DNA of 64,000 nt from an uncultured Actinomycetes bacterium (GTDB taxonomy: Bacteria > Actinomycetota > Thermoleophilia > Gaiellales > Gaiellaceae): contig CAVZIX010000018.1 of assembly GCA_963775395.1 (NCBI GenBank), positions 2,935 through 66,934 of the forward strand, written 5' to 3'. Both the position numbers and the translations under genes were made by a program. Positions 1 through 64,000 of this stretch are shown one piece after another. The first letter of the stretch is position 1; the number at the start of each line of letters is the position of its first letter. The notes beneath the pieces are model-generated. The model saw nothing but the letters and a program-made list of their open reading frames with translations, made no database searches and was not told the DNA's origin.

Positions 1-1268
1 ATCTCGTACGGTCGCGGCGCGTACCTGCGCGCGCGGTCGATGCGGCCGAACTGCTCGTCGAGCTTCCGCAGGGCCTCCAGGGTGTCCGCGCGCTCGAGGC
101 CGGAATGATGGGCGACCTCGTCGTAGCTCGAGAACGTCGCGTAGACGGCGGGGCGCCCCTTCATCATGTCCGAGAGGACGCCGTAGACGATCAGGTCGCG
201 GACGACGACGCACATGGCGGCGCGCAGGAACGGGTAGATCCCGCCCCGGTGGCCTCGTGGTAGGACGTCGCGCCGGCGCTGGCGGGCGGAGGCCGTGATC
301 TCGAGGAACACCTCCCAGAAGAAGAGGACGAGGGCCCGGGTGACGTTGAAGCCGTTGGCGAGGAACGCGCGGTAGCCGGGGTTCGCCTTCTTCTCGGCCT
401 CGAGCCTGCTCACCGTCAGAATCAGGTGGTCGGCCTCACCCGAGAGGAGGTTGCCGCGGCTCGCCCCGCCGTCTCTGAGCAGCCCGATCCCGGTCCCGCG
501 CCGGCGCTCGATCTCGGCGCAGTCCGCGGGCGCCGAGCACGTCATCAGCGTGCCGGTCTCCTTCTCGACCCAGCGGAACGCCGAGATGTCCTCGTTGGAG
601 CCGAGGAGGATGCCGGCCTGGCTCGCGCCCGTCTGTGAGGAGAGGTCCGTCTCCCACTCGCTGAGCCCATGTGTGTCATCGGCGAGCCAGCGCGCCATCG
701 TCGGCGCGTTGCCGTCGCGCATCGCGTTTCGCAGCACCGGCAGGGCGAGCCCGTCGATCTCCAGGAAGAGAATGCCCGGCTCGTCGGTGGCGACGCGCTC
801 GCCCGACCGGCGCGCGATGCGCTGGATCGATCGCAGCGAGTAGGTGTCGTCGTCGTTCGCCCCGACCACGACCTGGAGCGCGATGCTGACGGCCGCCGCC
901 ACGAGCGCGACGAGGAGGGCGATCCAGAACGAGTCGAGCTGGATCGTTCCCTCCGTGAGGCTGTCCGCAATCATCAGCATCGCCGCGTTCGCGAGCAGGA
1001 CGAGCACGAAGCCGAGCGCGAGCGTGAACGGGAGGCGGAGCGCGGCGATGAAGGGCGGGAGGATCGCGTTCAGGACCGCGACGACCAACGCGACGAGCAG
1101 AGCGCCCCAGAAGCCTTCGACCTCTGCGCCCGGGACGACGTAGGCGGCAGCCAGGAGCGCCAGCGCCGCGATCAGCCAGGCCACTACCAGCCGGGCGGGG
1201 CGGATGCGCGGCCGCTCGGGGTGCCAGGTCAGCGGCTCGGCGAAGCGAGCTGTGGTCTGCGCCTCCAC
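1..1268 (-). CDS. Membrane-anchored alkaline-phosphatase-superfamily protein (type I phosphodiesterase/nucleotide pyrophosphatase-like); 3' end runs off the window
   Basis: Manual minus-strand translation from GTG at 1268 gives VEAQTTARFAEPLTWHPERPRIRPARLVVAWLIAALALLAAAYVVPG... It has about 4 TM helices, then GILFLEIDGLALPVLRNAMRDGNAPTMARWL...SSQTGASQAGILLG...ATFSSYDEVAHHSG. It is open to position 1 and is absent from the ORF track only because it is partial. Its start lies 4 nt downstream of the upstream gene's stop. Confidence 0.7.
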   Translation of the reverse strand, partial: MEAQTTARFAEPLTWHPERPRIRPARLVVAWLIAALALLAAAYVVPGAEVEGFWGALLVALVVAVLNAILPPFIAALRLPFTLALGFVLVLLANAAMLMIADSLTEGTIQLDSFWIALLVALVAAAVSIALQVVVGANDDDTYSLRSIQRIARRSGERVATDEPGILFLEIDGLALPVLRNAMRDGNAPTMARWLADDTHGLSEWETDLSSQTGASQAGILLGSNEDISAFRWVEKETGTLMTCSAPADCAEIERRRGTGIGLLRDGGASRGNLLSGEADHLILTVSRLEAEKKANPGYRAFLANGFNVTRALVLFFWEVFLEITASARQRRRDVLPRGHRGGIYPFLRAAMCVVVRDLIVYGVLSDMMKGRPAVYATFSSYDEVAHHSGLERADTLEALRKLDEQFGRIDRARRYAPRPYE

Positions 1269-1272
1269 CGTC

Positions 1273-2451
1273 CTAGGTGCCTTCCGGCTCGTCGTCCTGT
1301 TCCGTCTGGCGGCGCCGGAAGCGGTCGAGCAGCTCGCCTCCCTCGGCCTCGCGTTGCGCCCGCTTCGCCTGCTTCTTCTCGGCCCGCTGCTCCTTCTGCT
1401 CGGCGACCTTGACCTTCGCGTCCGTGTACGACTCCCCGACGAGCTGCTTTCCGCCCGTCCAGCCGAACGTCCACACGACGAGGACGATCGCGAGGAGGAC
1501 GTTCCAGGCGGTCATGATCAGCTGCTGGGCCGTGGAGTAGGCGACGGCGGTGGACTGGGGGACGTCGCAGCAGGAGTCGAGGGCGAGGGCGTTGGTCGCC
1601 TGGGTGATCCCGACTGCACCGGGGGTCACGGACACGACGTTCGCGAGCGAGCCCGAGCCGGTCACCCACATGATCGACTCGAAGGTGACCGGGATCGCGA
1701 AGGCGGCCAGGAAGATCCCGATCACGACCAGCTTGCAGAGCCATGAGAGGAGCGAGGGCAGGAACACGTGAATCGCGTACCGGCGCGGCGTCGAGAGGAT
1801 CGCCCCGCCGGCCTTCGCCTGCGCCCAGAGCTTCTTGACCTGGCGCCAGAAGATGCGGCCGACCAGGACGATCAGGAACCCGCCACCTGCGAGGACGGCG
1901 AGCACAATCGCCGGGTTGTTGTCGATGCTGTCCAGGCTCTCATCGAATGAGCCGGGCACCGAGAGGAAGAGATAGAGGTAGACGAACGTCCCGGCGAGCG
2001 TGAAGAAGATCTTCTGGACGAGGTAGGCCGCCAACGCGCCGGCGAACGTGCAGGCTGGGATGATGGCCACGAACATGAGCAGCGTCACAAACGTGCCGAT
2101 GTTCGCGGGCAGGAAGTTGTTCATGGCCACCCCGACCGCGTAGGCGGTCACGATCGGGGCCAGCGTGACCTCGCCGGGGTACGCCGCGCGGAGGATGCCG
2201 TAGTACGAAAGCCCGGCGAGCACCGTCTGGGCGGTCTGGACGGCAAATGCGGCGACGATGTAGCCGGCCGGGACCTCCTTGATCTGGTCCCAGAGGTTCT
2301 CGAGCCAGCCGATGACGTCGATCCCGAGGAGATGGAGGAGGACGATCACGACCGTAGTCCCGAGCAGCCATCCAGCCACCTTGACGAGGCGGCTGCGACG
2401 GGACGGGTCGCGGAAGGGCAGGACTTTTTCGGCTGCGGGGTGCGCGGTCAA
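1273..2451 (-). CDS. Flippase-like / LPG_synthase_TM (UPF0104) family polytopic membrane protein
   Basis: ORF 1273..2532 has multiple TM helices and a Lys/Glu-rich C-terminal tail. The R-rich first 27 codons overlap the AI-2E gene, so the TTG at 2451 (or the GTG at VKVAGW) is the more likely start. Confidence 0.75.
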   Translation of the reverse strand: MTAHPAAEKVLPFRDPSRRSRLVKVAGWLLGTTVVIVLLHLLGIDVIGWLENLWDQIKEVPAGYIVAAFAVQTAQTVLAGLSYYGILRAAYPGEVTLAPIVTAYAVGVAMNNFLPANIGTFVTLLMFVAIIPACTFAGALAAYLVQKIFFTLAGTFVYLYLFLSVPGSFDESLDSIDNNPAIVLAVLAGGGFLIVLVGRIFWRQVKKLWAQAKAGGAILSTPRRYAIHVFLPSLLSWLCKLVVIGIFLAAFAIPVTFESIMWVTGSGSLANVVSVTPGAVGITQATNALALDSCCDVPQSTAVAYSTAQQLIMTAWNVLLAIVLVVWTFGWTGGKQLVGESYTDAKVKVAEQKEQRAEKKQAKRAQREAEGGELLDRFRRRQTEQDDEPEGT

Positions 2452-2455
2452 GGAC

Positions 2456-3685
2456 TCACCCCGGTGCTGCCACGGGCTCGGCGGCCGCTGCTGTCTCCGC
2501 AGCCGCCGCCTTCGCGCGTGCAAGGTCGGCACTGATGTGCACCGCCGCCGACGTGAGCGGTGCGGCGAGCACGAGCCCGACCATGCCGAAGAGCGCGCCG
2601 GCGCCGAGCGTGACGATAAGGACGACGAGCGGGTTGAGCCCGAGCGTCGCGCCGAACGCGATCGGCTGGAGGATGTTCTGGAGCAGGCCGTTCCCCAGGA
2701 GGACGATCAGGAGCATGATCGCCGCGGTCGTCGGGCCCTCAGAACCGAGCGCGAGCACGACGGCGAACGCGCCCGTGACGAACGCGCCGATGTACGGGAC
2801 GTACGCCGTTACGAACGCGACGACTGCGATCGTGCCGGCCAGAGGCACGCCGAGCACCCACGCCCCGAGGCCGACCACCACACCGTTGAAGGCCGCGACA
2901 ATCGTGACGCCGGCGAAGTAGCCTCGCAGCGAGCGGATCACGTTGCCCGTGATCGTCCGGGCGACCGGCTTCGGGACCCCCATGTGCTGTTCGACGCCCG
3001 CGCGCAGCGAGGGGCCGTCCTTGAGGAGGAAGAAGAGGCTGAGGACAGCGAACGAGAGCCCGAGCGCAAGGGACGCGATCTCGGTGATGCCGGTCACCAG
3101 GCCCCCGACGAACGTCGAGATGACCTGCGGCGTGTCCTGCTTGACGCTCTCGGTGGCGCTCGACGCGCCAGACGAGTCGACCCCGGCGTCCTCGAGCCAG
3201 CCCTGAATCTTGTCGGCGGCCTCGCCGGCGTGCGCGCCCGCCTCGTCGGACTGAGAGACGATCCCGCCGATCACGAGCAGGAGCACGAGTGCGCCCAGGG
3301 CCACCAGTAACAGGAGAACGATGGCCGCCCCTCCGGCCCGTGGGACGCGGTGCCGCCCGAGCCAGCCAACGAGCGGCGAGGCGACGGATGCCACCACGAA
3401 GGCGACGATCACCGGCTGGGTGATGACCGCCGTGGCGCCGAGGAGCCAGACCATGCCGAAGAGCAACGCGGCGAGGCCCACGAGAAGCCACGACGCGAAC
3501 CCGAGGTCGCGCAGCCAGCGTGGAGCCGAAAAGACATCAGCAAGCTCGTCCACGCTGACCTGGACGACGTGGCTCTCCGCCGCCTCCTCGCGCGTGTGAG
3601 CGGCGTGACCCTCCTGCTGGTGGTGGAATCTGGGAATCTTCACGGGCGAACGATGTGGAGCGGCTGACTGGCGACGCTGAGGCAC
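2456..3685 (-). CDS. AI-2E family transporter (PerM/UPF0118)
   Basis: The 409-aa ORF contains ...LLGNGLLQNILQPIAFGATLGLNPLVVLIVTLGAGALFGMVGLVLAAPL..., typical of the AI-2E family. The first codons have low GC3, so the true start may be the GTG at 3643. Confidence 0.85.
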   Translation of the reverse strand: MPQRRQSAAPHRSPVKIPRFHHQQEGHAAHTREEAAESHVVQVSVDELADVFSAPRWLRDLGFASWLLVGLAALLFGMVWLLGATAVITQPVIVAFVVASVASPLVGWLGRHRVPRAGGAAIVLLLLVALGALVLLLVIGGIVSQSDEAGAHAGEAADKIQGWLEDAGVDSSGASSATESVKQDTPQVISTFVGGLVTGITEIASLALGLSFAVLSLFFLLKDGPSLRAGVEQHMGVPKPVARTITGNVIRSLRGYFAGVTIVAAFNGVVVGLGAWVLGVPLAGTIAVVAFVTAYVPYIGAFVTGAFAVVLALGSEGPTTAAIMLLIVLLGNGLLQNILQPIAFGATLGLNPLVVLIVTLGAGALFGMVGLVLAAPLTSAAVHISADLARAKAAAAETAAAAEPVAAPG

Positions 3686-3766
3686 GGACAGTGCGAAGTC
3701 AAGTCAGGACGGTAGGACAGGCCTACGCAGGCCTGGGCGCGGCAGGAGTGAAATGCTTCTCGTCTA

Positions 3767-5365
3767 GTGGACGATCAGGCGAACGGAGCCCAGCCGGCGA
3801 CGGCGCCCAAACGGGCTGGGCTCGTTCTCGTCTCGCTGATCCTCGTCGCGGCGGTCGCCAACCTCAACCTCTCGGTGGCGAACGTCGCCCTCCCGTCGAT
3901 CGGCACGGCCTTCGACTCGTCGCAGACGACGCTCAACCTGATCGCGGTCGGGTATTCGCTGGGGCTCGCCGCGTCCGTCCTCTGGCTGGGGGCGATCGGC
4001 GACCGATACGGACGCAAGCTCCTGCTCGTGCTCGGGATGCTGCTCTCGGTCCCTGCGAGCCTGCTGGCGGCGTATTCGCCGTCGGACGAGGTCCTGTTCG
4101 TCGCGCGACTCGTGGGCGGGTTCTCGGCAGGCATGGCCTACCCGACGACGCTCGCGCTGATCACGGCTCTCTGGGCCGGGCCGGGGCGGACACGCTCGAT
4201 CGCGCTCTGGTCGGCGATCGGCGGCGGGATCGCAGCGCTCGGTCCGCTTGTCGCCGGCCTCCTCCTGGAGGAGTTCTGGTGGGGCTCGGTCTTCCTCGTC
4301 ACGCTGCCGCTCGTCGGGTTCGCGCTGCTGATGGCGATCCTCTACGTGCCGAGCCACGTCAACGAGACCACGGAGCCCGTCGACAACCTCGGCGGGATCC
4401 TCTCGCTGGTCATGGTCGGGACGTTGATCCTCGGGATCAACTTCGCGCCGGTCCCCAACGAAGGGGCGCTCGCCGTCGGGCTCATCGCGGTCGCCGTGGC
4501 GACCGCGATCGCCTTCGGCCTCCGGCAGCGCCGCGCGCGTAACCCTCTCTACGATCTCGAGGTCGCGTCGCGCCGGATCTTCTGGGTTGCCGCGTGTGCC
4601 GGGATCATCATCTTCGGCTCGTTGATGGCCGCGGCGTTCGTGAGCCAGCAGTACCTCCAGAACGTGCTCGGCTACTCGACGGTGGAGGCCGGCGCGGCGA
4701 TCCTCCCCGCGATCGTCTTCATGATCCTCGTGGCGCCGCGCTCCGCGAAGCTCGTCGAGGCAAAGGGGGCCCGCTTCACGCTGCTGGCCGGCTACGTCTT
4801 CCTGCTGCTCGCCTTCCTATCGATGCTTCTCCTCTGGCGGGAGGGAAGCTCGTACTGGGAGGTCGGCCTCGCCTACGTCTTCGTCGGGATCGGCGTCGGT
4901 CTCGCCGGGACGCCGGCGTCGCACTCGCTCACGGGGTCGGTCCCGGTGCAGCGGGCGGGGATGGCCTCGGGCACGGCCGACCTGCAGCGCGACCTCGGGG
5001 GAGCGCTCCTGACCTCGGTCTTCGGCGCGCTGCTCGCGGCCGGGTACTCCACTGCGATGGGCGCTGCGATCGCGACCTCGCCCGACGGGCAGAAGGTCAC
5101 CGACAGCACGCAGAGCCAGCTCCAGCTCTCCTTCGCGAGCGCGGAGGATCTGGCGGCGCAGAGCCCCAAGTACGCGAGCGAAATCACGGCCGCCGCCAAG
5201 TCGTCGTTCCTCCAGGGCGACCAGTGGGCGTACACCGCCGGGGTGGTGGCCGTCGTGGCCGGGGCAGCGCTGGTCTTCTTCCTCTTCCCGCGGCGGGACG
5301 AGGAGCGGCAGCTTCTCGCCGGCTACCACGCCGCCGACACCGCGGCGGTCCCGCCCGGCGACTGA
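3767..5365 (+). CDS. MFS transporter, DHA2 (EmrB/QacA-like, 14-TMS) drug:H+ antiporter family
   Basis: The 532-aa ORF begins LVSLILVAAVANLNLSVANVALPSIGTAFDSSQTTLNLIAVGYSLGLAASVLWLGAIGDRYGRK (MFS motif A, G-x3-D-R-x-G-R-K). It has many TM segments. Confidence 0.9.
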   Translation: MDDQANGAQPATAPKRAGLVLVSLILVAAVANLNLSVANVALPSIGTAFDSSQTTLNLIAVGYSLGLAASVLWLGAIGDRYGRKLLLVLGMLLSVPASLLAAYSPSDEVLFVARLVGGFSAGMAYPTTLALITALWAGPGRTRSIALWSAIGGGIAALGPLVAGLLLEEFWWGSVFLVTLPLVGFALLMAILYVPSHVNETTEPVDNLGGILSLVMVGTLILGINFAPVPNEGALAVGLIAVAVATAIAFGLRQRRARNPLYDLEVASRRIFWVAACAGIIIFGSLMAAAFVSQQYLQNVLGYSTVEAGAAILPAIVFMILVAPRSAKLVEAKGARFTLLAGYVFLLLAFLSMLLLWREGSSYWEVGLAYVFVGIGVGLAGTPASHSLTGSVPVQRAGMASGTADLQRDLGGALLTSVFGALLAAGYSTAMGAAIATSPDGQKVTDSTQSQLQLSFASAEDLAAQSPKYASEITAAAKSSFLQGDQWAYTAGVVAVVAGAALVFFLFPRRDEERQLLAGYHAADTAAVPPGD

Positions 5366-5409
5366 CCCCCCGTAAGCTTCCCGTGTCGCCGACCGAGGAG
5401 GAGGAGTTG

Positions 5410-5865
5410 ATGGCAACTGACCGTCCAGGCCCGATCGTGGTCGGCTACGACGACGAGGATGCGGCGAAGCGGGCGCTCGACCGCGCGCTCGACGAGGCGA
5501 AGTCGGCCGGGACGGGGCTCGTCGTCGTCTCGGTCGTCGAGCTGCCGCTCGACCCGGAGGGCCCGCAGAACTTCGGCACGCTGGACGACAGCCCCGCGCG
5601 GATGATCCCGCTCGTCGTCCCGGACGAGCTGGAGCCGGTCATCGCCCACGCCCGGCAGCGGGTGGCCGCCGAGGGCGTCTTCGCCGACTTCCTCTGGGCG
5701 GCGGGGGACCCGGCGAACGTCCTCGTCGACGTCGCCCGCGACCGAAGCGCGTCGCTCGTGGTCGTCGGCTCTCATCACCACGGCTTCCTCGCCAAGCTCG
5801 TGGGAAGTGATGTCGCCGCCGAGGTGAAACGGCACGCGGGCGCGGACGTGCTCGTCGTCGAGTAG
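5410..5865 (+). CDS. Universal stress protein (UspA family)
   Basis: ATG at 5410 is preceded by GAGGAGGAGGAG. MATDRPGPIVVGYDDEDAAKRALDRAL...LVVVGSHHHGFLAKLVGSDVAAEVKRHAGADVLVVE is the USP fold with the C-terminal G-x2-G-x9-G-S motif. The upstream part of ORF 4594..5865 is an off-frame shadow of the MFS gene. Confidence 0.9.
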   Translation: MATDRPGPIVVGYDDEDAAKRALDRALDEAKSAGTGLVVVSVVELPLDPEGPQNFGTLDDSPARMIPLVVPDELEPVIAHARQRVAAEGVFADFLWAAGDPANVLVDVARDRSASLVVVGSHHHGFLAKLVGSDVAAEVKRHAGADVLVVE

Positions 5866-5961
5866 AGCCTTCCGGGCCCTGATGATGTGGTTGGATCACG
5901 CTCAGAAGGAAGGCGCAGGTCCTCCACCTGATCACCCGACCGGCCAGGAAAGGAGCTAGGC

Positions 5962-7356
5962 ATGCCGCTTAGCCACCCGAAGGGACCGCCCCGCTCGAGC
6001 GCCGACGACCTCGGCGTTGCACCCCTGTTCACCCTGGAGGGCGCGAAGATCCCGCGCCACCAGCTTCCGGAGGGCGAGCTTCCTCCGGACGTGGCCTACC
6101 AGATCATCCACGACGAGCTGATGATCGACGGCAACGCCCGCCTCAACCTGGCCACCTTCGTCACCACCTGGATGGAGCCGCAGGCGCAGGCGCTCATGTC
6201 CGAGTGCTTCGACAAGAACATGATCGACAAGGACGAGTACCCGCAGACCGCCGAGCTCGAGATGCGCTGCGTCTCGATCCTCGCGCGGCTGTGGAACGCG
6301 CCGGACGCCGACCAGGCCACCGGCTGCTCGACGACCGGCTCGAGCGAGGCGGCGATGCTGGGCGGGCTCGCGCTCAAGCGCCGCTGGCAGCACCGGCGCA
6401 AGGCCGAGGGCAAGCCGATCGACTCGCCCAACATCGTCATGGGGATCAACGTCCAGGTCTGCTGGGAGAAGTTCGCCAACTACTGGGACGTGGAGATGCG
6501 CCTGGTGCCGATGGAAGGCGATCGCCTGCATCTCTCCGCGGAGGAGGCGGTGAAGCTCTGCGACGAGAACACGATCGCGGTCGTCCCGGTGCTCGGCTCC
6601 ACGTTCGACGGCTCGTACGAGCCGGTCAAGGAGATCTGCGACGCGCTCGACGAGCTGCAAGCCGGCTCGGACCTCGACGTCCCCGTCCACGTCGACGGCG
6701 CGTCCGGGGCGTTCGTCGCGCCCTTCGTCGACCCTGATCTCGAGTGGGACTTTCGCCTCCCGCGAGTGGCGTCGATCAATGTCTCCGGCCACAAGTACGG
6801 GCTCGTCTACCCCGGCGTCGGCTGGGTTGTCTGGCGCGATGCGGACGCGCTCCCCGACGACCTCGTCTTCTGGGTCAACTACCTCGGCGACAACATGCCG
6901 ACGTTTGCGCTGAACTTCTCCCGCCCGGGCGCGCAGGTCGTCGGCCAGTACTACAACTTCCTCCGACTGGGGTTCGAGGGGTACCGGCGCGTGCAGGAGT
7001 ACGCGCGCGAGGTGGCCACGAACCTGTCCGCGCGGATCGCCGAGCTGGGGCCGTTCCAGCTCATCACGAAGGGCGACGAGCTGCCGGTCTTCGCCTTCGC
7101 GCTGAAGGACGAGATCGACAACTTCACGGTCTTCGACGTCTCGAACGCCCTGCGCGAGCGCGGCTGGCTCCTGCCTGCGTACACGTTTCCCAAGAACCGC
7201 GAGGACCTCGCGGCGCTGCGCGTCGTCGTCAAGCGTGGGTTCAGCGAGGACCTCGCCGACCTGCTGATCCATGACCTGGAACGCCAGCTGCCCCGGTTGC
7301 AGAAGCAGTCCGCTCCCGTCCACGAACGCGACACGGCGACCAGCTTCCACCACTAG
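5962..7356 (+). CDS. gadB: Glutamate decarboxylase (PLP-dependent, group II)
   Basis: The 464-aa ORF follows an AGGAAAGGAG RBS. It contains ...DGNARLNLATFVTTWMEPQAQALM...DKDEYPQTAELEMRCV...INVSGHKYGLVYPGVGWVVWRD (S-G-H-K PLP lysine). It aligns along its full length with bacterial and plant GAD. Confidence 0.93.
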   Translation: MPLSHPKGPPRSSADDLGVAPLFTLEGAKIPRHQLPEGELPPDVAYQIIHDELMIDGNARLNLATFVTTWMEPQAQALMSECFDKNMIDKDEYPQTAELEMRCVSILARLWNAPDADQATGCSTTGSSEAAMLGGLALKRRWQHRRKAEGKPIDSPNIVMGINVQVCWEKFANYWDVEMRLVPMEGDRLHLSAEEAVKLCDENTIAVVPVLGSTFDGSYEPVKEICDALDELQAGSDLDVPVHVDGASGAFVAPFVDPDLEWDFRLPRVASINVSGHKYGLVYPGVGWVVWRDADALPDDLVFWVNYLGDNMPTFALNFSRPGAQVVGQYYNFLRLGFEGYRRVQEYAREVATNLSARIAELGPFQLITKGDELPVFAFALKDEIDNFTVFDVSNALRERGWLLPAYTFPKNREDLAALRVVVKRGFSEDLADLLIHDLERQLPRLQKQSAPVHERDTATSFHH

Positions 7357-7928
7357 CGTCCGACGGCCGCGTGCCGGCTCATTAGCCAGGCGCCGACGAA
7401 GAAGCAGACGGCTCCGAGGAACGTGAACGCGTTCGTCGCCTCCGTGTTCAGGAGCTCGCCCGTGTCCGGAACCACCCACGATGTCACCGCAGCGATCCCG
7501 AAGAAGACCGAGCCCAGCATGTTGAGCCAGGCGATCCGCCGGTCCGTTCCCCGCCGACCCCAGACGGCAGCGAGCGCCAGGCCGCTCGCAACGAGGAAGC
7601 AGGTCGAGCCGAGGGCGTCGGGCGCCCAGACGCGGATGTCCTCCTGCTTGGTCGAGAGCGCGTCGTTCATCGCGGTGAACGTCGTGACGTTGAAGAAGAG
7701 CGTGCCGGCGAACTGCACCACGCACGCCCACCAGTCGAGCCGGTCGAAGCGGGGCGTCTGCTTCAGCTGGAGGAGCGAGGCGGTCGTGAAGAAGATCGAC
7801 CCGACGAAGAATGTGACGCCGACCAGAGCCGGCTCGACGAGCTCCGCGTAGAACGGGGCCGACCCGAGCGCGAACGCGGTCGAGCCGACCATGAACAACA
7901 CCCCGATCCACCACAGCCTCGGCTTCAT
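7353..7928 (-). CDS. YrhK-like small polytopic membrane protein
   Basis: This is the C-terminal 191 codons of ORF 7353..10667, starting MKPRLWWIGVLFMVGSTAFALGS... It has two repeated YrhK-type halves (WW..V.F.G..FF). The rest of the 1104-aa ORF is antisense shadow of korA and the AKR gene. Its stop overlaps the gadB stop. Confidence 0.75.
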   Translation of the reverse strand: MKPRLWWIGVLFMVGSTAFALGSAPFYAELVEPALVGVTFFVGSIFFTTASLLQLKQTPRFDRLDWWACVVQFAGTLFFNVTTFTAMNDALSTKQEDIRVWAPDALGSTCFLVASGLALAAVWGRRGTDRRIAWLNMLGSVFFGIAAVTSWVVPDTGELLNTEATNAFTFLGAVCFFVGAWLMSRHAAVGR

Positions 7929-7963
7929 CCCGAGGGGATGATGCTTCGTCGGCCCGAGCGGTG

Positions 7964-8992
7964 CTAGCGCTCGCTCGAGGACGCCCAGAGGTTGATGCCG
8001 CTGTCCGTCGCGAAGCGGTCGATCTCGGCGAGCTCGTCGTCCGTGAAGTCGAGGCGGTCGAGCGCACCGACGTTCTCCTCGAGCTGGGCGACGCTGCTCG
8101 CGCCGATGAGCGTCGAGGTGACACGCGCGTCCCGCAGCGTCCAGGCCAGCGCCATCTGGGCGAGTGTCTGCCCCCGTCCGGAGGCGAGGTCGTTCAGCGC
8201 CCGGATCTTGTCCAGCGCCTCGTCGGTGAGGAGCTCCTTCGAGAGCGCGTAGCCCTCGCGCGAGGCGCGCGAGCCCTCCGGGATGCCGTTCAGGTACTTG
8301 CCGGTGAGCATTCCCTGCGCGAGCGGCGAGAAGCAGATGCACCCGATGCCCTCCTCGCCGAGAACGTCGAGGAGCTCCGGCTCGATCCACCGGTTGAGCA
8401 TCGAGTACGAGGGCTGGTGGATGAGCAGCCGGATCCCCAGGTCGCGGAGGATCGCCGCGGCCTCCGCCGTCTTCTCCGCCGAGTACGACGAGATGCCGAC
8501 GTAGAGCGCCTTGCCCTGCTGCACCGCCGACGCGAGCGCACCCATGGTCTCCTCGAGCGGCGTGTCCGGGTCGAAGCGGTGCGAGTAGAAGATGTCGACG
8601 TAGTCGAGGCCAAGGCGCCCCAGGCTCTGGTCGAGGCTGGCGAGGAGGTACTTGCGCGACCCGAGGTCGCCGTACGGGCCGGGCCACATGTCCCAGCCGG
8701 CCTTCGTCGAGATCACGAGCTCGTCGCGGTACGGCCTCAGGTCGGCGGCGAGCATCCGGCCGAAGTTCTCCTCCGCCGAGCCGTAGGGCGGCCCGTAGTT
8801 GTTGGCCAGGTCGAAGTTGGTGATCCCGAGGTCGAACGCCCGCCTGACGATCGCCCTGCCGTTCTCGAACGGACGGTCGTGGCCGAAGTTCCACCAGAGC
8901 CCGAGCGACACGGCGGGCAGGTCGAGGCCGCTGCGCCCGCAGCGCCGGTAGAGCATCCGGTGGTAGCGGCTCTCGTCGGGAACGTAGGTCAA
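7964..8992 (-). CDS. gpr: Aldo/keto reductase, L-glyceraldehyde-3-phosphate reductase (YghZ/Gpr-like)
   Basis: LTYVPDESRYHRMLYRRCGRSGLDLPAVSLGLWWNFGH...FDLANNYGPPYGSAEENFGR...GSRKYLLASLDQSLGRLGLDYVDIFYSHR...LIGASSVAQLEENV...INLWASSSER is near-collinear with E. coli YghZ. The TTG at 8992 fits that alignment; ATG at 8956 is the alternative. Confidence 0.9.
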   Translation of the reverse strand: MTYVPDESRYHRMLYRRCGRSGLDLPAVSLGLWWNFGHDRPFENGRAIVRRAFDLGITNFDLANNYGPPYGSAEENFGRMLAADLRPYRDELVISTKAGWDMWPGPYGDLGSRKYLLASLDQSLGRLGLDYVDIFYSHRFDPDTPLEETMGALASAVQQGKALYVGISSYSAEKTAEAAAILRDLGIRLLIHQPSYSMLNRWIEPELLDVLGEEGIGCICFSPLAQGMLTGKYLNGIPEGSRASREGYALSKELLTDEALDKIRALNDLASGRGQTLAQMALAWTLRDARVTSTLIGASSVAQLEENVGALDRLDFTDDELAEIDRFATDSGINLWASSSER

Positions 8993-9035
8993 TGCGCTTA
9001 GCTTCCTCCGGGTGCGGTATACCTGATCTACACAG

Positions 9036-10871
9036 ATGAGTAAGCCCGTCGAGCAGCGCGATCGGGTCGTCATCCGCTTCGCCGGGGACTCGGGGGACGG
9101 AATGCAGCTCACCGGCGGCCGCTTCGCCAGCGAGACCGCACTCCTCGGCAACGACCTCTCCACGCTTCCGGACTTTCCGGCCGAGATTCGCGCGCCCGCG
9201 GGCTCGCTGCCCGGGGTCTCGGGCTTCCAGATCCACTTCTCGGACCACGACATCCTCACACCCGGGGACGCCCCCGATGTACTCGTGGCCATGAACCCGG
9301 CGGCGCTGAAGGCGAACGTGAGGGGGCTCCCCAAGGGCGCCACGATCATCGTCAACACGGACGCGTTCAACGAGCGGAACCTCCAGAAGGCCGGGTACGC
9401 GGCGAACCCGCTCGAAGACGGCTCGCTGGGCGAGTTCCGGGTGCAGCCCGTGCCGCTCACGTCGCTGACGATCGAGGCGCTGAAGGAGTTCGACGTCTCC
9501 AAGCGCGAGGCGGAGCGGTCGAAGAACATGTTCGCGCTCGGGCTCATGTCCTGGCTCTACAGCCGGCCGACCGAGGGCACGATCACCTTCCTCGAGCAGA
9601 AGTTCGCGCGCAGCCCCGAAATCGCGCAGGCGAACGTGAAGGCCTTCAAGGCCGGCTACGCCTTCGGCGAGACCACCGAGGAGTTCGCGGTCCGGTACGA
9701 GGTCCGGCCCGCGCAGCTCGCCCCCGGCACGTACCGCAACGTCACCGGCAACCAGGCGCTCGCCATGGGGCTCATAGCGGCGAGCGTGCAGAGCAAGCTG
9801 CCGCTCTTCCTCGGCGCGTACCCGATCACGCCCGCGTCCGGGATCCTCGAGGAGCTCGCGCGGCACAAGGCCTTCGGCGTGCGGACCTTCCAGGCCGAGG
9901 ACGAGATCGCCGCCGTCGGCGCGGCGCTGGGCGCCTCGTTCGGGGGCGCGCTCGGCGTCTCCACCTCGAGCGGCCCGGGCGTCGTCCTCAAGGCGGAGAC
10001 GATCGGCCTTGCAGTGACGCTCGAGCTCCCGCTGGTCATCCTCGACATCCAACGCGCCGGCCCGTCGACCGGGATGCCGACGAAGCCCGAGCAGGCGGAC
10101 CTGCTCATGGTGCTCTTCGGGCGGAACGCCGAGTCGCCGGTGCCGGTCATCGCCGCCTCGACGCCCGGCGACTGCTTCGCCACGGCGATCGAGGCCGCAC
10201 GGATCGCGCTCAAGTTCCGGACGCCCGTGTACCTCCTCTCGGACGCCTACCTCGCCCACGGTTCCGAGCCGTGGCTCGTGCCGGACGTCGCGTCGCTCCC
10301 CGACATCTCGACGACGTTCGCCGACAAGCCGAACGACGGCGACCGCTTCCTCCCGTACGTTCGCGACGACGACACGCTGGCCCGCCAGTGGGCGCTGCCG
10401 GGCACGCCGGGCCTCGAGCACCGCATCGGCGGGCTCGAGAAGGAGGAGCGCACCGGCAACATCTCCTACGAGCCCGACAACCACGACCTGATGGTGCGGC
10501 TCCGGGCGCGCAAGGTGGCCGGGATCGCGGGCGACATCCCCAGGCTCGAAGTGGACGAGCAGCCGGGTGCGCGGCTCCTCGTGCTCGGCTGGGGCGGCAC
10601 CTACGGGTCGATCGCCGCGGCGGTGCGGCGGGTCCGCGCCCGCGGCGGCGCCGTCGACCACGCGCACCTCACCTACCTGAACCCGTTCCCGCGGAACCTG
10701 GGCGAGGTGCTCCGCTCGTACGACCGCGTGCTCGTCCCCGAGATGAACCTCGGCCAGCTCCTCAAGCTCGTGCGCGCCGAGTTCCTCGTCGACGCGGTCG
10801 GCTACAACCGCGTTCGCGGCGTCCCGTTCACCTCGGCCGAGCTGGCCGACGCCATCCTCCCGCTGACATGA
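9036..10871 (+). CDS. korA: 2-oxoglutarate/2-oxoacid:ferredoxin oxidoreductase subunit alpha
   Basis: The 611-aa ORF begins VVIRFAGDSGDGMQLTGGRFASETALLGNDLSTLPDFPAEIRAPAGSLPGVSGFQIHF... This is the fused gamma/alpha KorA architecture seen in mycobacterial KorA. Confidence 0.92.
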   Translation: MSKPVEQRDRVVIRFAGDSGDGMQLTGGRFASETALLGNDLSTLPDFPAEIRAPAGSLPGVSGFQIHFSDHDILTPGDAPDVLVAMNPAALKANVRGLPKGATIIVNTDAFNERNLQKAGYAANPLEDGSLGEFRVQPVPLTSLTIEALKEFDVSKREAERSKNMFALGLMSWLYSRPTEGTITFLEQKFARSPEIAQANVKAFKAGYAFGETTEEFAVRYEVRPAQLAPGTYRNVTGNQALAMGLIAASVQSKLPLFLGAYPITPASGILEELARHKAFGVRTFQAEDEIAAVGAALGASFGGALGVSTSSGPGVVLKAETIGLAVTLELPLVILDIQRAGPSTGMPTKPEQADLLMVLFGRNAESPVPVIAASTPGDCFATAIEAARIALKFRTPVYLLSDAYLAHGSEPWLVPDVASLPDISTTFADKPNDGDRFLPYVRDDDTLARQWALPGTPGLEHRIGGLEKEERTGNISYEPDNHDLMVRLRARKVAGIAGDIPRLEVDEQPGARLLVLGWGGTYGSIAAAVRRVRARGGAVDHAHLTYLNPFPRNLGEVLRSYDRVLVPEMNLGQLLKLVRAEFLVDAVGYNRVRGVPFTSAELADAILPLT

Positions 10872-11875
10872 GCTCCGAGCTGAAGCTGACCGCCAAGGAC
10901 TTCAAGTCCGACCAGGAGGTCCGGTGGTGCCCGGGCTGCGGCGACTACGCGATCCTCGCGACCATGCAGGGCTTCCTGCCCGAGCTCGGCATCCCGCGCG
11001 AGCAGCTCGTCTTCGTCTCCGGCATCGGCTGCGCCGCTCGCTTCCCCTACTACGTGAACGCCTACGGCCTGCACTCGATCCACGGCCGCGCGGCCGCGAT
11101 CGCCACCGGCCTCGCTGCCTCCCGCCGGGACCTGTCCGTGTGGGTCGTCTCCGGGGACGGGGACGCGCTCTCGATCGGCGGCAACCACTTCCTCCACGCG
11201 CTCCGGCGCAACGTCAACATCACGATCCTCCTCTTCAACAACCAGGTGTACGGGCTGACGAAGGGGCAGTACTCGCCGACGAGCCCCCTCGGCCAGGTCA
11301 CCGGCCCGACGCCCATGGGCTCCATCGACTGGCCGCTCAACCCGGTCACGGTCGCCCTCGGGGCGGAGGCGACGTTCGTCGCCCGCTCGATCGACACCGA
11401 CCGCGCGCACCTGACCGGGGTGCTCCACGCCGCGGCACGGCACAAGGGCGCGGCGTTCATCGAGATTCTCCAGAACTGCAACGTCTACAACGACGGGGCC
11501 TTCGACCACGTGCGCGACGCGAAGGAGAACCGGATCGTCCTCGAGCACGGCGCGCCGATGCGCTTCGGCGCCGAGAGCGAGAAGGGCGTCCGTCTGGGCG
11601 CCGACGGCTCCGCCGAGCTCGTCGAGATCGCCGACGCCGGGGAGGACGCCCTGCTCGTGCACGACGCGCACGCCGACTCGCCGACCATCGCCTTCGCACT
11701 CGGCCGCCTGGGCTACCCGCAGCCGGGCCCGCTCCCGATCGGCGTCCTGCGTTCGGTGGAGCGTCCGGTCTACGACGAGCTCATGGCCGCGCAGATCGAC
11801 GATGCCCGGCGGGAGAAGGGCGAGGGCGACCTCTCGGCCCTCCTGCACGCGGGCGACACCTGGCAGATCGCCTGA
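10868..11875 (+). CDS. korB: 2-oxoglutarate/2-oxoacid:ferredoxin oxidoreductase subunit beta (TPP-binding)
   Basis: ATG at 10868 overlaps the korA stop (ATGA). MSSELKLTAKDFKSDQEVRWCPGCGDYAIL...SGIGCAARFPYY...VVSGDGDALSIGGNHFLHALRRN contains the TPP GDG motif. Confidence 0.92.
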   Translation: MSSELKLTAKDFKSDQEVRWCPGCGDYAILATMQGFLPELGIPREQLVFVSGIGCAARFPYYVNAYGLHSIHGRAAAIATGLAASRRDLSVWVVSGDGDALSIGGNHFLHALRRNVNITILLFNNQVYGLTKGQYSPTSPLGQVTGPTPMGSIDWPLNPVTVALGAEATFVARSIDTDRAHLTGVLHAAARHKGAAFIEILQNCNVYNDGAFDHVRDAKENRIVLEHGAPMRFGAESEKGVRLGADGSAELVEIADAGEDALLVHDAHADSPTIAFALGRLGYPQPGPLPIGVLRSVERPVYDELMAAQIDDARREKGEGDLSALLHAGDTWQIA

Positions 11876-11971
11876 GCCGCGCCGAGCGGGGCTCTGGACG
11901 TCCAGACCGCCAAGTTGCAATTCGAAACTTGCGCGGGATACGGTCGGAGGTCCCCGGAAGGAAGGAGTCCC

Positions 11972-13327
11972 ATGCGTGGGCCCTTGCTCTCGCCGCTTGC
12001 GCGGCCGTCGGCGTCCTCTTCGTCTGCTCGCCCGCGGGCGCGGTTCCGCCCATCGGCGGGTGGAGCGGATCGCCGCGGAGTGACCCGACGCTCGACATGT
12101 CGGCTCAGCCGTTGCCGACGCTCGTCCCGCCGCCGAACGACGCTTTCGCCGCGGCTGGTGTGGTCGGGTCGCTTCCCTTCTCGGCGACGCTTGGCACGGT
12201 CGAGGCGACGGCGGCGGTGGACGACCCGTCGTGCTTCGGCAACGACGCGTCCGTCTGGTACGCCTTCACGCCCGTGGTCTCGGCGCCGATCACCGCCGAG
12301 ACCTTCGGAAGTGACTACGACACGACGCTGTCCGCGTACACCGGCACCCAGGGTGCGCTCACGCAGATTGCCTGCAACGACGACGTCGGCGCCGGCCAGG
12401 CGGTCCCAGATCCGGTTCCCGGCGAGTGCGGGGACGACGTACTACTTCATGGTCGCCGGAGCAGGTGGCGGAAACCTCGTCTTCGCGCTCGAAGCGGCGC
12501 CGCTCGCGCTCGTGCCGCTTAGGACGACGACGGCCCACGAAGAGATTCCGGCCGCGGACGCCACACACTTTGCCTGGTCGCAGTCTTCGCGCCGGAATAT
12601 CGGTTTCGTCTCGCTCTTCATGCAGTCTGGAGGGACGCGCGTCCGCGTGAACCGAGCGAACACGCACGGCTGGTCCGGCGGATTCGAGGGCGATGTGTTC
12701 GTCTATCAAGAGGTCCGTGGGCGACAGTCGAACCTTCAGTTCTATGACGTCCCGACCGGCGTCCGCTCTTCGCCACCTCTGGGCGTTAACACGCTCGTCT
12801 GGGAATGGCGCCCGACGCTATCTGGTGACCAGTTGCTTTTCGGGCGGTTGTCCAATAGCCAGAGGATCGACTGGGTGTTTCTACGCGATCTCACGACGGG
12901 CGGCATCCGGCTCCTCGACAGGATTCGTTGGCGCAACGGGCTCCTGTGGCCCGGACAGGTCAGTGGAAACTACGCCGTCTGGTACCGGTGCACGGTGAGC
13001 GATCGGCGCTGCAACGTTCAGATGCATGACATCGCCGCTGCGACGACTGCGAAGATCCCGAATCCCGGTCGCCAGCAGTACGCTCCCTCCGTGACGAGCG
13101 ACGGGACGGTGTACTTCATTCGGAGTGGCCGCGGATGTGGCAACTCGGTTCAGCTTGTCCGTCGTCCGCTCGGCGGTCCGAGCAAGGTGATCGCCGCAGT
13201 CGGCGCCGGCCGCGACGTCCAGGCGACCTTCGCGCTCGAGAACGGCGACGGGACGACGACCGTCTACTTCGACCGCGTCCGCTGCGCCACGCGCGCCTGG
13301 GACGTGTTTAGGGTGGTCGATCCCTAG
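11972..13327 (+). pseudogene. Secreted protein (N-terminal pre-peptidase-like beta-sandwich domain plus C-terminal propeller-like region), reading frame disrupted
   Basis: The signal peptide and domain sequence (HAWALALAACAAVGVLFVCSPAGAVPP...SVWYAFTP...DTTLSAYTG...IACNDDVGAGQA) are in the frame of ORF 10924..12522. The domain continues (SQIRFPASAGTTYYFMVAGAGGGN... to 13327) in the +1 frame of ORF 11915..13327. The switch is at about 12398-12404. The SD-preceded ATG at 11972 is in the second frame. Confidence 0.6.
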
Positions 13328-13364
13328 ACCTCTTGACCTTCCTCTGACTACAATCCTGCCCGCC

Positions 13365-14432
13365 GTGGTCCGCCGGGCAGCGATCGTCCATGTTGTGGCG
13401 CTCGTGGCGGCGCTCGCCGTCGCTTCGGCGGCGCACGCCCAGACGACCGTTCGCGTTCATTTCCTCCGGGGCGAGCAGACGGTCGCGGTGGAACGGCCCG
13501 GTGCCGTGCCGGCCGAGGCAGTCGAGGCGCTCCTCGCAGGCCCCTCGCCGGCTGAGCAGCGCAGCCGGATCGTCACCGAGCTGCCCGAGGGCCTGACGCT
13601 CCTCGGGCTCGAGGCGGCCGACGGCGTTGTCACCGTCGACTTCGGGAGCTCGTTCGACGACGGCGATGCCGCCGCGGTGTCCGCGCGCGTCGCGCAGGTC
13701 GTCCTCACGCTGACGGGCCTGCCGGGCGTCCACGAGGCCCGCGTCCTTGTCGAGGGAGCGGAGCTCGCCGTCCGCACCCGCGCCGACGTCCTCGCGCCGC
13801 CGCCGCCGACGAGGAGGGCGGCCGCGCCGAGCGCTGCGCCGACGCTGTCGAGGATCGGGGGATCGATGACGGTGCTCCAGCTTCAGCGGAGGCTCGTGAA
13901 GCTGGGCTACCTGCCGCAGGGCGCAGCGACCGATCACTTCGATCAGCGGACGCTGGCAGCCGTGATCGCCTTCCAGAAGTGGCGCGGACTGGTGCGCGAC
14001 GGCATCCCGGGGCCCGTGACCCAGGCCGCCCTCCTCACTGCGAGACGGCCGACGCCCAGGACGACCGGCCCGGGAACGCGGGTCGAGCTCCTCCTCGACC
14101 GCCAGGTCGCGCTCGTCATCCGCCGCGGCCGGGTGTTGAGGACGATCCACGTCTCCACGGGCAAGCGCGGCTACGCGACCCCCAGCGGCCGCTATGCGGT
14201 TTTCCGCAAGAGCCGGAGGTCGTGGTCGGTCCCGTACCGCGTCTGGATGCCCTGGGCGAGCTACTTCGTGCGCGGTGTCGCATTCCACCAGGCGCAGAGC
14301 GTTCCCGTGACGCCGGCGTCACACGGCTGCGTCCGCGTCACGGCCGCGGACGCGCGCTGGCTCTACGCAATGACGCCGATCGGCACGAAGGTGCGCGTCA
14401 TCGCGCGCTCGCGGCCGCCTGCGCACCGGTGA
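13365..14432 (+). CDS. L,D-transpeptidase with GerMN-like and peptidoglycan-binding domains
   Basis: A signal peptide (VALVAALAVASAAHA) is followed by a GerMN-like region, a PG_binding_1 region (LQRRLVKLGYLPQGAATDHFDQRTLAAVIAFQKWRGL) and a YkuD catalytic domain (GVAFHQAQSVPVTPASHGCVRV). Confidence 0.88.
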   Translation: MVRRAAIVHVVALVAALAVASAAHAQTTVRVHFLRGEQTVAVERPGAVPAEAVEALLAGPSPAEQRSRIVTELPEGLTLLGLEAADGVVTVDFGSSFDDGDAAAVSARVAQVVLTLTGLPGVHEARVLVEGAELAVRTRADVLAPPPPTRRAAAPSAAPTLSRIGGSMTVLQLQRRLVKLGYLPQGAATDHFDQRTLAAVIAFQKWRGLVRDGIPGPVTQAALLTARRPTPRTTGPGTRVELLLDRQVALVIRRGRVLRTIHVSTGKRGYATPSGRYAVFRKSRRSWSVPYRVWMPWASYFVRGVAFHQAQSVPVTPASHGCVRVTAADARWLYAMTPIGTKVRVIARSRPPAHR

Positions 14433-14437
14433 GGCCG

Positions 14438-14470
14438 GGGAGCGCGCGAGCCTCGGGCCCGCGCGCTCCC
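14438..14470. terminator. Bidirectional hairpin between convergent genes
   Basis: GGGAGCGCGCG (14438-14448) pairs perfectly with CGCGCGCTCCC (14460-14470), giving an 11-bp stem and 11-nt loop. It lies between stop codons at 14432 (+) and 14483 (-). There is no clear U-tract. Confidence 0.55.
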
Positions 14471-14482
14471 TCCGACCTCCGC

Positions 14483-15013
14483 CTACGGGCGAAGGATGTT
14501 GCAGAACCCCGGCAGCGCCAGAGCGGTGTTGAAGCTCCCGTCCATGAGCTCGCGGAGCGGATGCGGCCCGATCGAATCGATGATCCGGCCGGTCTGCCCG
14601 TCGATCCAGATCTTCCCCTTGTCGACGAGCACCTCGTCCCCGCGGCGCACGATCGCGGAGACGCCCCTGATGTAGACGAGGGTGCGGAGCCCGGTCTCCG
14701 GGTTGAAGTAGGTCGTCTGGACGAAGTCGTCGGGGCCTTCCTGCAGCGTGAGGCCCGTGACGGTGTTGCGGACGGTGTTGTTCTCCCTGACGTGCCCGAT
14801 GACGTGGGTCCGCCGTCCCTGGTCGTCGAAGTACGTCGTTTGCTCGACCGTCAGGTTGATGTTCCACTCGACCCCGTAGCTTCCGCAGGCGGTCGGGTTG
14901 GCGAGCGTTCCCTGCTGGCTGATGGTCGTCCGAACGGGCGGAACTGCGAGCGCCGGCACGGCGAGCGCGGCGGCGAGCCCGGCAACGAGCGCAAGCACAA
15001 GACCTCGTCTCAT
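14483..15013 (-). CDS. Secreted hypothetical protein
   Basis: ATG at 15013 is preceded by AAAGGAGG. MRRGLVLALVAGLAAALAVPALA is a signal peptide. GC3 is high. I recognise no family. Confidence 0.7.
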   Translation of the reverse strand: MRRGLVLALVAGLAAALAVPALAVPPVRTTISQQGTLANPTACGSYGVEWNINLTVEQTTYFDDQGRRTHVIGHVRENNTVRNTVTGLTLQEGPDDFVQTTYFNPETGLRTLVYIRGVSAIVRRGDEVLVDKGKIWIDGQTGRIIDSIGPHPLRELMDGSFNTALALPGFCNILRP

Positions 15014-15233
15014 GGATGACGCCTCCTTTTCCCTGGTTCTCTCCATGTCACGACAGCCCCTGGTTACGGCTCTCGTCCCCCGACGGTGGTCGTCATCTCA
15101 CGCCTTCCCTGAGCGCCGGGCGAGCGAGACGGTTAGCCACACTAAACCCGCATCGGCCAAGTGTCAAACCTCCCGGTAGTAGGCTGCTTTTCTGCCCACG
15201 AAGGACGTCACGGAGGCCGGTGTCGGCGAGCGG

Positions 15234-15794
15234 TTGCGGGCCGTTCGGCGCGAGCGCGGGCTGACGATCGCGCAGCTCGCGGCGGCCACCGGGCTGACCA
15301 GCGGCTTCATCAGCCAGCTCGAGCGGGGCCTGAGCTCGGTGTCGCTCTCGTCGCTCGCCCGTATCTGCTCGGCGCTCAACATCCGGTTCGGCGACGTCCT
15401 CGACGTGAAGTCGGCCGGGGCGGTCATCCGCCGTGACGAGGCCGGCGCGTGGGCCGTCATCGGCGCCCACCGGGACCTGCTCCTGAGCTCGCTCGAGGAC
15501 GAGCGCTTCCACCTGATCGAGTCGCACATCCCGCCCGGTGCCGGGGCGGGGGAGGATCTGTACACGTTCCCGGCCGACGTCGAGCTCGTCTACGTCCTCA
15601 GCGGCACGCTCGAGCTCCGCGTCGACGGCGGCGTCTTCGTCGTGCGGGCGGGCGACACGGTCACGTACTCCCCGCGCGAGCCGCACACCTGGCGGAACCC
15701 GTCGACGACCGACGAGGCGGTCGTTCTCTGGTTCTCGGTGCCGAACCCGTTCTGGCCGCGGGCCTCAACGCCCGGGTCGGAGATCGAGCCCTAG
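15234..15794 (+). CDS. XRE-family HTH transcriptional regulator with C-terminal cupin domain
   Basis: LRAVRRERGLTIAQLAAATGLTSGFISQLERGLSSVSLSSLARICSALNI is an HTH_3 domain. The C-terminal part (...YVLSGTLELRVDGGVFVVRAGDTVTYSPREPHTWRN) is a cupin. The start is TTG. Confidence 0.88.
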   Translation: MRAVRRERGLTIAQLAAATGLTSGFISQLERGLSSVSLSSLARICSALNIRFGDVLDVKSAGAVIRRDEAGAWAVIGAHRDLLLSSLEDERFHLIESHIPPGAGAGEDLYTFPADVELVYVLSGTLELRVDGGVFVVRAGDTVTYSPREPHTWRNPSTTDEAVVLWFSVPNPFWPRASTPGSEIEP

Positions 15795-17756
15795 GCGCTC
15801 GAGCCGCAGCCCCTGCGGTGGCGTCGTCTCGAGGAGCCTCGGAACCTCGAGGACGAGCGCGTGCCACCCCTCTCCCTCGAGCTCGGCCTCCAGGACGGCC
15901 TCGCGCGAAACGACCGTCTGCTCGACGCGGGCACCGTCCACCCACAGGGCGGCCGGAGTCGGGGAGGGTGCGCTGACCTCCAGCTGCACCGCGCCCGAGC
16001 CGTACAGCCAGATAGGCGCCTGCCGCTCCTTCATCGTGCGGCCGCGCCAGCCCTCGCAGTAGAACGGCTCCGCCCGTGGAGGCTCCGGCACCGGCGGCTC
16101 CGCCTGCCCGGTCCCGCGGCCGAGCAGGGTGATCGCGCCGCCGCGCTCGATGGGGGCGTAGCCACGGGCGACCAGCTCGCGCCACCCGAACCAGGCGCCT
16201 GGAACCTCCGCCTGGGCGTAGACGCCTTCGTGGAAGGTCACGAAGCGGATGCCGAGCGAGTCGAGCTCCTCCTCGTCGCCGGGCAGCCAGATGCCGCACG
16301 AGATGCGGTTGCGGAGGAAGTAGAAGTCGAACGCCGGCTGCGGGACGAGTGTCGAGTAGCCTCCGGGCCGTTCCCGCGGCGCCTGCAGCTGGTAGTAGTC
16401 GTACACGCTCCCGTAGTGGACGCCGGGCTCTATGAGCGGGAGCTCGAGGACGCGTCCCTCGGGCTCGTCGCGCAGCGCCGCGTAGGCCCGGTTCCCCGGG
16501 TCGGCGGCGGTGGCGTCGAGCGGGAAGACGAGGAGATCGGCCGCGACGAGGACCAGGACGACGGCCGTCGCGGCCGCCGCCCGCCGCCCCGACGCGACCG
16601 CGATGCGCGCCGCCGCCACGGCGACGAGCGCGGCCACGGCCAGGTCGGCGACCGGCATGAGCCGGCCCGGCACGCGCGGGTAGCGGAGCGGTGGGAAGAC
16701 TTCCCAGAGCCATTCGTAGAGCGGGAGATTCGTGCCCAGCGCGAGGAGCGAGGGGAGAACCGCGGCCGCGCCCAGGATCGAGGCGAGCGCCCGCGACCGT
16801 CGCCAGAGCAGGACGATGCCGGCGACGGCCAGGACGGGGACGAGCCAGCCCACGTAGACGAACTGCTCCAGGCCTCCGAGTCGCCAGCGGCTGACCAGGT
16901 CGGCCCAGTCCGCCGAGAACTCGCCCACTTCTGCGAGCGAGCGGCCGTCGCCCTCGGCCGAGTCGCGCACGATCGTGAGGTGCACGGCGAGGCCGACGCC
17001 GACGGCCGCCACCAGGCCTCCCGCACTCCAGGCTGCGGCACGCGGCGCCGCCCGCGCGGCGACGTAGACGGCGATGAGCGGAATGGCGCCGAGCGCGAGG
17101 TGGAGCTGCCCGGAGAGCGGGATCGAGACGATCGCTGCCGCGCTGACCGCGCCCCAGGCATGCGCGCTGCGCGCGGTCTCGGCGGCGCGGGCGCGCTCGT
17201 AGGCGAGGAGCGCGAGCGGCATGAGGATCGCGATCCAGCCGAGCAGGTGCACGCCGCTCTGCGCGAGCCGGTACGGCGCCAGGGCGAACACCAGCCCGCC
17301 GATCGCCGCCGCTCCGGGCGGCAGGGCCAGCGCGCGCAGCCAGCCGTACGTGAGCAGTCCTGCGGCGACGATCGTGGCCAGCAGGAGGAGGTTCCAGGCG
17401 ACCACCGGGCCGAAGGCCGCGTCGAGCGGCCAGAACGCGAGGCCGAAGGGCCAGCCCGCGAGCACGATCTGCGGCTCCACGAGCGGCTGGAAGCTGTACG
17501 GGTCGAGCCACGGCGCGGCGCCCCGCTCGAGCTGGTGGCCGACGAGCCAGAAACGGTAGGCCGCCTGGAGGTGGTCGCCGGCGGCGGCCTCCCCGTGCCC
17601 GTCGCCGCCGTCGGCGATGAACGAGCTCCCGAAGGAGCCGACGGCCGGCAGGGTCGCCACGATCGCGGCGGCGCCGTAGAGCGCTACGAGGAGAGCGAGC
17701 GCGCGGCCTCGACCAGCCGGTCGAAGTCGGAGACCTCGGATGCGCCGTACCGCCAT
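15765..17756 (-). CDS. Large polytopic membrane protein (possible GT-C-type glycosyltransferase) with C-terminal extracytoplasmic domain
   Basis: In ORF 15765..18029 the real part starts at MAVRRIRGL (ATG 17756). It has more than 10 TM helices and then a soluble domain of about 200 aa. The functional call is weak. Its 5' end overlaps the peroxiredoxin 3' end by 73 nt. Confidence 0.7.
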   Translation of the reverse strand: MAVRRIRGLRLRPAGRGRALALLVALYGAAAIVATLPAVGSFGSSFIADGGDGHGEAAAGDHLQAAYRFWLVGHQLERGAAPWLDPYSFQPLVEPQIVLAGWPFGLAFWPLDAAFGPVVAWNLLLLATIVAAGLLTYGWLRALALPPGAAAIGGLVFALAPYRLAQSGVHLLGWIAILMPLALLAYERARAAETARSAHAWGAVSAAAIVSIPLSGQLHLALGAIPLIAVYVAARAAPRAAAWSAGGLVAAVGVGLAVHLTIVRDSAEGDGRSLAEVGEFSADWADLVSRWRLGGLEQFVYVGWLVPVLAVAGIVLLWRRSRALASILGAAAVLPSLLALGTNLPLYEWLWEVFPPLRYPRVPGRLMPVADLAVAALVAVAAARIAVASGRRAAAATAVVLVLVAADLLVFPLDATAADPGNRAYAALRDEPEGRVLELPLIEPGVHYGSVYDYYQLQAPRERPGGYSTLVPQPAFDFYFLRNRISCGIWLPGDEEELDSLGIRFVTFHEGVYAQAEVPGAWFGWRELVARGYAPIERGGAITLLGRGTGQAEPPVPEPPRAEPFYCEGWRGRTMKERQAPIWLYGSGAVQLEVSAPSPTPAALWVDGARVEQTVVSREAVLEAELEGEGWHALVLEVPRLLETTPPQGLRLERLGLDLRPGR

Positions 17757-18148
17757 GCGCCGCGGATGATGCCGCTTTCGTCCACCACGAAGGCGGCTCG
17801 GCGCGCCACGTCGGGAAGCCCTCGGAACTCCTGGACGATGTCGAGAGCCCTCAGAGCCTCGCCGCTCCAGTCGGACAGGAGGCCCACCTCGATGTCGAGC
17901 GCCTGCGTCCAGGCGACGTGCGACCAGGGGCTGTCGCGCGAGATGCCGTACGGCGTCACGCCGGTTTCCAGGAGCTCGGATCGCCGCGCATTCAGCTCCG
18001 AGAGCTCGTTGGTGCAGGTGCTGGACCAATCGAAGAGGTACGAGAGGAGGAGGTACGGCGATTCGCCTGCGAGCTCGCGCAGGGTCAGCGACTCGGTCGT
18101 CGACCGCCAGACGGCGACGTCCGGAACGAGGTCGCCTTCGCCGATCAC
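17684..18148 (-). CDS. Peroxiredoxin / AhpC-TSA (redoxin) family protein
   Basis: GTG at 18148 overlaps the ybdK stop (GTGA). VIGEGDLVPDVAVWRSTTESLTLRELAGESPYLLLSYLFDWSSTCTNELSEL... has a T-x-x-C peroxidatic-Cys context. Confidence 0.8.
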   Translation of the reverse strand: MIGEGDLVPDVAVWRSTTESLTLRELAGESPYLLLSYLFDWSSTCTNELSELNARRSELLETGVTPYGISRDSPWSHVAWTQALDIEVGLLSDWSGEALRALDIVQEFRGLPDVARRAAFVVDESGIIRGAWRYGASEVSDFDRLVEAARSLSS

Positions 18149-19344
18149 GTAGCTATCGGGACGCCGGCCTCGGTGGCCTCGGAGATCTCCCGCGTCACTT
18201 CGAGGATGTCTCTGTTCGCGTTGAAGATCCGCAGCTGGCGGTCGGAGCCGTTCCCGCGCGAGAGGATCTCGCGGATGCCCTCGAGCTCGCGGTCGGAGCC
18301 GAGCTCGCGCGCGTGCGGCTCGATGTCGCGAAGCGCTCTGCGGATGAGCTGCGCGATCGGCACGCGGTTTCGTCGGCCGGTCACGAGGTCCATCACGGGG
18401 GCCTCGAGGCCGTAGCGCGCACCCAGCCACTTGTTCTCGGTGACGAGGATGCGGTGGTAGCTGGGGAGCTCCTTGCCGGCGTCGTAGAGCTCCGAGTAGT
18501 GCTTGACGAGCCCCTGGACGAAGGCGGCGATCGCGACCGTCTCCTCCACGCGCGTGATCGCGTCCATGACTCGCACTTCGATCGTCCCGAAGCGCGGGTG
18601 CGGGCGCACGTCCCACCAGATGTGGGTGTAGTCCGCGATGCACCCCGTCTTCTCGAGCTGGCCGACCACCTCCGCGTAATCGTCGTAGTCGGTGAAGCGC
18701 GGGGGTGGCCCCGAGCGCGGGAAGGCGGCGAACACCATCTGGCGGCTGGACGAGAGCCCGGTGGGCTCGCCTCGCCAGAACGGGGAGCTCGCCGAGAGCG
18801 CGAGCAGCTCGGAGAGGTGGACGAGCAGCGCGCTGATCACGTTGATCGCCTTGTTCGCGTCGTCGACCGCCACGTGGATGTGACAGCCGAAGATGAGCTC
18901 GCGGCGGGCGACGTACTGGAGCTGGTCGACGAGATTGCGGTAGCGGTCGCGGGCGGTGATGCGCTGGCGCTCGAAGAGGCTGAACGGGTGCGTGCCGGCC
19001 GATCCCACGCGCAGGTTGTGGGTTGCGGCAGCCTGGGTGACGTGAGAGCGCAGCCGGCGCAGCTCCCGGTCGACGTCGGCCGTCGTCTTGCAGACCGGCG
19101 TCGAGATCTCCAGGACGGACTGCATCAGCTCCGGGCCGATGCGGTCGTCGAACTCGCCGTCCTGCGCGGACGTGAGCACGGTGTCCACGTGCTGGACGAG
19201 GTCGAACGTGTCCGGGTCGAGGAGCATGTACTCCTCCTCGACGCCGAGCGTGAACGGCTCGCTCGAGCCGAAGCGATGGTCGAGGACGCTGCCCCCCTCG
19301 GCGAACCCCTTGCCCGTGATGGTCGCGGGATAAATCTGCTTCAT
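18145..19344 (-). CDS. ybdK: Carboxylate-amine ligase, glutamate-cysteine ligase family 2 (YbdK-like)
   Basis: MKQIYPA...FGSSEPFTLGVEEEYMLLDPDTFDL...LMQSVLEISTPVC...GTHPF...FGCHIHVAV...WWDVRPHPRFGTIEVRVMD is the GCS2 signature. The upstream part of ORF 18145..19668 is R-rich shadow. Confidence 0.9.
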   Translation of the reverse strand: MKQIYPATITGKGFAEGGSVLDHRFGSSEPFTLGVEEEYMLLDPDTFDLVQHVDTVLTSAQDGEFDDRIGPELMQSVLEISTPVCKTTADVDRELRRLRSHVTQAAATHNLRVGSAGTHPFSLFERQRITARDRYRNLVDQLQYVARRELIFGCHIHVAVDDANKAINVISALLVHLSELLALSASSPFWRGEPTGLSSSRQMVFAAFPRSGPPPRFTDYDDYAEVVGQLEKTGCIADYTHIWWDVRPHPRFGTIEVRVMDAITRVEETVAIAAFVQGLVKHYSELYDAGKELPSYHRILVTENKWLGARYGLEAPVMDLVTGRRNRVPIAQLIRRALRDIEPHARELGSDRELEGIREILSRGNGSDRQLRIFNANRDILEVTREISEATEAGVPIAT

Positions 19345-19517
19345 GGGAGCGACGAACTCTACTCCGAGGCCGGTGGAAGAAGACAGGCCCGAGCGGGGTC
19401 CTGTGAGAGACGCCAACTCGGTGTCCGTGGGAGAACGACGATGCGACGGAGATATCGAACCCGGCTCGTGAAGCGGCTCGTCCTCGGGCCGCTCGCCGCT
19501 TTTGCGACGATGAGGGC

Positions 19518-20063
19518 GTGCGTGCCATCGCCGCCCTCGCCTGCCTGACGATTCTCGTCGCCGCCTGCGGCGGCGACGACGAGTCCGCCGGCCCGACGAC
19601 GACGGTCGCCGACCCGGGACCGCCGACCACGACGCAGGCCGAAACGGAGACCGCCCCGCCGCCGACAACGACCGAGGAGGAGCGCGAAGGCCCGGTCGTC
19701 CTCATCCAGACGGAGCGGGGCGAGGAGGTCTCCGTTGCCGTCGAGATCGCCGACACCCAGGCGGAGCGGGAGGTCGGACTGATGCACCGGGAGTTCCTCG
19801 CGGACGACGCCGGGATGATCTTCCTCTTCGAGGAGGAGATCTCGGGCGGGTTCTGGATGAAGAACACGCTCATCCCCCTCTCGATCGCCTTCGCGGACGG
19901 CAACGGTGAGATCCTGCGCATCCTCGACATGGAGCCGTGCGAGGCCGACCCTTGCGAGATCTACGACCCCGGCGTGTCCTACGAGAGCGCGCTCGAGGTC
20001 AACCAGGGGGCGTTCGCGAGCTGGGGTGTCGAGGAGGGCGATCTGCTCACGCTGGAGCAGTGA
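19518..20063 (+). CDS. DUF192 domain lipoprotein
   Basis: It has a lipobox (ILVAAC), a Thr/Pro linker and then ...VEIADTQAEREVGLMHREFLADDAGMIFLFEEE..GFWMKNTLIPLSIAF.. (DUF192). Confidence 0.85.
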   Translation: MRAIAALACLTILVAACGGDDESAGPTTTVADPGPPTTTQAETETAPPPTTTEEEREGPVVLIQTERGEEVSVAVEIADTQAEREVGLMHREFLADDAGMIFLFEEEISGGFWMKNTLIPLSIAFADGNGEILRILDMEPCEADPCEIYDPGVSYESALEVNQGAFASWGVEEGDLLTLEQ

Positions 20064-20439
20064 CGACCGCCTCCACCTCGATCTCGAGCAGCCACCGGGG
20101 ATCGAGCAGCGCCGCCACGACCACCGTCGTGTTCGCGGGGCGGACCTCGGAGAACGACTCGCCATGCGCCTTGGCGAAGCCGTCGAAGGCCTCGGCGTCG
20201 GTCAGGTAGACGCGAGTCCTCACGACGTCGGCGAGGGAGCCGCCGGCCTGCTCGAGGGCTCCTGCGACGATCTCGAGGCAGCGCTTGGCCTGCCCGTAGG
20301 CCTCCGCGGGCGGATCGGCGCCGTCGGCCATGATCGGCGCGGTGCCGGCGACGAAGACGCGGTCGCCCACGCGTACGGCGCGGGAGTATCCGACGACGGG
20401 CTCGTAGGGCGATCCGGAGGAGATGATCTGCCGCTCCAT
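20047..20439 (-). CDS. RidA/YjgF/TdcF family (reactive-intermediate deaminase) protein
   Basis: ATG at 20439. MERQIISSGSPYEPVVGYSRAVRVGDRVFVAGTAP...RTRVYLTD...PANTTVVVAALLDPRWLLEIEVEAVV. Confidence 0.88.
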   Translation of the reverse strand: MERQIISSGSPYEPVVGYSRAVRVGDRVFVAGTAPIMADGADPPAEAYGQAKRCLEIVAGALEQAGGSLADVVRTRVYLTDAEAFDGFAKAHGESFSEVRPANTTVVVAALLDPRWLLEIEVEAVVTAPA

Positions 20440-20466
20440 GACGGTGACTAGTATCGCCTGCCAACC

Positions 20467-21279
20467 GTGAAGGCGCTCGAGCACATCGACACGTGGCCGG
20501 TCCCGACCGCGGCGGCCGCCGTCGTCGCGCCGGACGGGGTCGTCGCCGCGCGCGGGCCGTCGGATGTCGTCCTCCGGTGGGCCTCTGTGACGAAGCTCCT
20601 CACGGCATACGCCCTGCTGGTCGCGGCGGAGGAGGGTGTGCTCGACCTCGACGAGCCCGGCGGGCCGCAAGGCTCGACCGTCCGGCACCTACTGGCCCAC
20701 GCTTCGGGCCTGCCGTTCGAGGGCGACGTCCCCATCGCCAGGCCGGGGGAGCGGCGCATCTACTCGAACGCGGGGTTCGACCTGCTGGGCGAGCTGCTCG
20801 CGGACAGGGCCGAGATGACCTTCGGGGCGTACCTCCAGGAGGCCGTGCTCGACCCGCTCGGCCTGGGCGGGACGGAGCTGCGGGCTCGGCCGTCGGAAGG
20901 GCTGCACGGTCCGCTCGACGACCTCGCCGCCTTCGGTCGCGAGCTCCTCGCGCCGACCCTCGTCGCCCCGGAGACCCTCGCCGAGGCGACCCAGGTCGTC
21001 TTCCCGGGCCTCGTCGGCGTGCTCCCCGGGCTTGGGCGTCAGGAGCCGAACGACTGGGGGCTCGGGTTCGAGCTCAAGGACGCAAAGCGGCCGCACTGGA
21101 CCGGCTCGCGCAATTCGCCTGGGACGTTCGGCCATTTCGGCGGCGCCGGGACGTTTCTCTGGGTCGACCCCGAGGCCCGCGTCGCCTGCGCCGTCCTCAC
21201 GAGCCGCGAGTTCGACGCCTGGGCGCTCGAGGCGTGGCCGCCGCTCGCGGACGCCGTGCTCGCCGAGCTCGGTTCCTAG
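20467..21279 (+). CDS. Serine hydrolase, beta-lactamase/transpeptidase-like (class C/PBP4* family)
   Basis: RWASVTKLLTAYALL carries the S-x-x-K motif and IYSNAGFDLLG the Y-x-N motif. The ORF is 270 aa with a GTG start. Confidence 0.85.
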   Translation: MKALEHIDTWPVPTAAAAVVAPDGVVAARGPSDVVLRWASVTKLLTAYALLVAAEEGVLDLDEPGGPQGSTVRHLLAHASGLPFEGDVPIARPGERRIYSNAGFDLLGELLADRAEMTFGAYLQEAVLDPLGLGGTELRARPSEGLHGPLDDLAAFGRELLAPTLVAPETLAEATQVVFPGLVGVLPGLGRQEPNDWGLGFELKDAKRPHWTGSRNSPGTFGHFGGAGTFLWVDPEARVACAVLTSREFDAWALEAWPPLADAVLAELGS

Positions 21280-21572
21280 CCCGAGACGCCCACGACCCGC
21301 GTGTACGTGTCCTTCGGACACGTCGCCACGGCGGCCGGGGTCAGCGCCCGCGCCGGGCCCGTGAGCCGGTCGCCGGGTCGCAGCACGCCGCCGGCGCCCG
21401 TCAGCATCCCGCCGAGGACGAGCGCGACCTTGTCCTCGGGGTCGAGCTCCTCGCCCGAGGCGAGCTCGTGGCGCTCCATCTCGCGCGCGAGCTTCGTCAG
21501 CGTCTCGCCGGGCAGGCCCGTCAGCTCGGCGACCCGCGAGAGCTCGAAGACGGTCGCCGCCTCGTGCCTCAC
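21276..21572 (-). CDS. Hypothetical protein (possible N-terminal HTH)
   Basis: GTG at 21572. VRHEAATVFELSRVAELTGLPGETLTKLAREMERHEL... has very high GC3 in this frame. Its stop overlaps the stop of the hydrolase gene. No family recognised. Confidence 0.55.
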   Translation of the reverse strand: MRHEAATVFELSRVAELTGLPGETLTKLAREMERHELASGEELDPEDKVALVLGGMLTGAGGVLRPGDRLTGPARALTPAAVATCPKDTYTRVVGVSG

Positions 21573-21700
21573 GGCTCGGACGTCCGCGCATCGTCCGGGT
21601 CCTCGTGACCCGGCCCGCGCTGGGCGTCCTCCTCGACGCGTCGCTCGGGCGGCGCCTGCTCCTCTTCCTCGGTCGGCTCCGGCGGCTCTGGCGTGGACAT
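21569..21700 (-). CDS. Small acidic ORF (43 aa), or a frameshifted N-terminus of the downstream gene
   Basis: ATG at 21700 has AGGA 9 nt upstream. MSTPEPPEPTEEEEQAPPERRVEEDAQRGPGHEDPDDARTSEP has high GC3. Its TGA overlaps the GTG of the next ORF (GTGA at 21569-21572). Confidence 0.35.
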   Translation of the reverse strand: MSTPEPPEPTEEEEQAPPERRVEEDAQRGPGHEDPDDARTSEP

Positions 21701-21936
21701 GGCTCGATCCTACTCGCGCACCGTCCCTCCCGGCCATGCCCGGGGTCAGACCCCGGCCGCGGCCTCGCCCGACGTGGCCCTGCCCCTCGAATCCGGCTTT
21801 CGCCGCGAGGCGTCACCGCGAGAGTCCGATCGCAATCCTCCCGACGCCATGATCCGCCCGGACGTGTCAGGGGTCAGACCCCGGGCGCGGCCGGGATGGA
21901 CAGCGTCGTCAGTAAGCTCGCCAGCGATGGCGACCG

Positions 21937-22451
21937 CGGAACAGCTCAGGGAGTGGCGCGCGTGCCCGCGGTGCGGGACGCCGCTCGAGCACGACGACGG
22001 CGCCGTTTTCTGCCCCTCGTGCGGGCTTCAGGAGTACGCGAACCCGGCGCCGACGGCGAGCGCCGTGGTGCGCGACGGCGACCGGCTCCTGCTCGCGCGC
22101 CGCGCGGGCGACCCCGGCAAGGGCCTCTGGGATCTCGTCGGAGGGTTCATGGACGAGGGCGAGGAGCCGCTCGAGACATTGCGGCGCGAGCTGCGCGAGG
22201 AGACCGGGTGCGAGATCGAGGTGGGCGAGTTCCTCGGCGGGCTGCCCGACCGCTACGGGGACGACGGCATCTGGACGATCAACTTCTACTGGGAGGCGAC
22301 GCTCCTGGGAGAGCCGCAGCCGGGCGACGACGTCGCCGAGCTGTCCTGGTTTCCGCGCGAGGAGCTTCCGCCGCGCGCCGAGTTCGCCTTCGCCAACACG
22401 GTCGCGCTCCTCGAGCGAGCCGGAGCGCGCTTCCTCGAGCCGCCCGGGTAG
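21937..22451 (+). CDS. NUDIX hydrolase with N-terminal zinc ribbon (NudC-like)
   Basis: MATAEQLREWRACPRCGTPLEHDDGAVFCPSCG has four Cys. The Nudix box is GGFMDEGEEPLETLRRELREETG. Confidence 0.88.
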
Positions 22452-22460
22452 CGGCAGCCC

Positions 22461-23300
22461 ATGACCGGTCCGTTCCTCGCCCTGGCGGCGAGCCTGAGCT
22501 GGGGCGTCGGCGACTTCCTCGCCGGGCTGAGCAGCCGCAAGCTGCAGGTCCTCACTGTCCTCGTCGTCTCGCAGGCCGCCGGCCTCACGTCCCTGGTCGT
22601 CCTGGTCGCGGTCCGCGGGAACGGGCCGCCGGAGATGCGCTACCTGCTCTACGCCTCCCTCGCCGGCATCGCCGGCGCGATCGGCCTGGCTGCCCTGTAC
22701 CGCGGCCTCGCCGTTGGCTCGATGAGCGTTGTCGCGCCCATCTCGGCGACGGCAGCCGTGATCCCGGTGGCGGCGGGAGTCATCACGGGCGAGCGGCCGA
22801 GCACCGCCCAGGGCGCCGGGATCGCGCTCGCGCTCGCAGGCGTCGTGCTCGCCTCGCGCGAGAGCCGCCCGGACGGGAGCGGGCGCGGAGTCGCGGAAGG
22901 CGTCGGCCTCGCGCTTGTCGCCGCCGTCGGGTTCGGCTTGCTCCTGGTGGCGCTCGGAGCCGCAAGCGACGCCGACGCCCTCTGGGCGACCCTGGCGATG
23001 CGAACGACGTCGTTCACCCTGCTTGCCCTCGCAGCGCTCATCGTCAGGCCGACTCTCACGGTCGGGCGCGACAACCTGCCGGTCCTCGTCCTGATCGGCG
23101 TGCTCGACGCGGCCGGCAACGCGCTCTTCGCCCTGGCGACGACCGAGAGCCTCCTCAGCGTCGCCGCCGTGCTCGCGCAGCTCTATCCGGTGGTCACGGT
23201 CCTCCTCGCGCGCGCGGTGCTCGGAGAGCGGATCTCGCGTCCTCAGCAGGTCGGCGTCGTGAGCGCGTTTGCAGGCATCGCGCTCATCACGGCGGGCTGA
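22461..23300 (+). CDS. EamA/DMT-superfamily transporter
   Basis: 279 aa with 10 predicted TM segments and two EamA repeats (LSWGVGDFLAG..., ...LYPVVTVLLARAVLGERISRPQQVGVV). Confidence 0.85.
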   Translation: MTGPFLALAASLSWGVGDFLAGLSSRKLQVLTVLVVSQAAGLTSLVVLVAVRGNGPPEMRYLLYASLAGIAGAIGLAALYRGLAVGSMSVVAPISATAAVIPVAAGVITGERPSTAQGAGIALALAGVVLASRESRPDGSGRGVAEGVGLALVAAVGFGLLLVALGAASDADALWATLAMRTTSFTLLALAALIVRPTLTVGRDNLPVLVLIGVLDAAGNALFALATTESLLSVAAVLAQLYPVVTVLLARAVLGERISRPQQVGVVSAFAGIALITAG

Positions 23301-23336
23301 CGGCCCCTCGCAGGACTATCCGGACGGCCAGGAACG

Positions 23337-23354
23337 ATAGGCCGAACGGCCTAT
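23337..23354. promoter_or_regulatory. 18-bp palindrome ATAGGCCGAACGGCCTAT (copy 1 of 2)
   Basis: 7-bp arms ATAGGCC/GGCCTAT flank GAAC. The sequence is identical to 27124-27141. It lies 22 nt upstream of a GATAAT hexamer (23377-23382) and 36 nt upstream of the small ORF at 23391. Confidence 0.4.
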
Positions 23355-23390
23355 ATGGACCAGCGGGGTTGCGGCCGATAATCGGCACAC

Positions 23391-23531
23391 ATGGACTACG
23401 GGACACATCGGATCGACGATCATCTGCGCGAGGACTGGGTCGACGCCTGGATCGCGGAGGGCCTCGACGCCGTCGAGGCGTTCCTCCGCAACCATGCGGC
23501 GTTCGACACCTTTCTCGAAGACCGCGACTAG
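23391..23531 (+). CDS. Small acidic hypothetical protein (46 aa)
   Basis: MDYGTHRIDDHLREDWVDAWIAEGLDAVEAFLRNHAAFDTFLEDRD has high GC3. It falls below the ORF-track length cutoff. It has no SD; a GATAAT hexamer ends 8 nt before the ATG, so it may be leaderless. Confidence 0.4.
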   Translation: MDYGTHRIDDHLREDWVDAWIAEGLDAVEAFLRNHAAFDTFLEDRD

Positions 23532-23546
23532 CGAGTCTTCGAGCGT

Positions 23547-23876
23547 TCAGGCCTGTGCAGGCTCTGCCAGGCCGAGCGACTGCTCGAGCATCCGCTTCGG
23601 CTGAGCGCCGATCGCGGCTGCCGCAGGCTCGCCGCCCTTGAAGAGGACGATCGTGGGGATCGAGAGGATCCCGTACCGGTGTGCGAGCTCGGGCTCCTCG
23701 TCGATGTTGACCTTGACGACGCGAAGCTCGTCGCCCCGCTCGTCCGCGATCTGATCGAGGATGGGGGAGACGGCACGGCAAGGGCCGCACCATTCCGCCC
23801 AGAAGTCGACGATCACCGGGGTCTCGCTCGCGAGCACCTCGGTGTCGAACTCAGTGGTCGTGATTGGGTTTGCCAT
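23547..23876 (-). CDS. trxA: Thioredoxin
   Basis: ATG at 23876 follows a GGAGAGG RBS. MANPITTTEFDTEVLASETPVIVDFWAEWCGPCRAVSPILD... has the canonical WCGPC site. Confidence 0.93.
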   Translation of the reverse strand: MANPITTTEFDTEVLASETPVIVDFWAEWCGPCRAVSPILDQIADERGDELRVVKVNIDEEPELAHRYGILSIPTIVLFKGGEPAAAAIGAQPKRMLEQSLGLAEPAQA

Positions 23877-23904
23877 ACCTCTCCAAACGTAGACTGACCG
23901 CCAG

Positions 23905-26900
23905 ATGTTCCGCACCCTAGCGCGCGTCCCCGATCACCCTGCGCTCGAGCTGGAGATCCTCGACTGGTGGGAGAAGCGGGGAACCTTCGAGCAGCTCCGC
24001 GAGCTGAATCGCGGCGGGCCCGTCTGGAGCTTCGTCGACGGTCCGGTGACCGCGAACAAGACGCTCGCGATCCACACGGCGTGGGGGAGGACCCTCAAGG
24101 ACGTCTTCCAACGCTACAAGGCGCTCCAGGGGTTCGACCAGCGCTACCAGAACGGTTTCGACTGCCAGGGCCTCTGGATCGAGGTCGGCGTCGAGCGCGA
24201 GCTCGGGCTCAACTCGAAGCGGGAGATCGAGGAGTACGGACTGGCGGAGTTCGCGCGCAAGTGCCACGAGAAGGTCGTCTGGTCGGCCGCCGAGATCACG
24301 CGCGGCTCGAAGCGCCTCGGCCAGTGGATGGACTGGGGCAACGATTACTTCACATTCTCGGACACGAACATCGAGTACATCTGGCGCTTCCTGCGCAAGA
24401 TGCACGACGACGGCCACCTCTACCTCGGCCACCGCTCGACCGAGTGGTGCCCCCGCTGCGGGACATCAATCTCGGCCCACGAGCTCGTCGGGAACTACGA
24501 GGACCGCACGGACCCGTCGCTCTTCGTCCGCTTCCCGCTCGTCGACCGGCCCGGGCAGTCGCTCACCGTCTGGACGACGACGCCTTGGACGCTACCCGCG
24601 AACGTGGCCGCCGCGGTCAAACCGGAGGCCGAGTACGGCCGGCACGAAAACGGAGAGTGGGTGGCGGTCGCGCGCGATCCGCACGAGACGTTCGCGGAGC
24701 GCGTCAAGGGCGCCGAGCTGGTCGGCCTGCGGTACGAGGGCCCGTTCGACCACCTCCCGGCGGTGCAGGGCGTCGAGCACCGGGTCATCCCCTGGGAGGA
24801 TGTCTCGCTGGCGGAGGGAACGGGCATCGTCCACATCGCGCCGGGGAGCGGCGCCGAGGACTTCGAGCTCTCGCGTGTCCACGACCTGCCCGTGCTCGTG
24901 CCGGTCGACGAGGCCGGACGCTTCTACGCGGACTACGGCTGGCTCCACGGTCAGGGAACCTCCGAGGCCGCGGAGCAGATCGTCGTCGACCTCGCCGAGC
25001 GCGGTCGCCTTGTCGGCGCCGGGGAGATCGAGCACCGCTTCCCCTTCTGCTGGCGTTGCCACACGCCGCTCATCTTCCGCGTCGCCGACGACTGGTTCAT
25101 CGGCGTCGAGGAGTTGCGGCCACGGCTTCTCGCCGCGAACGCGACCGTCAAATGGACGCCCGAGTACTTCGGGAAGCGCATGGAGGACTGGCTCCGCAAC
25201 TTGGGGGACTGGAACATCTCGCGGCGCCGCTACTACGGGCTGCCGCTCCCCATCTACCCCTGCGACTGCGGCCACGTGACCGTGATCGGGTCGAGAGCCG
25301 AGCTGGAGGAGAAGGCGACCGCGGGCCTCGACGAGCTGGAAGAGCTGCGCCGCCCCTGGATCGACGACGTGCCAATCCGGTGCGAGGCCTGCGGCAACAA
25401 GGAGGTCCGGCGGATCCCCGAGGTCGGCGACGTCTGGCTCGACGCGGGCATCGTGCCCTTCTCGACCCTCGGCTGGGAGAACCCGGAGTGGATCGAGCAC
25501 GGATACGGGACCGGCGCGGCCAAGGGCCTGACGGGTGCGGACCTCCCCGACCACGCCTATTGGGAGACCTGGTTCCCCGCGCACTGGGTCTCGGAGATGC
25601 GCGAGCAGATCCGCCTCTGGTTCTACTCGCAGCTCTTCATGTCGGTCGCGCTCGTCGACCGCGCGCCGTTCCGTGAGGTGCTCGGCTACGAGAAGATGCT
25701 CGACGAGCACGGCCGGGCGATGCACGGCTCGTGGGGGAACATGATCGACGCCGAGGACGCCTTCGCGCGCATGGGCGCCGACGTCATGCGCTGGCAGTTC
25801 TGCGCGCAGCCTCCGGATCGCAACCTCCTCTTCGGCTACGGGCCGGCGAACGAGATCAAGCGGAACCTCCTCACGCTCTGGAACTCGGTTCGCTTCCTCG
25901 TCGACTACGGGAACATCCAGGGGTTCACGCCGCGCTACGCCGACCTCGACGAGCCCCCGCTCGCCGACGATGCGCGGGCGCTCGACCGCTGGCTGGTCGC
26001 TCGCACGCAGCAATACGTCCATGACGCGACCCAGGCGCTCGACGACCAGCTCACGTACCGCCTCGTGGAGGGCTTCGACCAGTTCGTCGACGATGTCTCC
26101 AACTGGTACATCCGCCGCTCGCGCCGCCGCTTCTGGGACGGGGACGAGACGGCGCTTCGCGTCCTCTGGCATGCGCTCGTTCAGGGCATCCGCGCGATCT
26201 CGCCGGTGATGCCCTTCCTGGCTGAGCATCTGTGGCGCAGCCTGGTCGCCGAAGCGTGCGAGGGCGCGCCGGAGAGCGTCTTCCTCGCCGGCTGGCCGCA
26301 GGCGGGCGAGCCGGACACGGCCCTTCTGGAGGAGATCGCCGAGCTACGGTCGATCGTCGGCCTCGGCAACCGTGCGCGGGACTCGGCGGGGATGAAGCTG
26401 CGCCAGCCCCTCAGAGCACTTGTCGTCGAGGGCGCCGAACGGGCGACGAGCCACGGCGACGAGATTGCGGAAGAGCTCCGCGTGAAGTCGGTCTCGTTCG
26501 AGCAGATCGCCGGCGCCAAGGTCCGCGCGAAGCCGAACCTGAAGCTCCTCGGGCCCAGGCTCGGCGCGGAACTCCCGAAGATCAGCGCGGCGCTCGCCGA
26601 AGGGCGCTTCGAGCACCTCCCGGACGGAGGCGCCAGGGTCGAGGGGCACGACCTTGCCCCGGACGAGGTCTTCGTCCAGCGTGAGGCGCCCGACGGCTGG
26701 ACCCTCGCCGAGGCCACGGGACTGGCTGTCGCGCTCGACATCCGCCTCGACCCCGAGCTCGAGCTCGAAGGCCGGGTCTACGACCTCGTGCACACGGTGA
26801 ACTCGATGCGCAAGGAGCAGGGGCTCGAGATCACCGACCGCATCGTCCTGACGCTTCCCGACGGCGAGGACCTGCAACGGTTCGCGGACTGGATCAAGTC

Positions 26901-26958
26901 CGAGACGCTCGCGGTCGAGATCGAGCGTGGCGAAGAGCTTGCAGTGCGCAAGGCCTGA
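23905..26958 (+). CDS. ileS: Isoleucine-tRNA ligase (long, archaeal/actinobacterial-type), with atypical signature motifs
   Basis: 1017 aa. It contains ...FVDGPVTANKTLAIHTAWGRTLKD...QNGFDCQGLWIEVGVE...WTTTPWTLPANVA (CP1 editing motif)...CPRCGT...CWRCHTP... and an anticodon-binding C-terminus. Confidence 0.9.
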   Translation: MFRTLARVPDHPALELEILDWWEKRGTFEQLRELNRGGPVWSFVDGPVTANKTLAIHTAWGRTLKDVFQRYKALQGFDQRYQNGFDCQGLWIEVGVERELGLNSKREIEEYGLAEFARKCHEKVVWSAAEITRGSKRLGQWMDWGNDYFTFSDTNIEYIWRFLRKMHDDGHLYLGHRSTEWCPRCGTSISAHELVGNYEDRTDPSLFVRFPLVDRPGQSLTVWTTTPWTLPANVAAAVKPEAEYGRHENGEWVAVARDPHETFAERVKGAELVGLRYEGPFDHLPAVQGVEHRVIPWEDVSLAEGTGIVHIAPGSGAEDFELSRVHDLPVLVPVDEAGRFYADYGWLHGQGTSEAAEQIVVDLAERGRLVGAGEIEHRFPFCWRCHTPLIFRVADDWFIGVEELRPRLLAANATVKWTPEYFGKRMEDWLRNLGDWNISRRRYYGLPLPIYPCDCGHVTVIGSRAELEEKATAGLDELEELRRPWIDDVPIRCEACGNKEVRRIPEVGDVWLDAGIVPFSTLGWENPEWIEHGYGTGAAKGLTGADLPDHAYWETWFPAHWVSEMREQIRLWFYSQLFMSVALVDRAPFREVLGYEKMLDEHGRAMHGSWGNMIDAEDAFARMGADVMRWQFCAQPPDRNLLFGYGPANEIKRNLLTLWNSVRFLVDYGNIQGFTPRYADLDEPPLADDARALDRWLVARTQQYVHDATQALDDQLTYRLVEGFDQFVDDVSNWYIRRSRRRFWDGDETALRVLWHALVQGIRAISPVMPFLAEHLWRSLVAEACEGAPESVFLAGWPQAGEPDTALLEEIAELRSIVGLGNRARDSAGMKLRQPLRALVVEGAERATSHGDEIAEELRVKSVSFEQIAGAKVRAKPNLKLLGPRLGAELPKISAALAEGRFEHLPDGGARVEGHDLAPDEVFVQREAPDGWTLAEATGLAVALDIRLDPELELEGRVYDLVHTVNSMRKEQGLEITDRIVLTLPDGEDLQRFADWIKSETLAVEIERGEELAVRKA

Positions 26959-26991
26959 CGCGGACGCTCAACCGCTCTCTAGAAAGGAAAA

Positions 26992-27024
26992 GGCCCGCCG
27001 CTCGGGGGGTAAGCGCGGCGGGCC
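26992..27024 (+). terminator. Hairpin downstream of ileS
   Basis: GGCCCGCCGC (26992-27001) pairs with GCGGCGGGCC (27015-27024), giving a 10-bp perfect stem and 13-nt loop, 34 nt after the ileS stop. There is no U-tract, as is common in high-GC actinobacteria. Confidence 0.55.
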
Positions 27025-27123
27025 TCTCCAGATTGCTCACCGCGGCTTACATGGCCAGGGACACACACCGCGGTTCGCATCGCCCAGTGACAGCCACGCT
27101 ACCGCTCTCGCCTGTGAGTTGGA

Positions 27124-27141
27124 ATAGGCCGAACGGCCTAT
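27124..27141. promoter_or_regulatory. 18-bp palindrome ATAGGCCGAACGGCCTAT (copy 2 of 2), abutting an AT-rich stretch
   Basis: It is identical to 23337-23354. It lies 18 nt upstream of TATGAT (27160-27165) and 93 nt upstream of the GTG of the GAF histidine kinase. Confidence 0.4.
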
Positions 27142-27234
27142 CTTTGAAAGCTATGAGCATATGATTTACAAGTTATAGAACATCGCGAGAGCGGCGATGG
27201 TCGCAGGGCCTCCCTATCATCAAGGCCACACGCC

Positions 27235-30200
27235 GTGAGCGACGAAACTCAAACGATGCTCCACGCCGTGCCGTTGCTGGCCCTCGCGGTCCTGTACGGG
27301 CTCGTGTCGATCCTGCTCGGCATCTCGCTCGTCCGCGAGCGCAGAACCTCGTGGCTCGGGGTCGGGATCTGGCTCCTCTTCGCGCTCGTGGCCGCGCTCT
27401 CCGGGCTTCTCGGCGGGCTTGCGCTCACCGACGAGGACGTCTTCGAGGGCGAGCCGACCTGGCTCGTGATCGGCGGGTCGGTGGCCGTTGCGATCCCGGG
27501 CCTGATCATGCTCTTCCGCGGGCACGACCGAAGCCTCCTCTTCGCCGCCCGCCAGCGGGTTCGCGAGGCGGAGCAGCTCGCCACCGAGCGCGGGCGCGAG
27601 GCCGACGCGATCTCGCGGCTCTCCGCCACGCTCTCACGGACGCACACGGCCGACGAGGCCGTGGAGTCCCTCTTCGACGAGGTCGAGGCGCTGCTCGACC
27701 CCGACGTGCTCCTCCTCGCCAGGGTCGACGAGGAGTCGCGCCGCGCGGTTGGCTTCGCGACTCGCGGCGTCGACGCCGACTGGTGGGGCACCGTCTCTCT
27801 CGACCTGGACGAGGATACGGGCGCGCTCGTCCAGACGGCGCGCAGCCGCGAGCGCGTCGCGATCTACGACGTCCCGAGCGCGCCGAACGTCAACCGGCGG
27901 CTCGCCGAGGCCGTCGCCGCGAAGAGCGCTGCGTTCGTTCCGGTCATCTCCGAAGGGCAGGTCGCCGGCGTTCTCGTCGTCGTCAGCCAGCACGCACACC
28001 GGCAGTTCACCGAGTCGGAGCTCGACATCGTCCAGGGGATGGCCAGCGAGGCAGCGCTCGCGCTCAGCCGTACGCGGTCGAGCGAGGCTCTGCGCGCGGC
28101 GCTGGAGCGCGAGCGGCTAATCGCCGAGATCGGGCGTCGCGTCCGCTCGGAGCTCGATCTGGACACCGTCCTCCAGGTCGCTGTCGAGGAGACCGCGAAG
28201 GCGATCGGCGTCACGCGGAGCTTCATCCGCCTCGGCGAGCGAGGGGAGCCGATGCCCGTGCTCGCCGAATGGAACGCGCCGGGCGTCGAGCCTGTGGGCG
28301 ACGAGGCGCCGAACCTGCCGGCCATGAACCTCGCGGCGCGCGACCGCCGCACCGTGGCTATTGCCGACGTGGAGGCGGCGAGCGAGCTCCGCGAGGACCC
28401 CTCCCTCGGGAGCCCGGACACCCTCCTTGCCCTGGGAGCACGCTCGACCCTCGCCACGCCGATCCTCGTCTTCGACCGCATGATCGGGGTTTTCAGCCTG
28501 CACAGAGGGGAGGCCAGGCCCTGGGAAGCTGGCGAGATCGCGCTGGCCGAGGCCGTGGCCAGGGAACTGGGCCTCGCCATCCACACCGCCCGCCTGCTGG
28601 GCGAGAACGAGCAGCGCCTCCGGCGGCAGGAAACGCTCATCAAGGCCGCCCAGGTGCTCACGAGCGACCTGCACTTCGAGTCGGTCATCACTCGCCTCGT
28701 GCAGGAGGTCGTGTCGCTCATCGGCGCCGACGCCGCGGACTGCTGGATCCTCGAGCCCGACCGCAAGCTGCTCCGGTGCCGCGCCGTCGTCGGCGTTCCG
28801 GAGTGGAACGTCGGGCGGCAGATCCCGCCCGAGGGGACGATCGGGCGCGCGCTCCAGTCTGGTCGCACGGTGCTCACCCACGACTTCGCGTCGACGGAGC
28901 AGCCGGCGCCCAGCCCTCCGTACGCAGTCTTCCACGACGTCATGTGTGCGCCGATCATGTGGCTCGGCGAGGTGCGGGGCGTCCTCGGCGTCTGCGACCG
29001 CGAGCCCGGGCGCTTCGAGGCCGGCGACGTCGAGGTGATCGAGGCGTTCGCGCGGTTCGCCTCGCTCGCGCTGCACAACGCCGAGAGCTTCGAGGAGCGG
29101 GAGCGTCAGGCGCAGGTGCAGCGCGGCTTCTACCGGATCGCCGAGGTGCTCGGCTCGCCGCTCTCGCTCGCCGAGACGCTCGACGCGCTGGCGCAGGCCG
29201 CCTCGGAGGCGCTCGGCGGCGCATCCGCGGTCGTTCTCGAGCGCACCGGCGACAAGGTCGTCCTCGCCGGCGCTTACGAGCTCCCCGACTCGATCCGCAG
29301 GCGCTTCGCCGCAGGCGTCGGGGCGTCCACGTGGCCGTTCGCGATCGAGGCTGGGGAGGGGCGCATCCTCGCCTCCGCAGAGCTCGCCGGCGACGACCGC
29401 TTCGACTCTGGCCTGCGCGAGCTGCTCACGGCCGAGGGCTACGGCTCGCTGATCTGCACCCCTGTCGCCGGCGTCCGCGAGCAGGCGTACGCCGGCGTCG
29501 TCCTCTTCAACGGCACGCGCGCGTTCACCGACGAGGACGTCCTGCTTACCCGGCACGTCAGCGACGCGGCGCAGGGCGCGCTCGAGCGCAGCGAGCTCTT
29601 CGAGAGCGAGCGCCGCGCGCGCATGTTCTCGCAGCGCCTCGCGCGTCTCGGGACGTTCCTGGGGACGAGCCTCGACCCGGCGGTCGTGCTCGACGAGGTT
29701 GCGCGAGAGGCGCCCGGCCTGCTCGATGCCGACACCGCGGTCGTTCGCCTGCTGGCCGGGGACGACCTCGTCGTGCGCGCGGCCCACGGGCCGGGGACGG
29801 CGCGCCTCGTAGGCACGTCCGCCAGCTCGTCGGGAGGCCTTTCGGGCGGGGTGGTCCAGGCTCGTTCGCCGCAGGCCGTGCGCGACGGTCGGGAGCAGCC
29901 GAGGCTCTCGCGCGGTGACGCGCTCCTCGAACAGGACATGACCGCCGCTGTCGCAGTCCCGATGATCGCGCACGGGAGCGGCGTCTACGGCGTTCTCGCG
30001 GTGTACGCGCGGACGCCGCGGACGTGGCGGGACGACGAGCTCGAGTCTCTCGCCGCACTCGCGGCGTCGGCCTCCGCGTCGATTGCGAACGCGGAGCTCT
30101 ACCAGCGCGTTGCCGAGGAGCGGGAACGCGGCGCGGCAATTCTCGCGAACATCGCCGACGGGATCGTGGCCGTCGGTCGCGACGACCGGATCGTGCTCTG

Positions 30201-31176
30201 GAACGCGATGGCGGAGCACATCACGGGCGTGCCGGCGTCGGAGGCTCTCGGCCGTCTCGTCCCCGAGGTCCTCCAGCGCGAGTTGACCGCCGACGGGTCC
30301 GAGCCGCCCGGCGAGCGCTACCTCGCCGTGCGACGCGGGGGAAACGAGGTCTGGATCGCCCTCAGCGAGGCCGTCATGCGCGATCCCTCCGGCGGGGTCG
30401 CCGGTCGGATCTTCGCCTTCCGCGACGTGTCGAGCGAGCGGGTGGTCGAGCAGATGAAGTCCGACTTCGTCTCTACCGTCTCGCACGAGCTGCGAACCCC
30501 CCTGACCTCGATCTACGGCTTTGCCGAGACACTCATGCGGCGCGACGTCGACTTCAGCGACCCTGAGCGGGCGACGTTCCTTCGCTATATCGCGTCGGAG
30601 TCCGAGCGCCTGATCGGGATCGTCGACGACCTGCTCAACGTCGCGCGACTCGAGGCGGGGACGCTCGCGGTTGCGCTGGAGCCCACCGATCTCGGGACCG
30701 TGGCGCGCGAGGCGGCAGTCGGGATCGAGACACACATCGGCGAAGGTCACCGCTTCGCGGTCGAGGTGGAGCCGGGCGAGCTCGTCGTCAACGCCGACCC
30801 GGAGAAGCTCGGCCAGGTACTGTCGGCGCTTCTGGCCAACGCCGTCAGCTACTCGCCCGAGGGAGGCACGATCACGATCTCGGCCCGGCGCCGAGCCGAC
30901 ATCGCCGAGATCGTCGTCGCCGACGAAGGCGTCGGCATCGCCCGCGCCGACCTCCAGCGCATCTTTACGAAGTTCTTCCGGGCCGAGCGCGAGGGCGTGA
31001 GCGCCGGGCGCTCGGGACTCGGGCTCTTCCTCGTCCGCGGCCTTGTGACCGCGATGGGCGGGCGCATCTGGGTCGAGTCGGACGAAGGTCGGGGCTCGCG
31101 CTTCACCTTCGAGCTCCCGCTCGCCGGGGGCGAGCCTGCCGACGGGCCGCGGGTGGAGGCCGCGGCGACGCAGTGA
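27235..31176 (+). CDS. Membrane-anchored multi-GAF (about 5) / PAS sensor histidine kinase
   Basis: 1313 aa with N-terminal TM helices and repeated GAF-like modules. A PAS region (ILANIADGIVAVGRDDRIVLWNAMAEHITG) is followed by the HisKA H-box (FVSTVSHELRTPLTSI) and HATPase_c N, G1 and G2 boxes (LLANAVSYSP; VADEGVGI; GLGLFLVRG). Confidence 0.92.
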   Translation: MSDETQTMLHAVPLLALAVLYGLVSILLGISLVRERRTSWLGVGIWLLFALVAALSGLLGGLALTDEDVFEGEPTWLVIGGSVAVAIPGLIMLFRGHDRSLLFAARQRVREAEQLATERGREADAISRLSATLSRTHTADEAVESLFDEVEALLDPDVLLLARVDEESRRAVGFATRGVDADWWGTVSLDLDEDTGALVQTARSRERVAIYDVPSAPNVNRRLAEAVAAKSAAFVPVISEGQVAGVLVVVSQHAHRQFTESELDIVQGMASEAALALSRTRSSEALRAALERERLIAEIGRRVRSELDLDTVLQVAVEETAKAIGVTRSFIRLGERGEPMPVLAEWNAPGVEPVGDEAPNLPAMNLAARDRRTVAIADVEAASELREDPSLGSPDTLLALGARSTLATPILVFDRMIGVFSLHRGEARPWEAGEIALAEAVARELGLAIHTARLLGENEQRLRRQETLIKAAQVLTSDLHFESVITRLVQEVVSLIGADAADCWILEPDRKLLRCRAVVGVPEWNVGRQIPPEGTIGRALQSGRTVLTHDFASTEQPAPSPPYAVFHDVMCAPIMWLGEVRGVLGVCDREPGRFEAGDVEVIEAFARFASLALHNAESFEERERQAQVQRGFYRIAEVLGSPLSLAETLDALAQAASEALGGASAVVLERTGDKVVLAGAYELPDSIRRRFAAGVGASTWPFAIEAGEGRILASAELAGDDRFDSGLRELLTAEGYGSLICTPVAGVREQAYAGVVLFNGTRAFTDEDVLLTRHVSDAAQGALERSELFESERRARMFSQRLARLGTFLGTSLDPAVVLDEVAREAPGLLDADTAVVRLLAGDDLVVRAAHGPGTARLVGTSASSSGGLSGGVVQARSPQAVRDGREQPRLSRGDALLEQDMTAAVAVPMIAHGSGVYGVLAVYARTPRTWRDDELESLAALAASASASIANAELYQRVAEERERGAAILANIADGIVAVGRDDRIVLWNAMAEHITGVPASEALGRLVPEVLQRELTADGSEPPGERYLAVRRGGNEVWIALSEAVMRDPSGGVAGRIFAFRDVSSERVVEQMKSDFVSTVSHELRTPLTSIYGFAETLMRRDVDFSDPERATFLRYIASESERLIGIVDDLLNVARLEAGTLAVALEPTDLGTVAREAAVGIETHIGEGHRFAVEVEPGELVVNADPEKLGQVLSALLANAVSYSPEGGTITISARRRADIAEIVVADEGVGIARADLQRIFTKFFRAEREGVSAGRSGLGLFLVRGLVTAMGGRIWVESDEGRGSRFTFELPLAGGEPADGPRVEAAATQ

Positions 31177-31610
31177 CGCACGTGCTCGTCATCGACGACG
31201 AGGCGCCGATCCGCCTCCTCTGCCGCGTGAACCTCGAGGCCGAGGGGATCGACGTCAGCGAGGCCGGCGACGGGCCGGGCGGCGTCGACGTCGCCCGGGC
31301 CGAGCAGCCGGACGTGATCCTCCTCGACGTGATGATGCCGGGGCTCGACGGCTGGCGGGTCGCGGAGATGCTGCTCGACGACCCGGCGACGAGCGAGATC
31401 CCGATCGTCTTTCTCACGGCCCGTGCGGATGTCCGTGACCGCGCGCGCGGGATCGACCTGGGCGGCCTCGAGTACATCACGAAGCCGTTCAACCCCGTCG
31501 AGCTCGCAACGCTCGTGCGCGGCGTGCTCACGGCGGTCCAGCGGGGCGAGCGCGAGCGGTTGCGCAGCGACAAGATCGCCCAGCTCAGAGAGCTGTTCGA
31601 GAGCGCCTAG
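31173..31610 (+). CDS. Single-domain response regulator (receiver only, CheY-like)
   Basis: The GTG overlaps the kinase stop (GTGA). VLVIDDEAPIR...PDVILLDVMMPGLDGW...ITKPF. There is no output domain. Confidence 0.9.
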   Translation: MTHVLVIDDEAPIRLLCRVNLEAEGIDVSEAGDGPGGVDVARAEQPDVILLDVMMPGLDGWRVAEMLLDDPATSEIPIVFLTARADVRDRARGIDLGGLEYITKPFNPVELATLVRGVLTAVQRGERERLRSDKIAQLRELFESA

Positions 31611-32050
31611 CGGAAGCGCGCGACGGCCATCTCGACGCAGTTGTAGCCGCGCCAGTTGCCGCGCGTCCAACCGGTGCCGACGTAGTGGAAGCCTGGCCGC
31701 AGGAGCAGGACGCGGTGACCCGGGCTGTCGAGCCACATCCGCACGGCTCGCAACGGCGTGAACCACGCGCACGTGCCCCACGCGAGGATCTCGCCGGTGC
31801 CGGGGGCGAGCTGCGAGGAGTGGTGGAACGAGTCGGCACGCATCAGATGACGCGACCAGGCGTGCGAACCGCGCTGAAGCGCCGGGCCGATGCGCAGCTT
31901 GCGCAGGCCGTGGGCGGCCCTCGTCTGGTTGATCTTGGAGATCAGGCGCTTCTCCATGGGAGTCTGCGCGGCCGACTCTGTGGGAGTCGCGAGCGCGAGA
32001 GCTCCGGCGCACACGAGCAGGGCGATGAGTGTCTTCACAGGTCCTGGCAT
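31607..32050 (-). CDS. Secreted CAP/SCP/PR-1-like domain protein
   Basis: MPGPVKTLIALLVCAGALALA is a signal peptide. ...INQTRAAHGLRKLRIGPALQRGSHAWSRHL...WLDSPGHRVLLL...YVGTGW. Confidence 0.82.
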   Translation of the reverse strand: MPGPVKTLIALLVCAGALALATPTESAAQTPMEKRLISKINQTRAAHGLRKLRIGPALQRGSHAWSRHLMRADSFHHSSQLAPGTGEILAWGTCAWFTPLRAVRMWLDSPGHRVLLLRPGFHYVGTGWTRGNWRGYNCVEMAVARFR

Positions 32051-32188
32051 GCGAGAGACCTTGCCGGACAAGTGTCGGCAACTTTTGGGCAAAGCGTTAG
32101 GGTTGTCTGAACTGGGATCTCACGGGCTCTTGACCTGCGAGGCCAGGGAGATTGCCAGATCTTTGTGGATTTTGCGGACTTTCTCGTG

Positions 32189-33121
32189 CTATTCGTTACG
32201 AGGATCCGGCCGGGCAGTCTGCGCGAGGACGACGCCCGAAAGCACGAGCAGCCCTCCCAGGATCTGGATCGCGGCGAGCTCTTCGCCGAGCCACACCCAG
32301 GCGACGAGGGCGGCGAGCACCGGCTCCAGCATGGCCACGATGGTGACCCGCGTCGCCGGAACGTGGTGCAGCGCGCTGACGAGCATGACGAACGGGACCA
32401 CAGTGCCCAGAACGACGATGTAGCCGACGAGGAGCCAGACCGGAAGGCTGACGTCGTCCAGGCGCCCGAGCAGCGGGACACTGCCGTCGACCGTCTCGAG
32501 CGGAAAGCTCCACCACGGTTGGAAAACGGCCCAGAAGAGCGCGGCGAACACGAAGCCCCAGGCGAGCAGCGAGTAGACGTCGCGGCCGGCGGCGAGCGAC
32601 TGCTCCGCCATGAGGACGTAGGCCGCGTAGGCGACCGCCGTCACCATGCACGCGGCGACGCCGACCCAGTCGAGCGACGAGCCGCCCCACAGCTCGACGA
32701 CCAGGGTGAGGCCGAAGAGGCTGAGCGCAATCGAGAACCACAGCCGCCTGCGCACCGGCTCGTGCACGTAGAACCGTGCCCAGAGCGCGACGAAGACCGG
32801 CGCGAGGTAGTTGATGACGAGCGCGATCCCGATGTCGAGCCGCCGGATGCCGACGAAGTAGAAGAGCTGGACCACGCCGAGGCCGAGGACGCCAAAGACG
32901 GCGAGCTTGACGAGCTCGCGACGACCGATGCGCATGCTCGCCGGATTGAGGATGAGGACGACGGTGACCAGGATCAGCGCCGAGCCGCTGGCGCGCACCT
33001 CCGCGAGGCGAAACGCCGAGAGCTCGGCCGAGTCCAGCACGACCTTCGCCACGACGGCGTTCAGAGACCAGAGCGTCACCGCCGTCCAGATGAGCGCGTA
33101 GCCCAGCGCGGGTCTCGGCAT
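32189..33121 (-). CDS. EamA/DMT-superfamily transporter
   Basis: In ORF 32189..33286, GC3 drops upstream of MPRPALGYALIW (ATG 33121). The longer start at 33241 would overlap the divergent gene's ATG. Confidence 0.8.
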   Translation of the reverse strand: MPRPALGYALIWTAVTLWSLNAVVAKVVLDSAELSAFRLAEVRASGSALILVTVVLILNPASMRIGRRELVKLAVFGVLGLGVVQLFYFVGIRRLDIGIALVINYLAPVFVALWARFYVHEPVRRRLWFSIALSLFGLTLVVELWGGSSLDWVGVAACMVTAVAYAAYVLMAEQSLAAGRDVYSLLAWGFVFAALFWAVFQPWWSFPLETVDGSVPLLGRLDDVSLPVWLLVGYIVVLGTVVPFVMLVSALHHVPATRVTIVAMLEPVLAALVAWVWLGEELAAIQILGGLLVLSGVVLAQTARPDPRNE

Positions 33122-33239
33122 CGGGCGTCGCGACTCCAGGGCGGACGGCGCAAAGGGTGCGTCGGCCACGGTCGCGGAAGATAACGGCCGCCGGGGAGCG
33201 TGCGCGGCGGCATCCGGCTCCCGTAGCGTTTCAGTCCTC

Positions 33240-34208
33240 ATGGGATCGCGGCCGGTTCTGATGGCGATGGCCGGTGCGACGGGCATCGCCTTCTCAGCGA
33301 TCCTCGTCCGCCTCGCCGACGTGCCTCCGTCGACCGCGGCCTTCTACCGCTGCCTGTACGCGCTGCCGCCGCTCGCGCTTCTCGCCTGGTGGGAGCGGCG
33401 CCGCTTCGGGCCGCTGGGGAGGCGCGCCCTGTGGCTCGCGCTCGTCGCCGGCGTCTTCTTCACGGGCGACCTCGTCTTCTGGCACCACGCGATCGCCGCC
33501 GTGGGCGCGGGCCTCGCGACGGTCCTGGGGAACATCCAGGTCGTGATCGTGCCCCTCGTCGCGTGGGTCCTTCTGCGGGAGCGGCCGGGCGCGCGGACGC
33601 TGGCCTCGGTGCCGGTCGTGCTCGCCGGCGTCGTCCTCATCTCGGGCGTTGTAGGCGCGGACGCCTACGGCTCGAATCCGGGGCTGGGCGTTCTCTTCGG
33701 CGTTCTCACGGCGATCACGTACGCCGGCTTCCTGCTCGTGCTGCGCGCCGGAAGCTCCGATCTCCGGCGCCCGGCCGGCCCGCTCTACTGGGCGACGCTC
33801 TCGTCCGCGCTCGTGACGCTCCCTGTCGGCGCGGCGCTCGGCGAGCTCGAGCTCGAGCCGACCTGGCCCGAGCACGGCTGGCTTCTCGTGCTCGCGCTGA
33901 CGTCGCAGGTCGTAGGCTGGCTGCTCATCGCCGCGGCCCTGCCCCGGCTTCCGGCCGCGCTCACGTCGATCACCCTGACCCTCCAGCCCGCGCTCTCGGT
34001 CATCTTCGCCGTGATCCTCCTGGACGAGTCGCCTTCCTCCGTCCAGTTCGCGGGCGTGGCCGTGATCATCGGCGGGGTCGTGCTCGCGACCGCGGGCCGC
34101 CGTTCGCGGCCGTACACTGAGCCGGAGCTGCGGGACGTAGCGCAGCCTGGTAGCGCGCCTGCTTTGGGAGCAGGAGGCCGCCGGTTCGAATCCGGCCGTC
34201 CCGACTGA
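33240..34208 (+). CDS. EamA/DMT-superfamily transporter; the ORF has no stop until after tRNA-Pro
   Basis: MGSRPVLMAMAGATGIAFSAILVRLAD... has 10 TM segments. The last 26 codons (ELRDVAQPGSAPALGAGGRRFESGRPD) are simply the translation of the tRNA-Pro gene. Confidence 0.8.
   Translation: MGSRPVLMAMAGATGIAFSAILVRLADVPPSTAAFYRCLYALPPLALLAWWERRRFGPLGRRALWLALVAGVFFTGDLVFWHHAIAAVGAGLATVLGNIQVVIVPLVAWVLLRERPGARTLASVPVVLAGVVLISGVVGADAYGSNPGLGVLFGVLTAITYAGFLLVLRAGSSDLRRPAGPLYWATLSSALVTLPVGAALGELELEPTWPEHGWLLVLALTSQVVGWLLIAAALPRLPAALTSITLTLQPALSVIFAVILLDESPSSVQFAGVAVIIGGVVLATAGRRSRPYTEPELRDVAQPGSAPALGAGGRRFESGRPD
34131..34204 (+). tRNA. tRNA-Pro (anticodon TGG)
   Basis: Hand-folded cloverleaf: acceptor CGGGACG/CGTCCCG, D-stem GCGC/GCGC, anticodon stem CCTGC/GCAGG with loop TTTGGGA, variable loop AGGCC, T-arm GCCGG-TTCGAAT-CCGGC, discriminator A. 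CCA is not encoded. Confidence 0.95.
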
Positions 34209-34209
34209 C

Positions 34210-34241
34210 ACGGCCCGGGAACTTTCTCCTTCTCGGGCCGT
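34210..34241 (+). terminator. Hairpin downstream of tRNA-Pro
   Basis: ACGGCCCG (34210-34217) pairs with CGGGCCGT (34234-34241), giving an 8-bp stem and a 16-nt pyrimidine-rich loop. Confidence 0.4.
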
Positions 34242-34251
34242 CCTACTGGAT

Positions 34252-34683
34252 GTGGCACTTCGTGTTGGCGCTGTCGCCGCTGTGCTCGCTCTACTCGTTA
34301 CGGCATGCGAGTACACGCCGTCGGCGCTCGAGGACTGGCCCGATTCGCCGTCGTGCGGGGAATGGGAGAACCGGAACGAGCAGGCCTCGGCCGACCAGGA
34401 GCGCAAGAACCGCTGCCTTCTCGACGCCTTCGAAAAGGGCCGTCCCGCCGAGCTCTACGCCGCCTACCACTCGGAAGAAGGCGATCGGATCCGTGAGTAC
34501 TACCGCGTCCTGGGACCGGGGCGGGTCGAGATGTTCATCGACTCGACCGACGACCCGTACAGCGCGCAGAAGTGGACGCACCTTCTCTGTGAGGGCGTCG
34601 AGGAGGACAGCGAGTTCGGCTCTGTCTTCGGTGACGACTGCCGGGAGGTCTCTGTCGACCGCACGGTCTCGAGCACTGGGTAG
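34252..34683 (+). CDS. Hypothetical lipoprotein
   Basis: GTG start with lipobox LLVTAC. It has 4 further Cys and high GC3. No family recognised. Confidence 0.7.
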   Translation: MALRVGAVAAVLALLVTACEYTPSALEDWPDSPSCGEWENRNEQASADQERKNRCLLDAFEKGRPAELYAAYHSEEGDRIREYYRVLGPGRVEMFIDSTDDPYSAQKWTHLLCEGVEEDSEFGSVFGDDCREVSVDRTVSSTG

Positions 34684-34754
34684 GGATAACCGCACCGAAC
34701 GCCACGGGCTGGCCGCCTAGTTGCGCGCGCGAGCGTGCTGAATGCTTCGAGGCC

Positions 34755-35735
34755 ATGTCCGAGCAGGAACTCACCTTTCTCTTCACCGACATCGAGCGGT
34801 CGACCGCGCTGGTCCGGAGCCTCGGCGCCGACTACTGCGACGTCCTGGCGTCCTCGCGCGTCGACCTCCGCACGGCTGCCGCCGAGCATCGCGGGCGCGA
34901 GATCGAGTGCCGCGCCGACGAGTTCTTCGCCGTTTTCGACTCGGCGCCCGCCGCCGTCGCCGCAGCCCTCGACGCGCAGCGCGCGCTCCTGGCCGAGATC
35001 TGGCCCGACGATGCGGCCGTGCGCGTCCGCATGGGCCTGCACACGGGGAGCGCGATCGACGCCGGCGCCGGCCTGATCGGGCTCGACGTGCACCGCGCCG
35101 CTCGGATCAGTTCGGCCGGCCACGGAGGCCAGGTGCTCCTGTCCGCCCGGACAGCCGCTCTGTCCGAGGTCTCGGTACGCGATCTCGGCTCCTACGAGCT
35201 CGCCGGCCTGCCGGAGGCCGAGCGCGTCTTCCAGCTCGTCGCCGATGGGCTCCCATACGACTTCCCTCCCCTGCGGCGGGCGCGCCGCATCGACGACAGC
35301 CGCCTGCGTGTCGCGCTGGCCGACGACTCGGTGCTCGTGCGCGAAGGCATCGCCGGGCTGCTCGAGGACGCCGGGATGCACGTCGTCTCGCAGGCGGGCG
35401 ACGGCGACGAGCTACTGGAGCAGGTCGCCGCCACGCGCCCCGATGTCGCCGTGGTCGACATCCGCATGCCTCCATCGGGAAGCGACGAGGGCCTGCGCGC
35501 CGCGAAGATCATCCGCAGCCTCTACCCGGGCACGGGCGTCCTGCTGCTCTCGCAGAGCCTCGAGCACGCGTACGCGCGCGAGCTTCTGGAGACCGGCGAG
35601 CAGGGCGTTGGGTACCTCCTCAAGGACCGGATCGCGGACGTGGAGGAGTTCTCGGCGGCGCTCGTCAGGATCGCCGAGGGCGGGATCGTGCTCGACGCGC
35701 AGATCGCGATCGCCTGCGACGGCGTCCGCGCCTAG
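34755..35735 (+). CDS. Class III adenylate/guanylate cyclase domain fused to a C-terminal NarL-type receiver domain (no HTH)
   Basis: The cyclase part contains LTFLFTDIERSTAL...RADEFFAVF...GLHTGSA...GLDVHRAARISSAGHGGQVLLS. The receiver part contains RVALADDSVLVREGIAGLL...PDVAVVDIRMPP...LLLSQ...GYLLKDR. The ORF stops right after ...EGGIVLDAQ. Confidence 0.85.
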   Translation: MSEQELTFLFTDIERSTALVRSLGADYCDVLASSRVDLRTAAAEHRGREIECRADEFFAVFDSAPAAVAAALDAQRALLAEIWPDDAAVRVRMGLHTGSAIDAGAGLIGLDVHRAARISSAGHGGQVLLSARTAALSEVSVRDLGSYELAGLPEAERVFQLVADGLPYDFPPLRRARRIDDSRLRVALADDSVLVREGIAGLLEDAGMHVVSQAGDGDELLEQVAATRPDVAVVDIRMPPSGSDEGLRAAKIIRSLYPGTGVLLLSQSLEHAYARELLETGEQGVGYLLKDRIADVEEFSAALVRIAEGGIVLDAQIAIACDGVRA

Positions 35736-35811
35736 GAGGGTTTGACGGAATGGTGCTCGTCGCCGCGCGGCCCGGCGGCACAGCCACTATTTCGTCAAGC
35801 CCTCCTAGTTC

Positions 35812-35943
35812 TTAGGTCGCCGGCTTCGGCGTGACCAGCCGCAGCAGGCGCTCGAGCGTGGCCGCGTCGAGCTCGCCGCGGTTGCGGGCGAGCGCGGCCA
35901 GGAGCGCGAGCTGCGCGCGGGTTGTCTCCTGCTCGCTCTTCAT
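35812..35943 (-). CDS. Small hypothetical protein (43 aa)
   Basis: MKSEQETTRAQLALLAALARNRGELDAATLERLLRLVTPKPAT has very high GC3 and no clear RBS. It is divergent from iclR. Confidence 0.3.
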   Translation of the reverse strand: MKSEQETTRAQLALLAALARNRGELDAATLERLLRLVTPKPAT

Positions 35944-36026
35944 GCCGCGTCGTTCGTGACGGCGGTCACAGATCCTTTCCGCAGGCTCGGCCGTGCCGGT
36001 TGCGCGATCGGCACATGTGTTGCACA

Positions 36027-36767
36027 ATGCGCAACGTGCAGTCCGCCGACAAGGCGATGGCGATCCTCTCGGCCTTCGACGAGGGCCGTGAGGATCTCGG
36101 CGTGTCCGAGCTTGCTGCCGAGCTGGGGACGCACAAGAGCACCGTCTCGCGGCTGCTCGCCACGCTGGAGCGCCGGGGCCTCGTGCGCCGCGTCGGCGAT
36201 CGGTTTGCGCCCGGACCGGAGCTGGCTCGGCTCGGCGGGCTCGCCGTGCGGGGGATCACACTTGTTGAGGCGGGGCGGCCAACGCTCGAGCGGCTCGCGG
36301 AGCGAACCGGGGAGACCGTCAACCTCGCCGTTCGCGAAGGGGCGCGCGCGCTGAACGTGCTGCAGGTGGACGCCGACCACTTCGTCGGGGTCACCGACTG
36401 GACCGGCCGCGCAGCACCCCTGCATGCGACGGCCAACGGCAAGGCGCTGCTCGCGTTCGGAAGCGAGCAGCTCCCGGGCCGGCTCTCGAAGCTGACGACG
36501 CGCACGATCGTCGACCGCGGCGACCTCCGCGCGGAGCTGGGTCGCGCGCGTACGGCGGGCTTCGCCGTGGCCGTGGAGGAGCTCGAGGTTGGCCTCAACG
36601 CCGTGGCCGCGCCGGTCTTCGACGCGTCCGGCTCCTGTGTGGCCGCGGTGTCGGTCTCCGGGCCCGCCTACAGGCTTCCGGAGCCGAAGCTTCCTGCCGC
36701 GGGTGACCTGTGCGCGGCCGCTGCAGCGGAGATCTCTCGCCGGCTCGGCTACCGGAGGGCTGCCTGA
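36027..36767 (+). CDS. IclR-family transcriptional regulator (first cistron of the grd operon)
   Basis: MRNVQSADKAMAILSAFDEGREDLGVSELAAELGTHKSTVSRLLATLERRGLV is an HTH_IclR domain, followed by an IclR effector domain (...NLAVREG...PLHATANGKALLAF...). ATG at 36015 is an alternative start. Confidence 0.9.
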   Translation: MRNVQSADKAMAILSAFDEGREDLGVSELAAELGTHKSTVSRLLATLERRGLVRRVGDRFAPGPELARLGGLAVRGITLVEAGRPTLERLAERTGETVNLAVREGARALNVLQVDADHFVGVTDWTGRAAPLHATANGKALLAFGSEQLPGRLSKLTTRTIVDRGDLRAELGRARTAGFAVAVEELEVGLNAVAAPVFDASGSCVAAVSVSGPAYRLPEPKLPAAGDLCAAAAAEISRRLGYRRAA

Positions 36768-37948
36768 TGGCCTGGGAGCTCGCGACCTTTCCGGCCGAGC
36801 TGATGGGCGACCTCCCCGGGCTCGACGGTGTCAACGTTGACGTCGTGCGGGCCGGCGATCCGGTGCGCATCACCCACGTGCTCGACGCCGTCGAGCCGCG
36901 CGTGCGCCCCGACGGTCGGGCCGCGTTCCCCACGGACGGCAAGGCCGGCGAGGGCCGGACGAACCGGCTCGACGGGGTGGTCGTCGTCTCCTGCCTCGAT
37001 TTCCCGGCCGAGGAACGCCCGCTCCATGAGCAGGAGGCCGTCATCGACCTCGCGGGGCCCGGGGCCGAGCTCGCGCCGTTCGCGCAGGCGACGAACGTCG
37101 TGCTCACGTTCCGTCCGCGCGACGGTCTGGGCAACGAGGAGCTCGAGGCGTGGGCGCGCACGACGACGCTCGCAGTCGCCGAGGACCTCGCCAGGCCGAC
37201 GCTCGGCGCCGAGCCCGCCGTCGTGGAGCGTTTCGAGCGCGGCCCTGCGGACGCGAGTCTTCCGTCGGTTGCCGCGCTCGTCCAGCTCTCCGACCTCGGA
37301 CCTCTCTACTACCAATACCTCTACGGCGTCCCCGTTGGACAGGCCGGCCTGCCGCGCGCGGTCGACCCGGCCGAGCTCCTCGACGGCGTCCTGACCTGTG
37401 GCGAGTACCACTGGGCAGGGCTCCGAAACCCGACGATCCTCTTCCAGCGCAACGAGCTCGTTCGCACGCTCTACCGCGAGCACGGCCGACGGCTGCGGTT
37501 CGCCGGCGTCGTGCTGATGCGTGGGTACGAGCAGACGGCCGAGGACAAGCAGCGCGCGGCGACGGCGGCCGCTGCAGCGGCCGTCGAGCTCGGAGCGGAC
37601 GGGGCGCTCGTGACCACCGATGCCGGCGGAAACTCGCACACGGACGTGATGCTCACCGTACGGGCGTGCGAGCAGGCGGGCGTGCGGACGACCACGATCG
37701 TCGCCGAGATGGCCGACCCGGGCTCGACGAGCCCTGGGCTCACGGACTGGGTGCCCGAGGCCGACTCGATCGTGTCGGCCGGGAACGCCGAGGAGCTCGT
37801 TCCCGCGTGGACGCCGGAGAGGGTCATCGGCGGTGACACGCTTCTCGACGGGAGCGACGCGCGCGACGCGGGCCCGATCCCGACCCGCAACTACCTCGGG
37901 GCGACCAACCAGATGGGCCAGCACGCGCTGAGGGCGGTCGCCTGGTGA
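36767..37948 (+). CDS. grdE: Glycine/sarcosine/betaine reductase component B proprotein (alpha/beta subunits, GrdE-like)
   Basis: The ATG shares its A with the iclR TGA (TGATG). ...VRAGDPVRITHVLDAVEPRVRPDG... and ...LDGVLTCGEYHW...FAGVVLMRGYEQTAEDKQRAA...LGADGALVTTDAGGNSHTDVML...GVRTT are collinear with clostridial GrdE as I recall it, including the processing Cys (Cys211, 37397-37399). Confidence 0.85.
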   Translation: MAWELATFPAELMGDLPGLDGVNVDVVRAGDPVRITHVLDAVEPRVRPDGRAAFPTDGKAGEGRTNRLDGVVVVSCLDFPAEERPLHEQEAVIDLAGPGAELAPFAQATNVVLTFRPRDGLGNEELEAWARTTTLAVAEDLARPTLGAEPAVVERFERGPADASLPSVAALVQLSDLGPLYYQYLYGVPVGQAGLPRAVDPAELLDGVLTCGEYHWAGLRNPTILFQRNELVRTLYREHGRRLRFAGVVLMRGYEQTAEDKQRAATAAAAAAVELGADGALVTTDAGGNSHTDVMLTVRACEQAGVRTTTIVAEMADPGSTSPGLTDWVPEADSIVSAGNAEELVPAWTPERVIGGDTLLDGSDARDAGPIPTRNYLGATNQMGQHALRAVAW

Positions 37949-39222
37949 GAGCGGTCCACTATCTCAACCAGTTCTTCGCCGGCCTGGGTGGAGAAGAGGC
38001 GGCGGAGACTCCGCCGACGCGCCTGGATGGGGCGGTGGGGCCCGGCCGAGGGCTGGCCGCTGCACTCGAGGGGATCGAGATCGTCGCGACGCTCGCCTGT
38101 GGCGACGACTACTTCGGCGAGCACGAGGACGAGGCCCTCGAGACGCTGCTCGGCCTCCTCGAGGCGGAGCGGCCGGACGTGCTCATCGCCGGCCCGGCCT
38201 TCGGCTCGGGCCGCTACGGCTATGCCTGTGCGCGTTTTTCGCGCATGGCGGCCGAACGGCTCGACATCCCCGCGCTCGCCGCGATGCACGAGGAAAATCC
38301 GGGTGTTGGGGCGACCGACGGCAAGGCGCTCGTCGTCCCCACTGCGGTCAACGTCGCCGGCATGCGGGACGCGCTTCCGCGCATGGCCTCGCTCGCGGAG
38401 GCACTCGCTTCGGGCCGCGAGCTCGGCCCGCCCGACGAGGAGGGGTATCTGCCGCGCGGTTTCCGGCGGAACCGGCTCGACGAGAAGCCCGGCGCCGAGC
38501 GGGCGGTCGAGCTCCTGCTCGCGAAGCTCGCCGGCGAGACCCGCAGCGAGGTGGCATCGGGCTTCGACCGCGTCGAGCCGCCGGCGCCCGTCGAGGACCT
38601 CTCGCAAGCGCTCGTCGCGCTCGTCACCGAGGCGGGGTGCGTGCCGCAGGGAAATCCGGACCGGCTCCCGACGATCCGCGCACAGGGCTGGCTTCGCTAC
38701 TCGCTGGCGGATGAGATGAGCCTCTTGTCCGGCCGGTACGAGTCCGTCCACGGCGGCTTCGACGTCACACTCGCGAACGAGGACCCCAACCGTCTCGTCC
38801 CGCTCGACACGGCCCGGGCCCTCGAGGCCGAGGGCCGGCTTGGCCGGGTCCACGACGCCTTCTACACGACCACCGGCAACGGGACTCCGGTCGCGGCGTC
38901 CACGCAGTTCGGTCGCGAGATCGCTGCGGAGCTCACGGAGGCAGGGGTGCACGCCGTGCTCCTGTCCGGGACCTGAGGGACCGGGACGCGCTGCGGGTCA
39001 GTGCTGGCGAAGGAGATCGAGCGGGCGGGGATTCCGACGGTATTCGTGACCTCGCTTCCGACGATCGCGACGATGATCGGCGCCAACCGCATCGTTCGCG
39101 GGCCCGCGATCACGCATCCGTTCGGGCTCGACGAGGCGGAGCGGCGCAGGATCGTCGAGCGGGCGCTCGAGATGCTCGAGACCGAGGTCGAGCCGGCGAC
39201 CGTGTGGGAGCTGGAGGGGTGA
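37945..39222 (+). CDS. grdB: Glycine/sarcosine/betaine reductase selenoprotein B (GrdB family), Sec encoded by in-frame TGA at 38974
   Basis: The GTG overlaps the grdE stop (GTGA). It begins MRAVHYLNQFFAGLGGEE... and reaches ...AVLLSGT-TGA-GTGTRCGSVLAKEIERAGIPTVFVTSLPTIATMIGANRIVRGPAITHPFG...WELEG*. The frame is open from 38977 to 39222, and ORF-track entries 37945..38976 and 39001..39222 are in the same frame. Confidence 0.88.
38974..38976 (+). other. UGA recoded as selenocysteine (GrdB residue 344)
   Basis: This is the position of the conserved Sec in the T-U-G-T-x-T-R-C-G context of selenoprotein B. The downstream frame is open and homologous. Confidence 0.8.
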
Positions 39223-39229
39223 GCCGCGG

Positions 39230-40564
39230 ATGAGCGCCGGGGCCGCGATCCACGCCTGCTCCATGGTCCTCGCGCACGCGCCGGACCTCGTCAGGCACGG
39301 CTCGAAGCCGACGAGGGAGCTGGCGGCCGACTCCGACGGGCTGCTGGCCTCGCTCTCGGGTGCCTTGCGCAGCTACGACGACGCGCTCGCCTATCCACCC
39401 AACCAGGCGCTGATCGGGAATCTCCGCCCAGAGGCGCTCTGGGAGCTCGAGCGGCCATGGTGGCGGCAGCCGGTCGACCCGCGCAGCGAGGGGCCGTTCG
39501 GCGTGATCGTCGACCAGGCCGAGCTCTACCGGCGCATGCAGGAGGCGGATCACTTCGGGCTCTTCAAGCTCGACGGGACCGCTGCGAGAAACGGCGGTCT
39601 GACGATCAGCGAGGACGGCCGCGATATCGGCTCGATGGCTGGAGCGCACGACGTCGACGAGAGCCTCTCGGCGGCGGTGCTGCTCGAGAACCTCGCCTGC
39701 AAGGCCACGGGCGCGCTCGCGCTCGAGCACGTGCTCCGCATCTCGACGCTCCCTCCGGAAGACGTCCAGTACGTGATCGGGAGCGGGGAGGAGGCCGTCG
39801 GCGACCGCTACCAGCGGGGCGGCGGCAACCTCGCCAAGGCGATCGCCGAGCAGGCAAGGTGCGTGAATGCCTCCGGCAGCGACGTGAAGGCGTTCTGCTG
39901 CGGCCCCGTGCACGCACTCGTCGTTGCCGGAGCTCTGGTCGCGGCCGGCGTCTATCCGCATGTGCTCGTCGTGGCGGGTGGGTCACTGGCCAAGCTGGGG
40001 ATGAAGTTCGCGGGCGCCCTTCGTCATGGCGTGCCGGTGCTCGAGGACGTTCTCGCGGGCTTCGCCGTCGTTGTCGGCCCATCCGGCGACGGAGCGCCTG
40101 AGATCCGCCTCGACGCCGTCGGGCGGCACCGCGTCGGCTCGGGCTCGGCCCAGCAGGCCGTGCTCGAAGATCTGGTCGTCGAGCCGCTCGAGCGGCTCGG
40201 TCGGCGCATCCTCGACGTCGACCGCTACGCGACCGAGCTCCACGATCCGGAGATCACGGAGCCGGCAGGGGCGGGCAACGTCCCGAGCCGCAACTACAAG
40301 CTCATCGGCGCCCTCGCCGTGCGCCGTGGCGAGCTGGCCCGCGAGGAGCTGGACGGGTTCGAGCGCGCTCACGGCCTGCCGGGCTTCTCTCCGACGCAGG
40401 GGCACGTCGCCTCGGCGGTCCCGTGGCTCCCGCACGGCCTCGAGGCGCTGCGGGCGGGCGAGATCGGCTCGACCATGCTGCTCGCGAAGGGCTCGCTCTT
40501 CCTCGGGCGCATGACCGAGCTGGCCGACGGCCTATCGATCCTCGTGGAACCGGGAAAGGAGTAG
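39230..40564 (+). CDS. grdC: Glycine reductase complex component C, beta subunit (thiolase-fold, GrdC-like)
   Basis: ATG lies 12 nt after GGAGG. ...HACSMVLAHAPDLVRHGSKP...YPPNQALIGNLRPE...LENLACKATGALALEHVL...GGGNLAKAIAEQA...SDVKAFCCGPVHALVVAGALVAAG...VVAGGSLAKLGMKF...GNVPSRNYKLIGALAV...GFSPTQGHV...LLAKGSLFLGRMT. This matches GrdC as I remember it and fits the context. Confidence 0.78.
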   Translation: MSAGAAIHACSMVLAHAPDLVRHGSKPTRELAADSDGLLASLSGALRSYDDALAYPPNQALIGNLRPEALWELERPWWRQPVDPRSEGPFGVIVDQAELYRRMQEADHFGLFKLDGTAARNGGLTISEDGRDIGSMAGAHDVDESLSAAVLLENLACKATGALALEHVLRISTLPPEDVQYVIGSGEEAVGDRYQRGGGNLAKAIAEQARCVNASGSDVKAFCCGPVHALVVAGALVAAGVYPHVLVVAGGSLAKLGMKFAGALRHGVPVLEDVLAGFAVVVGPSGDGAPEIRLDAVGRHRVGSGSAQQAVLEDLVVEPLERLGRRILDVDRYATELHDPEITEPAGAGNVPSRNYKLIGALAVRRGELAREELDGFERAHGLPGFSPTQGHVASAVPWLPHGLEALRAGEIGSTMLLAKGSLFLGRMTELADGLSILVEPGKE

Positions 40565-40566
40565 AC

Positions 40567-40896
40567 ATGCCGGTCGACGCGACTGTCGACACCTACCACG
40601 ACCTGACGAGCGACGGCAGCGTCCTCGTGGACTTCTGGGGCCCGCGCTGCCAGCCTTGCCTCGCGATGATGCCCACGATCGCGCAGCTCGAGGAGGAGGC
40701 CGGCGGGGCAGTTCGGGTCGTCAAGGTCAACTCGTCGGAGAACCGCGACATCTGCCGCGAGCTGCGCGTCTTCGGCCTGCCGACGTACGTTCTCATGCAG
40801 AACGGAGAAGAGCTGGAGCGGCTCTCGGGCGAGGTGTCCAAGGGCGACATCGAGCGCGCGTTCGCGACGCTCGCGAAGGGAGGTGAGGCTGCATGA
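40567..40896 (+). CDS. trxA: Thioredoxin-fold protein with C-Q-P-C active site (grd-associated)
   Basis: ATG at 40567 follows [50 protein letters not shown]...VVKVNSSEN...[14 protein letters not shown] has thioredoxin topology, but with CQPC instead of CGPC. Confidence 0.88.
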
Positions 40897-41357
40897 AGCT
40901 CGACGGCAAGAAGGTGATCGCGCTCGGCGAGCGGGACGGCGTGCCCGGCCCCGCGATTGCCGCGTGCGTCTCCTCGGCGGGAGCCGAGGTCGTCTTCGTC
41001 GAGACGGAGTGTTTCGTCTGAACGGCTGCCGGGGCCATGGACCCGGAGAACCAGGACCGCATCATGGCCCTGGTCGACGAGCACGGCGCGGGCGACCTCG
41101 TGGTCGTCCTCGGCGCAGCCGACCTCGAGTCGCTCGAGGTCGCAGCCGAGACGGTCACGGTGGGAGACCCGGCGTACGTCGGTCCATTGGCAGGAGTCCA
41201 GTTGGGGCTCCCCGTCGTTCACATCCTCGAAGAGGGCGTCAAGGAGCAGGTCGATGCCGGCGTCTACGACGAGCAGGTCGGGCTGCTCGAGATGACCCTG
41301 GACGTCGACCAGGTGCGCGAGGCGGCGAGGAAGTTCCCGGGCCGCGACGGCGGCTAG
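40893..41357 (+). CDS. grdA: Glycine/sarcosine/betaine reductase complex selenoprotein A, Sec encoded by in-frame TGA at 41019
   Basis: The ATG overlaps the trx stop (ATGA). [59 protein letters not shown]...[30 protein letters not shown]...[11 protein letters not shown]. This is the GrdA signature ECFV-U-TAAGAMD. ORF 41037..41357 is the in-frame tail. Confidence 0.92.
41019..41021 (+). other. UGA recoded as selenocysteine (GrdA residue 43)
   Basis: It sits exactly at the U of the invariant CFVUTAAGAMD motif and is in frame with the ATG at 40893 (126 nt). Confidence 0.88.
41029..41046 (+). other. Candidate SECIS-like hairpin downstream of the grdA UGA
   Basis: CCGGG (41029-41033) pairs with CCCGG (41042-41046) around the loop GCCAUGGA, starting 8 nt after the UGA. 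This was folded by eye only. Confidence 0.3.
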
Positions 41358-41532
41358 CCGCGCGGCCCGGGGAGAGGTCGCGCCCGGGTCGGCATCGGGT
41401 GGAGCCCGCCTCGTCCCTGGTCCGACCTTCTATCTCTAGGGGCACCCCGCCCTCCACCCGCTTTCGAGCGTAACGCCGGAATCCGCGCGCGTGGCGCGCG
41501 AAACGTGTCGACAGCGCAACAGGTTCTCCGAT

Positions 41533-42291
41533 TCAGCGCGGCTCGGGGTCCGGCGCGGACTCCTCTTCGGCCATGAACTTGACGAACACGACCGCGAAGG
41601 CGGCGAAGAACACGATCGCCTCACTCACCGCCATCGCGATGCCGGCGATCTGCTGGTCCTCGAGCGGCGTCAGGTCGCGCAGGCGCGGTGCAGCGACGTA
41701 GAAGTCGTAGAGCGGCTCGGTGAGGAGAGCGAGCAGGAGGCCGAGCGGGCTCGCGAAGACGAAGGCGATGAAGATGTAGGCGGCCTTCGCGCCCGACGAG
41801 AGGGCGCGGGGCGCGCTGTGCACCACGGGCCACCAGAGAAAGAAGCCGGTCACGAGATATGTGAGGTGCTCCAGGTGCAGGAGCGCGTGGTGCTCGAGGG
41901 CGGTGTCGTAGGCCGCGGGGATGTGCCACACGACATAGCCGCCGAGCCACAGCGGCAGCGCGATCGCCGGCGCGCTCAGGAGGCGAATCACGCGCACGCG
42001 CGCGAGAGACTCGGCCAGGGACGGCGGGAGGCTGGCGACCAGAAGAAGCGGGATCCACTCGGCGAGCGCGACGTTCTGGACGAGGTGAGCCGTGAGGAGG
42101 TAGTGGAGCGCAAGCGTCCCGAGCGGCGTGACGGACACTGCGAGGAACAGGACGACCGCCGCGACGAAGCATGCCGCCCGGACCCTTGACGGTCGATGCC
42201 TGCGGGCCGCGACCAGATAGGCGGTCGTCAGGACGGCGACGGCGGCGAGCTCGACCCACGCCGTTTGCCAGCTCGACGGCGAGGGCGCCAC
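41533..42291 (-). CDS. Cytochrome c oxidase assembly factor CtaG-like (Caa3_CtaG family) membrane protein
   Basis: 252 aa with a GTG start and about 7 TM segments. ...HLVQNVALAEWIPLLLV...GGYVVWHIPAAYDTALEHHALLHLEHLTYLVTGFFLWWPV... is typical of the family. Confidence 0.75.
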   Translation of the reverse strand: MAPSPSSWQTAWVELAAVAVLTTAYLVAARRHRPSRVRAACFVAAVVLFLAVSVTPLGTLALHYLLTAHLVQNVALAEWIPLLLVASLPPSLAESLARVRVIRLLSAPAIALPLWLGGYVVWHIPAAYDTALEHHALLHLEHLTYLVTGFFLWWPVVHSAPRALSSGAKAAYIFIAFVFASPLGLLLALLTEPLYDFYVAAPRLRDLTPLEDQQIAGIAMAVSEAIVFFAAFAVVFVKFMAEEESAPDPEPR

Positions 42292-42331
42292 GACGCCCCG
42301 AAGGATACGGGCGCGGGCGCCCTGCGCGTGA

Positions 42332-42706
42332 CTAGATCAGCCAGGGATCGACGTAGGCCGGATCCTTGCGGGCGAGCCAGTTGCGTACGTAGATGCCGCC
42401 TGCGACCAGCGGGATCCCCGGGAAGGCCGTGAGGAGCACGACCGTCGCCCAGAGTGCCGATGGGAGTCCGCCTGCGATCGCCGCGACCACGACGGGGACA
42501 CCCGTGAAATAGAGCGCCTTCCAGTCGTCGACGACGTAGCCGAGGCCGAAATGCACGACGAGCGGTACCAGCAGGAGCACAAGCACCGCGACCGCAGGCA
42601 GCGACGTCTCCGTCGCGGCGAAGAAGACGATCCAGGCCGTCATGGCCGTGCAGTAGACGAGGATGGCCTCGCGCGGTGTGAGCTCGTTGATCCGTTCGAG
42701 AGTCAC
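42332..42706 (-). CDS. Small hypothetical membrane protein (3-4 TM)
   Basis: GTG at 42706 follows GGAGGGGA (7-nt spacer). VTLERINELTPREAILVYCTAMTAWIVFFAA... The longer ORF start at 42793 lacks an RBS. Confidence 0.6.
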   Translation of the reverse strand: MTLERINELTPREAILVYCTAMTAWIVFFAATETSLPAVAVLVLLLVPLVVHFGLGYVVDDWKALYFTGVPVVVAAIAGGLPSALWATVVLLTAFPGIPLVAGGIYVRNWLARKDPAYVDPWLI

Positions 42707-42834
42707 TCGACTCCCCTCCGTCCAAAGGCGTTGCCGCGCCGCCTGTTTGAGAATGCTTTGACCGCATGATCGCGGCTCCTCCGGCCCCCGCATATCCCCT
42801 GTTCGGGGAACCGGCTATCGTTGGCGGGGAGCCT

Positions 42835-42905
<71 letters not shown>

Positions 42906-43401
42906 CCTGGATCGTTCGCCGTTCAGTTCTCAGGATGCCGCCGAGGGACCTCTGTCGGCGATGACCGCGTCGCAGCCACCACACCCAAGCCTCTGTGAGC
43001 TGACGTTGATTCGTATCAGCGGCGACTATGAGGATCCGGCCGAGGACCCATTGTTTCGCGCTTCTGCGAGGAGCTCTGCCCCTTCGTTGATCGTCCGAAC
43101 AGCCTCTGCCAGTCCTTGTCTGGAATCTCCTGAGCGTGTCGATGCCGCGCGGGATGGCCGCGTGGAGCTTCCCACCGGCAGGGCGCGCGCAGCTGAAGTC
43201 GGCGCCGTCAGCCCGGCCGGCGCAAGCACCATGGTCGCTTCGATCTTCAAGAGCGGTATGCCGAGCAAGCGGGCACGGATACAGGCCTCGACGAGGACTC
43301 CGTCCGAGAGGCGTTTTCCTGGATCGGGAACGGCTGTTAGCCCGGCCGGAACTCTTGTCTGCGACGATCTAGGCATCGCTCAGGCCCGGCATCTGTGAGG
43401 G

Positions 43402-43602
43402 TCAGGAATCATGACCCTCGGTGCGCCGCCGGAGCGATGAGATGCGGGCGCTTCCGGCCGTCAGGGCGGTGAGGCCGCCGGCGATCAGCCCAGCTTTGAG
43501 AAGCCGCCTGCTCTTGGTCAGGCGGTCGCGCAGCTCGCCGAGTGAATCGCTTGCCGAATCGATGAGTCGCTCCCGTTGGCGTTTCCTCTTGAAGATTCTC
43601 AT
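43402..43602 (-). CDS. Small basic protein with one hydrophobic segment (66 aa)
   Basis: MRIFKRKRQRERLIDSASDSLGELRDRLTKSRRLLKAGLIAGGLTALTAGSA... It lies 14 nt downstream of the coiled-coil gene on the same strand. Confidence 0.45.
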   Translation of the reverse strand: MRIFKRKRQRERLIDSASDSLGELRDRLTKSRRLLKAGLIAGGLTALTAGSARISSLRRRTEGHDS

Positions 43603-43616
43603 CCAGGTTCTCCCGT

Positions 43617-44456
43617 TCAGCGTTTGCGGGAGGCCCTCGTGATTGCCTGGACGAGTTCGCCCTTGGTCATGCTCGACCGTCCTTGGATACCCATGCTGGC
43701 TGCAAGCTCGACCAGTTCGGGCTTGTTGTAGGACTTCAAGCCGCCGTTCGCGGTATCCCGTTTGAGCTCGCGTGCGGCATGCTTTGCAGCTGCCGCTAGG
43801 TGGTCGCGGAGTTCTTCGGTCTCCCCGATCCGCGCCTCCGCGTCGCTCGCTTGCTGATTCGCTTCGGCGGCGAGCTGCTTCGCCTGGCGATTGGCCTCCT
43901 CGGCTGCGGCGCGAGCGGCCTGAGCCGCCTCGTCCGCCAGCCGCTTGGCTTCGGCGAGTGCCTCAGTAGCATCCTCGACGAGCTCTTCGGCGCGTTGTTG
44001 CGCCTCCTCGGCGTCAAGGTGCGCTTCCTCGATCTCCTCGTCAATTTCGTCCTGGACTTCCTTCCGATCCTCTGCTGCATCCGCTTCGGCAGCCTGGCGC
44101 TCTCGCCGCACGAACTCGTTGGCGGCCTTCTGAGCCTCGGCCACACGCTCCTTCACGTCCCGACTCGTCTCGCGCTCCACCTCCGTCATTCGTGCGCGAC
44201 CACGCTCGCTGACCTGCCGAGCGTAGGCAGCGCGAGCCTTGGACTCCCGCGCCGCCTCGAGGGCGCGCTCTTCGGCTTCCCGAGCACGCTCGGCGGCCTC
44301 CTGTGCACGCCTCGCCCGCATCTCGACTGAGTCCCCGCCGAAGGGCGCAGCGTCCGCCACGGCCGCAGCGGGCTTCACGGCCTGGGCAAGCAGCCAGGCA
44401 GAGTTGGACGGCATGTCACGCAGACCAGTTCGCATTCGCTCCAACAACAACATCAA
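43617..44456 (-). CDS. Ala/Glu-rich coiled-coil protein with C-terminal Rho_N/SAP-like domain
   Basis: About 200 aa of AEEA/QAAR heptad-like repeats end in LKSYNKPELVELAASMGIQGRSSMTKGELVQAI (Rho termination factor N-terminal-like). The start is uncertain (several in-frame Met codons). Confidence 0.7.
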   Translation of the reverse strand: MMLLLERMRTGLRDMPSNSAWLLAQAVKPAAAVADAAPFGGDSVEMRARRAQEAAERAREAEERALEAARESKARAAYARQVSERGRARMTEVERETSRDVKERVAEAQKAANEFVRRERQAAEADAAEDRKEVQDEIDEEIEEAHLDAEEAQQRAEELVEDATEALAEAKRLADEAAQAARAAAEEANRQAKQLAAEANQQASDAEARIGETEELRDHLAAAAKHAARELKRDTANGGLKSYNKPELVELAASMGIQGRSSMTKGELVQAITRASRKR

Positions 44457-44529
44457 CCCCTTTGCGTCCTCGATGCGCGGGAACTACCCCTCCTCTTCAG
44501 CAGGCGCGGCCCCGCGCGTGCTTCGCGGT

Positions 44530-44883
44530 TCAGCGGGCAGCCTTGGTCTTGGTGCTGCGACGCCGGTTCCCGCTTCGGCGTGTCGTGCTGCTGGTCGAAC
44601 GGCGCCCGTTGCCGCTCGAGCTCGTGGCTCCCTGGACACGGCTCATGAGCTCGTCCGGCAGGTCGGACGCGCGAACCCGCACTTCCTTCACGACGTCGGA
44701 GGCCCGCCGCGCGAACGCTCCACTGGTAGTGAGGGCGTACAGGCCGGCACCGGCTGCCGGGAGAAACAGCCAGCGTGCACGCGGCCCTCTCCGCACGTCC
44801 TTGCCCTGGGCCGCGTCAGCCACGTTCGCGAGTCGCTCGCCGGCTTCGATCATCTGCTCCGAGAACTTCTTGATGCTCGCCAT
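44530..44883 (-). CDS. Small hypothetical protein with a central hydrophobic segment and Arg/Ser/Thr-rich tail
   Basis: MASIKKFSEQMIEAGERLANVADAAQGKD...WLFLPAAGAGLYALTTSGAF...SGNGRRSTSSTTRRSGNRRRSTKTKAAR. Confidence 0.55.
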   Translation of the reverse strand: MASIKKFSEQMIEAGERLANVADAAQGKDVRRGPRARWLFLPAAGAGLYALTTSGAFARRASDVVKEVRVRASDLPDELMSRVQGATSSSGNGRRSTSSTTRRSGNRRRSTKTKAAR

Positions 44884-45063
44884 CTTTTGACCCCTTCATG
44901 TCGATATCTGGTTCCCAGAGGTCATTCCCATCCTCTGGGCGTGGAAACCTGTCCCCGAGCGGCTCGGCGCCTAAACCCCGGCAGTTGACCTGAGGGGCCA
45001 AAAAGTGATCTCATTTGCCCTTCGTACTGTTGCCGGGCAATAGGGAGAGAGAGGCAGGTCACT

Positions 45064-47880
45064 ATGCGTTGGAGGGGGACGTGGCGAGTGCTGCTCGCCA
45101 TTTCGGTGATCGCGCTGGCCATAACAGGTGGCGCGGCGGCGCAGGCTGACGAAGGCGGCGGGATCAATCTGACCGTCGAAGACAGCCTCGTCGAGGTCAA
45201 TGTGTCGAGCAAGGCTGCGGCACTTCAGCTTCAGAAGAGCGCCGAAGACTTCGGCGTCGAGTTCAACGACCACTATCTGAGGAACAACCACGACGGCACC
45301 TTCACGGTGACCGTCTTCGCCTCCGAGGCCGAGCTCGATGCCCTCGCGGGTGCCGGATATCAGATCGGCACGACGCTCCAGGGCCCCGGCGCATCGTTCG
45401 AGTCGCTCTCCGAGATGAACTCGGCGCGGGCCCTCGAGGCGAAGTCCGGTGAGGCGGCCCTCGGCGATCCGCCGGTGATCGCGGACGACGACGAGCTCGT
45501 CATCCTGCGGGCGGACTACTTCGAGAACTACGCGGGCCGGTATCTGTCCGTCGAGGCCAAGGACCGCCTGGGCGGCGCCGCGCCTTCCGGCAGCACCTAT
45601 GTCGGCCCGGCCGTGTCGGTCTCCTGGAACACGGGGGCAGGTACCCCGATCGACCAGGGCCCGCGGCCGATGAACGTCAACATCGATCCGGACACGACGC
45701 CCGATACCTACATCGAGCATCGGATCCTCATCCGCATCGGCAACGTCGGCGAAGGTGCCGGCGCGCCGACGAAGATCCGCCTCGGATCCAGCACGGGCGC
45801 GAGCCTCGAGGGCGACGTCTCAACGTGGCTCGGCAGCGGCGTTCCGCCGGCGGTTCCGGGCTACCTGTCCGACTTCACGACGCGGTACATGGACCCGACC
45901 GAGGTCAGGGCCCGCTTCTTCGCGCTGGCCGACGAGTACTCGAACCTCGCGGAGCTCGTGACACTGCCGTACAAGACGAACGGCTATCAGCGCAAGGCGC
46001 AGGCCAATATGGCCGGCTCCACCACGCCGGGCGGGACCCCGACTGCTCCGGGCAGTGCACCGCCCGGCTCGCAGACCGGCGCGACGGTCGTTCTCACGTC
46101 CCGTGCGTGGGGCCACGAGGGCGGCAACGACATCACGGCCGAGTTCCTGAACCCGGGCGTGCCCAACGCGCCGCTCACGGTCGGCATGATCGGGAACGAC
46201 CTCTCGGTCAGCCTCGCCACCGACGCGCTCGGTGCGCTCTCGAGCACGGCCGCCCAGGTCGTTGCGGCGATCAACGCTCACGCGGGTGCGAACGCGAAGC
46301 TCGTCGCGCTCACGTACCGCGGAAACGCCGGCGCCGGCATCGTGCAGGCCCGGCCGAAGGTGAACCTGTCCGACTTCCTGCTCGCGCCGGCCCACGTGCA
46401 GCGCGGTCAGTTCGAGATCAGCGCCCTGCGCATCGGCAAGCGGCGCGACGGAAAGAACACCGGCGTCTTCCTCTACTGCCAGCAGCACGCCCGCGAGTGG
46501 GCGACGCCGCTGACGTGCCTGGAGACCGCCGAGCAGCTGCTCCAGAACTACGCCCTCGATCCGAACATCAAGCGGCTCGTGGACAACCTGGAGATCTTCA
46601 TCCTGCCGGCCTCGAACCCGGACGGCTCCCACTACTCGATGTACGACTTCGCTAGCCAGCGACGCAACATGACGAACCACTGCGTCAACGGCGGCAAGGT
46701 GACCGACGACCCGAACGCGGCCAACTTCTGGACGCCGCGTACGAACCCGTCGACCGGTCTCCCGTACACGAACACCGATCCCGCCTCGCGGAACGCGTGG
46801 GGCGTGGACAACAACCGCAACAACACGGTCGGAACGCTTTTCGACGGGTACATCGGCGCGTCGCACTCGTGCACCAGCGACACGTACACCGGCCCGTCCG
46901 AGGCGTCCGAGCCGGAGATCAAGAACGAGCTGTGGGTTGCTGACACGTTCACGAACATCAAGTTCTCGAACAACATCCACAGCTTCGGCGGCTACTTCAT
47001 GTGGGCGCCGGGCACGTACCTCCCCGACCGGAGCGAGGGCGTCGCCGTCCACGCGAACATCGGCATCGAGAAGTACTTCTTCGAGGCCGGCGACCGGATC
47101 CTCAACCGGATCAAGTCGGTGCGTGGAACGGTCATCCTCCCGGAGCGGACCGGTCCGATCGCGGACGTCCTCTACTCGGCGGCGGGTAACAGCGCCGACG
47201 AGCACTGGTACAACCGCGGCGTGATCGCGTACAGCTTCGAGACGGGCGCCGATCGGTTCGGCACCACGCTGTCCATCGACGCACCGGCGGGAGCGACGCA
47301 GCTCCGCGTCAGCAGCCGCAACAACTTCGTGGTCGGTGACATCGTCAAGGTCGACTGGGGCACCGCGAACGAAGAGGTTCGGAGGGTCGTGGCGATCGCC
47401 AACCCGACCAACCCGCCGAGCCCGGCTCCGAACATCACGCTGGACGCACCGCTGGCGCTCCCGCACACGATCGGCACGTGGATCGCCGGCGGCAACGTGC
47501 AGAACGGCGTCAACTTCCAGCCGGACTACGCAAGAGAGGGCAAGTTCGAGGCGCTCGAGTTCTCGGCCGGCAACGTCGGCCTCCTCGAGTCGGCCTATCA
47601 GTACCACGTGGACAAGCAGCCTCCGCGGGTCAAGATGACCAACGGCGGCTTCAACCGCGGGCCCGTCTACACCACGTTCCAGTGGGTGAACGAGCCTTCG
47701 GTGATCCGCTACACGCTCGACGGTTCGAAGCCCGACCTGAACTCGACGCTCTGGGACTCCTCCGGAACGCGCGAGCCGGGCCAGGTGTTCTACATCACGT
47801 CTGACACCAAGTTCAGGTGGAGGGCCGAGGACATCAAGGGCAACGTCTCGTTCGGCGAGCAGGAGTTCACGATCAGGTAG
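45064..47880 (+). CDS. Secreted M14-family zinc carboxypeptidase with large N-terminal and C-terminal accessory domains
   Basis: It has a signal peptide (VLLAISVIALAITGGAAAQA). The M14 core shows CQQHAREWATP (H-x-x-E zinc ligands), NPDG, NRN, a NNIHSFGGY region (third zinc His) and SFETG (catalytic Glu). Confidence 0.88.
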   Translation: MRWRGTWRVLLAISVIALAITGGAAAQADEGGGINLTVEDSLVEVNVSSKAAALQLQKSAEDFGVEFNDHYLRNNHDGTFTVTVFASEAELDALAGAGYQIGTTLQGPGASFESLSEMNSARALEAKSGEAALGDPPVIADDDELVILRADYFENYAGRYLSVEAKDRLGGAAPSGSTYVGPAVSVSWNTGAGTPIDQGPRPMNVNIDPDTTPDTYIEHRILIRIGNVGEGAGAPTKIRLGSSTGASLEGDVSTWLGSGVPPAVPGYLSDFTTRYMDPTEVRARFFALADEYSNLAELVTLPYKTNGYQRKAQANMAGSTTPGGTPTAPGSAPPGSQTGATVVLTSRAWGHEGGNDITAEFLNPGVPNAPLTVGMIGNDLSVSLATDALGALSSTAAQVVAAINAHAGANAKLVALTYRGNAGAGIVQARPKVNLSDFLLAPAHVQRGQFEISALRIGKRRDGKNTGVFLYCQQHAREWATPLTCLETAEQLLQNYALDPNIKRLVDNLEIFILPASNPDGSHYSMYDFASQRRNMTNHCVNGGKVTDDPNAANFWTPRTNPSTGLPYTNTDPASRNAWGVDNNRNNTVGTLFDGYIGASHSCTSDTYTGPSEASEPEIKNELWVADTFTNIKFSNNIHSFGGYFMWAPGTYLPDRSEGVAVHANIGIEKYFFEAGDRILNRIKSVRGTVILPERTGPIADVLYSAAGNSADEHWYNRGVIAYSFETGADRFGTTLSIDAPAGATQLRVSSRNNFVVGDIVKVDWGTANEEVRRVVAIANPTNPPSPAPNITLDAPLALPHTIGTWIAGGNVQNGVNFQPDYAREGKFEALEFSAGNVGLLESAYQYHVDKQPPRVKMTNGGFNRGPVYTTFQWVNEPSVIRYTLDGSKPDLNSTLWDSSGTREPGQVFYITSDTKFRWRAEDIKGNVSFGEQEFTIR

Positions 47881-47892
47881 CAGCGATCGAGA

Positions 47893-47939
47893 CCGAAAGT
47901 GGACGAGCGGCTCCCTCGGGGAGCCGCTCGTTCTTTCGG
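47893..47939. terminator. Strong bidirectional intrinsic terminator
   Basis: The inner 13-bp perfect stem is ACGAGCGGCTCCC (47903-47915) with GGGAGCCGCTCGT (47919-47931). The outer stem CCGAAAG (47893-47899) pairs with CTTTCGG (47933-47939), which also forms the T-rich tail. It lies between convergent stops at 47880 (+) and 47943 (-). Confidence 0.85.
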
Positions 47940-47942
47940 CAG

Positions 47943-48653
47943 CTACGCGCGCTGCACGCCGAGGGTGACCGTGCCTCGGTAGGTCTCGCCGGGCGTCACG
48001 GCGACGACGGTCGTGCCGCCGCTCTGGCCGTAGATCCCGTCCGCGTCGTTGGAGGTGTCGGGGGCGCCGCGGGCCGCGTAGGGATCCGACTCGTAGGCGG
48101 CCGCGAGCGTCGCCTCGTCGAAGAAGAGCTGGCCGGTGTGGACGTCGTCGCTCGCGAGGGCGACCTTCAGGTGGATGTGCACGGCACGGCCGGTGTACCA
48201 GCCGGGAAAGATCGTCAGGAACGAGGCGACGCCGTCCGCGCCGGTCATCTGGACGCCGCGGAGAAATGTCCCGGAGTCGCCCTCGACGCCGGAGTAGGCG
48301 CCCTCAGCGTCGCAGTGCCAGACGTCGACGGCCGCGCCCTCGATCGGCGCACACGAATCTGCGTCGACCACCGTGGCGGCGAGCTCGAACGGGACGCCGC
48401 GGCGCCCTTCGGTGATGTCGCGCCGGGCGAGGTCGAGGTCGAGGTAGTAGGGACCTTCGGTCAGTTCGGGCATGAGGACGCAGTCGGCGGCGGCGGCGCC
48501 GTCCGTCGCGGCTGCGGTCGTCGCGGGCGCGGTGGCCTGCTCGTCGTCCGCACACCCTGGAAGCACCGCCGCGAGCCCGAGCCCGCCGAGCCAGGCGAGC
48601 GCTCTGCGTCGGCTGAGCGGGAGGCCCTCCGAGAGGCGTTCGAGGCCGGGCAT
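47943..48653 (-). CDS. Intradiol ring-cleavage dioxygenase-family protein, Tat-signal lipoprotein
   Basis: RRRALAWLGGLGLAAVLPGC is a twin-Arg plus lipobox signal. ...TEGPYYLD...GVPFELAATVVDA..CAPIEGAAVDVWHCDAEGAYSG...PGWYTGRAVHIHLKV. Confidence 0.85.
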   Translation of the reverse strand: MPGLERLSEGLPLSRRRALAWLGGLGLAAVLPGCADDEQATAPATTAAATDGAAAADCVLMPELTEGPYYLDLDLARRDITEGRRGVPFELAATVVDADSCAPIEGAAVDVWHCDAEGAYSGVEGDSGTFLRGVQMTGADGVASFLTIFPGWYTGRAVHIHLKVALASDDVHTGQLFFDEATLAAAYESDPYAARGAPDTSNDADGIYGQSGGTTVVAVTPGETYRGTVTLGVQRA

Positions 48654-48734
48654 GGAGGTAGTGTCGCAGCCCGGTCCAAGAAGACCCTAAGAGCCGGCTA
48701 AGACCTCCCTGAGAGCCGGTCGCCGTCCGGCGCG

Positions 48735-49868
48735 TTGGGCACGCTAGCCCCGATGGAGGAGCGGCACCCCGAGGAACGCCTCGTCTCGTTCCGTCCCCGG
48801 GCGATCCTCGTCGTTCTCGGGATCATCCTCGCGGCGGTGGCGATCATCGCGTTCCTCTTCCTCGCGTGGCGCGTCATCACCTGGATCCTGATCGCGCTCT
48901 TCCTCTCGCTCGCGCTGAACCCGGCCGTCGAGTTCTTCGAGCGCAGGGGGGGACTACGGCGCTCGCTCGCGTCGCTGCTCGTGTTTCTGATCGCGCTCTT
49001 CGCGTTCGCGGGACTCGGCGCTTTGCTCATCCCGCCGCTCATAGACCAGATGGAGGAATTCGCTGACGCCGTGCCAGGGTTCGTCGAGGACCTGACGGCC
49101 GGCCGGGGCCCCCTGGGGTTCCTGCAGGACGACTACCAGATCGTCGACAAGGTGCAGGACGCGGTCGAGGACCAGGGCGCCGGGGGCATCCTCGGCGTCA
49201 CCAACGCGAGCCTCGCGATCGCACGCGGCGTCGTCTCGTTCATCGTGGGCGTCGTCACCATCGCGTTCCTGACGATCTTCATGCTCATGGAAGGGCCTCG
49301 CATCCTGGAGCGCTTCCGCGACTCGCTGCCGGAGCACATGAAGCCGCGGTTCGAACGGATGGGCGGCGACATCTACCGCACCGTCGGCGGGTACGTCGGC
49401 GGGAACCTGGCCATCAGCCTCATCGCCGGCGTCGTGTCGGCGATCGTCCTCTTCGCGCTCGGCAGCAGCTACGCGATCGCGCTGGCCGTCGTGGTCGCCC
49501 TGCTCGACCTGATTCCGCTCGCAGGAGCGACGATCGCTGCCGTGATCGTCTCCACCGTCTCGTTCATCGAGCTGGGCTGGGTCAGGGGCGTGATCGTGAT
49601 CGGCTTCTTCGTCCTCTACCAGCAGCTCGAGAACCACATCCTCCAGCCGGTCATCTACGGCCGCACGGTGCAGCTCTCGCCGCTCACGGTCCTGATCGCC
49701 ATCCTCATCGGCGCCGAATTGGTCGGCATCCTCGGCGCGCTTGCGGCCATCCCGGTCGCCGGGATCATCCAGGCAATCTTCCGCGAGGTGCTCCGGTGGC
49801 GGCGGGAGGCGATCCTGCCTGCCGGCCTGGAGGTCGCCATGCCCGACGAGCCGGCTACCGAGACCTGA
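48735..49868 (+). CDS. AI-2E family transporter (second paralog)
   Basis: ...QQLENHILQPVIYGRTVQLSPLTVLIAILIGAELVGILGALAAIPVAG... The start is TTG 48735 or ATG 48753. Confidence 0.85.
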   Translation: MGTLAPMEERHPEERLVSFRPRAILVVLGIILAAVAIIAFLFLAWRVITWILIALFLSLALNPAVEFFERRGGLRRSLASLLVFLIALFAFAGLGALLIPPLIDQMEEFADAVPGFVEDLTAGRGPLGFLQDDYQIVDKVQDAVEDQGAGGILGVTNASLAIARGVVSFIVGVVTIAFLTIFMLMEGPRILERFRDSLPEHMKPRFERMGGDIYRTVGGYVGGNLAISLIAGVVSAIVLFALGSSYAIALAVVVALLDLIPLAGATIAAVIVSTVSFIELGWVRGVIVIGFFVLYQQLENHILQPVIYGRTVQLSPLTVLIAILIGAELVGILGALAAIPVAGIIQAIFREVLRWRREAILPAGLEVAMPDEPATET

Positions 49869-49993
49869 TTCGCGAGCAGGCTCCTCCTGCGACTCAGGAA
49901 AGGATGGTGAGGGTCGAGGAGGCGCGACTGCCGCCGGCGACGTCATGCTGCTGGCGCGGCTGGACGAGAGGTGAGAAGCTGGATGAAGGCGAG

Positions 49994-50620
49994 ATGCGCG
50001 ACGTCGACTACGAGCCCGACGCAGCCCCTGATGGAGATCAGGAACAAGGTGCGTCCGATGAACCGGCAACTCGCCACATCCTCACTCGTCGGCGGCTCCT
50101 GTTCAGCGGCTTGGGCCTAGGCGTTTTCTTGCTCGTCGTCGCCGGCGGCGTGGCCGGGTACCTAGCGCACACGAACAAGCAGAGAGCGGATCAGTGGGCG
50201 GACCACGCGTTCCTGCTCCAGGAGAACCTCGACTCGCTCGAAGAGGAATTGGAGGAACGAACAGGCGACCTGAACGAACGCACCGACGACCTGAATGCCA
50301 TGGCGTCCAAGGTACAGCAGGCGGAAACCGCGATCGCTCGTTCGGAGGCCGATGTGCGATCACTCGAGAAACGCCAACGTCGTCTCGCGAACGAGAAAGC
50401 ACAAGTCGAGGACGCTCGGGCTGAGCTTGCCGTTCAGACCGGTTCGCTCGAGGACGTTGCTTCGGCCTACATCGACTGCAAATCAGGCTTGATCGAGCTG
50501 CTCAACTACATCCTCGCAGACGACTACGCCACTGCGAATGCCGTCGTGGCGTCTGTGGATGGCGACTGTGCGTACGCCGACGACTCGCTGTCAGGCTATC
50601 TCGCGCGGTACGGCGGCTAA
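49994..50620 (+). CDS. Membrane-anchored coiled-coil protein
   Basis: MRDVDYEPD... is followed by a TM segment (LLFSGLGLGVFLLVVAGGVAGYL) and a coiled coil (LDSLEEELEERTGDLNERTDDLNAMASKVQQAETAIARSEADVRSLEKRQRRLANEKAQVEDARAEL). ATG at 49905 is an alternative start. Confidence 0.6.
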   Translation: MRDVDYEPDAAPDGDQEQGASDEPATRHILTRRRLLFSGLGLGVFLLVVAGGVAGYLAHTNKQRADQWADHAFLLQENLDSLEEELEERTGDLNERTDDLNAMASKVQQAETAIARSEADVRSLEKRQRRLANEKAQVEDARAELAVQTGSLEDVASAYIDCKSGLIELLNYILADDYATANAVVASVDGDCAYADDSLSGYLARYGG

Positions 50621-51367
50621 ATGCGTCGCGGCGCAACTCTCGTTGCGACCGTTGTTGCCTTGAGCGCGTGTTCGGTCCAGGCCGAGGAATCGCCGAGGAC
50701 ACCCCCCACGTATTCAGTCCCGCGAGTTATCGAGATTGCGCCGCAGGTCGGGGTGGCGGAGCGGATCCGCCTTCCTGTCCTTGCGCGCGACTCGGCCGAG
50801 CGAAGGGCCCGTCGACTAACAGTGCGGGTGCGCAACGTTTCGTGCCTCGGAGTCGCCACCGGTTCTGGCTTCGCCATAGCCCCCGACGTGCTGGTCACAA
50901 ACAGGCACGTCCTGGCGGGCGCCTCGGCGGTCGAGGTATCGACCTGGAACGGCAAGAGCTTGCGGGCAACGTTTTCCGCAGTCGGCGTCCTGGGGGATGT
51001 CGGCGTTGCTGTGATCAAGGGCAAGCTGCCACTCGTGGGTGCGTTCGGGAAGGCACCCGGAGAGGGGGCGCCCATTAACGCGATCGGCTATCCGCTCGGC
51101 GGACCGCTGACGATCTCCCCGGGCGTCGTCGTGGATCGAGTAGATGGAGGGCGTTTCGGAATCCCGGGAGCTGTCGTGCGCGTCACTGCAGACGTGCGTG
51201 CCGGAAACTCGGGCGGTCCGTTGCTCAACCGCCGTGGGAGAATCGTGGGCATCGTCTACGCCATCGAGCGTGCGACCGCTCTGGGGTTGGCGATACCCGT
51301 GGATACCTTCCGCCGTCTCGTCCGCATCGGCGGATACGAGGAAGTCCCACCGTGCGGATCTGAATAG
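50621..51367 (+). CDS. Trypsin-like (S1) serine protease lipoprotein
   Basis: The ATG directly follows the upstream TAA. It has a lipobox (VALSAC) and the triad contexts TNRHV, GDVGVAV and AGNSGGPL. Confidence 0.82.
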   Translation: MRRGATLVATVVALSACSVQAEESPRTPPTYSVPRVIEIAPQVGVAERIRLPVLARDSAERRARRLTVRVRNVSCLGVATGSGFAIAPDVLVTNRHVLAGASAVEVSTWNGKSLRATFSAVGVLGDVGVAVIKGKLPLVGAFGKAPGEGAPINAIGYPLGGPLTISPGVVVDRVDGGRFGIPGAVVRVTADVRAGNSGGPLLNRRGRIVGIVYAIERATALGLAIPVDTFRRLVRIGGYEEVPPCGSE

Positions 51368-51383
51368 ACTGGCCGAGCGTTTT

Positions 51384-52652
51384 TCAGCTTCCGTCCGAGC
51401 GCCAGCGGTGCTCCGCTGCGGGCACGCTCTCCATCCCGGGCCGTCTGTCCGACGGGTGCGACTCGTACCAACGCACGTAGCGCGCGGTCAGCGGGAGTGC
51501 CGAAAGGCCGTGCGCGTAGACCGACAGGCCGACGGTCGCGACGACCGCGAGCAGCAGCGTGTCCTGGTGCGGCAGATTCGCCTCCTCGAGGAGGATGACG
51601 CCGAACACGATCGAGGCGAGCCCGCGGGGGCCGAACCACCCGAGGAACGCGATCGTGGGGGGTCTCGCCCGCGTTCCCAGCGTCGCGAGGGCGACGGGAA
51701 CCATGCGGACCACGGTCAGGCTGAGGAGGGCGTAGAGCACGAGCTCCCAACCGAGATCGTCCAGCGCCGGCCCGAGGATCACGGCGCCGAACACCAGGAA
51801 GGTGACCGCACCCAGAAGCTCGCCGCCCTGGTCGACGAGATAGCCGACCTCGCCTTCCGCTCCGCGTCGGGCCCCGCCGAAGACGAAGCCTCCCACGAAG
51901 GCCGCGATGAAGATGCTGCCGCCGAGCCCGAGCGCGATCCCCGCCGCGAGGAGCGCGGTCGCCACGGTGAGGATCTGAACCCAGCGCGGCTCGCCGAGGC
52001 CGCGTTGCTGCGCCACCCGCACGGCAACCACTCCGAGCACGCCCGCCACGATGCCCCCAACGATCCCGTATCCGATCTCCTCGGCGACGAGCTCGAAGGC
52101 GCCGCGCGCGCTCAGCGCGCCCTCCTCGGCCTCGGCGATCGCGAGCGCGATGAAGAAGAGCGGAACGCAGAGCCCGTCGTTGAGCCCGCTCTCGACGTTC
52201 AGGCCCTGTCGGATCCGCGAGGGGATGCGCCCGTCCGTCACGACCGCCTGTCCGAGTGCGGCGTCGGTGCAGGCCAGGATGACAGCGAGCACGAGCGCCT
52301 CGACCAGGCTCACGCCCGGGAGTACGACTGCGCCCGCCAGCGTTCCCGCCACGATGGTGAGTGGCAGGCCGATGCCGAGGAGGCGCGCCGGAACGCTGAA
52401 CTCGCGGCGGAGGGCCTGAAGGTCGATCCGGGAGGCGTCGGCGAAGAGGACGAGCGTCAGCGTGGCCTCGGCGAGAAGCTTGACCGGCTCGCTGCCGAGA
52501 TCGAGGTCGAGGAGCCCGAGAACGGGGCCTGCGAGGAGGCCCGCCGACGTGAAGAAGATCGCGACGGTGACGAAGGACCGTTCGAGCCGCCGCGAGAGCG
52601 CCGCAAAGGCGAGCAGCAGGATGGCGACGGTTGCGAGGGCCCAGGTGTCCAC
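51384..52652 (-). CDS. Cation:proton antiporter (CPA1, Na+/H+ exchanger family)
   Basis: 422 aa with a GTG start. ...AVILACTDAALGQAVV...LNVESGLNDGLCVPLF...GWFGPRGLASIVF... Confidence 0.88.
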   Translation of the reverse strand: MDTWALATVAILLLAFAALSRRLERSFVTVAIFFTSAGLLAGPVLGLLDLDLGSEPVKLLAEATLTLVLFADASRIDLQALRREFSVPARLLGIGLPLTIVAGTLAGAVVLPGVSLVEALVLAVILACTDAALGQAVVTDGRIPSRIRQGLNVESGLNDGLCVPLFFIALAIAEAEEGALSARGAFELVAEEIGYGIVGGIVAGVLGVVAVRVAQQRGLGEPRWVQILTVATALLAAGIALGLGGSIFIAAFVGGFVFGGARRGAEGEVGYLVDQGGELLGAVTFLVFGAVILGPALDDLGWELVLYALLSLTVVRMVPVALATLGTRARPPTIAFLGWFGPRGLASIVFGVILLEEANLPHQDTLLLAVVATVGLSVYAHGLSALPLTARYVRWYESHPSDRRPGMESVPAAEHRWRSDGS

Positions 52653-52673
52653 GCCGAAGAGCGCCGGTCCGGC

Positions 52674-55037
52674 TTACTGACGCGCCATCGCGATCCGGTA
52701 GCGCTCCTCGGGCGAGATCAGGTGGTCGGCGTCCTCGGCGTCGTCTCCGAGGTCGATCTGCACCCAGCGGACGCGGCCCGTGAACTGCGTCTTGCCCTCG
52801 TGCAGGTCGTCGGTGACCGGGGTGGCGGTGTCCGAGCCGATGTCGGTCGTCTCGTCGGCGGAGAAGGCCATGGGCACGGTCGCCTCGACCCGGCCCTCGC
52901 CGACCTTGTCGCCGTCGAGGTACAGGGTGGCCGTCCCGCCCTTGCCGACGCCTCCGCCGTCGTAGGCGAACTCGACGCGGACCTGATGCTCCCCGGCGGG
53001 GATCGGTGCCTCGCCACGCACCTTGAACTGCTGCAGCCCGAAGAGGTTGTAGCAGTACGCCGGCTTGCCCTCGTGCGCGTACAGCGTCCAGCCGCCGAAG
53101 GCGCCTCCCTGAGCGACGATCGTGCCCTCGGCCCCCTCGTCCGGCACGAGAATCTCGGCCGTCACGGCGTGAGACTTGTTCTTCACGACGACGATCGAGT
53201 TCTCGGAGAGGCGGCCCATGGAGCCATAGAGCAGCTGGGTAGTGCCCGTGACCAGCTGCGGCCGCCCGGCGAGGTCGGGGTTGAACCGCTCGAAGCGCCG
53301 GTCGTCGAGGGGGAGGACGTTGTACTTCCCAGCCTCGATCACGAATAGGCGCTGCAGCTCTGCGAGCTTGTCGGGCTGCTCCTGTGCCAGGTCGTGCGCC
53401 TGCGTCCAGTCGTCGGGGCCGTAGAGCTCCCAGACGTCGTCGTCGAAAGCCGGCATCTCGGTGGCTACCCACGGCGTGCTGTGGCGGGTGACCGCGGTCC
53501 AGCCCTGGTGGTAGATGCCGCGGTTGCAGAACATCTCGAAGTACTGCGTCTCGCGTCGCTCGGCCGCGCCGGCGTCGTTGAACGAGTAGACCATCGACGT
53601 GCCGTGGAGCGGCATCTGCTGGATGCCGTGGACGAACGACGGCTCCGGCAGGCCGGCTGCCTCGAGCACGGTCGCCGCCAGGTCGATGACGTGGTGGAAC
53701 TGGTTGCGGACCTCGCCCTTGGCCTTGATCCCTCCCGGCCAGTGGACGATCGTGCCGTTGCGCGTCCCGCCCCAGTGCGAGGCGACCTGCTTAGTCCACT
53801 GGTAGGGCGTGTCCATTGCATGCGCCCAGCCGACCGCGTAGTGGTTGTAGGCCTTGGGAGTGCCGAAGTCGTCGATGCGCGCGGTCATGAACTCCACCGT
53901 CTCGAGCCCGAACGCGCCGTTCAAGACGACCATCTCGTTGAAGCAGCCGTTCGGCGTGCCCTCCGCCGAGGCGCCGTTGTCGCCCACGATCACGTAGATC
54001 AGCGTGTCGTCGAGGATCTCGAGGTCCTCCAGCGCGTCGATCACGCGCCCGACGTGATGGTCGGTGTGCTCGAGGAAGCCCGCGTACACCTCCATCTGCC
54101 TTGCGAAGATGGGCTTCATGTCGTCGGGCGTCTCGTCCCATGCGGGGATCTCCGCCGGTCGTGCCGTCAGCTCCGCGTCGTCGGGGATGACGCCGAGCTC
54201 CTTCTGGCGGGCGTACGTCTCTTCTCGCAGGGCGTCCCAGCCCTGGTCGAACTTGCCCTTGTATTTGGCCGACCACTCGGGCGGGACGTGGTGCGGAGCG
54301 TGCGTGGCGCCTGGCGCGTAGTAGATGAAGAACGGCTTGTCGGGCATGAGCGCCTTCTGCTGGCGGATCCAGTCGATCGTGTGGTCGGTCATGTCCTCCG
54401 TGAAGTGGTAGCCCTCCTCCGCAGTGCGGTCGGGCTCAATGGGGACCATGTCCTGGTAGATGGCCGGCGCGTACTGGTTCGTCTCCCCGCCGATGAAGCC
54501 GTAGAAGTGCTCGAAACCGCCGCCGCCCGATGGCCACGCGTCGAACGGGCCCATCGGGCTCGTCTCCCAGACCGGCACCTCGTGGCACTTGCCGAACTGC
54601 GCTGTCGAATAGCCGTTCAGCTTCAGGGTCTCGGCGAGCGGCGCGGCCGACTTGGGCCGGACCGAGTTGTAGCCCGGCGCAGAGGTCGCGATCTCGGTGA
54701 TGCCGCCCATGCCGACGGCATGGTGGTTACGGCCGGTCAGGAGGGCCTGGCGCGTCGGCGAGCAGAGGGCGGTCGTGTGAAAGCGCGAGTACTTGAGCCC
54801 CTTCTTCGCCAGGCGCTCGAAGTTCGGCGTGTCGCACGGGCCGCCGAAGGCGCTCGAGGCGCCGAACCCGACGTCGTCGATCAGGACGACGAGCACGTTG
54901 GGCGCGCCGTCTGGCGGCCGGAGCTGCTGGATCGGCGGGAATGATGTCGCGGGATCCTTGGCGTCGTACGTGGTCACGCCGACGTGCTGGCGATCCGGAA
55001 TGGGCAGGACTTGGCGTCCGCTGGGGTCGGTCTCCAT
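52674..55037 (-). CDS. Arylsulfatase (Cys-type sulfatase family)
   Basis: GAGGAG RBS. NVLVVLIDDVGFGASSAFGGPCDTPNFERLA...FHTTALCSPTRQALLTGRNHH carries the C-x-P-x-R formylglycine motif. The ORF is 787 aa. Confidence 0.92.
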   Translation of the reverse strand: METDPSGRQVLPIPDRQHVGVTTYDAKDPATSFPPIQQLRPPDGAPNVLVVLIDDVGFGASSAFGGPCDTPNFERLAKKGLKYSRFHTTALCSPTRQALLTGRNHHAVGMGGITEIATSAPGYNSVRPKSAAPLAETLKLNGYSTAQFGKCHEVPVWETSPMGPFDAWPSGGGGFEHFYGFIGGETNQYAPAIYQDMVPIEPDRTAEEGYHFTEDMTDHTIDWIRQQKALMPDKPFFIYYAPGATHAPHHVPPEWSAKYKGKFDQGWDALREETYARQKELGVIPDDAELTARPAEIPAWDETPDDMKPIFARQMEVYAGFLEHTDHHVGRVIDALEDLEILDDTLIYVIVGDNGASAEGTPNGCFNEMVVLNGAFGLETVEFMTARIDDFGTPKAYNHYAVGWAHAMDTPYQWTKQVASHWGGTRNGTIVHWPGGIKAKGEVRNQFHHVIDLAATVLEAAGLPEPSFVHGIQQMPLHGTSMVYSFNDAGAAERRETQYFEMFCNRGIYHQGWTAVTRHSTPWVATEMPAFDDDVWELYGPDDWTQAHDLAQEQPDKLAELQRLFVIEAGKYNVLPLDDRRFERFNPDLAGRPQLVTGTTQLLYGSMGRLSENSIVVVKNKSHAVTAEILVPDEGAEGTIVAQGGAFGGWTLYAHEGKPAYCYNLFGLQQFKVRGEAPIPAGEHQVRVEFAYDGGGVGKGGTATLYLDGDKVGEGRVEATVPMAFSADETTDIGSDTATPVTDDLHEGKTQFTGRVRWVQIDLGDDAEDADHLISPEERYRIAMARQ

Positions 55038-55081
55038 TTGCTAGGCGCTCCTCGGTCTAGAGTTCGGGTGCAGTCGATGCT

Positions 55082-55101
55082 GTCGCACCCGCGGGTGCGA
55101 C
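55082..55101. promoter_or_regulatory. 20-bp perfect palindrome in a divergent intergenic region
   Basis: GTCGCACCCG|CGGGTGCGAC lies between the arylsulfatase start (55037, -) and the DUF6458-like gene (55135, +). It ends 18 nt upstream of a GATAAT hexamer (55120-55125). Confidence 0.4.
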
Positions 55102-55134
55102 GTCAATCGGCAGCAAGGTGATAATGACGTCCTG

Positions 55135-55341
55135 ATGACGCGCGGGAGCTTCGGTGGATCGCTCTTCCTCATCGCGCTCGGGGCGATTCTTCGCTATGCC
55201 GTGACAGCCGAGCTCGCCGGCATCGACCTCGCGACCGTCGGGCTGATCCTCATGATCGCCGGCGGCGTGATGTTCGTCCTCGCGCTCGTCCTCACCTTTT
55301 CGGCGCGCGGGCCGAGGGACGCTCCTCCGCCTCCGTACTAG
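55135..55341 (+). CDS. DUF6458-like small membrane protein
   Basis: MTRGSFGGSLFLIALGAILRYAVTAELAGIDLATVGLILMIAGGVMFVLALVL has two TM segments. It has no SD; GATAAT ends 9 nt before the ATG. Confidence 0.65.
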   Translation: MTRGSFGGSLFLIALGAILRYAVTAELAGIDLATVGLILMIAGGVMFVLALVLTFSARGPRDAPPPPY

Positions 55342-55377
55342 AAGACGGCCCGGCGCCACATCGGGCAGAGTGCAGGC

Positions 55378-55926
55378 ATGGTCGAGGAGGCACGCCTGGA
55401 GCAGCAGGAGGCCGGGCTCACTGCCGTGACCGACGGCTGGTTCGTCGTCAACGTCCGTGACGCGCCTTGGGTGACGAGCGAGGGCTTCTCCGACGCCTGC
55501 ATCTTCGAGGGCGACGAGGCACCCTTTCCGCAGGTCGGGTTCACGCTAGGCGTGCTCCGGCCCGGAGAGCCCAGCGGGCTCTACCACCGTGAGGCGAATC
55601 AGGAGAACTTCCTCGTCCTGTCGGGCGAGTGCCTCCTGCTCGTCGAGGGCCAGGAGCGGCATCTGAAGGCATGGGACTTCGTCCACTGCCCGCCCGACAC
55701 GGAGCACATCCTCGTGGGGGCGGGCGACGGCCCGTGCCTGGTCTTCATGACGGGCGCGCGCGAGGGCTGGCCCGAGAAGGGCATCGTCTACCCGCGCTCA
55801 GAGGTCGCTCTCCGCCACGGTGCGGGCGTCGAAGAGGAGACGACGGTGCCCGCCGAGGCGTACGCCTCGCGTCCGAAGTGGGAGCTCGGCCCCCCGAAGG
55901 ACTGGAGCGGTCTGCCCTGGTCCTAG
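55378..55926 (+). CDS. Cupin domain protein
   Basis: ...GLYHREANQENFLVLSGECLLLVEGQERHLKAWDFVHCPPDTEHILVGAG... contains cupin motifs 1 and 2. Confidence 0.8.
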   Translation: MVEEARLEQQEAGLTAVTDGWFVVNVRDAPWVTSEGFSDACIFEGDEAPFPQVGFTLGVLRPGEPSGLYHREANQENFLVLSGECLLLVEGQERHLKAWDFVHCPPDTEHILVGAGDGPCLVFMTGAREGWPEKGIVYPRSEVALRHGAGVEEETTVPAEAYASRPKWELGPPKDWSGLPWS

Positions 55927-56122
55927 CGACCTCTCTTCTCTGACCGATCCGAACGTTTGAGCTCGGAACCCTGCCAGCGAGCCGTCGCCCGATGCCGCTC
56001 AGGCTGTCCGACGTCCAGCTCGCGCGCCGGACTTGCGGTCCGAGTTGGGGAGTCATCGCGGAGACACGCTCGACGCCGACGGCCGCGATCCGTCTCGTCC
56101 AGATCGAAGTGAGCTCGGATGA

Positions 56123-57521
56123 CTAGCGTGTCGCTTCCTCGGCCGCGGGCGGGATGTTCTGGTTGAGGCGGAAGAGGTTGGCGGGGTCGTACCGGCGCTT
56201 GATCGCCGCGAGCCGGTCCCACGTCTCCCCGGGATACGACGCCCTGACGGCGGCCTCGCCTTCGTCTCCGACGAAGTTGACGTAGGCCCCCGCATCGCTC
56301 TGGCGTAGAGCAGCCGCGAAGCTCCGTCACCCAGTCCTCGTGGACGGCGGCCTCGTCGAGGGTCTCGTAGATCGCGGCCACGTTGACCATGATCTTGCTC
56401 TGCCTGTGGGCGAATGCGGTCGCGTCGGCCGGGACCCGGGCCATCGCGCCGCCCAGGGTGCGGAGCTGGGCGGCCGCCATCATCGCCGTCGAAGCTCGGA
56501 GGTGCTCGAGGATCAGCTCGGCCTCGCCGTTCCCGATCGTGTCGACGAACATCGTGCGGGCCGCGGCGAGCGGCCGGTAGTCCGGGTCGTCGGGCGGATA
56601 GATCTCGGGATAGGCCATCGGCCGCACCATGTCGGCGAGCGGGGTCGCAAGCGCGCGGAAGGGCTCGATGGCCTGCTCGCCGTCCTCCGTCGGGCCGGCG
56701 TGGACGAGCATGGCCAGGATGACGATCTCCCCGTGGTGCTCCTGCGGGATGAAGGGCATCGGCGGGGCGGTCATGACGTTGGCGATCGTCGACAGCTCCT
56801 CGGGCGCGGCCTCGGCTGCAGCCATGAACCCGGCGACCGTCTCGACCGTGGCCGGCAGAACGAGCATGCCTCCCGTGACCGCGTCCAGCGGGTGCAGGCG
56901 GAACTTGAAGCGCGTGACGACGCCGAAGTTGCCCCCGCCGCCGCGGATCGCCCAGAAGAGCTCCGCGTGGCGCTGGTCGTCGACCTGCAGGAGCCGGCCG
57001 TCGGCGAGCACGATCTCCGCGGCGAGCAGGTCGTCGATCGTCAGGCCGTGTTTCCGGACGAGGTAGCCGACGCCGCCGCCGGTCGTCAGCCCGCCGATCC
57101 CGACGGACCCGGTGTCGCCGAAGCCGACCACCAGCCCGTGTGCGGAGGTCGCGTTCGTGACCTCGCCTGCGGTCAGGCCCGCCTCGGCCCAGGCGACCCG
57201 CTTGCCCGGGTCGATCTCCAGTCCTTTCATCAGCGAGAGGTCGAGCACGATCCCCCCGTCGCTGACGCTGTGGCCGGCGCCGCTGTGGCCGCCGCTCCGA
57301 ACCGCGAGCTCGAGCCCGCTCTCGCGCGCCAGCGAGACGACGTAGCCGACCTCCCGTGCGTCGCTGGGCCTGATGATGACCGTCGGCCGCCGGTCGTCGT
57401 AGAGCGGCATGAACGTCTTGCGGGCATCGTCGTAGCCGGGGTCGTCGGGTCCGATCACCTCGCCCGCGAGCTCGGTGCGGAGTCGGTCGATCGAAATGCT
57501 GGTCTGGGCGTTCGTCGTCAC
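56123..57521 (-). pseudogene. FAD-linked oxidase (FAD_binding_4 plus BBE C-terminal domain), frameshifted near its 3' end
   Basis: The N-terminal 400 aa are in the frame of ORF 55923..57521 (...RPSDAREVGYVVSLARESGLELAVRSGGHS...FWAIRGGGGNFGVVT...). The canonical BBE tail FAAALRQSDAGAYVNFVGDEGEAAVRASYPGETWDRLAAIKRRYDPANLFRLNQNIPPAAEEATR* is in another frame and ends at TAG 56123-56125. The switch is confined to 56318-56327. Confidence 0.7.
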
Positions 57522-57641
57522 GAGATCCTCCCTGGGGTCTTGGTTCTCGTTGGGTTAGACCTCTTGGTACCGGAATCTCATCGGTGCGTGTCGAGGTCCT
57601 CCTCGACGACATGTCCGAAACGGCCGGTACGGTCCCCGGCC

Positions 57642-58328
57642 GTGCGTCTCGTCGTTGCCCGCTGCGAAGTCGTCTACACCGGTCGGCTGAACGCGTTTCT
57701 GCCCGAGTCGACCCGCCTGCTGATCCTCAAGTCCGACGGCTCCGTGCTCGTCCATGCGGACGCGGGCGGGTACAAGCCGCTCAACTGGATGACGCCTCCG
57801 ACGACGATCGAAGCTGAGGGGGACCCGCTCGAGTCGATTGTCGTTCGCAAGCGCGCCGGAAAGACCGAGGACCGGCTGGAGATCCGCATCCACGAGCTCC
57901 TTAGCGACGTCTCACACGAGATGGGCGAGGCGGCAGCGCTCGAAAAGGACGGCGTCGAGCACCACCTCCAGGCCGAGCTCGCGGCGGCGCCGGAGACGCT
58001 CGGCGAAGGGCTGCGCCTGGTTCGGCGCGAGTGGCCGACGGACATCGGGCCGGTCGATCTCATGTGCCGCGATGCAGACGACGCGTGGCTCGCCGTCGAG
58101 ATCAAGCGGGTCGCCACGATCGATGCGGTGGAGCAGCTGACGCGCTATCTCGAGCGCATCCGACTCGACCCGTCGATGTCGGAGTGCGCCGGCGTCCTCG
58201 CGGCCCAGCAGTTCAAGCCGCAGGCCGTCACCCTCGCCGAGGCGCGCGGGATCCGGTGCGTCGAGGTCGACCTCGACGTGCTGCGAGGGGAGCGTGAGCC
58301 CGAGCTCACCCTCTTCGCGCCGGCCTGA
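57642..58328 (+). CDS. nucS: Endonuclease NucS (EndoMS, mismatch-specific)
   Basis: GTG at 57642. VRLVVARCEVVYTGRLNAFLPESTRLLILKSDGSVLVHADAGGYKPLNWMTPP...KDGVEHHLQAELAAAPETLGEGLRLVRREWPTDIGPVDLMCRD...VEIKR...AVEQLTRYLE...AAQQFKPQA..LAEARGIRCVEVD is collinear with mycobacterial NucS. Confidence 0.92.
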   Translation: MRLVVARCEVVYTGRLNAFLPESTRLLILKSDGSVLVHADAGGYKPLNWMTPPTTIEAEGDPLESIVVRKRAGKTEDRLEIRIHELLSDVSHEMGEAAALEKDGVEHHLQAELAAAPETLGEGLRLVRREWPTDIGPVDLMCRDADDAWLAVEIKRVATIDAVEQLTRYLERIRLDPSMSECAGVLAAQQFKPQAVTLAEARGIRCVEVDLDVLRGEREPELTLFAPA

Positions 58329-58358
58329 GCGTTATGACTCGGCAGGTTCAGTGACGTT

Positions 58359-59312
58359 CTACCCGGCGGATGATGACGCCGCGGCGAACAACTCGTGCTC
58401 CCGCTCCAGACCCTTGAGGCGGTATCGCCCGCGCGACTCGAACGCCAGCCCTGCTGCGCCCTCGGCTAAGTCGCGCGTGGTGCCGGACACGAGCACCTCG
58501 CCCGAGCCCGCCTCCGCCAGGATGCGATTGGCAACGTGGACCGCCAAACCCTGGACACCTTCGCCGGACAGCGCCACCTCGCCGCTGTGAACGCCGACGC
58601 GGATGGAGATCCGGATAGCCGCCAGGGCCTCGACGAGCTCCAGTCCGCTGCGGATCGCGCGCTCGGCGCCGTCGAACACGATGAGAAATGAATCCCCCGC
58701 GGTCTCGATCTCCCGGCCGCCGAAGCGGACGAGCACCGTGCGGACGACGTCTTCGTGCATCGCCGCGGTGCGCTTCCAGGCCGCGTCGCCCTTCGTTTGC
58801 GCGTGGACCGTGGAGTCGACGATGTCGGTAAACAGGATGGTGGCCATCACGCGTGCGTCGTTGCCCGCCTGCGGGTCGAACCCGGCGCCTCCAGCCCAGT
58901 CGACCATCACGAGCTCCTCCTCGCCCTCCACCCAGGTGACGTGGCCGGGTAGCAAGTCGAACACCTGGTTGGGCCCGATGACCACCTCGTCGCCCTCGTC
59001 GGTCCGGATGCCCATCCGTCCCCTCAGCACCACACCGCGGTGATACAGCTCGCACGAGGCAGTGCCGGCCACCGGCCGGCCGTGTTCCTCCCAGCTCCAG
59101 CCCGGCTGCAGGACGTGGCGGGTGACCACCGTTCCGGCCAGCCGCACCTGGTGGCTCTCACCCAACGGACTGGTCACCACCGCCTCGGGCTCGCCGAGGT
59201 CGCGGACCTCGACCGGGCTCACGGTGAACCCGCCAGCCGGCACTCCGTGCCCCCGCGCATCACAGTGAGACGGTAGCGCTTTGGGCCTTCGGGAGTCGAT
59301 GTTGACGGGCAC
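58359..59312 (-). CDS. Class III adenylate/guanylate cyclase with N-terminal cupin-like domain
   Basis: The C-terminal half contains MATILFTDIVDSTVHA...ETAGDSFLIVFDGAERAI...VGVHSGEV...GLAVHVANRILAEAGSGEVLVS. GTG start. Confidence 0.85.
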   Translation of the reverse strand: MPVNIDSRRPKALPSHCDARGHGVPAGGFTVSPVEVRDLGEPEAVVTSPLGESHQVRLAGTVVTRHVLQPGWSWEEHGRPVAGTASCELYHRGVVLRGRMGIRTDEGDEVVIGPNQVFDLLPGHVTWVEGEEELVMVDWAGGAGFDPQAGNDARVMATILFTDIVDSTVHAQTKGDAAWKRTAAMHEDVVRTVLVRFGGREIETAGDSFLIVFDGAERAIRSGLELVEALAAIRISIRVGVHSGEVALSGEGVQGLAVHVANRILAEAGSGEVLVSGTTRDLAEGAAGLAFESRGRYRLKGLEREHELFAAASSSAG

Positions 59313-59544
59313 GGAGCGGATCCTCCGACCCGCGGATTAGTAGTGGACGACGGTGGGGTCGCGTCTCTTGGCTAAGGGCTGGCGAAGCCGCATAGCTAGA
59401 GGAACTGCTTCGAGTCTTATGCCGGGGCCGCGACCTCTCTCATAGTCATCTCATCTGGTCGTCCTATCTTGCCGATAACCCAAGGGCCGGGACCCGTTCT
59501 CTCATGGGTGCCAAGCTCGCCGTCGAGCCCGGGAAGGAGGAGGT

Positions 59545-59883
59545 TTGGCGATCACGACCATGGTGGACACGGGGGTTCTGCCCGAGGTGCAGTCCCTGGC
59601 GGAGCCCGACCCGGTGCTCCTTCGCGCGGCGGAGATCGTGCGGGAGCGGGGTCTGTGCCAGGGACCCTGGAGAGCCGGCGGGCCGCTTTGCGCAGCAGGC
59701 GCGGTCGGTGAGGCCGGGAGCGACCTCGGGCTTCCCCGGGCGGAGATGGAGGCTCGCGTGCTTCGGTTCGCACACGCCCTGGGCGGCTCAGCCGTCAGCG
59801 ACGTGCACGGCTGGAACGACGCGTCCGGACGAACCGCCGGGGACGTGGCGGAGGCCCTGGAGCGAGCCGCCTACGAGTTCTGA
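59545..59883 (+). CDS. Hypothetical protein (DUF6197-like?)
   Basis: GGAAGGAGGAGG lies just upstream. The start is TTG 59545 or ATG 59560. ...AAEIVRERGLCQGPWRAGGPLCAAGAV...HGWNDASGRTAGDVAEALERAAYEF. The family call is tentative. Confidence 0.6.
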   Translation: MAITTMVDTGVLPEVQSLAEPDPVLLRAAEIVRERGLCQGPWRAGGPLCAAGAVGEAGSDLGLPRAEMEARVLRFAHALGGSAVSDVHGWNDASGRTAGDVAEALERAAYEF

Positions 59884-59904
59884 CCCTTGAGCCCTGCGTC
59901 AGAA

Positions 59905-62900
59905 TCACGCCGCGTCGAGGCGGGAGGACAGTCGACCCTTCCCGAAGCGGAGGTAGAGAGAGGGGACGACGAACAGATTGAGCAGCGTGGAGGTGAAGAG
60001 CCCGCCGAGGACTACCACGGCCAGCGGGTGTTCGATCTCGTGGCCGGGACGATCGCCGGCGACGACCAGAGGCAGGATGGCCAGTCCTGCTGCAAGCGTG
60101 GTCATGAGGATCGGCGCGAGGCGCTCTCGCGCCCCGCGCAGGACGAGCCCGCGACCGAACGTCTCGCCCTCGTGCTGCTCGAGATGCTGGAAATGGTTGA
60201 TCATCAGGATCCCGTTGCGAGCGGCGATTCCGAAGACCGTGAAGAACCCGACGAGCGAGCCGAGCGAAAGCACGCCCCCACCGATGAACGCCGCCAGCAG
60301 GCCGCCCACGAGCGCCATCGGGAGAGTCAGGAAGGACATGGTCGCCAGGCGCCAGCTCCGGAAGGACACCTGCAGGAGAAGGAAGATGGCGACCGCCGTA
60401 CCGATCGAGAAGAGGAGCATGCGCCGCTGAGCGGCCTGGCGCTCCTTGTACTCGCCCAGCACCTCCGCGCTGTATCCGAGCGTGAAGTCCAGGTCCTCGA
60501 CGCGATCCTCGACCTCGCGCGCCACCGAGCCCAGATCCCGCCCCTGGACGTTCGCGCTGACCTCCAGCCGCCGCGAGGCGTTCTCCCGCTCGATCGTGTT
60601 CGGAGTCGGGGCGACACGGACGGCGGCCAGCTGCTCCAGGGCAACCTGGCCGTCGCGCGGCGTGTCGATGGGGAGCGCGCGGATGTCCGTGAGGCTGTGT
60701 CGCGCCTCGGGTGTGCTCCAGAGGTGGACGTCGTACGCCTTGCCGCCCCGGTAGATGTCGCCGACCTCCTCGCTCGCCAGGAAAATTCCTGACGCCCGCC
60801 GGACCTCGCCCGGCTTGACGCCGTAGCGCTCGGCGGCCGCCAGGTCGACCTCGACTTCCACCTGGGGAACGTCGGCGTGCAGCTCGATCTTCGCCTCGAC
60901 GAGGCCGTCGACCCCCTCCATTGTCTGCAGCACCTTCTCCGCCTCTTCCTGGAGGACGCCGAGGTCGTCGCCGAAGATACGCACGACGATCTCGTCGCTC
61001 GATCCGGTCAGCACCTCTCTGATCCGCTCCTTCAGATACGTCTGCACGTCCCGAACGAGCCCGGGATAGCCGTTGACGACCTCCTGGACCCGGGCGAGCG
61101 TCTTGTCGTAGTCGACGTCCGGGTCGACGCTGATCCAGTTCTCGCCGAAGTAGATTCCGTACGGCTCGTCTCCCAGCATGGCGTTCCCGATGTGGGATCC
61201 GCAGTTGCGGACGCCTGGGATGGCTCGCAGCTCGCGACATGCGCGAACCGAGATCCTCGTCTCCTCGGGACCGGACGTATCGGGCTTGGTCAGCCAGTGC
61301 ATGAGGAAGTCCCGTTCCTTGAAGGAAGGAAGCAGCGACTGTCCCAGGAAGGGCACCACCGCCAGGCCGGTGACCGCTGTGACGCCGACGGCGGCGTACG
61401 CCCAGCTCGGCCTGTGAATGACCCGGGAGAGAACGCTCTCGTAGCCTTTCTGCAGCCAGCGGACGAGAGGCTGTTGGCGACGCTCGAGCGGTGCGTTCGA
61501 CAGGAGTATGAGGGCCATCGCGGGCGTGACAGTGAGCGCGACGATGAGAGAGGCCGCGACGGCGAGGACGTAGGAGAGCGCGAGTGGCTGGAAGAACGCG
61601 CCCGTGAGGCCGGTCAGGAAGAAGATCGGAGCCATCGCCGCGAAGATGATTAGCGTCGCGTAGACGATCGAGGGACGGACTTCGAGCGAGGCCTCGAGGA
61701 CGATGGCGGCCGTCGGCTTCCGGCTGCCCTGCCGGCGATGCTCTCGCAGCCGCCGCACGATGTTCTCGACGTCGATGATCGCGTCGTCGACCACCACCCC
61801 GACGGCGATCACGAATCCGGCCAGGACCATGACGTTGATCGTCGCACCGCGCAGGTAGAGGACGAGCCCCGCGGCGACCAGGGAGACGGGGATGGCGACG
61901 ACGCTGATCAGCGCGGCCCGCCATTCGAACAGAAAGGCTCCGATGACGAGGATCACGAGCAGCGCGCCGATCAGCAGGGCCTTCGTAAGATTGTCGATCG
62001 ACGCCTCGATGAACGTCGCCGGCCGGAAGATGGTCGTGTCGACCTCGATCCCGGACAGTCCCGGCCGGAGCTTCTCCATCGCGTCCTCGACGCCCCGGGT
62101 CACCTCCAAGGTGTTCGCCCAGGGCAGCTTCTCGACGATGAGCATGAGGCCGGGGCCGTCGTTGATGACGGCATCTCCCATGAGGGGCTGGTGGTCGATC
62201 ACGATGTCGGCTACGTCGCTCAGAAGGAGCGTCTCGCCGTCCGCGTTCTGGATGGTCACCTTGGAGAAGTCGGCCGTCGTGATGACCGGGAAGACGTGCC
62301 GGACGTTGAGCCGCTGGTTGGGGCCGTCGATGAAGCCGCCGGTGCCGACCTCCCCCGCGTCCGACCAGGACACCAGGCTCCCCACGTCCAGGTTCTTCGC
62401 GGTCTGCTCCTGGAGGGACGTCAGGGAAACGTTGTGAGCTCGCAGCCGCTCCGGATCGGCTTGCACCTGGTACTGGTGCAGGCGCTCCCCCCAGATCGGC
62501 ACGTTCGCCACTCCGGGCACTCGCAGCAGCCGCGCCCTGATCTTCCAGTAGGCCACCAGGGACATGTCGATCAGGGACAAGCTGTCCGAGGTGAGCCCGA
62601 TCTTCATGACCCGGCTCGTCGAGGACAGGGGCTGGATCATGAACGGCGGGGCCGACCAGCTCGGCAACGTCGGGGTGACGGTCGCCACGCGCTCCTGAAC
62701 GAGCTGCCGTGCATGCAGGGGATCGGTCCCGCGGTCGAAGAGGAGCTGGATCGACGAGAGCTGCGGAACTGACTTGGAGCGGATCGTGTCCAGCCCCGGC
62801 ATCCCCTGGAGGGATTGCTCCAGCGGAACAGTGATCAGGGCCTCGACCTCCTCGGCCGAGAGCCCGGTGCTGATCGTCTGGATCTCGACCTTGGGCTGGG

Positions 62901-63027
62901 CGAACTCGGGGAAGACGTCCACCGGCGTATCGCGGAGCAGCCCGCTGCCAAAGACCAGTAGCGAAGCGCCGGCCGCGACGACGAGATAGCGGAACTTGAG
63001 GCTCGTTCCGACTATCCAGCGCATCAT
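59905..63027 (-). CDS. RND efflux permease, CusA/CzcA (heavy-metal efflux) family
   Basis: MMRWIVGTSLKFRYLVVAAGASLLVFG...VDVFPEFAQPKVEIQT...VVDDAIIDVENI... About 1040 aa with 12 TM segments and two large loops. Confidence 0.9.
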   Translation of the reverse strand: MMRWIVGTSLKFRYLVVAAGASLLVFGSGLLRDTPVDVFPEFAQPKVEIQTISTGLSAEEVEALITVPLEQSLQGMPGLDTIRSKSVPQLSSIQLLFDRGTDPLHARQLVQERVATVTPTLPSWSAPPFMIQPLSSTSRVMKIGLTSDSLSLIDMSLVAYWKIRARLLRVPGVANVPIWGERLHQYQVQADPERLRAHNVSLTSLQEQTAKNLDVGSLVSWSDAGEVGTGGFIDGPNQRLNVRHVFPVITTADFSKVTIQNADGETLLLSDVADIVIDHQPLMGDAVINDGPGLMLIVEKLPWANTLEVTRGVEDAMEKLRPGLSGIEVDTTIFRPATFIEASIDNLTKALLIGALLVILVIGAFLFEWRAALISVVAIPVSLVAAGLVLYLRGATINVMVLAGFVIAVGVVVDDAIIDVENIVRRLREHRRQGSRKPTAAIVLEASLEVRPSIVYATLIIFAAMAPIFFLTGLTGAFFQPLALSYVLAVAASLIVALTVTPAMALILLSNAPLERRQQPLVRWLQKGYESVLSRVIHRPSWAYAAVGVTAVTGLAVVPFLGQSLLPSFKERDFLMHWLTKPDTSGPEETRISVRACRELRAIPGVRNCGSHIGNAMLGDEPYGIYFGENWISVDPDVDYDKTLARVQEVVNGYPGLVRDVQTYLKERIREVLTGSSDEIVVRIFGDDLGVLQEEAEKVLQTMEGVDGLVEAKIELHADVPQVEVEVDLAAAERYGVKPGEVRRASGIFLASEEVGDIYRGGKAYDVHLWSTPEARHSLTDIRALPIDTPRDGQVALEQLAAVRVAPTPNTIERENASRRLEVSANVQGRDLGSVAREVEDRVEDLDFTLGYSAEVLGEYKERQAAQRRMLLFSIGTAVAIFLLLQVSFRSWRLATMSFLTLPMALVGGLLAAFIGGGVLSLGSLVGFFTVFGIAARNGILMINHFQHLEQHEGETFGRGLVLRGARERLAPILMTTLAAGLAILPLVVAGDRPGHEIEHPLAVVVLGGLFTSTLLNLFVVPSLYLRFGKGRLSSRLDAA

Positions 63028-63049
63028 TGAGGCCGACCTCCCCGCTCGC

Positions 63050-63526
63050 TCAGTGTCCGCTGTCGGCTCCGATGCCGTTCTCGGCACCAAACAGCTCGGC
63101 CACTCCGACCGTCACGACCATCGTCCCACTGGGTGGGCCTTCCGAGAGAACGGCGCGATCCCCGTCGATCGTCTCGACGGTGATGGGAGCCCGGACGAAC
63201 GTCAGCGACTCGGGGCTCGTGTACGTCCAGGTCTTCCCGTCCGGCTCGTAGAGCACCGCGGAGTAGGGAATGACGGTTCGCTGCTGGGCGCCTTCGCCCT
63301 CCACGCGAACCGCCGTTGTTTGCACGTCGAGCCGCTCGGCCGCCTCCGCCGTCAGGGTGATGAGGCTGAGGTCGTCGTTCCCTTCGAGAGGCTCGACCTT
63401 GGCGGGCTCCTCGGCGCTTGCCCCGGCGTCTTCGTCTGCCCCCTGGCAAGCGGTGAGCGGAAGGACGGCGACGACCAGAACTGCCGCGAGCCAGAGGGTG
63501 CTGCGTCGCACGATGCTCCGGTTCAT
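63050..63526 (-). CDS. Small lipoprotein between two RND permease genes (possible minimal periplasmic-adaptor-like beta domain)
   Basis: Lipobox VLPLTAC. ...RTVIPYSAVLYEPDGKTWTYTSPESLTFVRAPITVETIDGDRAVLSEGPPSGTMVVTVG resembles only the C-terminal barrel part of membrane-fusion proteins. Confidence 0.65.
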   Translation of the reverse strand: MNRSIVRRSTLWLAAVLVVAVLPLTACQGADEDAGASAEEPAKVEPLEGNDDLSLITLTAEAAERLDVQTTAVRVEGEGAQQRTVIPYSAVLYEPDGKTWTYTSPESLTFVRAPITVETIDGDRAVLSEGPPSGTMVVTVGVAELFGAENGIGADSGH

Positions 63527-63538
63527 GTCCCTTCCTCC

Positions 63539-64000
63539 CTATGCATCGAGTTGTCTGGTGACCGGATCGACGCTGGCGAGGCCGACGCGCAGGTACAAGG
63601 CCGGTACGACGAAGAGGCTGAGAAATGTCGTCGTGACGACGCCGCCAATGACGACGGCGGCCATCGGGCGCACGACCTCGAGGCCGGCGCTGCCACCCAG
63701 GATCAGCACCGGCACGAACACGAGCACGGCCGCCAAAGCGGTGATCAGGATCGGCGCCAGGCGCTCCCCCGCCCCGCGCAGGACCAGCTGTCGACCGAAG
63801 GCGCCGCCGTTCTCCTGCTCGAGCTGCCGGTAGTGGCTGATCAGGAGAACGCTGTTGCGCGCGGCGAGCCCGAGCACGGCGAGCAGGCCGATGTAGGACC
63901 CGAACGAGAGTGTGCCGCCGTCGGCGAGCGCCCCGAGGACTCCGCCGGCGACCGCGAGCGGCAACGTCAGGAAGGCCAGCGCCGCCCGGCGCCAAGCGCC
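63539..64000 (-). CDS. C-terminal part of a second CusA/CzcA-family RND permease (5' end outside the window)
   Basis: ...LLAVLGLAARNSVLLISHYRQLEQENGGAFGRQLVLRGAGERLAPILITALAAVLVFVPVLILGG...GGVVTTTFLSLFVVPALYL parallels the C-terminus of the 59905..63027 protein. The frame is open to the window edge. Confidence 0.85.
   Translation of the reverse strand, partial: GAWRRAALAFLTLPLAVAGGVLGALADGGTLSFGSYIGLLAVLGLAARNSVLLISHYRQLEQENGGAFGRQLVLRGAGERLAPILITALAAVLVFVPVLILGGSAGLEVVRPMAAVVIGGVVTTTFLSLFVVPALYLRVGLASVDPVTRQLDA

Follow-up and report, generated by a model that had tools for sequence, protein, structure and literature searches.

A central question raised by this locus is what a glycine reductase-like operon does in the high-GC soil actinobacterium (Gaiellaceae) that carries it, as neither grdD nor trxB accompanies the other genes of the pathway. 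In the analysis of the surrounding 64-kb stretch of DNA, hereafter the window, the reading that best accommodates the data, to which we give a probability of about 60%, is that of an IclR-controlled and self-contained two-selenoprotein reductase, belonging to a distinct and widespread GrdD-independent lineage of the glycine/sarcosine/betaine reductase superfamily and presumably acting, through a non-pyruvoyl mechanism, on a substrate of the type X-CH2-COO-.

Organization and conservation of the operon

The operon is compact and lies on the + strand, with six genes in the order iclR, grdE-like, grdB-like, grdC, trx and grdA, the third and the last encoding selenoproteins. Specifically, the iclR stop and the grdE-like start overlap as TGATG (36765-36769) and the grdE-like stop overlaps the GTG start of grdB as GTGA (37945-37948); the grdB stop (39220-39222) is separated by a 7-nt gap from the grdC ATG at 39230, and the grdC TAG (40562-40564) by a 2-nt gap from the trx ATG at 40567, while the trx stop and the grdA start share ATGA (40893-40896). 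Every one of these junctions had been proposed by the sequence-only reading and is found at exactly those positions; moreover, the identities it had given to the six genes and to the next gene downstream all agree with Pfam or NCBIfam matches. The latter is a convergent ctaG-like gene (41533-42291, - strand; PF09678 Caa3_CtaG, 146 bits) for a caa3 oxidase assembly factor, whose synteny is kept in the closest relatives; the 3′ boundary of the operon is set by this gene, which stands outside the system.

The first cistron encodes an IclR-family regulator (36027-36767, + strand; PF09339 and PF01614), which more probably starts at ATG 36027, giving 246 amino acids as in its relatives, than at the alternative ATG 36015. 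Its best NCBIfam match is BhcR, with 172 bits against a cut-off of 350, and no gene of the neighborhood points to a substrate. No tRNA-Sec gene was found in the window. The operon recurs in 13 Gaiellaceae/Thermoleophilia genomes, and within the lineage its six proteins are 53-96% identical; the recurrence in relatives with 60-96% protein identity, which includes the overlapping iclR/grdE junction and both in-frame TGA codons, indicates an arrangement beyond chance. In particular, iclR directly precedes the grdE-like gene in 13 distinct loci. The translationally coupled regulator in first position, which had appeared unusual for grd loci, is in other words a conserved feature of the lineage and no peculiarity of one genome.

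GrdC and the missing GrdD and TrxB

That neither grdD nor trxB occurs in the window, as the sequence-only reading had stated, is borne out by dedicated searches. No GrdD was found in the 64 kb by tblastn with canonical GrdD and four fusion-derived GrdD domains (the two of these that were scanned both belong to NF040747), nor by a GrdD HMM, and both positive controls, loci L088 and L089, were detected; likewise, tblastn with canonical TrxB and the CxxCD motif detected no TrxB in the window. The two genes are also not adjacent to the operon, which has at least 22 kb of window on each side. Moreover, grdD is absent from all 80 loci whose GrdC is closest to that of the operon (about 1.23 Mb of flanks searched, 51 of the loci being flanked by 5 kb or more on each side) and from seven further loci obtained by protein look-up (L001-L007). 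The 80 loci come from at least eight phyla, including Actinomycetota, Chloroflexota, Desulfobacterota, Acidobacteriota and Bacillota. The GrdD-less architecture spans many phyla, cultured Bacillaceae among them, and is not confined to one actinobacterium; for example, an island of Cytobacillus oceanisediminis (L085) consists of TetR, BCCT, grdI, grdH, trxB, grdC, trx, grdA and selB genes, without grdD, and its GrdH reaches 767 bits on the GrdH model.

The grdC gene (39230-40564, + strand) encodes a short form, of 444 amino acids, of the component C beta subunit (NF040746, 542 bits, cut-off 450), with a PF19364 domain and a weak PF08545 match. Its Cys223 (39896-39898) is 100% conserved in GrdD-less and GrdD-partnered clades and aligns, in a profile comparison against the PDB, with the cysteine of the KAS III AACAG motif (1mzj, E 2e-7), presumably the catalytic nucleophile of those enzymes; Cys223 is taken to be a nucleophile of the same thiolase/KAS III type. 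GrdC sequences separate cleanly into two clades, one GrdD-less and one GrdD-partnered: in a simple, midpoint-rooted NJ tree, built from nearest neighbors of the operon GrdC on one side and from GrdD-anchored loci on the other, all 88 GrdD-less sequences group together, with no GrdD-linked member among them. The GrdD-less clade is characterized by R193, Y194, K220, K259 and H338; the first four are at invariant positions, which are occupied by M, N, R and N in GrdD-partnered GrdC.

These data bear on whether the operon is part of an ordinary glycine reductase split across the genome, with grdD and trxB elsewhere and glycine converted to acetyl phosphate, or a reduced variant, the two options that had been left side by side. 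The former would be in keeping with the scattering of grd genes in some organisms, such as Treponema denticola, and the absence of grdD refers to linked DNA, that is the window and the flanks. Moreover, GrdA and GrdC both score above the equivalog cut-offs that NCBIfam sets for the canonical complex, which counts against our preferred reading, and a bona fide glycine-type B component of Desulforhabdus (L042; TIGR01917, 631 against 602 bits; SGNC site) also comes without linked grdD, so that an unlinked or absent grdD is compatible with a glycine substrate. On the other hand, grdD is within reach in 0 of the 88 loci of the GrdC clade, whereas elsewhere adjacency or fusion of grdC and grdD is the rule: grdC lies directly upstream of grdD in 69 of 80 grdD-containing loci, and GrdC-GrdD fusions occur naturally. 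In addition, among the matches with a source name in two GrdD searches, none is from Actinomycetota. Together with the features of component B described below, this makes the split system unlikely and favors the reduced variant.

Component B, thioredoxin and GrdA

The partner subunit of component B is a GrdE-like protein of 393 amino acids (36767-37948, + strand; PF09338, 248 bits), which, in an alignment of 73 homologues, shows Gly212-Glu213-Tyr214 (37400-37408) where the canonical pyruvoyl-forming site has Gly-Asn-Cys. Tyr214 is invariant in a clade of 35 loci, which has no conserved cysteine; in contrast, all 34 GrdE from GrdD-linked loci have the Asn-Cys site, a difference that argues against an ordinary glycine reductase. 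The GrdG (sarcosine) model, the sole specific model on hand for the substrate type of this subunit, gives 164 bits against a cut-off of 780.

The second subunit is a GrdB-family selenoprotein of 425 amino acids (37945-39222, + strand; PF07355; TIGR01918, 438 bits). Its Sec344 is encoded by an in-frame TGA (38974-38976), kept in 80 of 82 homologous loci, within the active-site motif UGTGTRC, i.e., UxxGxxC as opposed to the canonical UxxCxxC. A SECIS-like hairpin (38988-39004, + strand; stem 38988-38993/38999-39004, loop CGGGU) follows 11 nt after the UGA; the RNAalifold consensus of 15 distinct sequences has six pairs, one of which covaries (UA in eight sequences, CG in seven), while another alternates between GC and GU. 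The protein scores below the cut-offs of the glycine, sarcosine and betaine models alike (TIGR01917, 406 against 602 bits; GrdF, 434 against 800; GrdH, 373 against 775). It matches neither the published GrdB nor the published GrdF motif, and yet its TTGNGTPV retains the glycine-type TxGNxTxV element, a point in favor of a split glycine reductase (PMC9751293). In the phylogeny it is placed in an Actinomycetota-only clade, and it belongs to a 53-leaf clade that contains no members with the glycine or sarcosine motif; a comparison with the known GrdB and GrdE clades, proposed earlier as a way to the substrate, consequently leaves both subunits outside the characterized groups. As the Asn-Cys site is missing from the GrdE-like protein and GrdB carries UxxGxxC, "glycine reductase" is probably the wrong substrate label for the operon.

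A narrower form of the preferred reading is that of a betaine-type reductase, acting on glycine betaine or an onium relative (dimethylglycine, dimethylsulfonioacetate), whose substrate would be bound by the aromatic residue that stands where the pyruvoyl group is otherwise formed. Like Tyr214, an aromatic residue replaces the cleavage cysteine in the GrdI of L085 (Gly-Ser-Phe at the site); the GrdC of the betaine-reductase islands of Bacillaceae belongs to the same GrdD-less clade, and their thioredoxins have a similar CxPC site (CQPC in L085, CVPC in L049). However, besides the low GrdH score, GrdB is 45% identical to Bacillaceae GrdH, no closer than to glycine and sarcosine types, and has GNGT in place of the GTGT of methylamine-type enzymes; furthermore, neither in the window nor in the relatives does a BCCT-type homologue of the transporter in L085 cluster beside the operon. 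On balance, this more specific assignment is a tentative option and rather doubtful.

The dedicated thioredoxin (40567-40896, + strand; 109 amino acids; PF00085) has the active site Cys-Gln-Pro-Cys, and its closest NCBIfam model is clostridial TrxA, with 77 bits, below the cut-off; the variants PRCQPC, PQCQPC, PSCQPC, PDCQPC and PECQPC together account for 34 of 48 linked thioredoxins. Selenoprotein A is encoded by grdA (40893-41357, + strand; 154 amino acids; NF040748, 214 bits, cut-off 130), with Sec43 specified by an in-frame TGA (41019-41021) within ECFVUTAAGAMD and kept in 87 of 88 loci.

The lack of two components regarded as essential, in a lineage whose one cultured relative known to us, Gaiella occulta, is an aerobe, might suggest a grd cluster that was acquired horizontally and is now a decaying remnant without function. 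However, the tightly coupled reading frames are all intact, dozens of species keep the operon (53-96% identity), the Sec codons are retained, the hairpin shows a compensatory change, and the GC content of the operon (about 0.72) is that of its surroundings, all of which makes a remnant highly improbable.

Proposed mechanism and comparison with known systems

In the GrdD-independent reductase that we favor, component B would be formed by the GrdB-like subunit, with Sec344, and an uncleaved GrdE-like subunit with Tyr214 at the pyruvoyl-forming position. It would bind X-CH2-COO- and break the C-X bond by reduction, no Schiff base being involved, so that X would probably be something other than glycine's primary amine. 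The carboxymethyl group would stay on the selenium of component B and then move to Sec43 of GrdA; GrdC, with its thiolase fold, would take over the two carbons and bind them to Cys223 as an acetyl thioester, with formation of a Se-S bond in GrdA, which may be re-reduced by the operon-encoded CQPC thioredoxin with electrons from a thioredoxin reductase encoded elsewhere. Without a PlsX-like GrdD, the acetyl group would have to exit GrdC in a different way: the likeliest seems to be transfer to CoA, in which the loading step of KAS III and thiolases would run backward, the alternatives being phosphorolysis or hydrolysis by GrdC itself. We know of no biochemical precedent for acetyl release by GrdC alone, since thioester and acetyl-phosphate formation was reportedly assigned by Kohlstock and colleagues, in 2001, to Cys359 of GrdD and not to GrdC. 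Substrate and product probably both differ from the textbook ones, given that the acetyl-phosphate-forming subunit is missing from the linked DNA and the pyruvoyl-forming site from the GrdE-like protein.

The biochemistry of clostridial glycine reductase is known from Eubacterium acidaminophilum and Clostridium sticklandii, and its genes are arranged, for example in Crassaminicella thermophila (L088), as GrdX-TrxB-TrxA-GrdE-GrdA-GrdB-GrdC-GrdD. The operon has in common with that system a CxxU GrdA, a GrdB-family selenoprotein with a PF09338 partner, a thiolase-fold GrdC with the conserved cysteine and a dedicated thioredoxin, components that imply the same logic from carboxymethyl-selenoether to acetyl-thioester. 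It differs in the absence of GrdD, GrdX and TrxB, in the two altered sites of component B, in its GrdC, which falls into a clade of its own, carries invariant residues specific to that clade and has lost about 40 residues through a deletion, and in a translationally coupled IclR in a high-GC soil actinobacterium. With the betaine reductase GrdH/GrdI of L085 it shares a partner subunit that has an aromatic residue in place of the cleavage cysteine, the GrdD-less GrdC clade, the CQPC thioredoxin and the unlinked grdD, but its GrdB is divergent (45% identity, 373/775 bits, GNGT instead of GTGT) and no BCCT transporter, trxB or selB is near. In D-proline reductase, the selenoprotein and proprotein partner, PrdB and PrdA, are remotely homologous to GrdB and GrdE; there, however, proteins A and C are not needed and no acetyl product arises, and the operon proteins score 80 against 300 bits for PrdB and 24 against 700 for PrdA. 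Finally, although the GrdE-like subunit reaches 71 of 675 bits on the FarE model, the operon resembles the FarE-type fluoroacetate reductases of Synergistota in pairing a B component of the Grd superfamily with what would be a non-amine X-CH2-COO- substrate.

Layout, conservation and selenocysteine codons of the operon

The forward strand carries six genes in tandem: iclR (36027-36767, with an alternative ATG at 36015; PF09339 and PF01614), a grdE-like gene (36767-37948; PF09338, 248 bits), a grdB-like gene (37945-39222; PF07355), grdC (39230-40564), trx (40567-40896; PF00085) and grdA (40893-41357). The gene identities proposed in the sequence-only reading were borne out by profile searches, each product being matched by its family profile. 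In particular, GrdC passes the model for the component C beta subunit (NF040746, 542 bits versus a cut-off of 450) and GrdA, whose CxxU motif reads ECFVU, that for selenoprotein A (NF040748, 214 bits versus 130). The tight junctions described in that reading are exact to the base, namely TGATG at 36765-36769, GTGA at 37945-37948, gaps of 7 and 2 nt, and ATGA at 40893-40896, and the convergent gene that it had called ctaG-like (41533-42291) is indeed a Caa3_CtaG homologue. The GC content of the operon (about 0.72) is the same as that of its surroundings. A scan for promoters and terminators gave no signal above shuffle expectation, and an exact-sequence look-up of this GrdC matched no record.

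The order iclR-grdE-grdB-grdC-trx-grdA is found again, often with the convergent ctaG behind it, in 13 distinct relatives (L003, fetched by protein look-up, and L008-L011, L013, L016, L018-L021, L026 and L038, genomic loci with the closest GrdC), with protein identities of 53-96%; iclR is absent from some close relatives (L002, L012, L014, L015 and L017). More than 1000 relatives of the GrdE-like protein were found; the ones listed are 79-94% identical and chiefly metagenomic, and those among them that carry NCBI names are Gaiellaceae MAGs. Similarly, the closest GrdC loci among GTDB species genomes belong to MAGs of Gaiellaceae, Gaiellales and Thermoleophilia. These matches assign the window to a Gaiellaceae-like member of the Thermoleophilia. 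The operon is real and conserved, and it is probably functional.

With regard to regulation, the model nearest to the IclR protein is BhcR, with a score under its cut-off, and small carboxylates are common signals of IclR regulators. IclR-like genes with 28-30% identity also occur in or beside clusters that lack grdD in Syntrophobacteraceae and other Desulfobacterota (L059 at about 6249, L061 at about 9174 and L042 at about 15128), and control by IclR-type regulators may recur across these systems. Directly upstream of the operon, a gene at 34755-35735 (forward strand), syntenic in L001-L003, codes for a fusion of an adenylate/guanylate cyclase domain with a response-regulator receiver. Further out lie a tRNA-Pro(TGG) gene (34131-34205, about 2 kb upstream), a tRNA-Gly(TCC) gene (42835-42907, about 1.5 kb downstream) and, on the reverse strand at 43620-44456, a gene for a highly charged, Ala/Glu/Arg-rich protein of 279 aa with a C-terminal Rho_N domain (PF07498).

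Two in-frame TGA codons mark the putative selenoproteins, one in grdB (38974-38976, residue 344) and one in grdA (41019-41021, residue 43, within ECFVUTAAGAMD). The former aligns with the selenocysteine position of all relatives in a protein that passes the model of the selenoprotein B superfamily (TIGR01918, which covers glycine, betaine, sarcosine and D-proline reductases; 438 bits versus 65), and the TGA at the catalytic position is kept in 80 of 82 GrdB and 87 of 88 GrdA homologues from the loci fetched. Beginning 11 nt past the grdB UGA, a SECIS-like hairpin of 6 bp on the forward strand (38988-38993 pairing with 38999-39004, loop CGGGU) is preserved across 15 distinct sequences, with one compensatory pair (U-A in eight, C-G in seven) and another that alternates between G-C and G-U; the residues encoded over it vary from Ser-Val to Ala-Thr. 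By these comparative features the hairpin fits what is expected of a bacterial SECIS. Comparative folding alone brought it out, small as it is; a single-sequence fold past the grdB UGA was not better than shuffles (z = +1.6). For grdA, no conserved SECIS consensus was resolved among the relatives; a 13-bp stem after its UGA (41027-41073; z = -2.7 in a 101-nt fold) was discarded as a candidate, not being conserved in relatives. Between 34 and 44 kb, Rfam matches at E<=1 comprised the two tRNAs only and no SECIS family, and no tRNA-Sec or sel gene was identified within the 64-kb window.

The substrate-specific component B

In canonical systems the GrdE proprotein reportedly cleaves itself at an Asn-Cys bond, thereby generating the glycine-binding pyruvoyl group. 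The corresponding SGNC site is found in all 34 GrdE proteins from GrdD-linked loci. It is missing from the GrdE-like protein studied here, which has Gly212-Glu213-Tyr214 at the aligned position. A cysteine three positions upstream, Cys211, is not conserved; close relatives have Ser, Ala or Gly instead. Tyr214 is invariant in a clade of 35 loci that has no conserved Cys anywhere.

The GrdB-like protein, too, is non-canonical. Its selenocysteine motif reads UGTGTRC instead of the canonical UGTCTRC, a variant shared by 42 of 79 aligned GrdB sequences, mostly of Actinomycetota; UxxCxxC has been cited in a review as the functional motif (PMC13188914). Moreover, its scores fall short of the cut-offs of all three substrate-specific models, that is glycine GrdB (TIGR01917, 406 bits versus 602), sarcosine GrdF (434 versus 800) and betaine GrdH (373 versus 775), and the GrdE-like protein likewise stays below the cut-off of sarcosine GrdG (164 versus 780). 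The GrdB-like protein is 49% identical to the glycine-type protein closest to it, and 45% identical to the closest protein of the sarcosine type and likewise of the betaine type. In a tree it is placed in an Actinomycetota-only clade of 35, within a 53-leaf clade that has no members with a glycine or sarcosine motif. The glycine motif itself is found in 4 of 78 GrdB proteins of GrdD-less loci versus 36 of 43 from GrdD-linked loci. Judged from these sequence features, the half of the system that determines the substrate is probably not that of a glycine reductase. Searches of PDB sequences with GrdE, GrdB and GrdA gave no solved relatives.

Recent surveys count Grd systems by their GrdB and GrdE motifs (PMC9751293). 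The GrdB-like protein matches neither the GrdB nor the GrdF motif of that work, and would fail its survey motifs.

GrdC and its partner GrdD

Among 80 metagenomic loci picked for containing grdD, grdC lies directly upstream of it in 69, the others being mostly on short contigs. A GrdC query against 1.84 billion cluster representatives also matched proteins of 840-860 aa, four of which (P0129, P0130, P0135 and P0137) are natural GrdC-GrdD fusions. The two that were scanned, P0129 and P0130, pass both NF040746 and NF040747, the latter by their C-terminal halves, and the C-terminal halves of all four align with one another and share a GMGCTG motif. These fusions lend independent support to the view that the two subunits of the canonical class function as a single unit.

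The sequence-only reading had found no grdD in the window, and this result stands: neither tblastn nor HMM searches with the four fusion-derived GrdD domains, the HMM built from them and the canonical GrdD of Crassaminicella thermophila gave a match there, the positive controls being detected. The same searches found no GrdD in 87 related loci, that is the seven fetched by protein look-up and the 80 with the closest GrdC (51 of the latter with at least 5 kb on either side; about 1.23 Mb of flank searched overall), and recovered it in both canonical control loci, L088 (C. thermophila; grdX-trxB-trxA-grdE-grdA-grdB-grdC-grdD) and L089. The 80 loci come from Actinomycetota (Gaiellales, other Thermoleophilia, uncultured Actinomycetes, Acidimicrobiia), Chloroflexota/Dehalococcoidia, Syntrophobacteraceae and other Desulfobacterota, Acidobacteriota, Rokubacteria and Methylomirabilis, and include three cultured Bacillaceae. 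Clustering of the flanking ORFs of 85 GrdD-less loci brought out no extra gene conserved throughout the clade that might substitute for GrdD.

A possibility is that grdD is encoded, unlinked, elsewhere in these genomes. Among the best 120 matches listed (profile; high-GC fusion-derived domain), those with names comprised no actinobacterial or Chloroflexota GrdD, which is weak evidence, and were mostly from Bacillota, with some from Synergistota and Methylocystaceae. TrxB is also absent from the window, as had been noticed, in the presence of the CQPC thioredoxin, and a housekeeping TrxB is expected elsewhere in the genome. The earlier, hedged view of a split or reduced grd system is supported and can be sharpened, in that none of the related loci searched has a linked grdD and the GrdE-like and GrdB-like proteins are non-canonical.

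GrdC itself mirrors this division. In a neighbour-joining tree of 173 sequences, all 88 GrdD-less GrdC proteins group together in a single clade, free of GrdD-linked and fused sequences, and 68 of 70 GrdD-linked sequences fall in another; the two sets were sampled differently, as the nearest neighbours of the window GrdC and as loci chosen for grdD, respectively. Five residues (window numbering) distinguish the GrdD-less clade from those predominating in the GrdD-linked set: Arg193 and Tyr194 (GDRYQRGGG versus GDMNQRGGG), Lys220 (versus Arg), Lys259 (versus Asn) and His338 (versus Gln). The first four are invariant in the 88 sequences and His338 is present in 93%. The window GrdC belongs to this clade by its position, by all five residues and by the lack of a linked grdD. 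GDRYQRGGG...KLGMKF versus GDMNQRGGG...KLGMNG provides a simple sequence test that separates the two classes. Cys223 is conserved in 100% of both clades and aligns (profile versus PDB, 1mzj, E 2e-7) with the Cys of the conserved AACAG motif of KAS III, which we take to be the catalytic Cys.

Two observations concern unusual arrangements. For L003, a relative with 91-96% identity to the window, gene calling yields a single GrdC-thioredoxin of 555 aa (12464-14131), either a true fusion or an artefact of assembly or calling, the window genes being separated by TAG and 2 nt. In a low-GC MAG (L005/L006/L007; GCA_018819015.1, JAHJQY010000001.1), a minimal set without trx and grdD consists of grdC-grdA and a divergent grdB-grdE with the canonical SGNC; its GrdA motif is unusual (CFSUGTGE), and the set borders on TraG/T4SS-like genes and on a gene for an aminoacyl-tRNA synthetase of class I.

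Proposed chemistry and comparison with known systems

GrdA and GrdC are modules common to all Grd-type enzymes, and for this reason a carboxymethyl-selenoether on GrdA and an acetyl thioester would still be expected as intermediates, which would limit the substrate to X-CH2-COO-. Lacking a pyruvoyl group, component B would have no Schiff-base chemistry available, so that a primary amine, as in glycine, is improbable as X. By analogy with betaine reductase, X would more plausibly be an onium group or another good leaving group, and both Tyr214 and the Phe of the betaine-type partner would be compatible with an onium-type X. With the PlsX-like GrdD absent, the acetyl group would have to leave GrdC by another route. 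Transfer to CoA is favoured, because the acyl-accepting Cys of the thiolase/KAS III type is kept and several invariant basic or polar residues have been gained in the clade; phosphorolysis or hydrolysis by GrdC, or an unlinked enzyme acting in trans, are possible alternatives. GrdA would be recycled by the CQPC thioredoxin, with reducing power from a TrxB encoded elsewhere.

None of the operon neighbours names the substrate. In a subclade of uncultured Actinomycetes and Thermoleophilia (L004, L019-L039, L051, L075, L080 and others), the flanks of the E-B-C-trx-A cluster repeatedly carry genes of four kinds, namely for class III aminotransferases (16 loci), permeases of the PotB/C-like type (15), solute-binding proteins (13) and aldehyde dehydrogenases (10), which hints at conversion of an amine to an X-CH2-COOH compound ahead of reduction. 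The operon in the window and its clade have no such aminotransferase, PotBCD-like ABC or aldehyde dehydrogenase genes beside them.

The most far-reaching interpretation, with a probability of about one in three, is that the GrdD-less GrdC clade is a separate Grd-type class, in which GrdC alone frees the C2 unit, for example as acetyl-CoA and not acetyl phosphate, and which in abundant soil Gaiellales/Thermoleophilia is paired with a non-pyruvoyl component B for a substrate outside the known Grd enzymes. If true, this would bring selenium-dependent reductive C-X cleavage into lineages regarded as aerobic. Two selenoproteins are maintained here in a soil lineage that, to our knowledge, is noted neither for selenium use nor for strict anaerobiosis. 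In metabolic reconstructions, Grd genes are routinely annotated as converting glycine to acetyl phosphate, as part of either the reductive glycine pathway or Stickland fermentation. Should a large clade, which takes in common soil Actinomycetota, Chloroflexota and Acidobacteriota, have no phosphorylating subunit and mostly no pyruvoyl site, many such annotations would be wrong on substrate, product and ATP yield. In addition, the clade represents a natural experiment on the function of GrdC, whose role, as far as we know, has never been defined biochemically.

No description of GrdD-less Grd systems, or of Grd in Gaiellales, Thermoleophilia or Actinobacteria, was found in the literature searched. 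The most telling single locus for the GrdD-less class is L085 of Cytobacillus oceanisediminis (1-21425, NZ_QGTW01000016.1), a betaine-reductase-type island of TetR, BCCT transporter, grdI, grdH (767 bits with the GrdH model), trxB, grdC, trx, grdA and selB, from which grdD is absent despite the otherwise full gene set. Such islands without grdD occur in three aerobic or facultative, cultured Bacillaceae (L085, L049 and L060). The Desulforhabdus locus L042, in turn, combines a glycine-type B (TIGR01917, 631 bits versus 602; SGNC site) with a GrdD-less GrdC, and Desulfovibrio desulfuricans G11 has been reported with both C subunits (PMC7547702).

Judged by its components, the system would act like a glycine or betaine reductase, with differences from each known type. 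Compared with sarcosine reductase, it fails both the GrdF and the GrdG cut-offs and has TTGNGT where that type has TTGTGT. Compared with betaine reductase, for which the Bacillaceae locus serves as proxy, the GrdB-like protein is far under the GrdH cut-off that the L085 protein approaches (373 and 767, respectively, versus 775); a partner without the cleavage Cys is common to both, with Tyr214 here where the L085 GrdI has Phe. Finally, the operon departs from canonical glycine reductase in three defining features, the glycine-specific GrdB, the pyruvoyl-forming GrdE and GrdD, whereas it shares with it a CxxU GrdA and a GrdC that pass their model cut-offs.

What the first reader, a model, noticed from the sequence alone, without database searches (positions are those of the whole stretch)
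37945..39222. In-frame UGA (38974-38976) fuses two called ORFs into one selenoprotein B (GrdB)
Seen: ORF 37945..38976 (MRAVHYLNQFFAGLGGEE...HAVLLSGT) ends at TGA. Reading on in the same frame gives GTGTRCGSVLAKEIERAGIPTVFVTSLPTIATMIGANRIVRGPAITHPFGLDEAERRRIVERALEMLETEVEPATVWELEG*, with no other stop before 39222. ORF-track entry 39001..39222 is in this same frame (offset 27 nt). Established: GrdB/GrdF/GrdH-family selenoprotein B has its Sec in a ...T-U-G-T-x-T-R-C-G... context followed by KEIE(R/K)AGIP and an ANRIV...HP.G tail. The MR.VHY.NQFFAG.GGEE start is also characteristic of the family. Inference: the UGA is read as Sec (residue 344 of a 425-aa protein). Standard gene callers would truncate the gene and lose the redox-active C-terminus.
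Basis: partly seen in the sequence, partly recalled or inferred. Interest (0 to 1): 0.8.

Follow-up and report, generated by a model that had tools for sequence, protein, structure and literature searches.

The report
Selenocysteine UGA in selenoprotein B gene
The in-frame stop codon almost certainly encodes selenocysteine in a glycine-reductase-type selenoprotein B gene of a soil actinobacterium (Gaiellales-like); this is a textbook kind of recoding that gene callers routinely miss, so it is a correct but largely ordinary finding.

Summary
A GTG-started frame at 37945 meets TGA at 38974-38976 and stays open to 39222. The 425-aa read-through product matches the selenoprotein B family model end to end.

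- **Conservation:** all 80 related genomic loci carry TGA at this codon, followed by a conserved 80-89 aa tail. Rare full-length homologues have Cys at that position.
- **SECIS:** a 17-nt hairpin begins 11 nt after the UGA (38988-39004). It is supported by compensatory base changes across phyla.
- **Second case:** grdA (40893-41357) lies in the same operon and has its own in-frame TGA (41019-41021) in the CFV-U-TAAG motif.
- **Code:** TGA is otherwise the commonest ordinary stop in the window, so the recoding is site-specific.
- **Not testable:** no selA/B/C/D genes lie in the 64-kb window or in relatives' flanks, and the rest of the genome was not available.

The protein scores below the GrdB, GrdF and GrdH equivalog cut-offs. 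Its GrdE-like partner lacks the pyruvoyl-precursor Cys, and no grdD is nearby. It therefore belongs to a distinct actinobacterial clade with unknown substrate.

Verdict: interpretation supported. It is a new member of a known kind, and interest is modest.

The parts
37945..39222 (+). Selenoprotein B family gene (grdB-like), a single 425-aa product with Sec at residue 344
   Evidence: Sequence and translation. TIGR01918 438.1 bits, residues 2-422 to profile 1-431/431. PF07355 406 bits. GC3 is 0.85 before and 0.91 after the TGA.
38974..38976 (+). In-frame UGA read as selenocysteine (context LLSGT-U-GTGTRCG)
   Evidence: TGA at the aligned codon in 80/80 related loci. It aligns to Cys in the full-length homologues P0153 and P0231.
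38988..39004 (+). SECIS-like hairpin GCGCUG-CGGGU-CAGUGC: 6 bp plus a 5-nt G-rich loop here, 7 bp plus a GGG loop in most relatives. It starts 11 nt after the UGA.
   Evidence: 81-sequence alignment A1: 95.1% of cells paired; compensatory changes at 3 of 7 pairs (G-C/U-A, U-A/C-G, U-A/A-U); 0 of 500 shuffles reach the observed values; slid controls give 25-67% paired. RNAalifold recovers the core. dG is -7.7 kcal/mol in isolation.
36767..37948 (+). GrdE/GrdG/GrdI-type partner subunit of protein B (PF09338). It lacks the Asn-Cys pyruvoyl-precursor site. The likely ATG at 36767 overlaps the iclR stop codon; the mechanical ORF runs from GTG 36710.
   Evidence: PF09338 248 bits. Best NCBIfam match is GrdG at 163.6 bits against a cut-off of 780. 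Alignment: Firmicute 'SGN|CVSACDKN' against window 'CGEYHWAGLRN'. Start context and gene calls in syntenic contigs.
39230..40564 (+). grdC (reductase complex component C, beta subunit)
   Evidence: NF040746 541.7 bits against a cut-off of 450. PF19364 and ACP_syn_III.
40567..40896 (+). Thioredoxin-like gene with a CQPC active site. Its stop overlaps the grdA start as ATGA.
   Evidence: Sequence. Thioredoxin models score 71-77 bits, below their equivalog cut-offs. Conserved at this position in actinobacterial loci.
40893..41357 (+). grdA, selenoprotein A, with a second in-frame UGA at 41019-41021 (ETECFV-U-TAAGAMD)
   Evidence: PF04723 hit begins at profile position 42, immediately after the stop. 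Translation. Read-through product scores NF040748 213.8 bits against a cut-off of 130. TGA at 70/70 homologous sites.
35922..36767 (+). IclR-family regulator directly upstream, conserved in the Gaiellaceae-type loci (start uncertain)
   Evidence: PF09339 and PF01614. Synteny.

Best explanation
The TGA at 38974-38976 is a selenocysteine codon. The two called ORFs (37945-38976 and 39001-39222) are one gene encoding a 425-aa selenoprotein B family subunit of a Grd-type (glycine/sarcosine/betaine-reductase-like) thioredoxin-dependent reductase.

Proposed mechanism:
1. During translation, a short hairpin 11 nt downstream of the UGA (38988-39004, G-rich apical loop) recruits SelB carrying Sec-tRNA(Sec). 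Sec is inserted instead of termination. This step is inferred.
2. Sec344, with the nearby Cys351 (U-G-T-G-T-R-C), forms the redox-active centre. It attacks the substrate bound by the GrdE-like partner.
3. The resulting carboxymethyl group passes to Sec of GrdA, which is encoded in the same operon and also has an in-frame UGA. It is then handled by GrdC, and thioredoxin re-reduces the system. Steps 2 and 3 are inferred from the established Grd mechanism.

The gene order (iclR)-grdE'-grdB(U)-grdC-trx-grdA(U) is conserved in about 50 Gaiellales/Thermoleophilia genomes.

The physiological substrate is not assigned. The protein B pair is not the glycine, sarcosine or betaine equivalog, and the partner subunit cannot form the pyruvoyl group by the canonical Asn-Cys cleavage.
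For: Shown directly:
- The frame is continuous and the coding signature persists across the TGA.
- The family HMM matches end to end.
- 80/80 related loci have TGA followed by G-T-[GC]-T-R-C-G and a conserved tail.
- Variation in the tail follows codon position (positions 1/2/3 = 0.125/0.063/0.263) and is lower than upstream of the UGA. No conserved restart codon follows the UGA.
- Cys aligns with the UGA in rare full-length homologues.
- The hairpin has compensatory changes. In particular, the synonymous Arg codon choice CGC/CGU matches G/A at the first base of the codon three positions downstream in 79/79 distinct sequences, with at least three independent switches.
- grdA in the same operon has TGA at its canonical CxxU position at 70/70 sites and passes the equivalog cut-off when read through.
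- TGA terminates 21 of 40 ordinary ORFs in the window, so the code is not reassigned.
- In four Firmicute loci with the same hairpin, selD and/or selB lie beside grd.

From the literature:
- GrdA (CxxU) and GrdB (UxxC...) are classic selenoproteins encoded with in-frame TGA (PMC13188914).
- They have few Cys homologues (PMC1794560).
Against: - No selA, selB, selD or tRNA-Sec gene is present in the 64-kb window or within +-10 kb of grdB in 53 actinobacterial loci. Sec-decoding capacity in this genome is therefore inferred, not shown.
- Single-sequence MFE folding of the region downstream of the UGA is no more stable than shuffled controls.
- In this window the hairpin has a C/U mismatch at the closing pair and folds at only -7.7 kcal/mol.
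- No Rfam family matches.
- No covariation-supported hairpin was found for the grdA UGA.
- The canonical UxxCxxC motif is UxxGxxC here.
Confidence: 0.92

Rival explanations
1. The TGA is a genuine stop. The locus is either a decayed or split gene, or it makes a 343-aa protein plus a separately initiated 73-aa peptide from GTG 39001.
For: Gene callers produce exactly this split in public data. Many orphan 70-100 aa 'proteins' matching the tail exist in databases. No sel genes are seen locally.
Against: - TGA is conserved at 80/80 loci, always in frame with the tail.
- The eight residues between the TGA and the GTG (GTGTRCGS), including the redox Cys, are among the most conserved in the protein.
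- The first in-frame start after the UGA is not at a conserved position: codon 9, 10, 22 and others.
- The tail is under stronger purifying selection than the 30 codons before the UGA.
- Full-length Cys homologues are single ORFs.
- The same pattern is repeated in grdA.
Confidence: 0.03
2. The UGA is read through, but not as selenocysteine. This could be near-cognate or suppressor-tRNA insertion of Trp, Cys or Arg, or a lineage-wide change in the meaning of UGA.
For: The Sec machinery was not observed. One database homologue (P0124) is translated with W at the site, probably through a code-4 gene call.
Against: - TGA is the commonest normal terminator in the window, including for grdB itself, the grdE-like gene and trx.
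- If Sec decoding had been lost, a single-base change to TGC or TGT would be expected. None of the 53 actinobacterial sequences has made it, for either grdB or grdA.
- The downstream hairpin is kept by compensatory changes. It is the same element as in Firmicutes that encode selB/selD beside grd.
Confidence: 0.04

Closest known systems
Glycine reductase protein B (GrdB with GrdE) and selenoprotein A (GrdA) of Clostridia/Peptoclostridium; grdAB operons with two in-frame TGA codons
   Same: - Same protein families: PF07355/TIGR01918, PF09338, PF04723 and component C beta.
- Sec at the same aligned positions in both GrdB and GrdA.
- Same short hairpin after the grdB UGA.
- A thioredoxin gene in the operon.
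   Different: - Below the GrdB equivalog cut-off (405.9 against 602.2) and fails the published GrdB motif.
- UxxGxxC instead of UxxCxxC.
- The partner lacks the Asn-Cys pyruvoyl-precursor site.
- No grdD or trxB nearby.
- Different gene order: grdE-grdB-grdC-trx-grdA against trx-grdE-grdA-grdB-grdC-grdD.
- The host is a high-GC actinobacterium.
Non-pyruvoyl members of the family: betaine reductase GrdH/GrdI and fluoroacetate reductase FarB/FarE
   Same: The substrate-binding partner lacks the two Cys needed for autocatalytic pyruvoyl formation, as reported for GrdI and FarE. The CxxC after Sec is incomplete, and FarB lacks it (PMC10838667).
   Different: Scores are far below the curated cut-offs: GrdH 372.8 against 775, and FarE 70.7 against 675 for the partner. 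One Cys of the motif is retained. No substrate evidence.
Bacterial SECIS elements (E. coli fdhF minimal SECIS; bSECIS consensus)
   Same: A small hairpin immediately downstream of the UGA with guanosine in a small apical loop (features as described in PMC1088965). The 17-nt stem-loop begins 11 nt after the UGA. From my own recollection, not checked here, this matches the spacing and size of the E. coli minimal SECIS.
   Different: No bulged U. The sequence is unrelated to fdhF. There is no Rfam model. SelB binding has not been tested.
D-proline reductase PrdB
   Same: Homologous C-terminal half with Sec in a U-x-x-C-type context (TIGR04483 hit over residues 247-385).
   Different: Only 80.5 bits against a cut-off of 300. 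The window protein has the full GrdB-type N-terminal domain and GrdA/GrdC partners.

Membership tests
Selenoprotein B family (TIGR01918 / PF07355: GrdB, GrdF, GrdH and relatives) | Full-length match to the family model above the curated cut-off | tested here: met
   TIGR01918 438.1 bits against a cut-off of 65.45, residues 2-422 to profile 1-431/431. PF07355 406.1 bits against 22.
Selenoprotein B family (TIGR01918 / PF07355: GrdB, GrdF, GrdH and relatives) | In-frame UGA at the family's Sec position, aligned with Cys in Cys-containing homologues | tested here: met
   80/80 loci have TGA at the aligned codon. X344 aligns to Cys in P0153 and P0231.
Selenoprotein B family (TIGR01918 / PF07355: GrdB, GrdF, GrdH and relatives) | SECIS-type hairpin just downstream of the UGA | tested here: met
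   Hairpin at +15..+31. 95.1% of cells paired, 3 pairs with compensatory change, 0/500 shuffles reach the observed values.
Selenoprotein B family (TIGR01918 / PF07355: GrdB, GrdF, GrdH and relatives) | Encoded with its partners: a GrdE-type subunit, GrdA, GrdC and thioredoxin | tested here: met
   Synteny in about 50 loci.
Selenoprotein B family (TIGR01918 / PF07355: GrdB, GrdF, GrdH and relatives) | Host genome encodes the Sec insertion machinery (selA, selB, selD, tRNA-Sec) | not testable with these tools
   None in the 64-kb window or in the actinobacterial flanks.
Selenoprotein B family (TIGR01918 / PF07355: GrdB, GrdF, GrdH and relatives) | Selenium actually incorporated at residue 344 | not testable with these tools
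   Needs 75Se labelling or mass spectrometry.
Glycine reductase GrdB proper (TIGR01917 equivalog) | Score at or above the equivalog cut-off of 602.2 bits | tested here: not met
   405.9 bits.
Glycine reductase GrdB proper (TIGR01917 equivalog) | Published GrdB motif (PMC9751293): ...GPxF[NF]AGRYG...AHGGxD[QTAP]...RV[IL]PxD...TxGNxTxV | tested here: not met
   The window has GPAFGSGRYG, VHGGFDV and RLVPLD; only TTGNGTPV fits. 0/53 actinobacterial sequences match, against 14/28 of the other loci.
Glycine reductase GrdB proper (TIGR01917 equivalog) | UxxCxxC redox motif (PMC13188914) | tested here: not met
   The window has U-G-T-G-T-R-C. The first Cys is Gly in all actinobacterial loci.
Glycine reductase GrdB proper (TIGR01917 equivalog) | Partner GrdE proprotein with the Asn-Cys site that yields the pyruvoyl group | tested here: not met
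   Firmicute 'SGNCVSACDKN' is replaced by 'CGEYHWAGLRN'.
Glycine reductase GrdB proper (TIGR01917 equivalog) | Component C complete (GrdC plus GrdD) in the cluster | tested here: not met
   GrdC is present. A verified GrdD probe finds nothing in the window or in any actinobacterial locus, even at E <= 5. A copy elsewhere in the genome cannot be excluded.
Sarcosine reductase GrdF (NF040794) | Score at or above 800 bits, and the GrdF motif IHGGYDR...TTGTGT | tested here: not met
   434.3 bits. Both motif elements are absent.
Betaine reductase GrdH (NF040795) | Score at or above 775 bits | tested here: not met
   372.8 bits. The unprocessed partner is consistent with a GrdI-like type but is not diagnostic.
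Selenoprotein A, GrdA (NF040748 / PF04723), for the neighbouring gene 40893-41357 | Equivalog score at or above 130 bits, and a CxxU motif with in-frame UGA | tested here: met
   213.8 bits. C-F-V-U with TGA at 41019-41021. 70/70 homologous sites are TGA.

The most novel reading that the evidence does not exclude
Gaiellales and Thermoleophilia are among the most abundant soil actinobacteria and are generally regarded as aerobes. They may carry a distinct, conserved two-selenoprotein Grd-like reductase that is not a glycine, sarcosine or betaine reductase.

Its features:
- The protein B pair lacks the pyruvoyl-forming site and the first Cys of UxxCxxC.
- No GrdD is encoded in the cluster.
- The operon is linked to IclR/GntR regulators and to solute importers.

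On this reading it reduces a different alpha-substituted acetate or amine. It may also release its product without the canonical GrdD acetyl-thioester step. It would further imply a previously unreported Sec-decoding trait across this lineage.
Probability: 0.4. Interest if true: 0.55.

Novelty: new member of a known kind. Interest (0 to 1): 0.3.

Why it matters
**Annotation.** Reading the UGA as a stop deletes the catalytic Sec/Cys centre and 81 C-terminal residues of protein B. It also splits GrdA in two. Public gene calls for this lineage carry exactly these errors (344 + 73 aa and 42 + 107 aa), and databases hold many orphan 'tail' mini-proteins.

**Biology.** The result implies that a widespread soil actinobacterial lineage uses selenocysteine. 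It also implies a thioredoxin-dependent reductive pathway usually associated with strict anaerobes, in a variant form whose substrate is unknown. I found no paper in the searchable literature that links Gaiellales with selenocysteine or glycine reductase.

Tried and rejected
- **Single-sequence MFE folding downstream of the UGA.** Folds were no better than dinucleotide shuffles (z = +0.95 to +1.73). This test is uninformative in 70% GC coding sequence, so I replaced it with comparative analysis.
- **Rfam.** Gathering and E-value scans gave no SECIS or tRNA-Sec match.
- **PDB sequence search.** No solved homologue.
- **grdA SECIS.** RNAalifold and an all-pairs covariation scan of 70 sequences found no supported helix. 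In the window alone, CCGGG/CCCGG (41029-41033 with 41042-41046) can pair at -10.6 kcal/mol. Left as inconclusive.
- **Sec machinery.** ARAGORN was run on the window and on 80 loci. These found selD/selB in four Firmicute loci only.
- **Source contig.** The look-up of encoding contigs with the window's own 343-aa product found nothing on record, so the source contig could not be identified or extended.
- **Literature.** Searches for Gaiellales or Thermoleophilia with selenocysteine, selenoprotein or glycine reductase found nothing relevant.
- **Structure prediction.** Not attempted.
- **Pseudogene, split-gene and code-reassignment readings.** Considered and rejected; see the rival explanations.
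Full report
**Observation.**
- A GTG at 37945 overlaps the stop of the upstream gene as GTGA. It opens a frame reading MRAVHYLNQFFAGLGGEE...HAVLLSGT.
- That frame meets TGA at 38974-38976 and continues GTGTRCGSVLAKEIERAGIP...WELEG to TGA at 39220-39222.
- This gives 425 residues, with the UGA as residue 344.
- The ORF list entry 39001..39222 is in the same frame, 27 nt downstream.
- The window is about 70% GC. A GC3-based frame analysis shows the coding signature continues across the stop: GC3 is 0.85 before it and 0.91 after it.

**Family assignment.** With the UGA replaced by Cys, the product matches the NCBIfam subfamily model for glycine/betaine/sarcosine/D-proline-family selenoprotein B from end to end. 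TIGR01918 gives 438.1 bits against a cut-off of 65.45, with residues 2-422 on profile positions 1-431 of 431. Pfam GRDB gives 406 bits. The protein stays well below the equivalog cut-offs:

| Equivalog | Score (bits) | Cut-off (bits) |
|---|---|---|
| Glycine GrdB | 405.9 | 602.2 |
| Sarcosine GrdF | 434.3 | 800 |
| Betaine GrdH | 372.8 | 775 |

No solved structure is detectably related by sequence.

**Comparative test of the UGA.**
- The 120 best database homologues are all 335-344 aa and cover 81% of the query, so they are cut at the same place. The two with organism names are Gaiellaceae.
- A scan of species-representative genomes gave 80 loci. Of these, 52 are Gaiellaceae, Gaiellales, Thermoleophilia or Actinomycetota MAGs at 56-91% identity. 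The rest are Firmicutes, Chloroflexi, Armatimonadota and others at 44-57%.
- All 80 have TGA at the aligned codon, followed by G-T-[GC]-T-R-C-G and a conserved 80-89 aa tail. Two apparent exceptions (L028, L055) only have an upstream frameshift.
- Among the 53 actinobacterial sequences (these 52 loci plus the window), variation after the UGA follows codon position: the minor-allele fraction is 0.125, 0.063 and 0.263 at positions 1, 2 and 3. This is lower than in the 30 codons before the UGA (0.17, 0.122, 0.377).
- The first in-frame start codon after the UGA is not at a conserved position, so the 73-aa 'ORF' is incidental.
- TGA terminates 21 of 40 GC3-supported ORFs in the window, including this gene itself. 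The code is therefore standard and the recoding is site-specific.

**Sec/Cys pair.** I searched 1.84 billion representative proteins with the tail alone. Most hits were orphan mini-ORFs of 70-100 aa starting at tail residue 9-11. A few hits were full-length single-ORF homologues of 415-450 aa with Cys at the UGA position, reading ...SC-C-GT[CG]xRCG.... BLASTP alignments of the read-through product to P0153 (41% identity over 444 columns) and to P0231 (34%) run uninterrupted across the site and align X344 with Cys. This is the standard criterion for recognising a selenoprotein gene.

**SECIS.** Thermodynamic folding of the single sequence is uninformative, because shuffles fold as well or better. 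No Rfam model matches. The codon-aligned DNA of 81 sequences, however, shows a hairpin at positions +15 to +31 counted from the U of UGA (window 38988-39004).
- Most relatives have 7 bp and a GGG loop. In this window the closing C/U pair is mismatched, giving 6 bp and the loop CGGGU.
- 95.1% of cells are paired.
- Three of seven pairs show compensatory changes: 15-31 (G-C 53, U-A 15, A-U 1, C-G 1), 18-28 (U-A 49, C-G 30, no mismatch) and 19-27 (U-A 77, A-U 1, U-G 1).
- None of 500 shuffles reaches the observed values, and slid controls pair at only 25-67%.
- Pair 18-28 links the synonymous third base of the Arg codon (CGC or CGU) to the first base of a codon three positions downstream (GUG/GCG or ACG). 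Protein-level constraint does not predict this link. It switches at least three times independently: in the Gaiellaceae clade, in the L025-L031 clade, and in a Firmicute subgroup.
- In isolation the hairpin folds at -7.7 kcal/mol here, and at -10.4 and -8.3 kcal/mol in two relatives.
- A small hairpin directly after the UGA with G in the apical loop is what the bacterial SECIS consensus describes (PMC1088965). From my own recollection, not checked here, the 11-nt spacer and 17-nt size match the E. coli minimal SECIS.

**Surroundings.** The gene is part of a compact operon.

| Gene | Coordinates | Evidence |
|---|---|---|
| iclR | 35922-36767 | |
| grdE-like | 36767-37948 | PF09338 |
| grdB(U) | 37945-39222 | |
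| grdC | 39230-40564 | NF040746, 541.7 against 450 |
| thioredoxin-like gene, CQPC site | 40567-40896 | |
| grdA | 40893-41357 | |

- grdA carries a second in-frame TGA at 41019-41021 in ETECFV-U-TAAGAMD. Read through, it passes the selenoprotein A equivalog cut-off at 213.8 bits against 130. All 70 homologous sites in the loci are TGA.
- Two independent, conserved in-frame UGAs at the canonical Sec positions of two known selenoproteins in one operon is what the literature describes for grdAB operons (PMC13188914, citing Kreimer and Andreesen 1995).
- I could not show a covariation-supported hairpin after the grdA UGA.

**What could not be shown.** No tRNA-Sec, selA, selB or selD is present in the window or within +-10 kb of grdB in the actinobacterial loci. 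My probes did find selD and selB beside grd in four Firmicute loci that carry the same hairpin. The source contig is not in the look-up collection. Sec-decoding capacity in this genome is therefore inferred from three things:
- both UGAs are retained in 53 of 53 actinobacterial sequences, although a one-base escape to a Cys codon is available;
- the tails are under purifying selection;
- the hairpin is maintained by compensatory changes.

**Departures from canonical glycine reductase.**
1. None of the 53 actinobacterial sequences matches the published GrdB or GrdF motifs of PMC9751293, whereas 14 of 28 sequences from the other loci match the GrdB motif.
2. The redox motif is UxxGxxC rather than UxxCxxC (PMC13188914).
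3. The GrdE-like partner lacks the Asn-Cys site of Firmicute GrdE, with 'SGN|CVSACDKN' replaced by 'CGEYHWAGLRN'. It therefore cannot generate the pyruvoyl group in the canonical way. This has been reported for betaine GrdI and fluoroacetate FarE (PMC10838667), but it scores far below those models.
4. A verified GrdD probe finds grdD in 10 Firmicute loci. It finds none in any actinobacterial, Chloroflexi or Armatimonadota locus, nor in the 64-kb window, even at E <= 5.
5. The gene order differs from the Firmicute order.
6. In more distant actinobacterial clades the operon is followed by GntR/FCD regulators with ABC importers, or by an amidohydrolase with an amino-acid permease.
7. A caa3 oxidase assembly gene lies next to the operon.

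These points make 'selenoprotein B family, substrate unassigned' the accurate label. They also leave open a more novel reading, given separately as the novel case.

**Verdict.** The phenomenon is textbook, and the curated family model already flags these proteins as selenoproteins; NCBI names Gaiellaceae homologues 'selenoprotein B'. The finding is therefore a new member of a known kind, with real annotation value and modest scientific interest. The lineage (no literature found) and the variant operon are the parts worth following up.

Noticed in passing
window 40893-41357 (TGA at 41019-41021): A second selenoprotein gene. grdA has an in-frame UGA in ETECFV-U-TAAGAMD, and gene callers split it into 42 + 107 aa in related contigs. 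It lies in the same operon as the reported gene.
   Followed up: yes
window 36767-37948: The GrdE-like partner lacks the Asn-Cys (and the second Cys) needed for autocatalytic pyruvoyl formation: 'CGEYHWAGLRN' in place of Firmicute 'SGNCVSACDKN'. All actinobacterial relatives share this, which suggests a non-pyruvoyl (GrdI/FarE-like) or new substrate type.
   Followed up: partly
window 1-64000; loci L001-L050, L055, L066, L068: No grdD (component C alpha) or trxB lies near any actinobacterial grd operon, although grdC is always present. Chloroflexi, Armatimonadota and 'Tagabacteria' loci (L063, L067, L072, L073) also lack a detectable grdD in their flanks.
   Followed up: partly
window 40567-40896: An operon-encoded thioredoxin-like protein with an unusual CQPC active site instead of CGPC. 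It scores below the thioredoxin equivalog cut-offs. A standard thioredoxin lies far away at 23547-23933 (-).
   Followed up: partly
window 41533-42336 (-) and 9027-10871 (+): A caa3-type cytochrome oxidase assembly factor (CtaG) lies directly beside the grd operon. A 2-oxoacid:ferredoxin oxidoreductase-type gene (POR domains) is also in the window. This mixes aerobic and anaerobic-type markers in the host of an enzyme usually linked to strict anaerobes.
   Followed up: no
window 33240-34208 (+) and 34131-34205 (+): The EamA-transporter ORF runs through the whole tRNA-Pro(TGG) gene on the same strand. Either the real CDS ends differently, or the CDS and the tRNA gene overlap.
   Followed up: no
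L028:10001-11300, L055:10001-11300, L037 tail: Frameshifts inside grdB (L028, L055) or in its tail (L037) in long-read MAGs. These are probably assembly indels rather than pseudogenes, because the Sec site and tail are intact in the shifted frame.
   Followed up: partly
P0124, P0141, P0132: Database homologues with a residue other than Sec or Cys at the Sec position. P0124 has W, likely a code-4 style translation of UGA. P0141 has T together with RSG instead of RCG. P0132 has S. The last two may be redox-inactive relatives.
   Followed up: no
L072:11039-11098: A Dehalococcoidia homologue has Ser (AGC) instead of the conserved Cys in U-G-T-G-T-R-C. The base change is compensated on the other strand of the hairpin (U-A to A-U), so RNA structure is kept while the redox Cys is lost.
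   Followed up: partly
L074:9490-14685, L078:9490-13192: Halanaerobiales loci carry tandem duplicated grdA-grdE-grdB sets, each with in-frame TGAs, and selD lies upstream of them.
   Followed up: no

Follow-up and report, generated by a model that had tools for sequence, protein, structure and literature searches.

Does a soil actinobacterium make a selenoprotein of the glycine reductase type, from a gene that ordinary gene calling cuts in two? Few bacterial selenoproteins are as widespread as GrdA and GrdB, and the status of GrdA as one is textbook knowledge. To our knowledge, the two are known almost entirely from strict anaerobes, such as Clostridia, Synergistota, Deltaproteobacteria and spirochaetes. 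The Gaiellaceae are an abundant actinobacterial family of soils whose cultured members are aerobes. A literature search turned up no paper that connects selenoproteins or glycine-type reductases with Gaiella or Gaiellales, and what is already on record for the GrdA of Gaiellaceae is generic or fragmentary database annotation only.

The DNA studied here is a 64-kb stretch (the window). Over 8-13 kb its nucleotides are 87-90% identical to MAG contigs from soil metagenomes, and one of these contigs (L006) carries the name Gaiellaceae. An earlier note, made from the letters of the window, had placed in it a grdA gene interrupted by an in-frame TGA. We followed that gene, its operon and its relatives, and find that a grd operon with two selenoproteins is conserved among soil Gaiellaceae and other soil Thermoleophilia, in over 60 genomes at species level.

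Identity and coding signal of the grdA gene

The gene (40893..41357, + strand, 154 codons) opens with ATG at 40893, meets TGA at 41019-41021 as codon 43, and ends with TAG at 41355-41357; the start, internal codon and stop given in the earlier note agree with the sequence to the base. The residues around the TGA read ECFV-U-TAAGAMD, with Cys at codon 40 and U at codon 43 (C40-F-V-U43), which puts the in-frame UGA at the CxxU redox motif of the GrdA family (C-F-V-U-T-A-A-G-A-M-D). With the TGA written as Cys, the product scores 211.4 bits (6.3e-63; cutoff 22) on the Pfam model GRDA, PF04723, and 213.8 bits (cutoff 130) on NF040748, the equivalog for selenoprotein A of the glycine/sarcosine/betaine reductase complex. 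Residues 3-147 correspond to model positions 1-145 in one unbroken match that spans the TGA. Alignment to the GrdA family model, proposed in the earlier note as a check, thus runs end to end across the TGA and well over the curated cutoffs.

Upstream of the ATG lies a ribosome-binding site, GGGAGGTG, and the ATG itself overlaps the TGA stop of the preceding thioredoxin gene (ATGA), an arrangement that indicates translational coupling. Coding signal is present on both sides of the internal TGA. Among 66 distinct genes, divergence per site at codon positions 1, 2 and 3 is 0.094, 0.058 and 0.294 upstream of it, and 0.118, 0.080 and 0.309 downstream. From this third-position divergence on either side it follows that both halves of grdA are coding, in one frame and under purifying selection.

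The product resembles the GrdA of the clostridial glycine, sarcosine and betaine reductases in its size (154 aa), in the invariant ECFV-U-TAAGAMD, in a Sec at about position 43-44, and in the linkage of its gene to grdB, grdC and a thioredoxin gene. It is about 57-66% identical to GrdA genes from low-GC metagenome contigs.

Conservation of the UGA codon

A scan of one genome per species gave 67 grdA loci. The family and order names among them are mostly Gaiellaceae or Gaiellales; the remaining loci are labelled just uncultured Actinomycetes, Thermoleophilia or Actinomycetota, with one Acidimicrobiales. In a count that pools scan loci with four loci from an exact-match look-up and the window, the homologous codon is TGA in 68/69 close grdA loci. 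It is also TGA in all 82 of 82 grdA occurrences in a wider set (80 further metagenome loci, about 55 of them distant, at 57-71% identity). Kept in this way, and lying inside an unbroken GrdA model match, the in-frame TGA is far beyond chance.

The two codons that flank the UGA, GTC (Val42) and ACG (Thr44), are four-fold degenerate yet invariant in 66/66 distinct genes (41016-41024), while the third positions of codons 45-48 vary freely in the same 66. This pattern hints that the immediate surroundings of the UGA are constrained, possibly for its decoding.

Zhang et al. (2006) reported GrdA to be without Cys homologues. Three short ENA contigs, each from a different sample, have Cys codons at position 43 (TGC, TGC and TGT; L004:531-533, L072 and L073), where all other grdA genes have TGA. 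Their identity to Sec forms of a single Gaiellaceae subclade is 96-99%, with no further derived residue in common, and at least one of them (L073) is a low-coverage contig (about 1.7x). For these three, real polymorphism and sequencing error are not separable. A few close relatives may have swapped the Sec of GrdA for Cys.

Gene calls and the genetic code

The program-made list of open reading frames holds only the tail of grdA (41037..41357, 106 aa), and contigs with an identical grdA sequence carry separate public gene calls of 42 and 106 aa. Such calls are exactly what would be expected if the TGA were a true stop, leaving either a pseudogene or two products, a 42-aa peptide and a 106-aa protein from the ATG at 41037; that Sec machinery was not found in the window (see below) would also fit. 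Against a true stop stand the same TGA in more than 60 species, with purifying selection on both flanks in one frame, the GrdA family model that crosses it unbroken, the ribosome-binding site ahead of the ATG at 40893, and a grdB gene that is arranged likewise and has a SECIS bearing compensatory change. We consider termination at this codon very improbable.

The nearest database proteins to the grdA product are fragments of 103-107 aa that start at Met49. A few entries are full-length, with Trp or Gly at position 43, and these were called under other genetic codes (P0044, P0004). They raise the question of whether UGA has been reassigned to sense, as Trp or Gly, so that position 43 would not be selenocysteine at all. 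We give this almost no credence. TGA is the commonest true stop in the window, where it ends 19 of the 37 family-supported ORFs, including grdB (39220-39222), and a codon that serves as a normal stop elsewhere in the window has not been reassigned. In-frame TGAs were seen in the operon only at the two canonical Sec positions, and the Trp and Gly of the database entries are artefacts of the code that the gene caller assumed; locus L074 reads TGA at codon 43.

The expectation in the earlier note that automatic annotation would miss this gene was borne out, for the public calls are either 42-aa and 103-107-aa fragments or full-length under other codes. The grd operon is systematically mis-called as fragments in public protein sets. 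Correct annotation would alter how the metabolism of a dominant soil group is reconstructed, and would imply that this group requires selenium.

A predicted SECIS element in grdB, and the search for one in grdA

The earlier note had drawn attention to a small hairpin behind the UGA of grdA as a possible SECIS. The hairpin is there, at the coordinates and distance it gave: CCGGG-GCCAUGGA-CCCGG at 41029..41046 (+), with a predicted energy of -9.3 kcal/mol, separated from the UGA by 7 nt (8 nt when counted to the hairpin's own first base), with a 5-bp stem and an 8-nt loop that begins GC. The bacterial SECIS consensus (the bSECISearch model, as summarised in PMC13188914) has a loop of 3-9 nt, a stem of at least 4 bp, a G at loop position 1 or 2, 16-37 nt between UGA and loop, and a minimum free energy of -7.5 kcal/mol or lower. 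The loop, stem, first G and energy of the grdA hairpin agree with this consensus, but its UGA-to-loop spacing, 12 nt against 16-37, does not.

Comparison among relatives gives this hairpin no support either. Conserved bases of Gly, Pro and Glu codons fix three of the five pairs. The other two include wobble positions, and among 57 distinct relatives they fail to pair in 51% and 49%, so the 5-bp stem as a whole is not conserved. Shuffled controls show as much pairing and covariation, so that no covariation is demonstrated, and the region folds no better than shuffles do (z-scores -0.8 and -1.4). With a stem that is not conserved, an unsuitable spacing and folding like that of shuffles, the hairpin was rejected as the grdA SECIS for want of support.

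Three other candidate signals in grdA were set aside: (i) An alternative helix from RNAalifold (columns 20-25 with 36-41, window positions 41038-41059) consists of codon-fixed bases only, shows no compensatory change and is absent in distant grdA genes. (ii) A window-specific helix of 10 bp (columns 13-22 with 44-53) is tied to I-M-A-L codons found in this clade only. (iii) An all-pairs covariation scan of 125 distinct grdA sequences gave only composition-driven R/Y correlations. The SECIS prediction that the earlier note had suggested thus yields no convincing element after the grdA UGA, the RNAalifold helices being weak and free of compensatory change. The 125 distinct sequences share no consensus structure, and when 132 distinct grdA sequences drawn from many phyla are compared, only 1 has a bulge-free hairpin that fits the bSECIS consensus. 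That no SECIS is obvious is therefore a trait of grdA genes at large and not peculiar to the window.

The partner gene gives a different picture. The grdB-type selenoprotein B gene (37945..39222, +, 425 codons, identified by translation and TIGR01918) has its own in-frame TGA at 38974-38976, within LLSGT-U-GTGTRCG. This TGA is kept in 62/62 relatives, and the program-made ORF calls again split the gene at it, into pieces of 343 and 73 aa. Behind it, at 38988..39004 (+), lies the hairpin GCGCUG-CGGGU-CAGUGC, 11 nt from UGA to stem and 17 nt from UGA to loop. Among relatives it takes the form GCGYUG-CGGNK-CARYGC, with 100% of cells paired over 42 distinct sequences, and two pairs change: a C-G pair becomes U-A in 9/42 and a G-U pair becomes G-C in 9/42. 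The C-G to U-A double change in its nine sequences is probably one evolutionary event. RNAalifold independently predicts the same helix.

Set against the bSECIS consensus (PMC13188914), the 6-bp stem, the 5-nt loop CGGGU, which has a G in second place and another after it, and the 17-nt spacing all fit, and the energy of the window's hairpin, -6.3 kcal/mol, falls just short of the -7.5 threshold. A closed variant of the element (columns 15-31, with a seventh pair and a 3-nt loop) satisfies all four criteria in 42 of 70 distinct grdB sequences. The alignment of this hairpin is nearly invariant, so that a covariance model built from it would act as a sequence probe. The grdB element makes a convincing, working-looking predicted SECIS, and its compensatory change is the best available evidence suggesting that SelB-type decoding operates in this lineage.

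Family models that cross the TGA, conservation of the TGA, third-position divergence, the TGA and SECIS of grdB itself and the use of TGA as a normal stop elsewhere all support the Sec-type grdA that the earlier note had inferred. We are confident that 40893-41357 is a real GrdA gene of 154 residues in which UGA is decoded as selenocysteine, standing last in the grd operon of a Gaiellaceae host, and we infer that Sec is inserted at position 43.

Search for Sec machinery

The genes selA, selB and selD and a tRNA-Sec were not found in the 64-kb window or within 10 kb on either side of grdA in 60 relatives. Pfam scans of about 45 further ORFs gave no SelA, SelB or SelD, and tblastn with E. coli SelD and SelB sequences as probes gave nothing in the window or in loci L001-L071. 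ARAGORN reported no tRNA-Sec in the window or in the 10-kb flanks of the 60 relatives. Rfam at gathering thresholds gave two tRNAs only in the window and nothing in the loci of seven relatives. A 95-nt 'tRNA-Arg(gcg)' called by ARAGORN just upstream of grdA in a Thermoleophilia relative (L061:8926-9020) was unconfirmed by Rfam and is probably a false positive.

Organization of the operon

The genes form a translationally coupled operon in the order IclR, protein B alpha subunit, grdB, grdC, thioredoxin, grdA. At its head is an IclR-family transcriptional regulator (35922..36767, +; Pfam IclR_C 9.9e-39, HTH_IclR 6e-18). The alpha-type subunit (36767..37948, +) and grdB follow, then grdC for the protein C beta subunit (39230..40564, +; NCBIfam reduct_C_beta, 542 bits, cutoff 450) and the thioredoxin gene (40567..40896, +; Pfam Thioredoxin 2.4e-17), which leads directly into grdA. 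The linkage of grdA to grdB, grdC and thioredoxin recurs in the same order in the distant relative L067. A scan for promoters and terminators gave nothing above the expectation from shuffles.

The active site of the operon thioredoxin, WGPRCQPC (WGPR-C-Q-P-C), is unusual compared with WCGPC. The window also holds another ORF of the thioredoxin family, an ordinary one (23547-23933, -).

In the canonical complex, protein C is made from GrdC and GrdD. Here GrdC is present, at the score given above, and GrdD was seen neither in the window nor in the L060 and L067 operons; GrdD/PlsX-like and TrxB families were likewise not among the roughly 45 Pfam-scanned ORFs. The thioredoxin gene and grdA come directly after grdC, as they also do in L067, and no grdD or trxB was seen in the operon or near it. 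The arrangement differs from the clostridial system in its gene order (B alpha, grdB, grdC, thioredoxin, grdA), in a cluster that has no grdD, trxB or grdX, and in a non-canonical partner protein B. The setting differs as well, the host being a soil actinobacterium of the Gaiellaceae with 70% G+C, with a CtaG gene directly downstream of grdA.

A non-canonical protein B

The alpha-type subunit, of the GrdE/GrdG/GrdI/FarE family, has 393 aa (Pfam Gly_reductase, 248 bits), and homologues of 393 aa at 100% coverage place its ATG at 36767. Its best NCBIfam match is GrdG, at 164 bits (cutoff 780). Where canonical GrdE has DGAIVSGNCVSACDKN, the window's subunit has DGVLTCGEYHWAGLRN, which contains neither of the autoprocessing cysteines. 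In eleven canonical GrdE proteins from distant loci, where their genes stand just ahead of grdA, DGAIVSGN-C-VSA-C-DKN is invariant; at the positions aligned to GNC...AC our subunit has G-E-Y...A-G, and it thus does not carry the proprotein site of GrdE (SGN-C-VSA-C). A search of PDB sequences gave no relative of GrdA or of the alpha subunit. We also considered whether the pyruvoyl precursor might have shifted to Cys230 of this subunit and rejected the idea, the position being C, S, A or G in 57 relatives.

The grdB-type product (U read as C) scores 438 bits on TIGR01918, matching the selenoprotein B subfamily end to end, and stays below the equivalog cutoffs for GrdB (TIGR01917, 406/602), GrdF (434/800) and GrdH (373/775). 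At 38965-38997 its motif is GTUGTGTRC, where 31 of 33 aligned distant relatives have STUGTCTRC; it therefore shows neither the S-T-U-G-x-C-x-x-C motif nor the GrdB-level score of a canonical selenoprotein B. Judged by sequence, protein B is non-canonical, with neither subunit reaching any substrate-specific NCBIfam cutoff, and it may be a new variant.

Known reductases offer partial parallels. FarE and the GrdI of betaine reductase are described as lacking the autoprocessing cysteines and as not being proproteins, and FarB as lacking the whole CxxC (PMC10838667). Like betaine reductase GrdI and fluoroacetate FarE, the window's alpha subunit lacks the two cysteines for autocatalytic pyruvoyl formation, and its selenoprotein B is in part like FarB in lacking one Cys of the motif after Sec. 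Scores of the window's proteins against the models of GrdH/GrdI and FarB/FarE are low, with 71 bits on FarE (cutoff 675), 373 on GrdH (cutoff 775) and no GrdI family listed, so that membership in either family is not established.

In clostridia, GrdA receives a carboxymethyl group on its Sec from protein B and passes it to protein C, forming a Se-S bond with its Cys that thioredoxin reduces (PMC13188914). By analogy, the Sec43 selenol of the window's GrdA would accept a carboxymethyl group from the substrate-specific protein B and hand it to protein C as an acetyl thioester; the Se-S bond between Sec43 and Cys40 left on GrdA would then be reduced by the operon thioredoxin. This chemistry is predicted by homology, and for the substrate we consider two readings.

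One is that the operon encodes a canonical glycine reductase, turning glycine and thioredoxin into acetyl phosphate and ammonia, with GrdA acting as in Clostridium and with grdD and trxB elsewhere in the genome. GrdA and GrdC score above their equivalog cutoffs, the GrdB-type protein matches the selenoprotein B subfamily throughout, and the relatives are annotated at JGI and NCBI as glycine reductase or as component B of glycine/sarcosine/betaine reductase. Yet the alpha subunit lacks both cysteines of SGN-C-VSA-C, a trait described for the non-proproteins GrdI and FarE (PMC10838667), selenoprotein B falls under all three of its equivalog cutoffs, and GTUGTGTRC stands in place of STUGTCTRC. 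We consider the canonical reading rather unlikely. Because of the missing cysteines and the altered Sec motif, the substrate is probably not handled as the canonical enzyme handles glycine.

The other, which we put forward tentatively as one possibility, is that Gaiellaceae have a conserved selenium-dependent reductase in which GrdA and GrdC work with a new type of protein B (an alpha subunit that does not form pyruvoyl, an altered Sec motif and no grdD in the cluster). In oxic or fluctuating soils this enzyme would then reduce not glycine but, for instance, an acetate that is betaine-like or otherwise alpha-substituted. Through its non-canonical protein B, the operon gives tractable access to what may be a new class of substrates for this enzyme family.

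Surroundings of the operon

About 180 bp downstream of grdA, and convergent with it, lies a gene for CtaG, an assembly factor of cytochrome c oxidase caa3 (41533-42336, -). This places a marker of aerobic respiration beside an enzyme family known from strict anaerobes. A tRNA-Gly(UCC) gene follows at 42835-42907; in most Gaiellaceae loci (L005-L054) it stands about 1.3-6.5 kb, usually less than 2.5 kb, downstream of grdA. A tRNA-Pro(UGG) gene is found upstream of the operon in many relatives, and with tRNA-Gly(UCC) makes up a conserved synteny.

Elsewhere in the window, the genes listed for the regions 5932-7356, 9027-10871 and 27157-31176 include a glutamate decarboxylase (667 bits), a 2-oxoacid:acceptor oxidoreductase alpha subunit (639 bits) and a histidine kinase of 1,313 aa with several GAF domains and a PAS domain.
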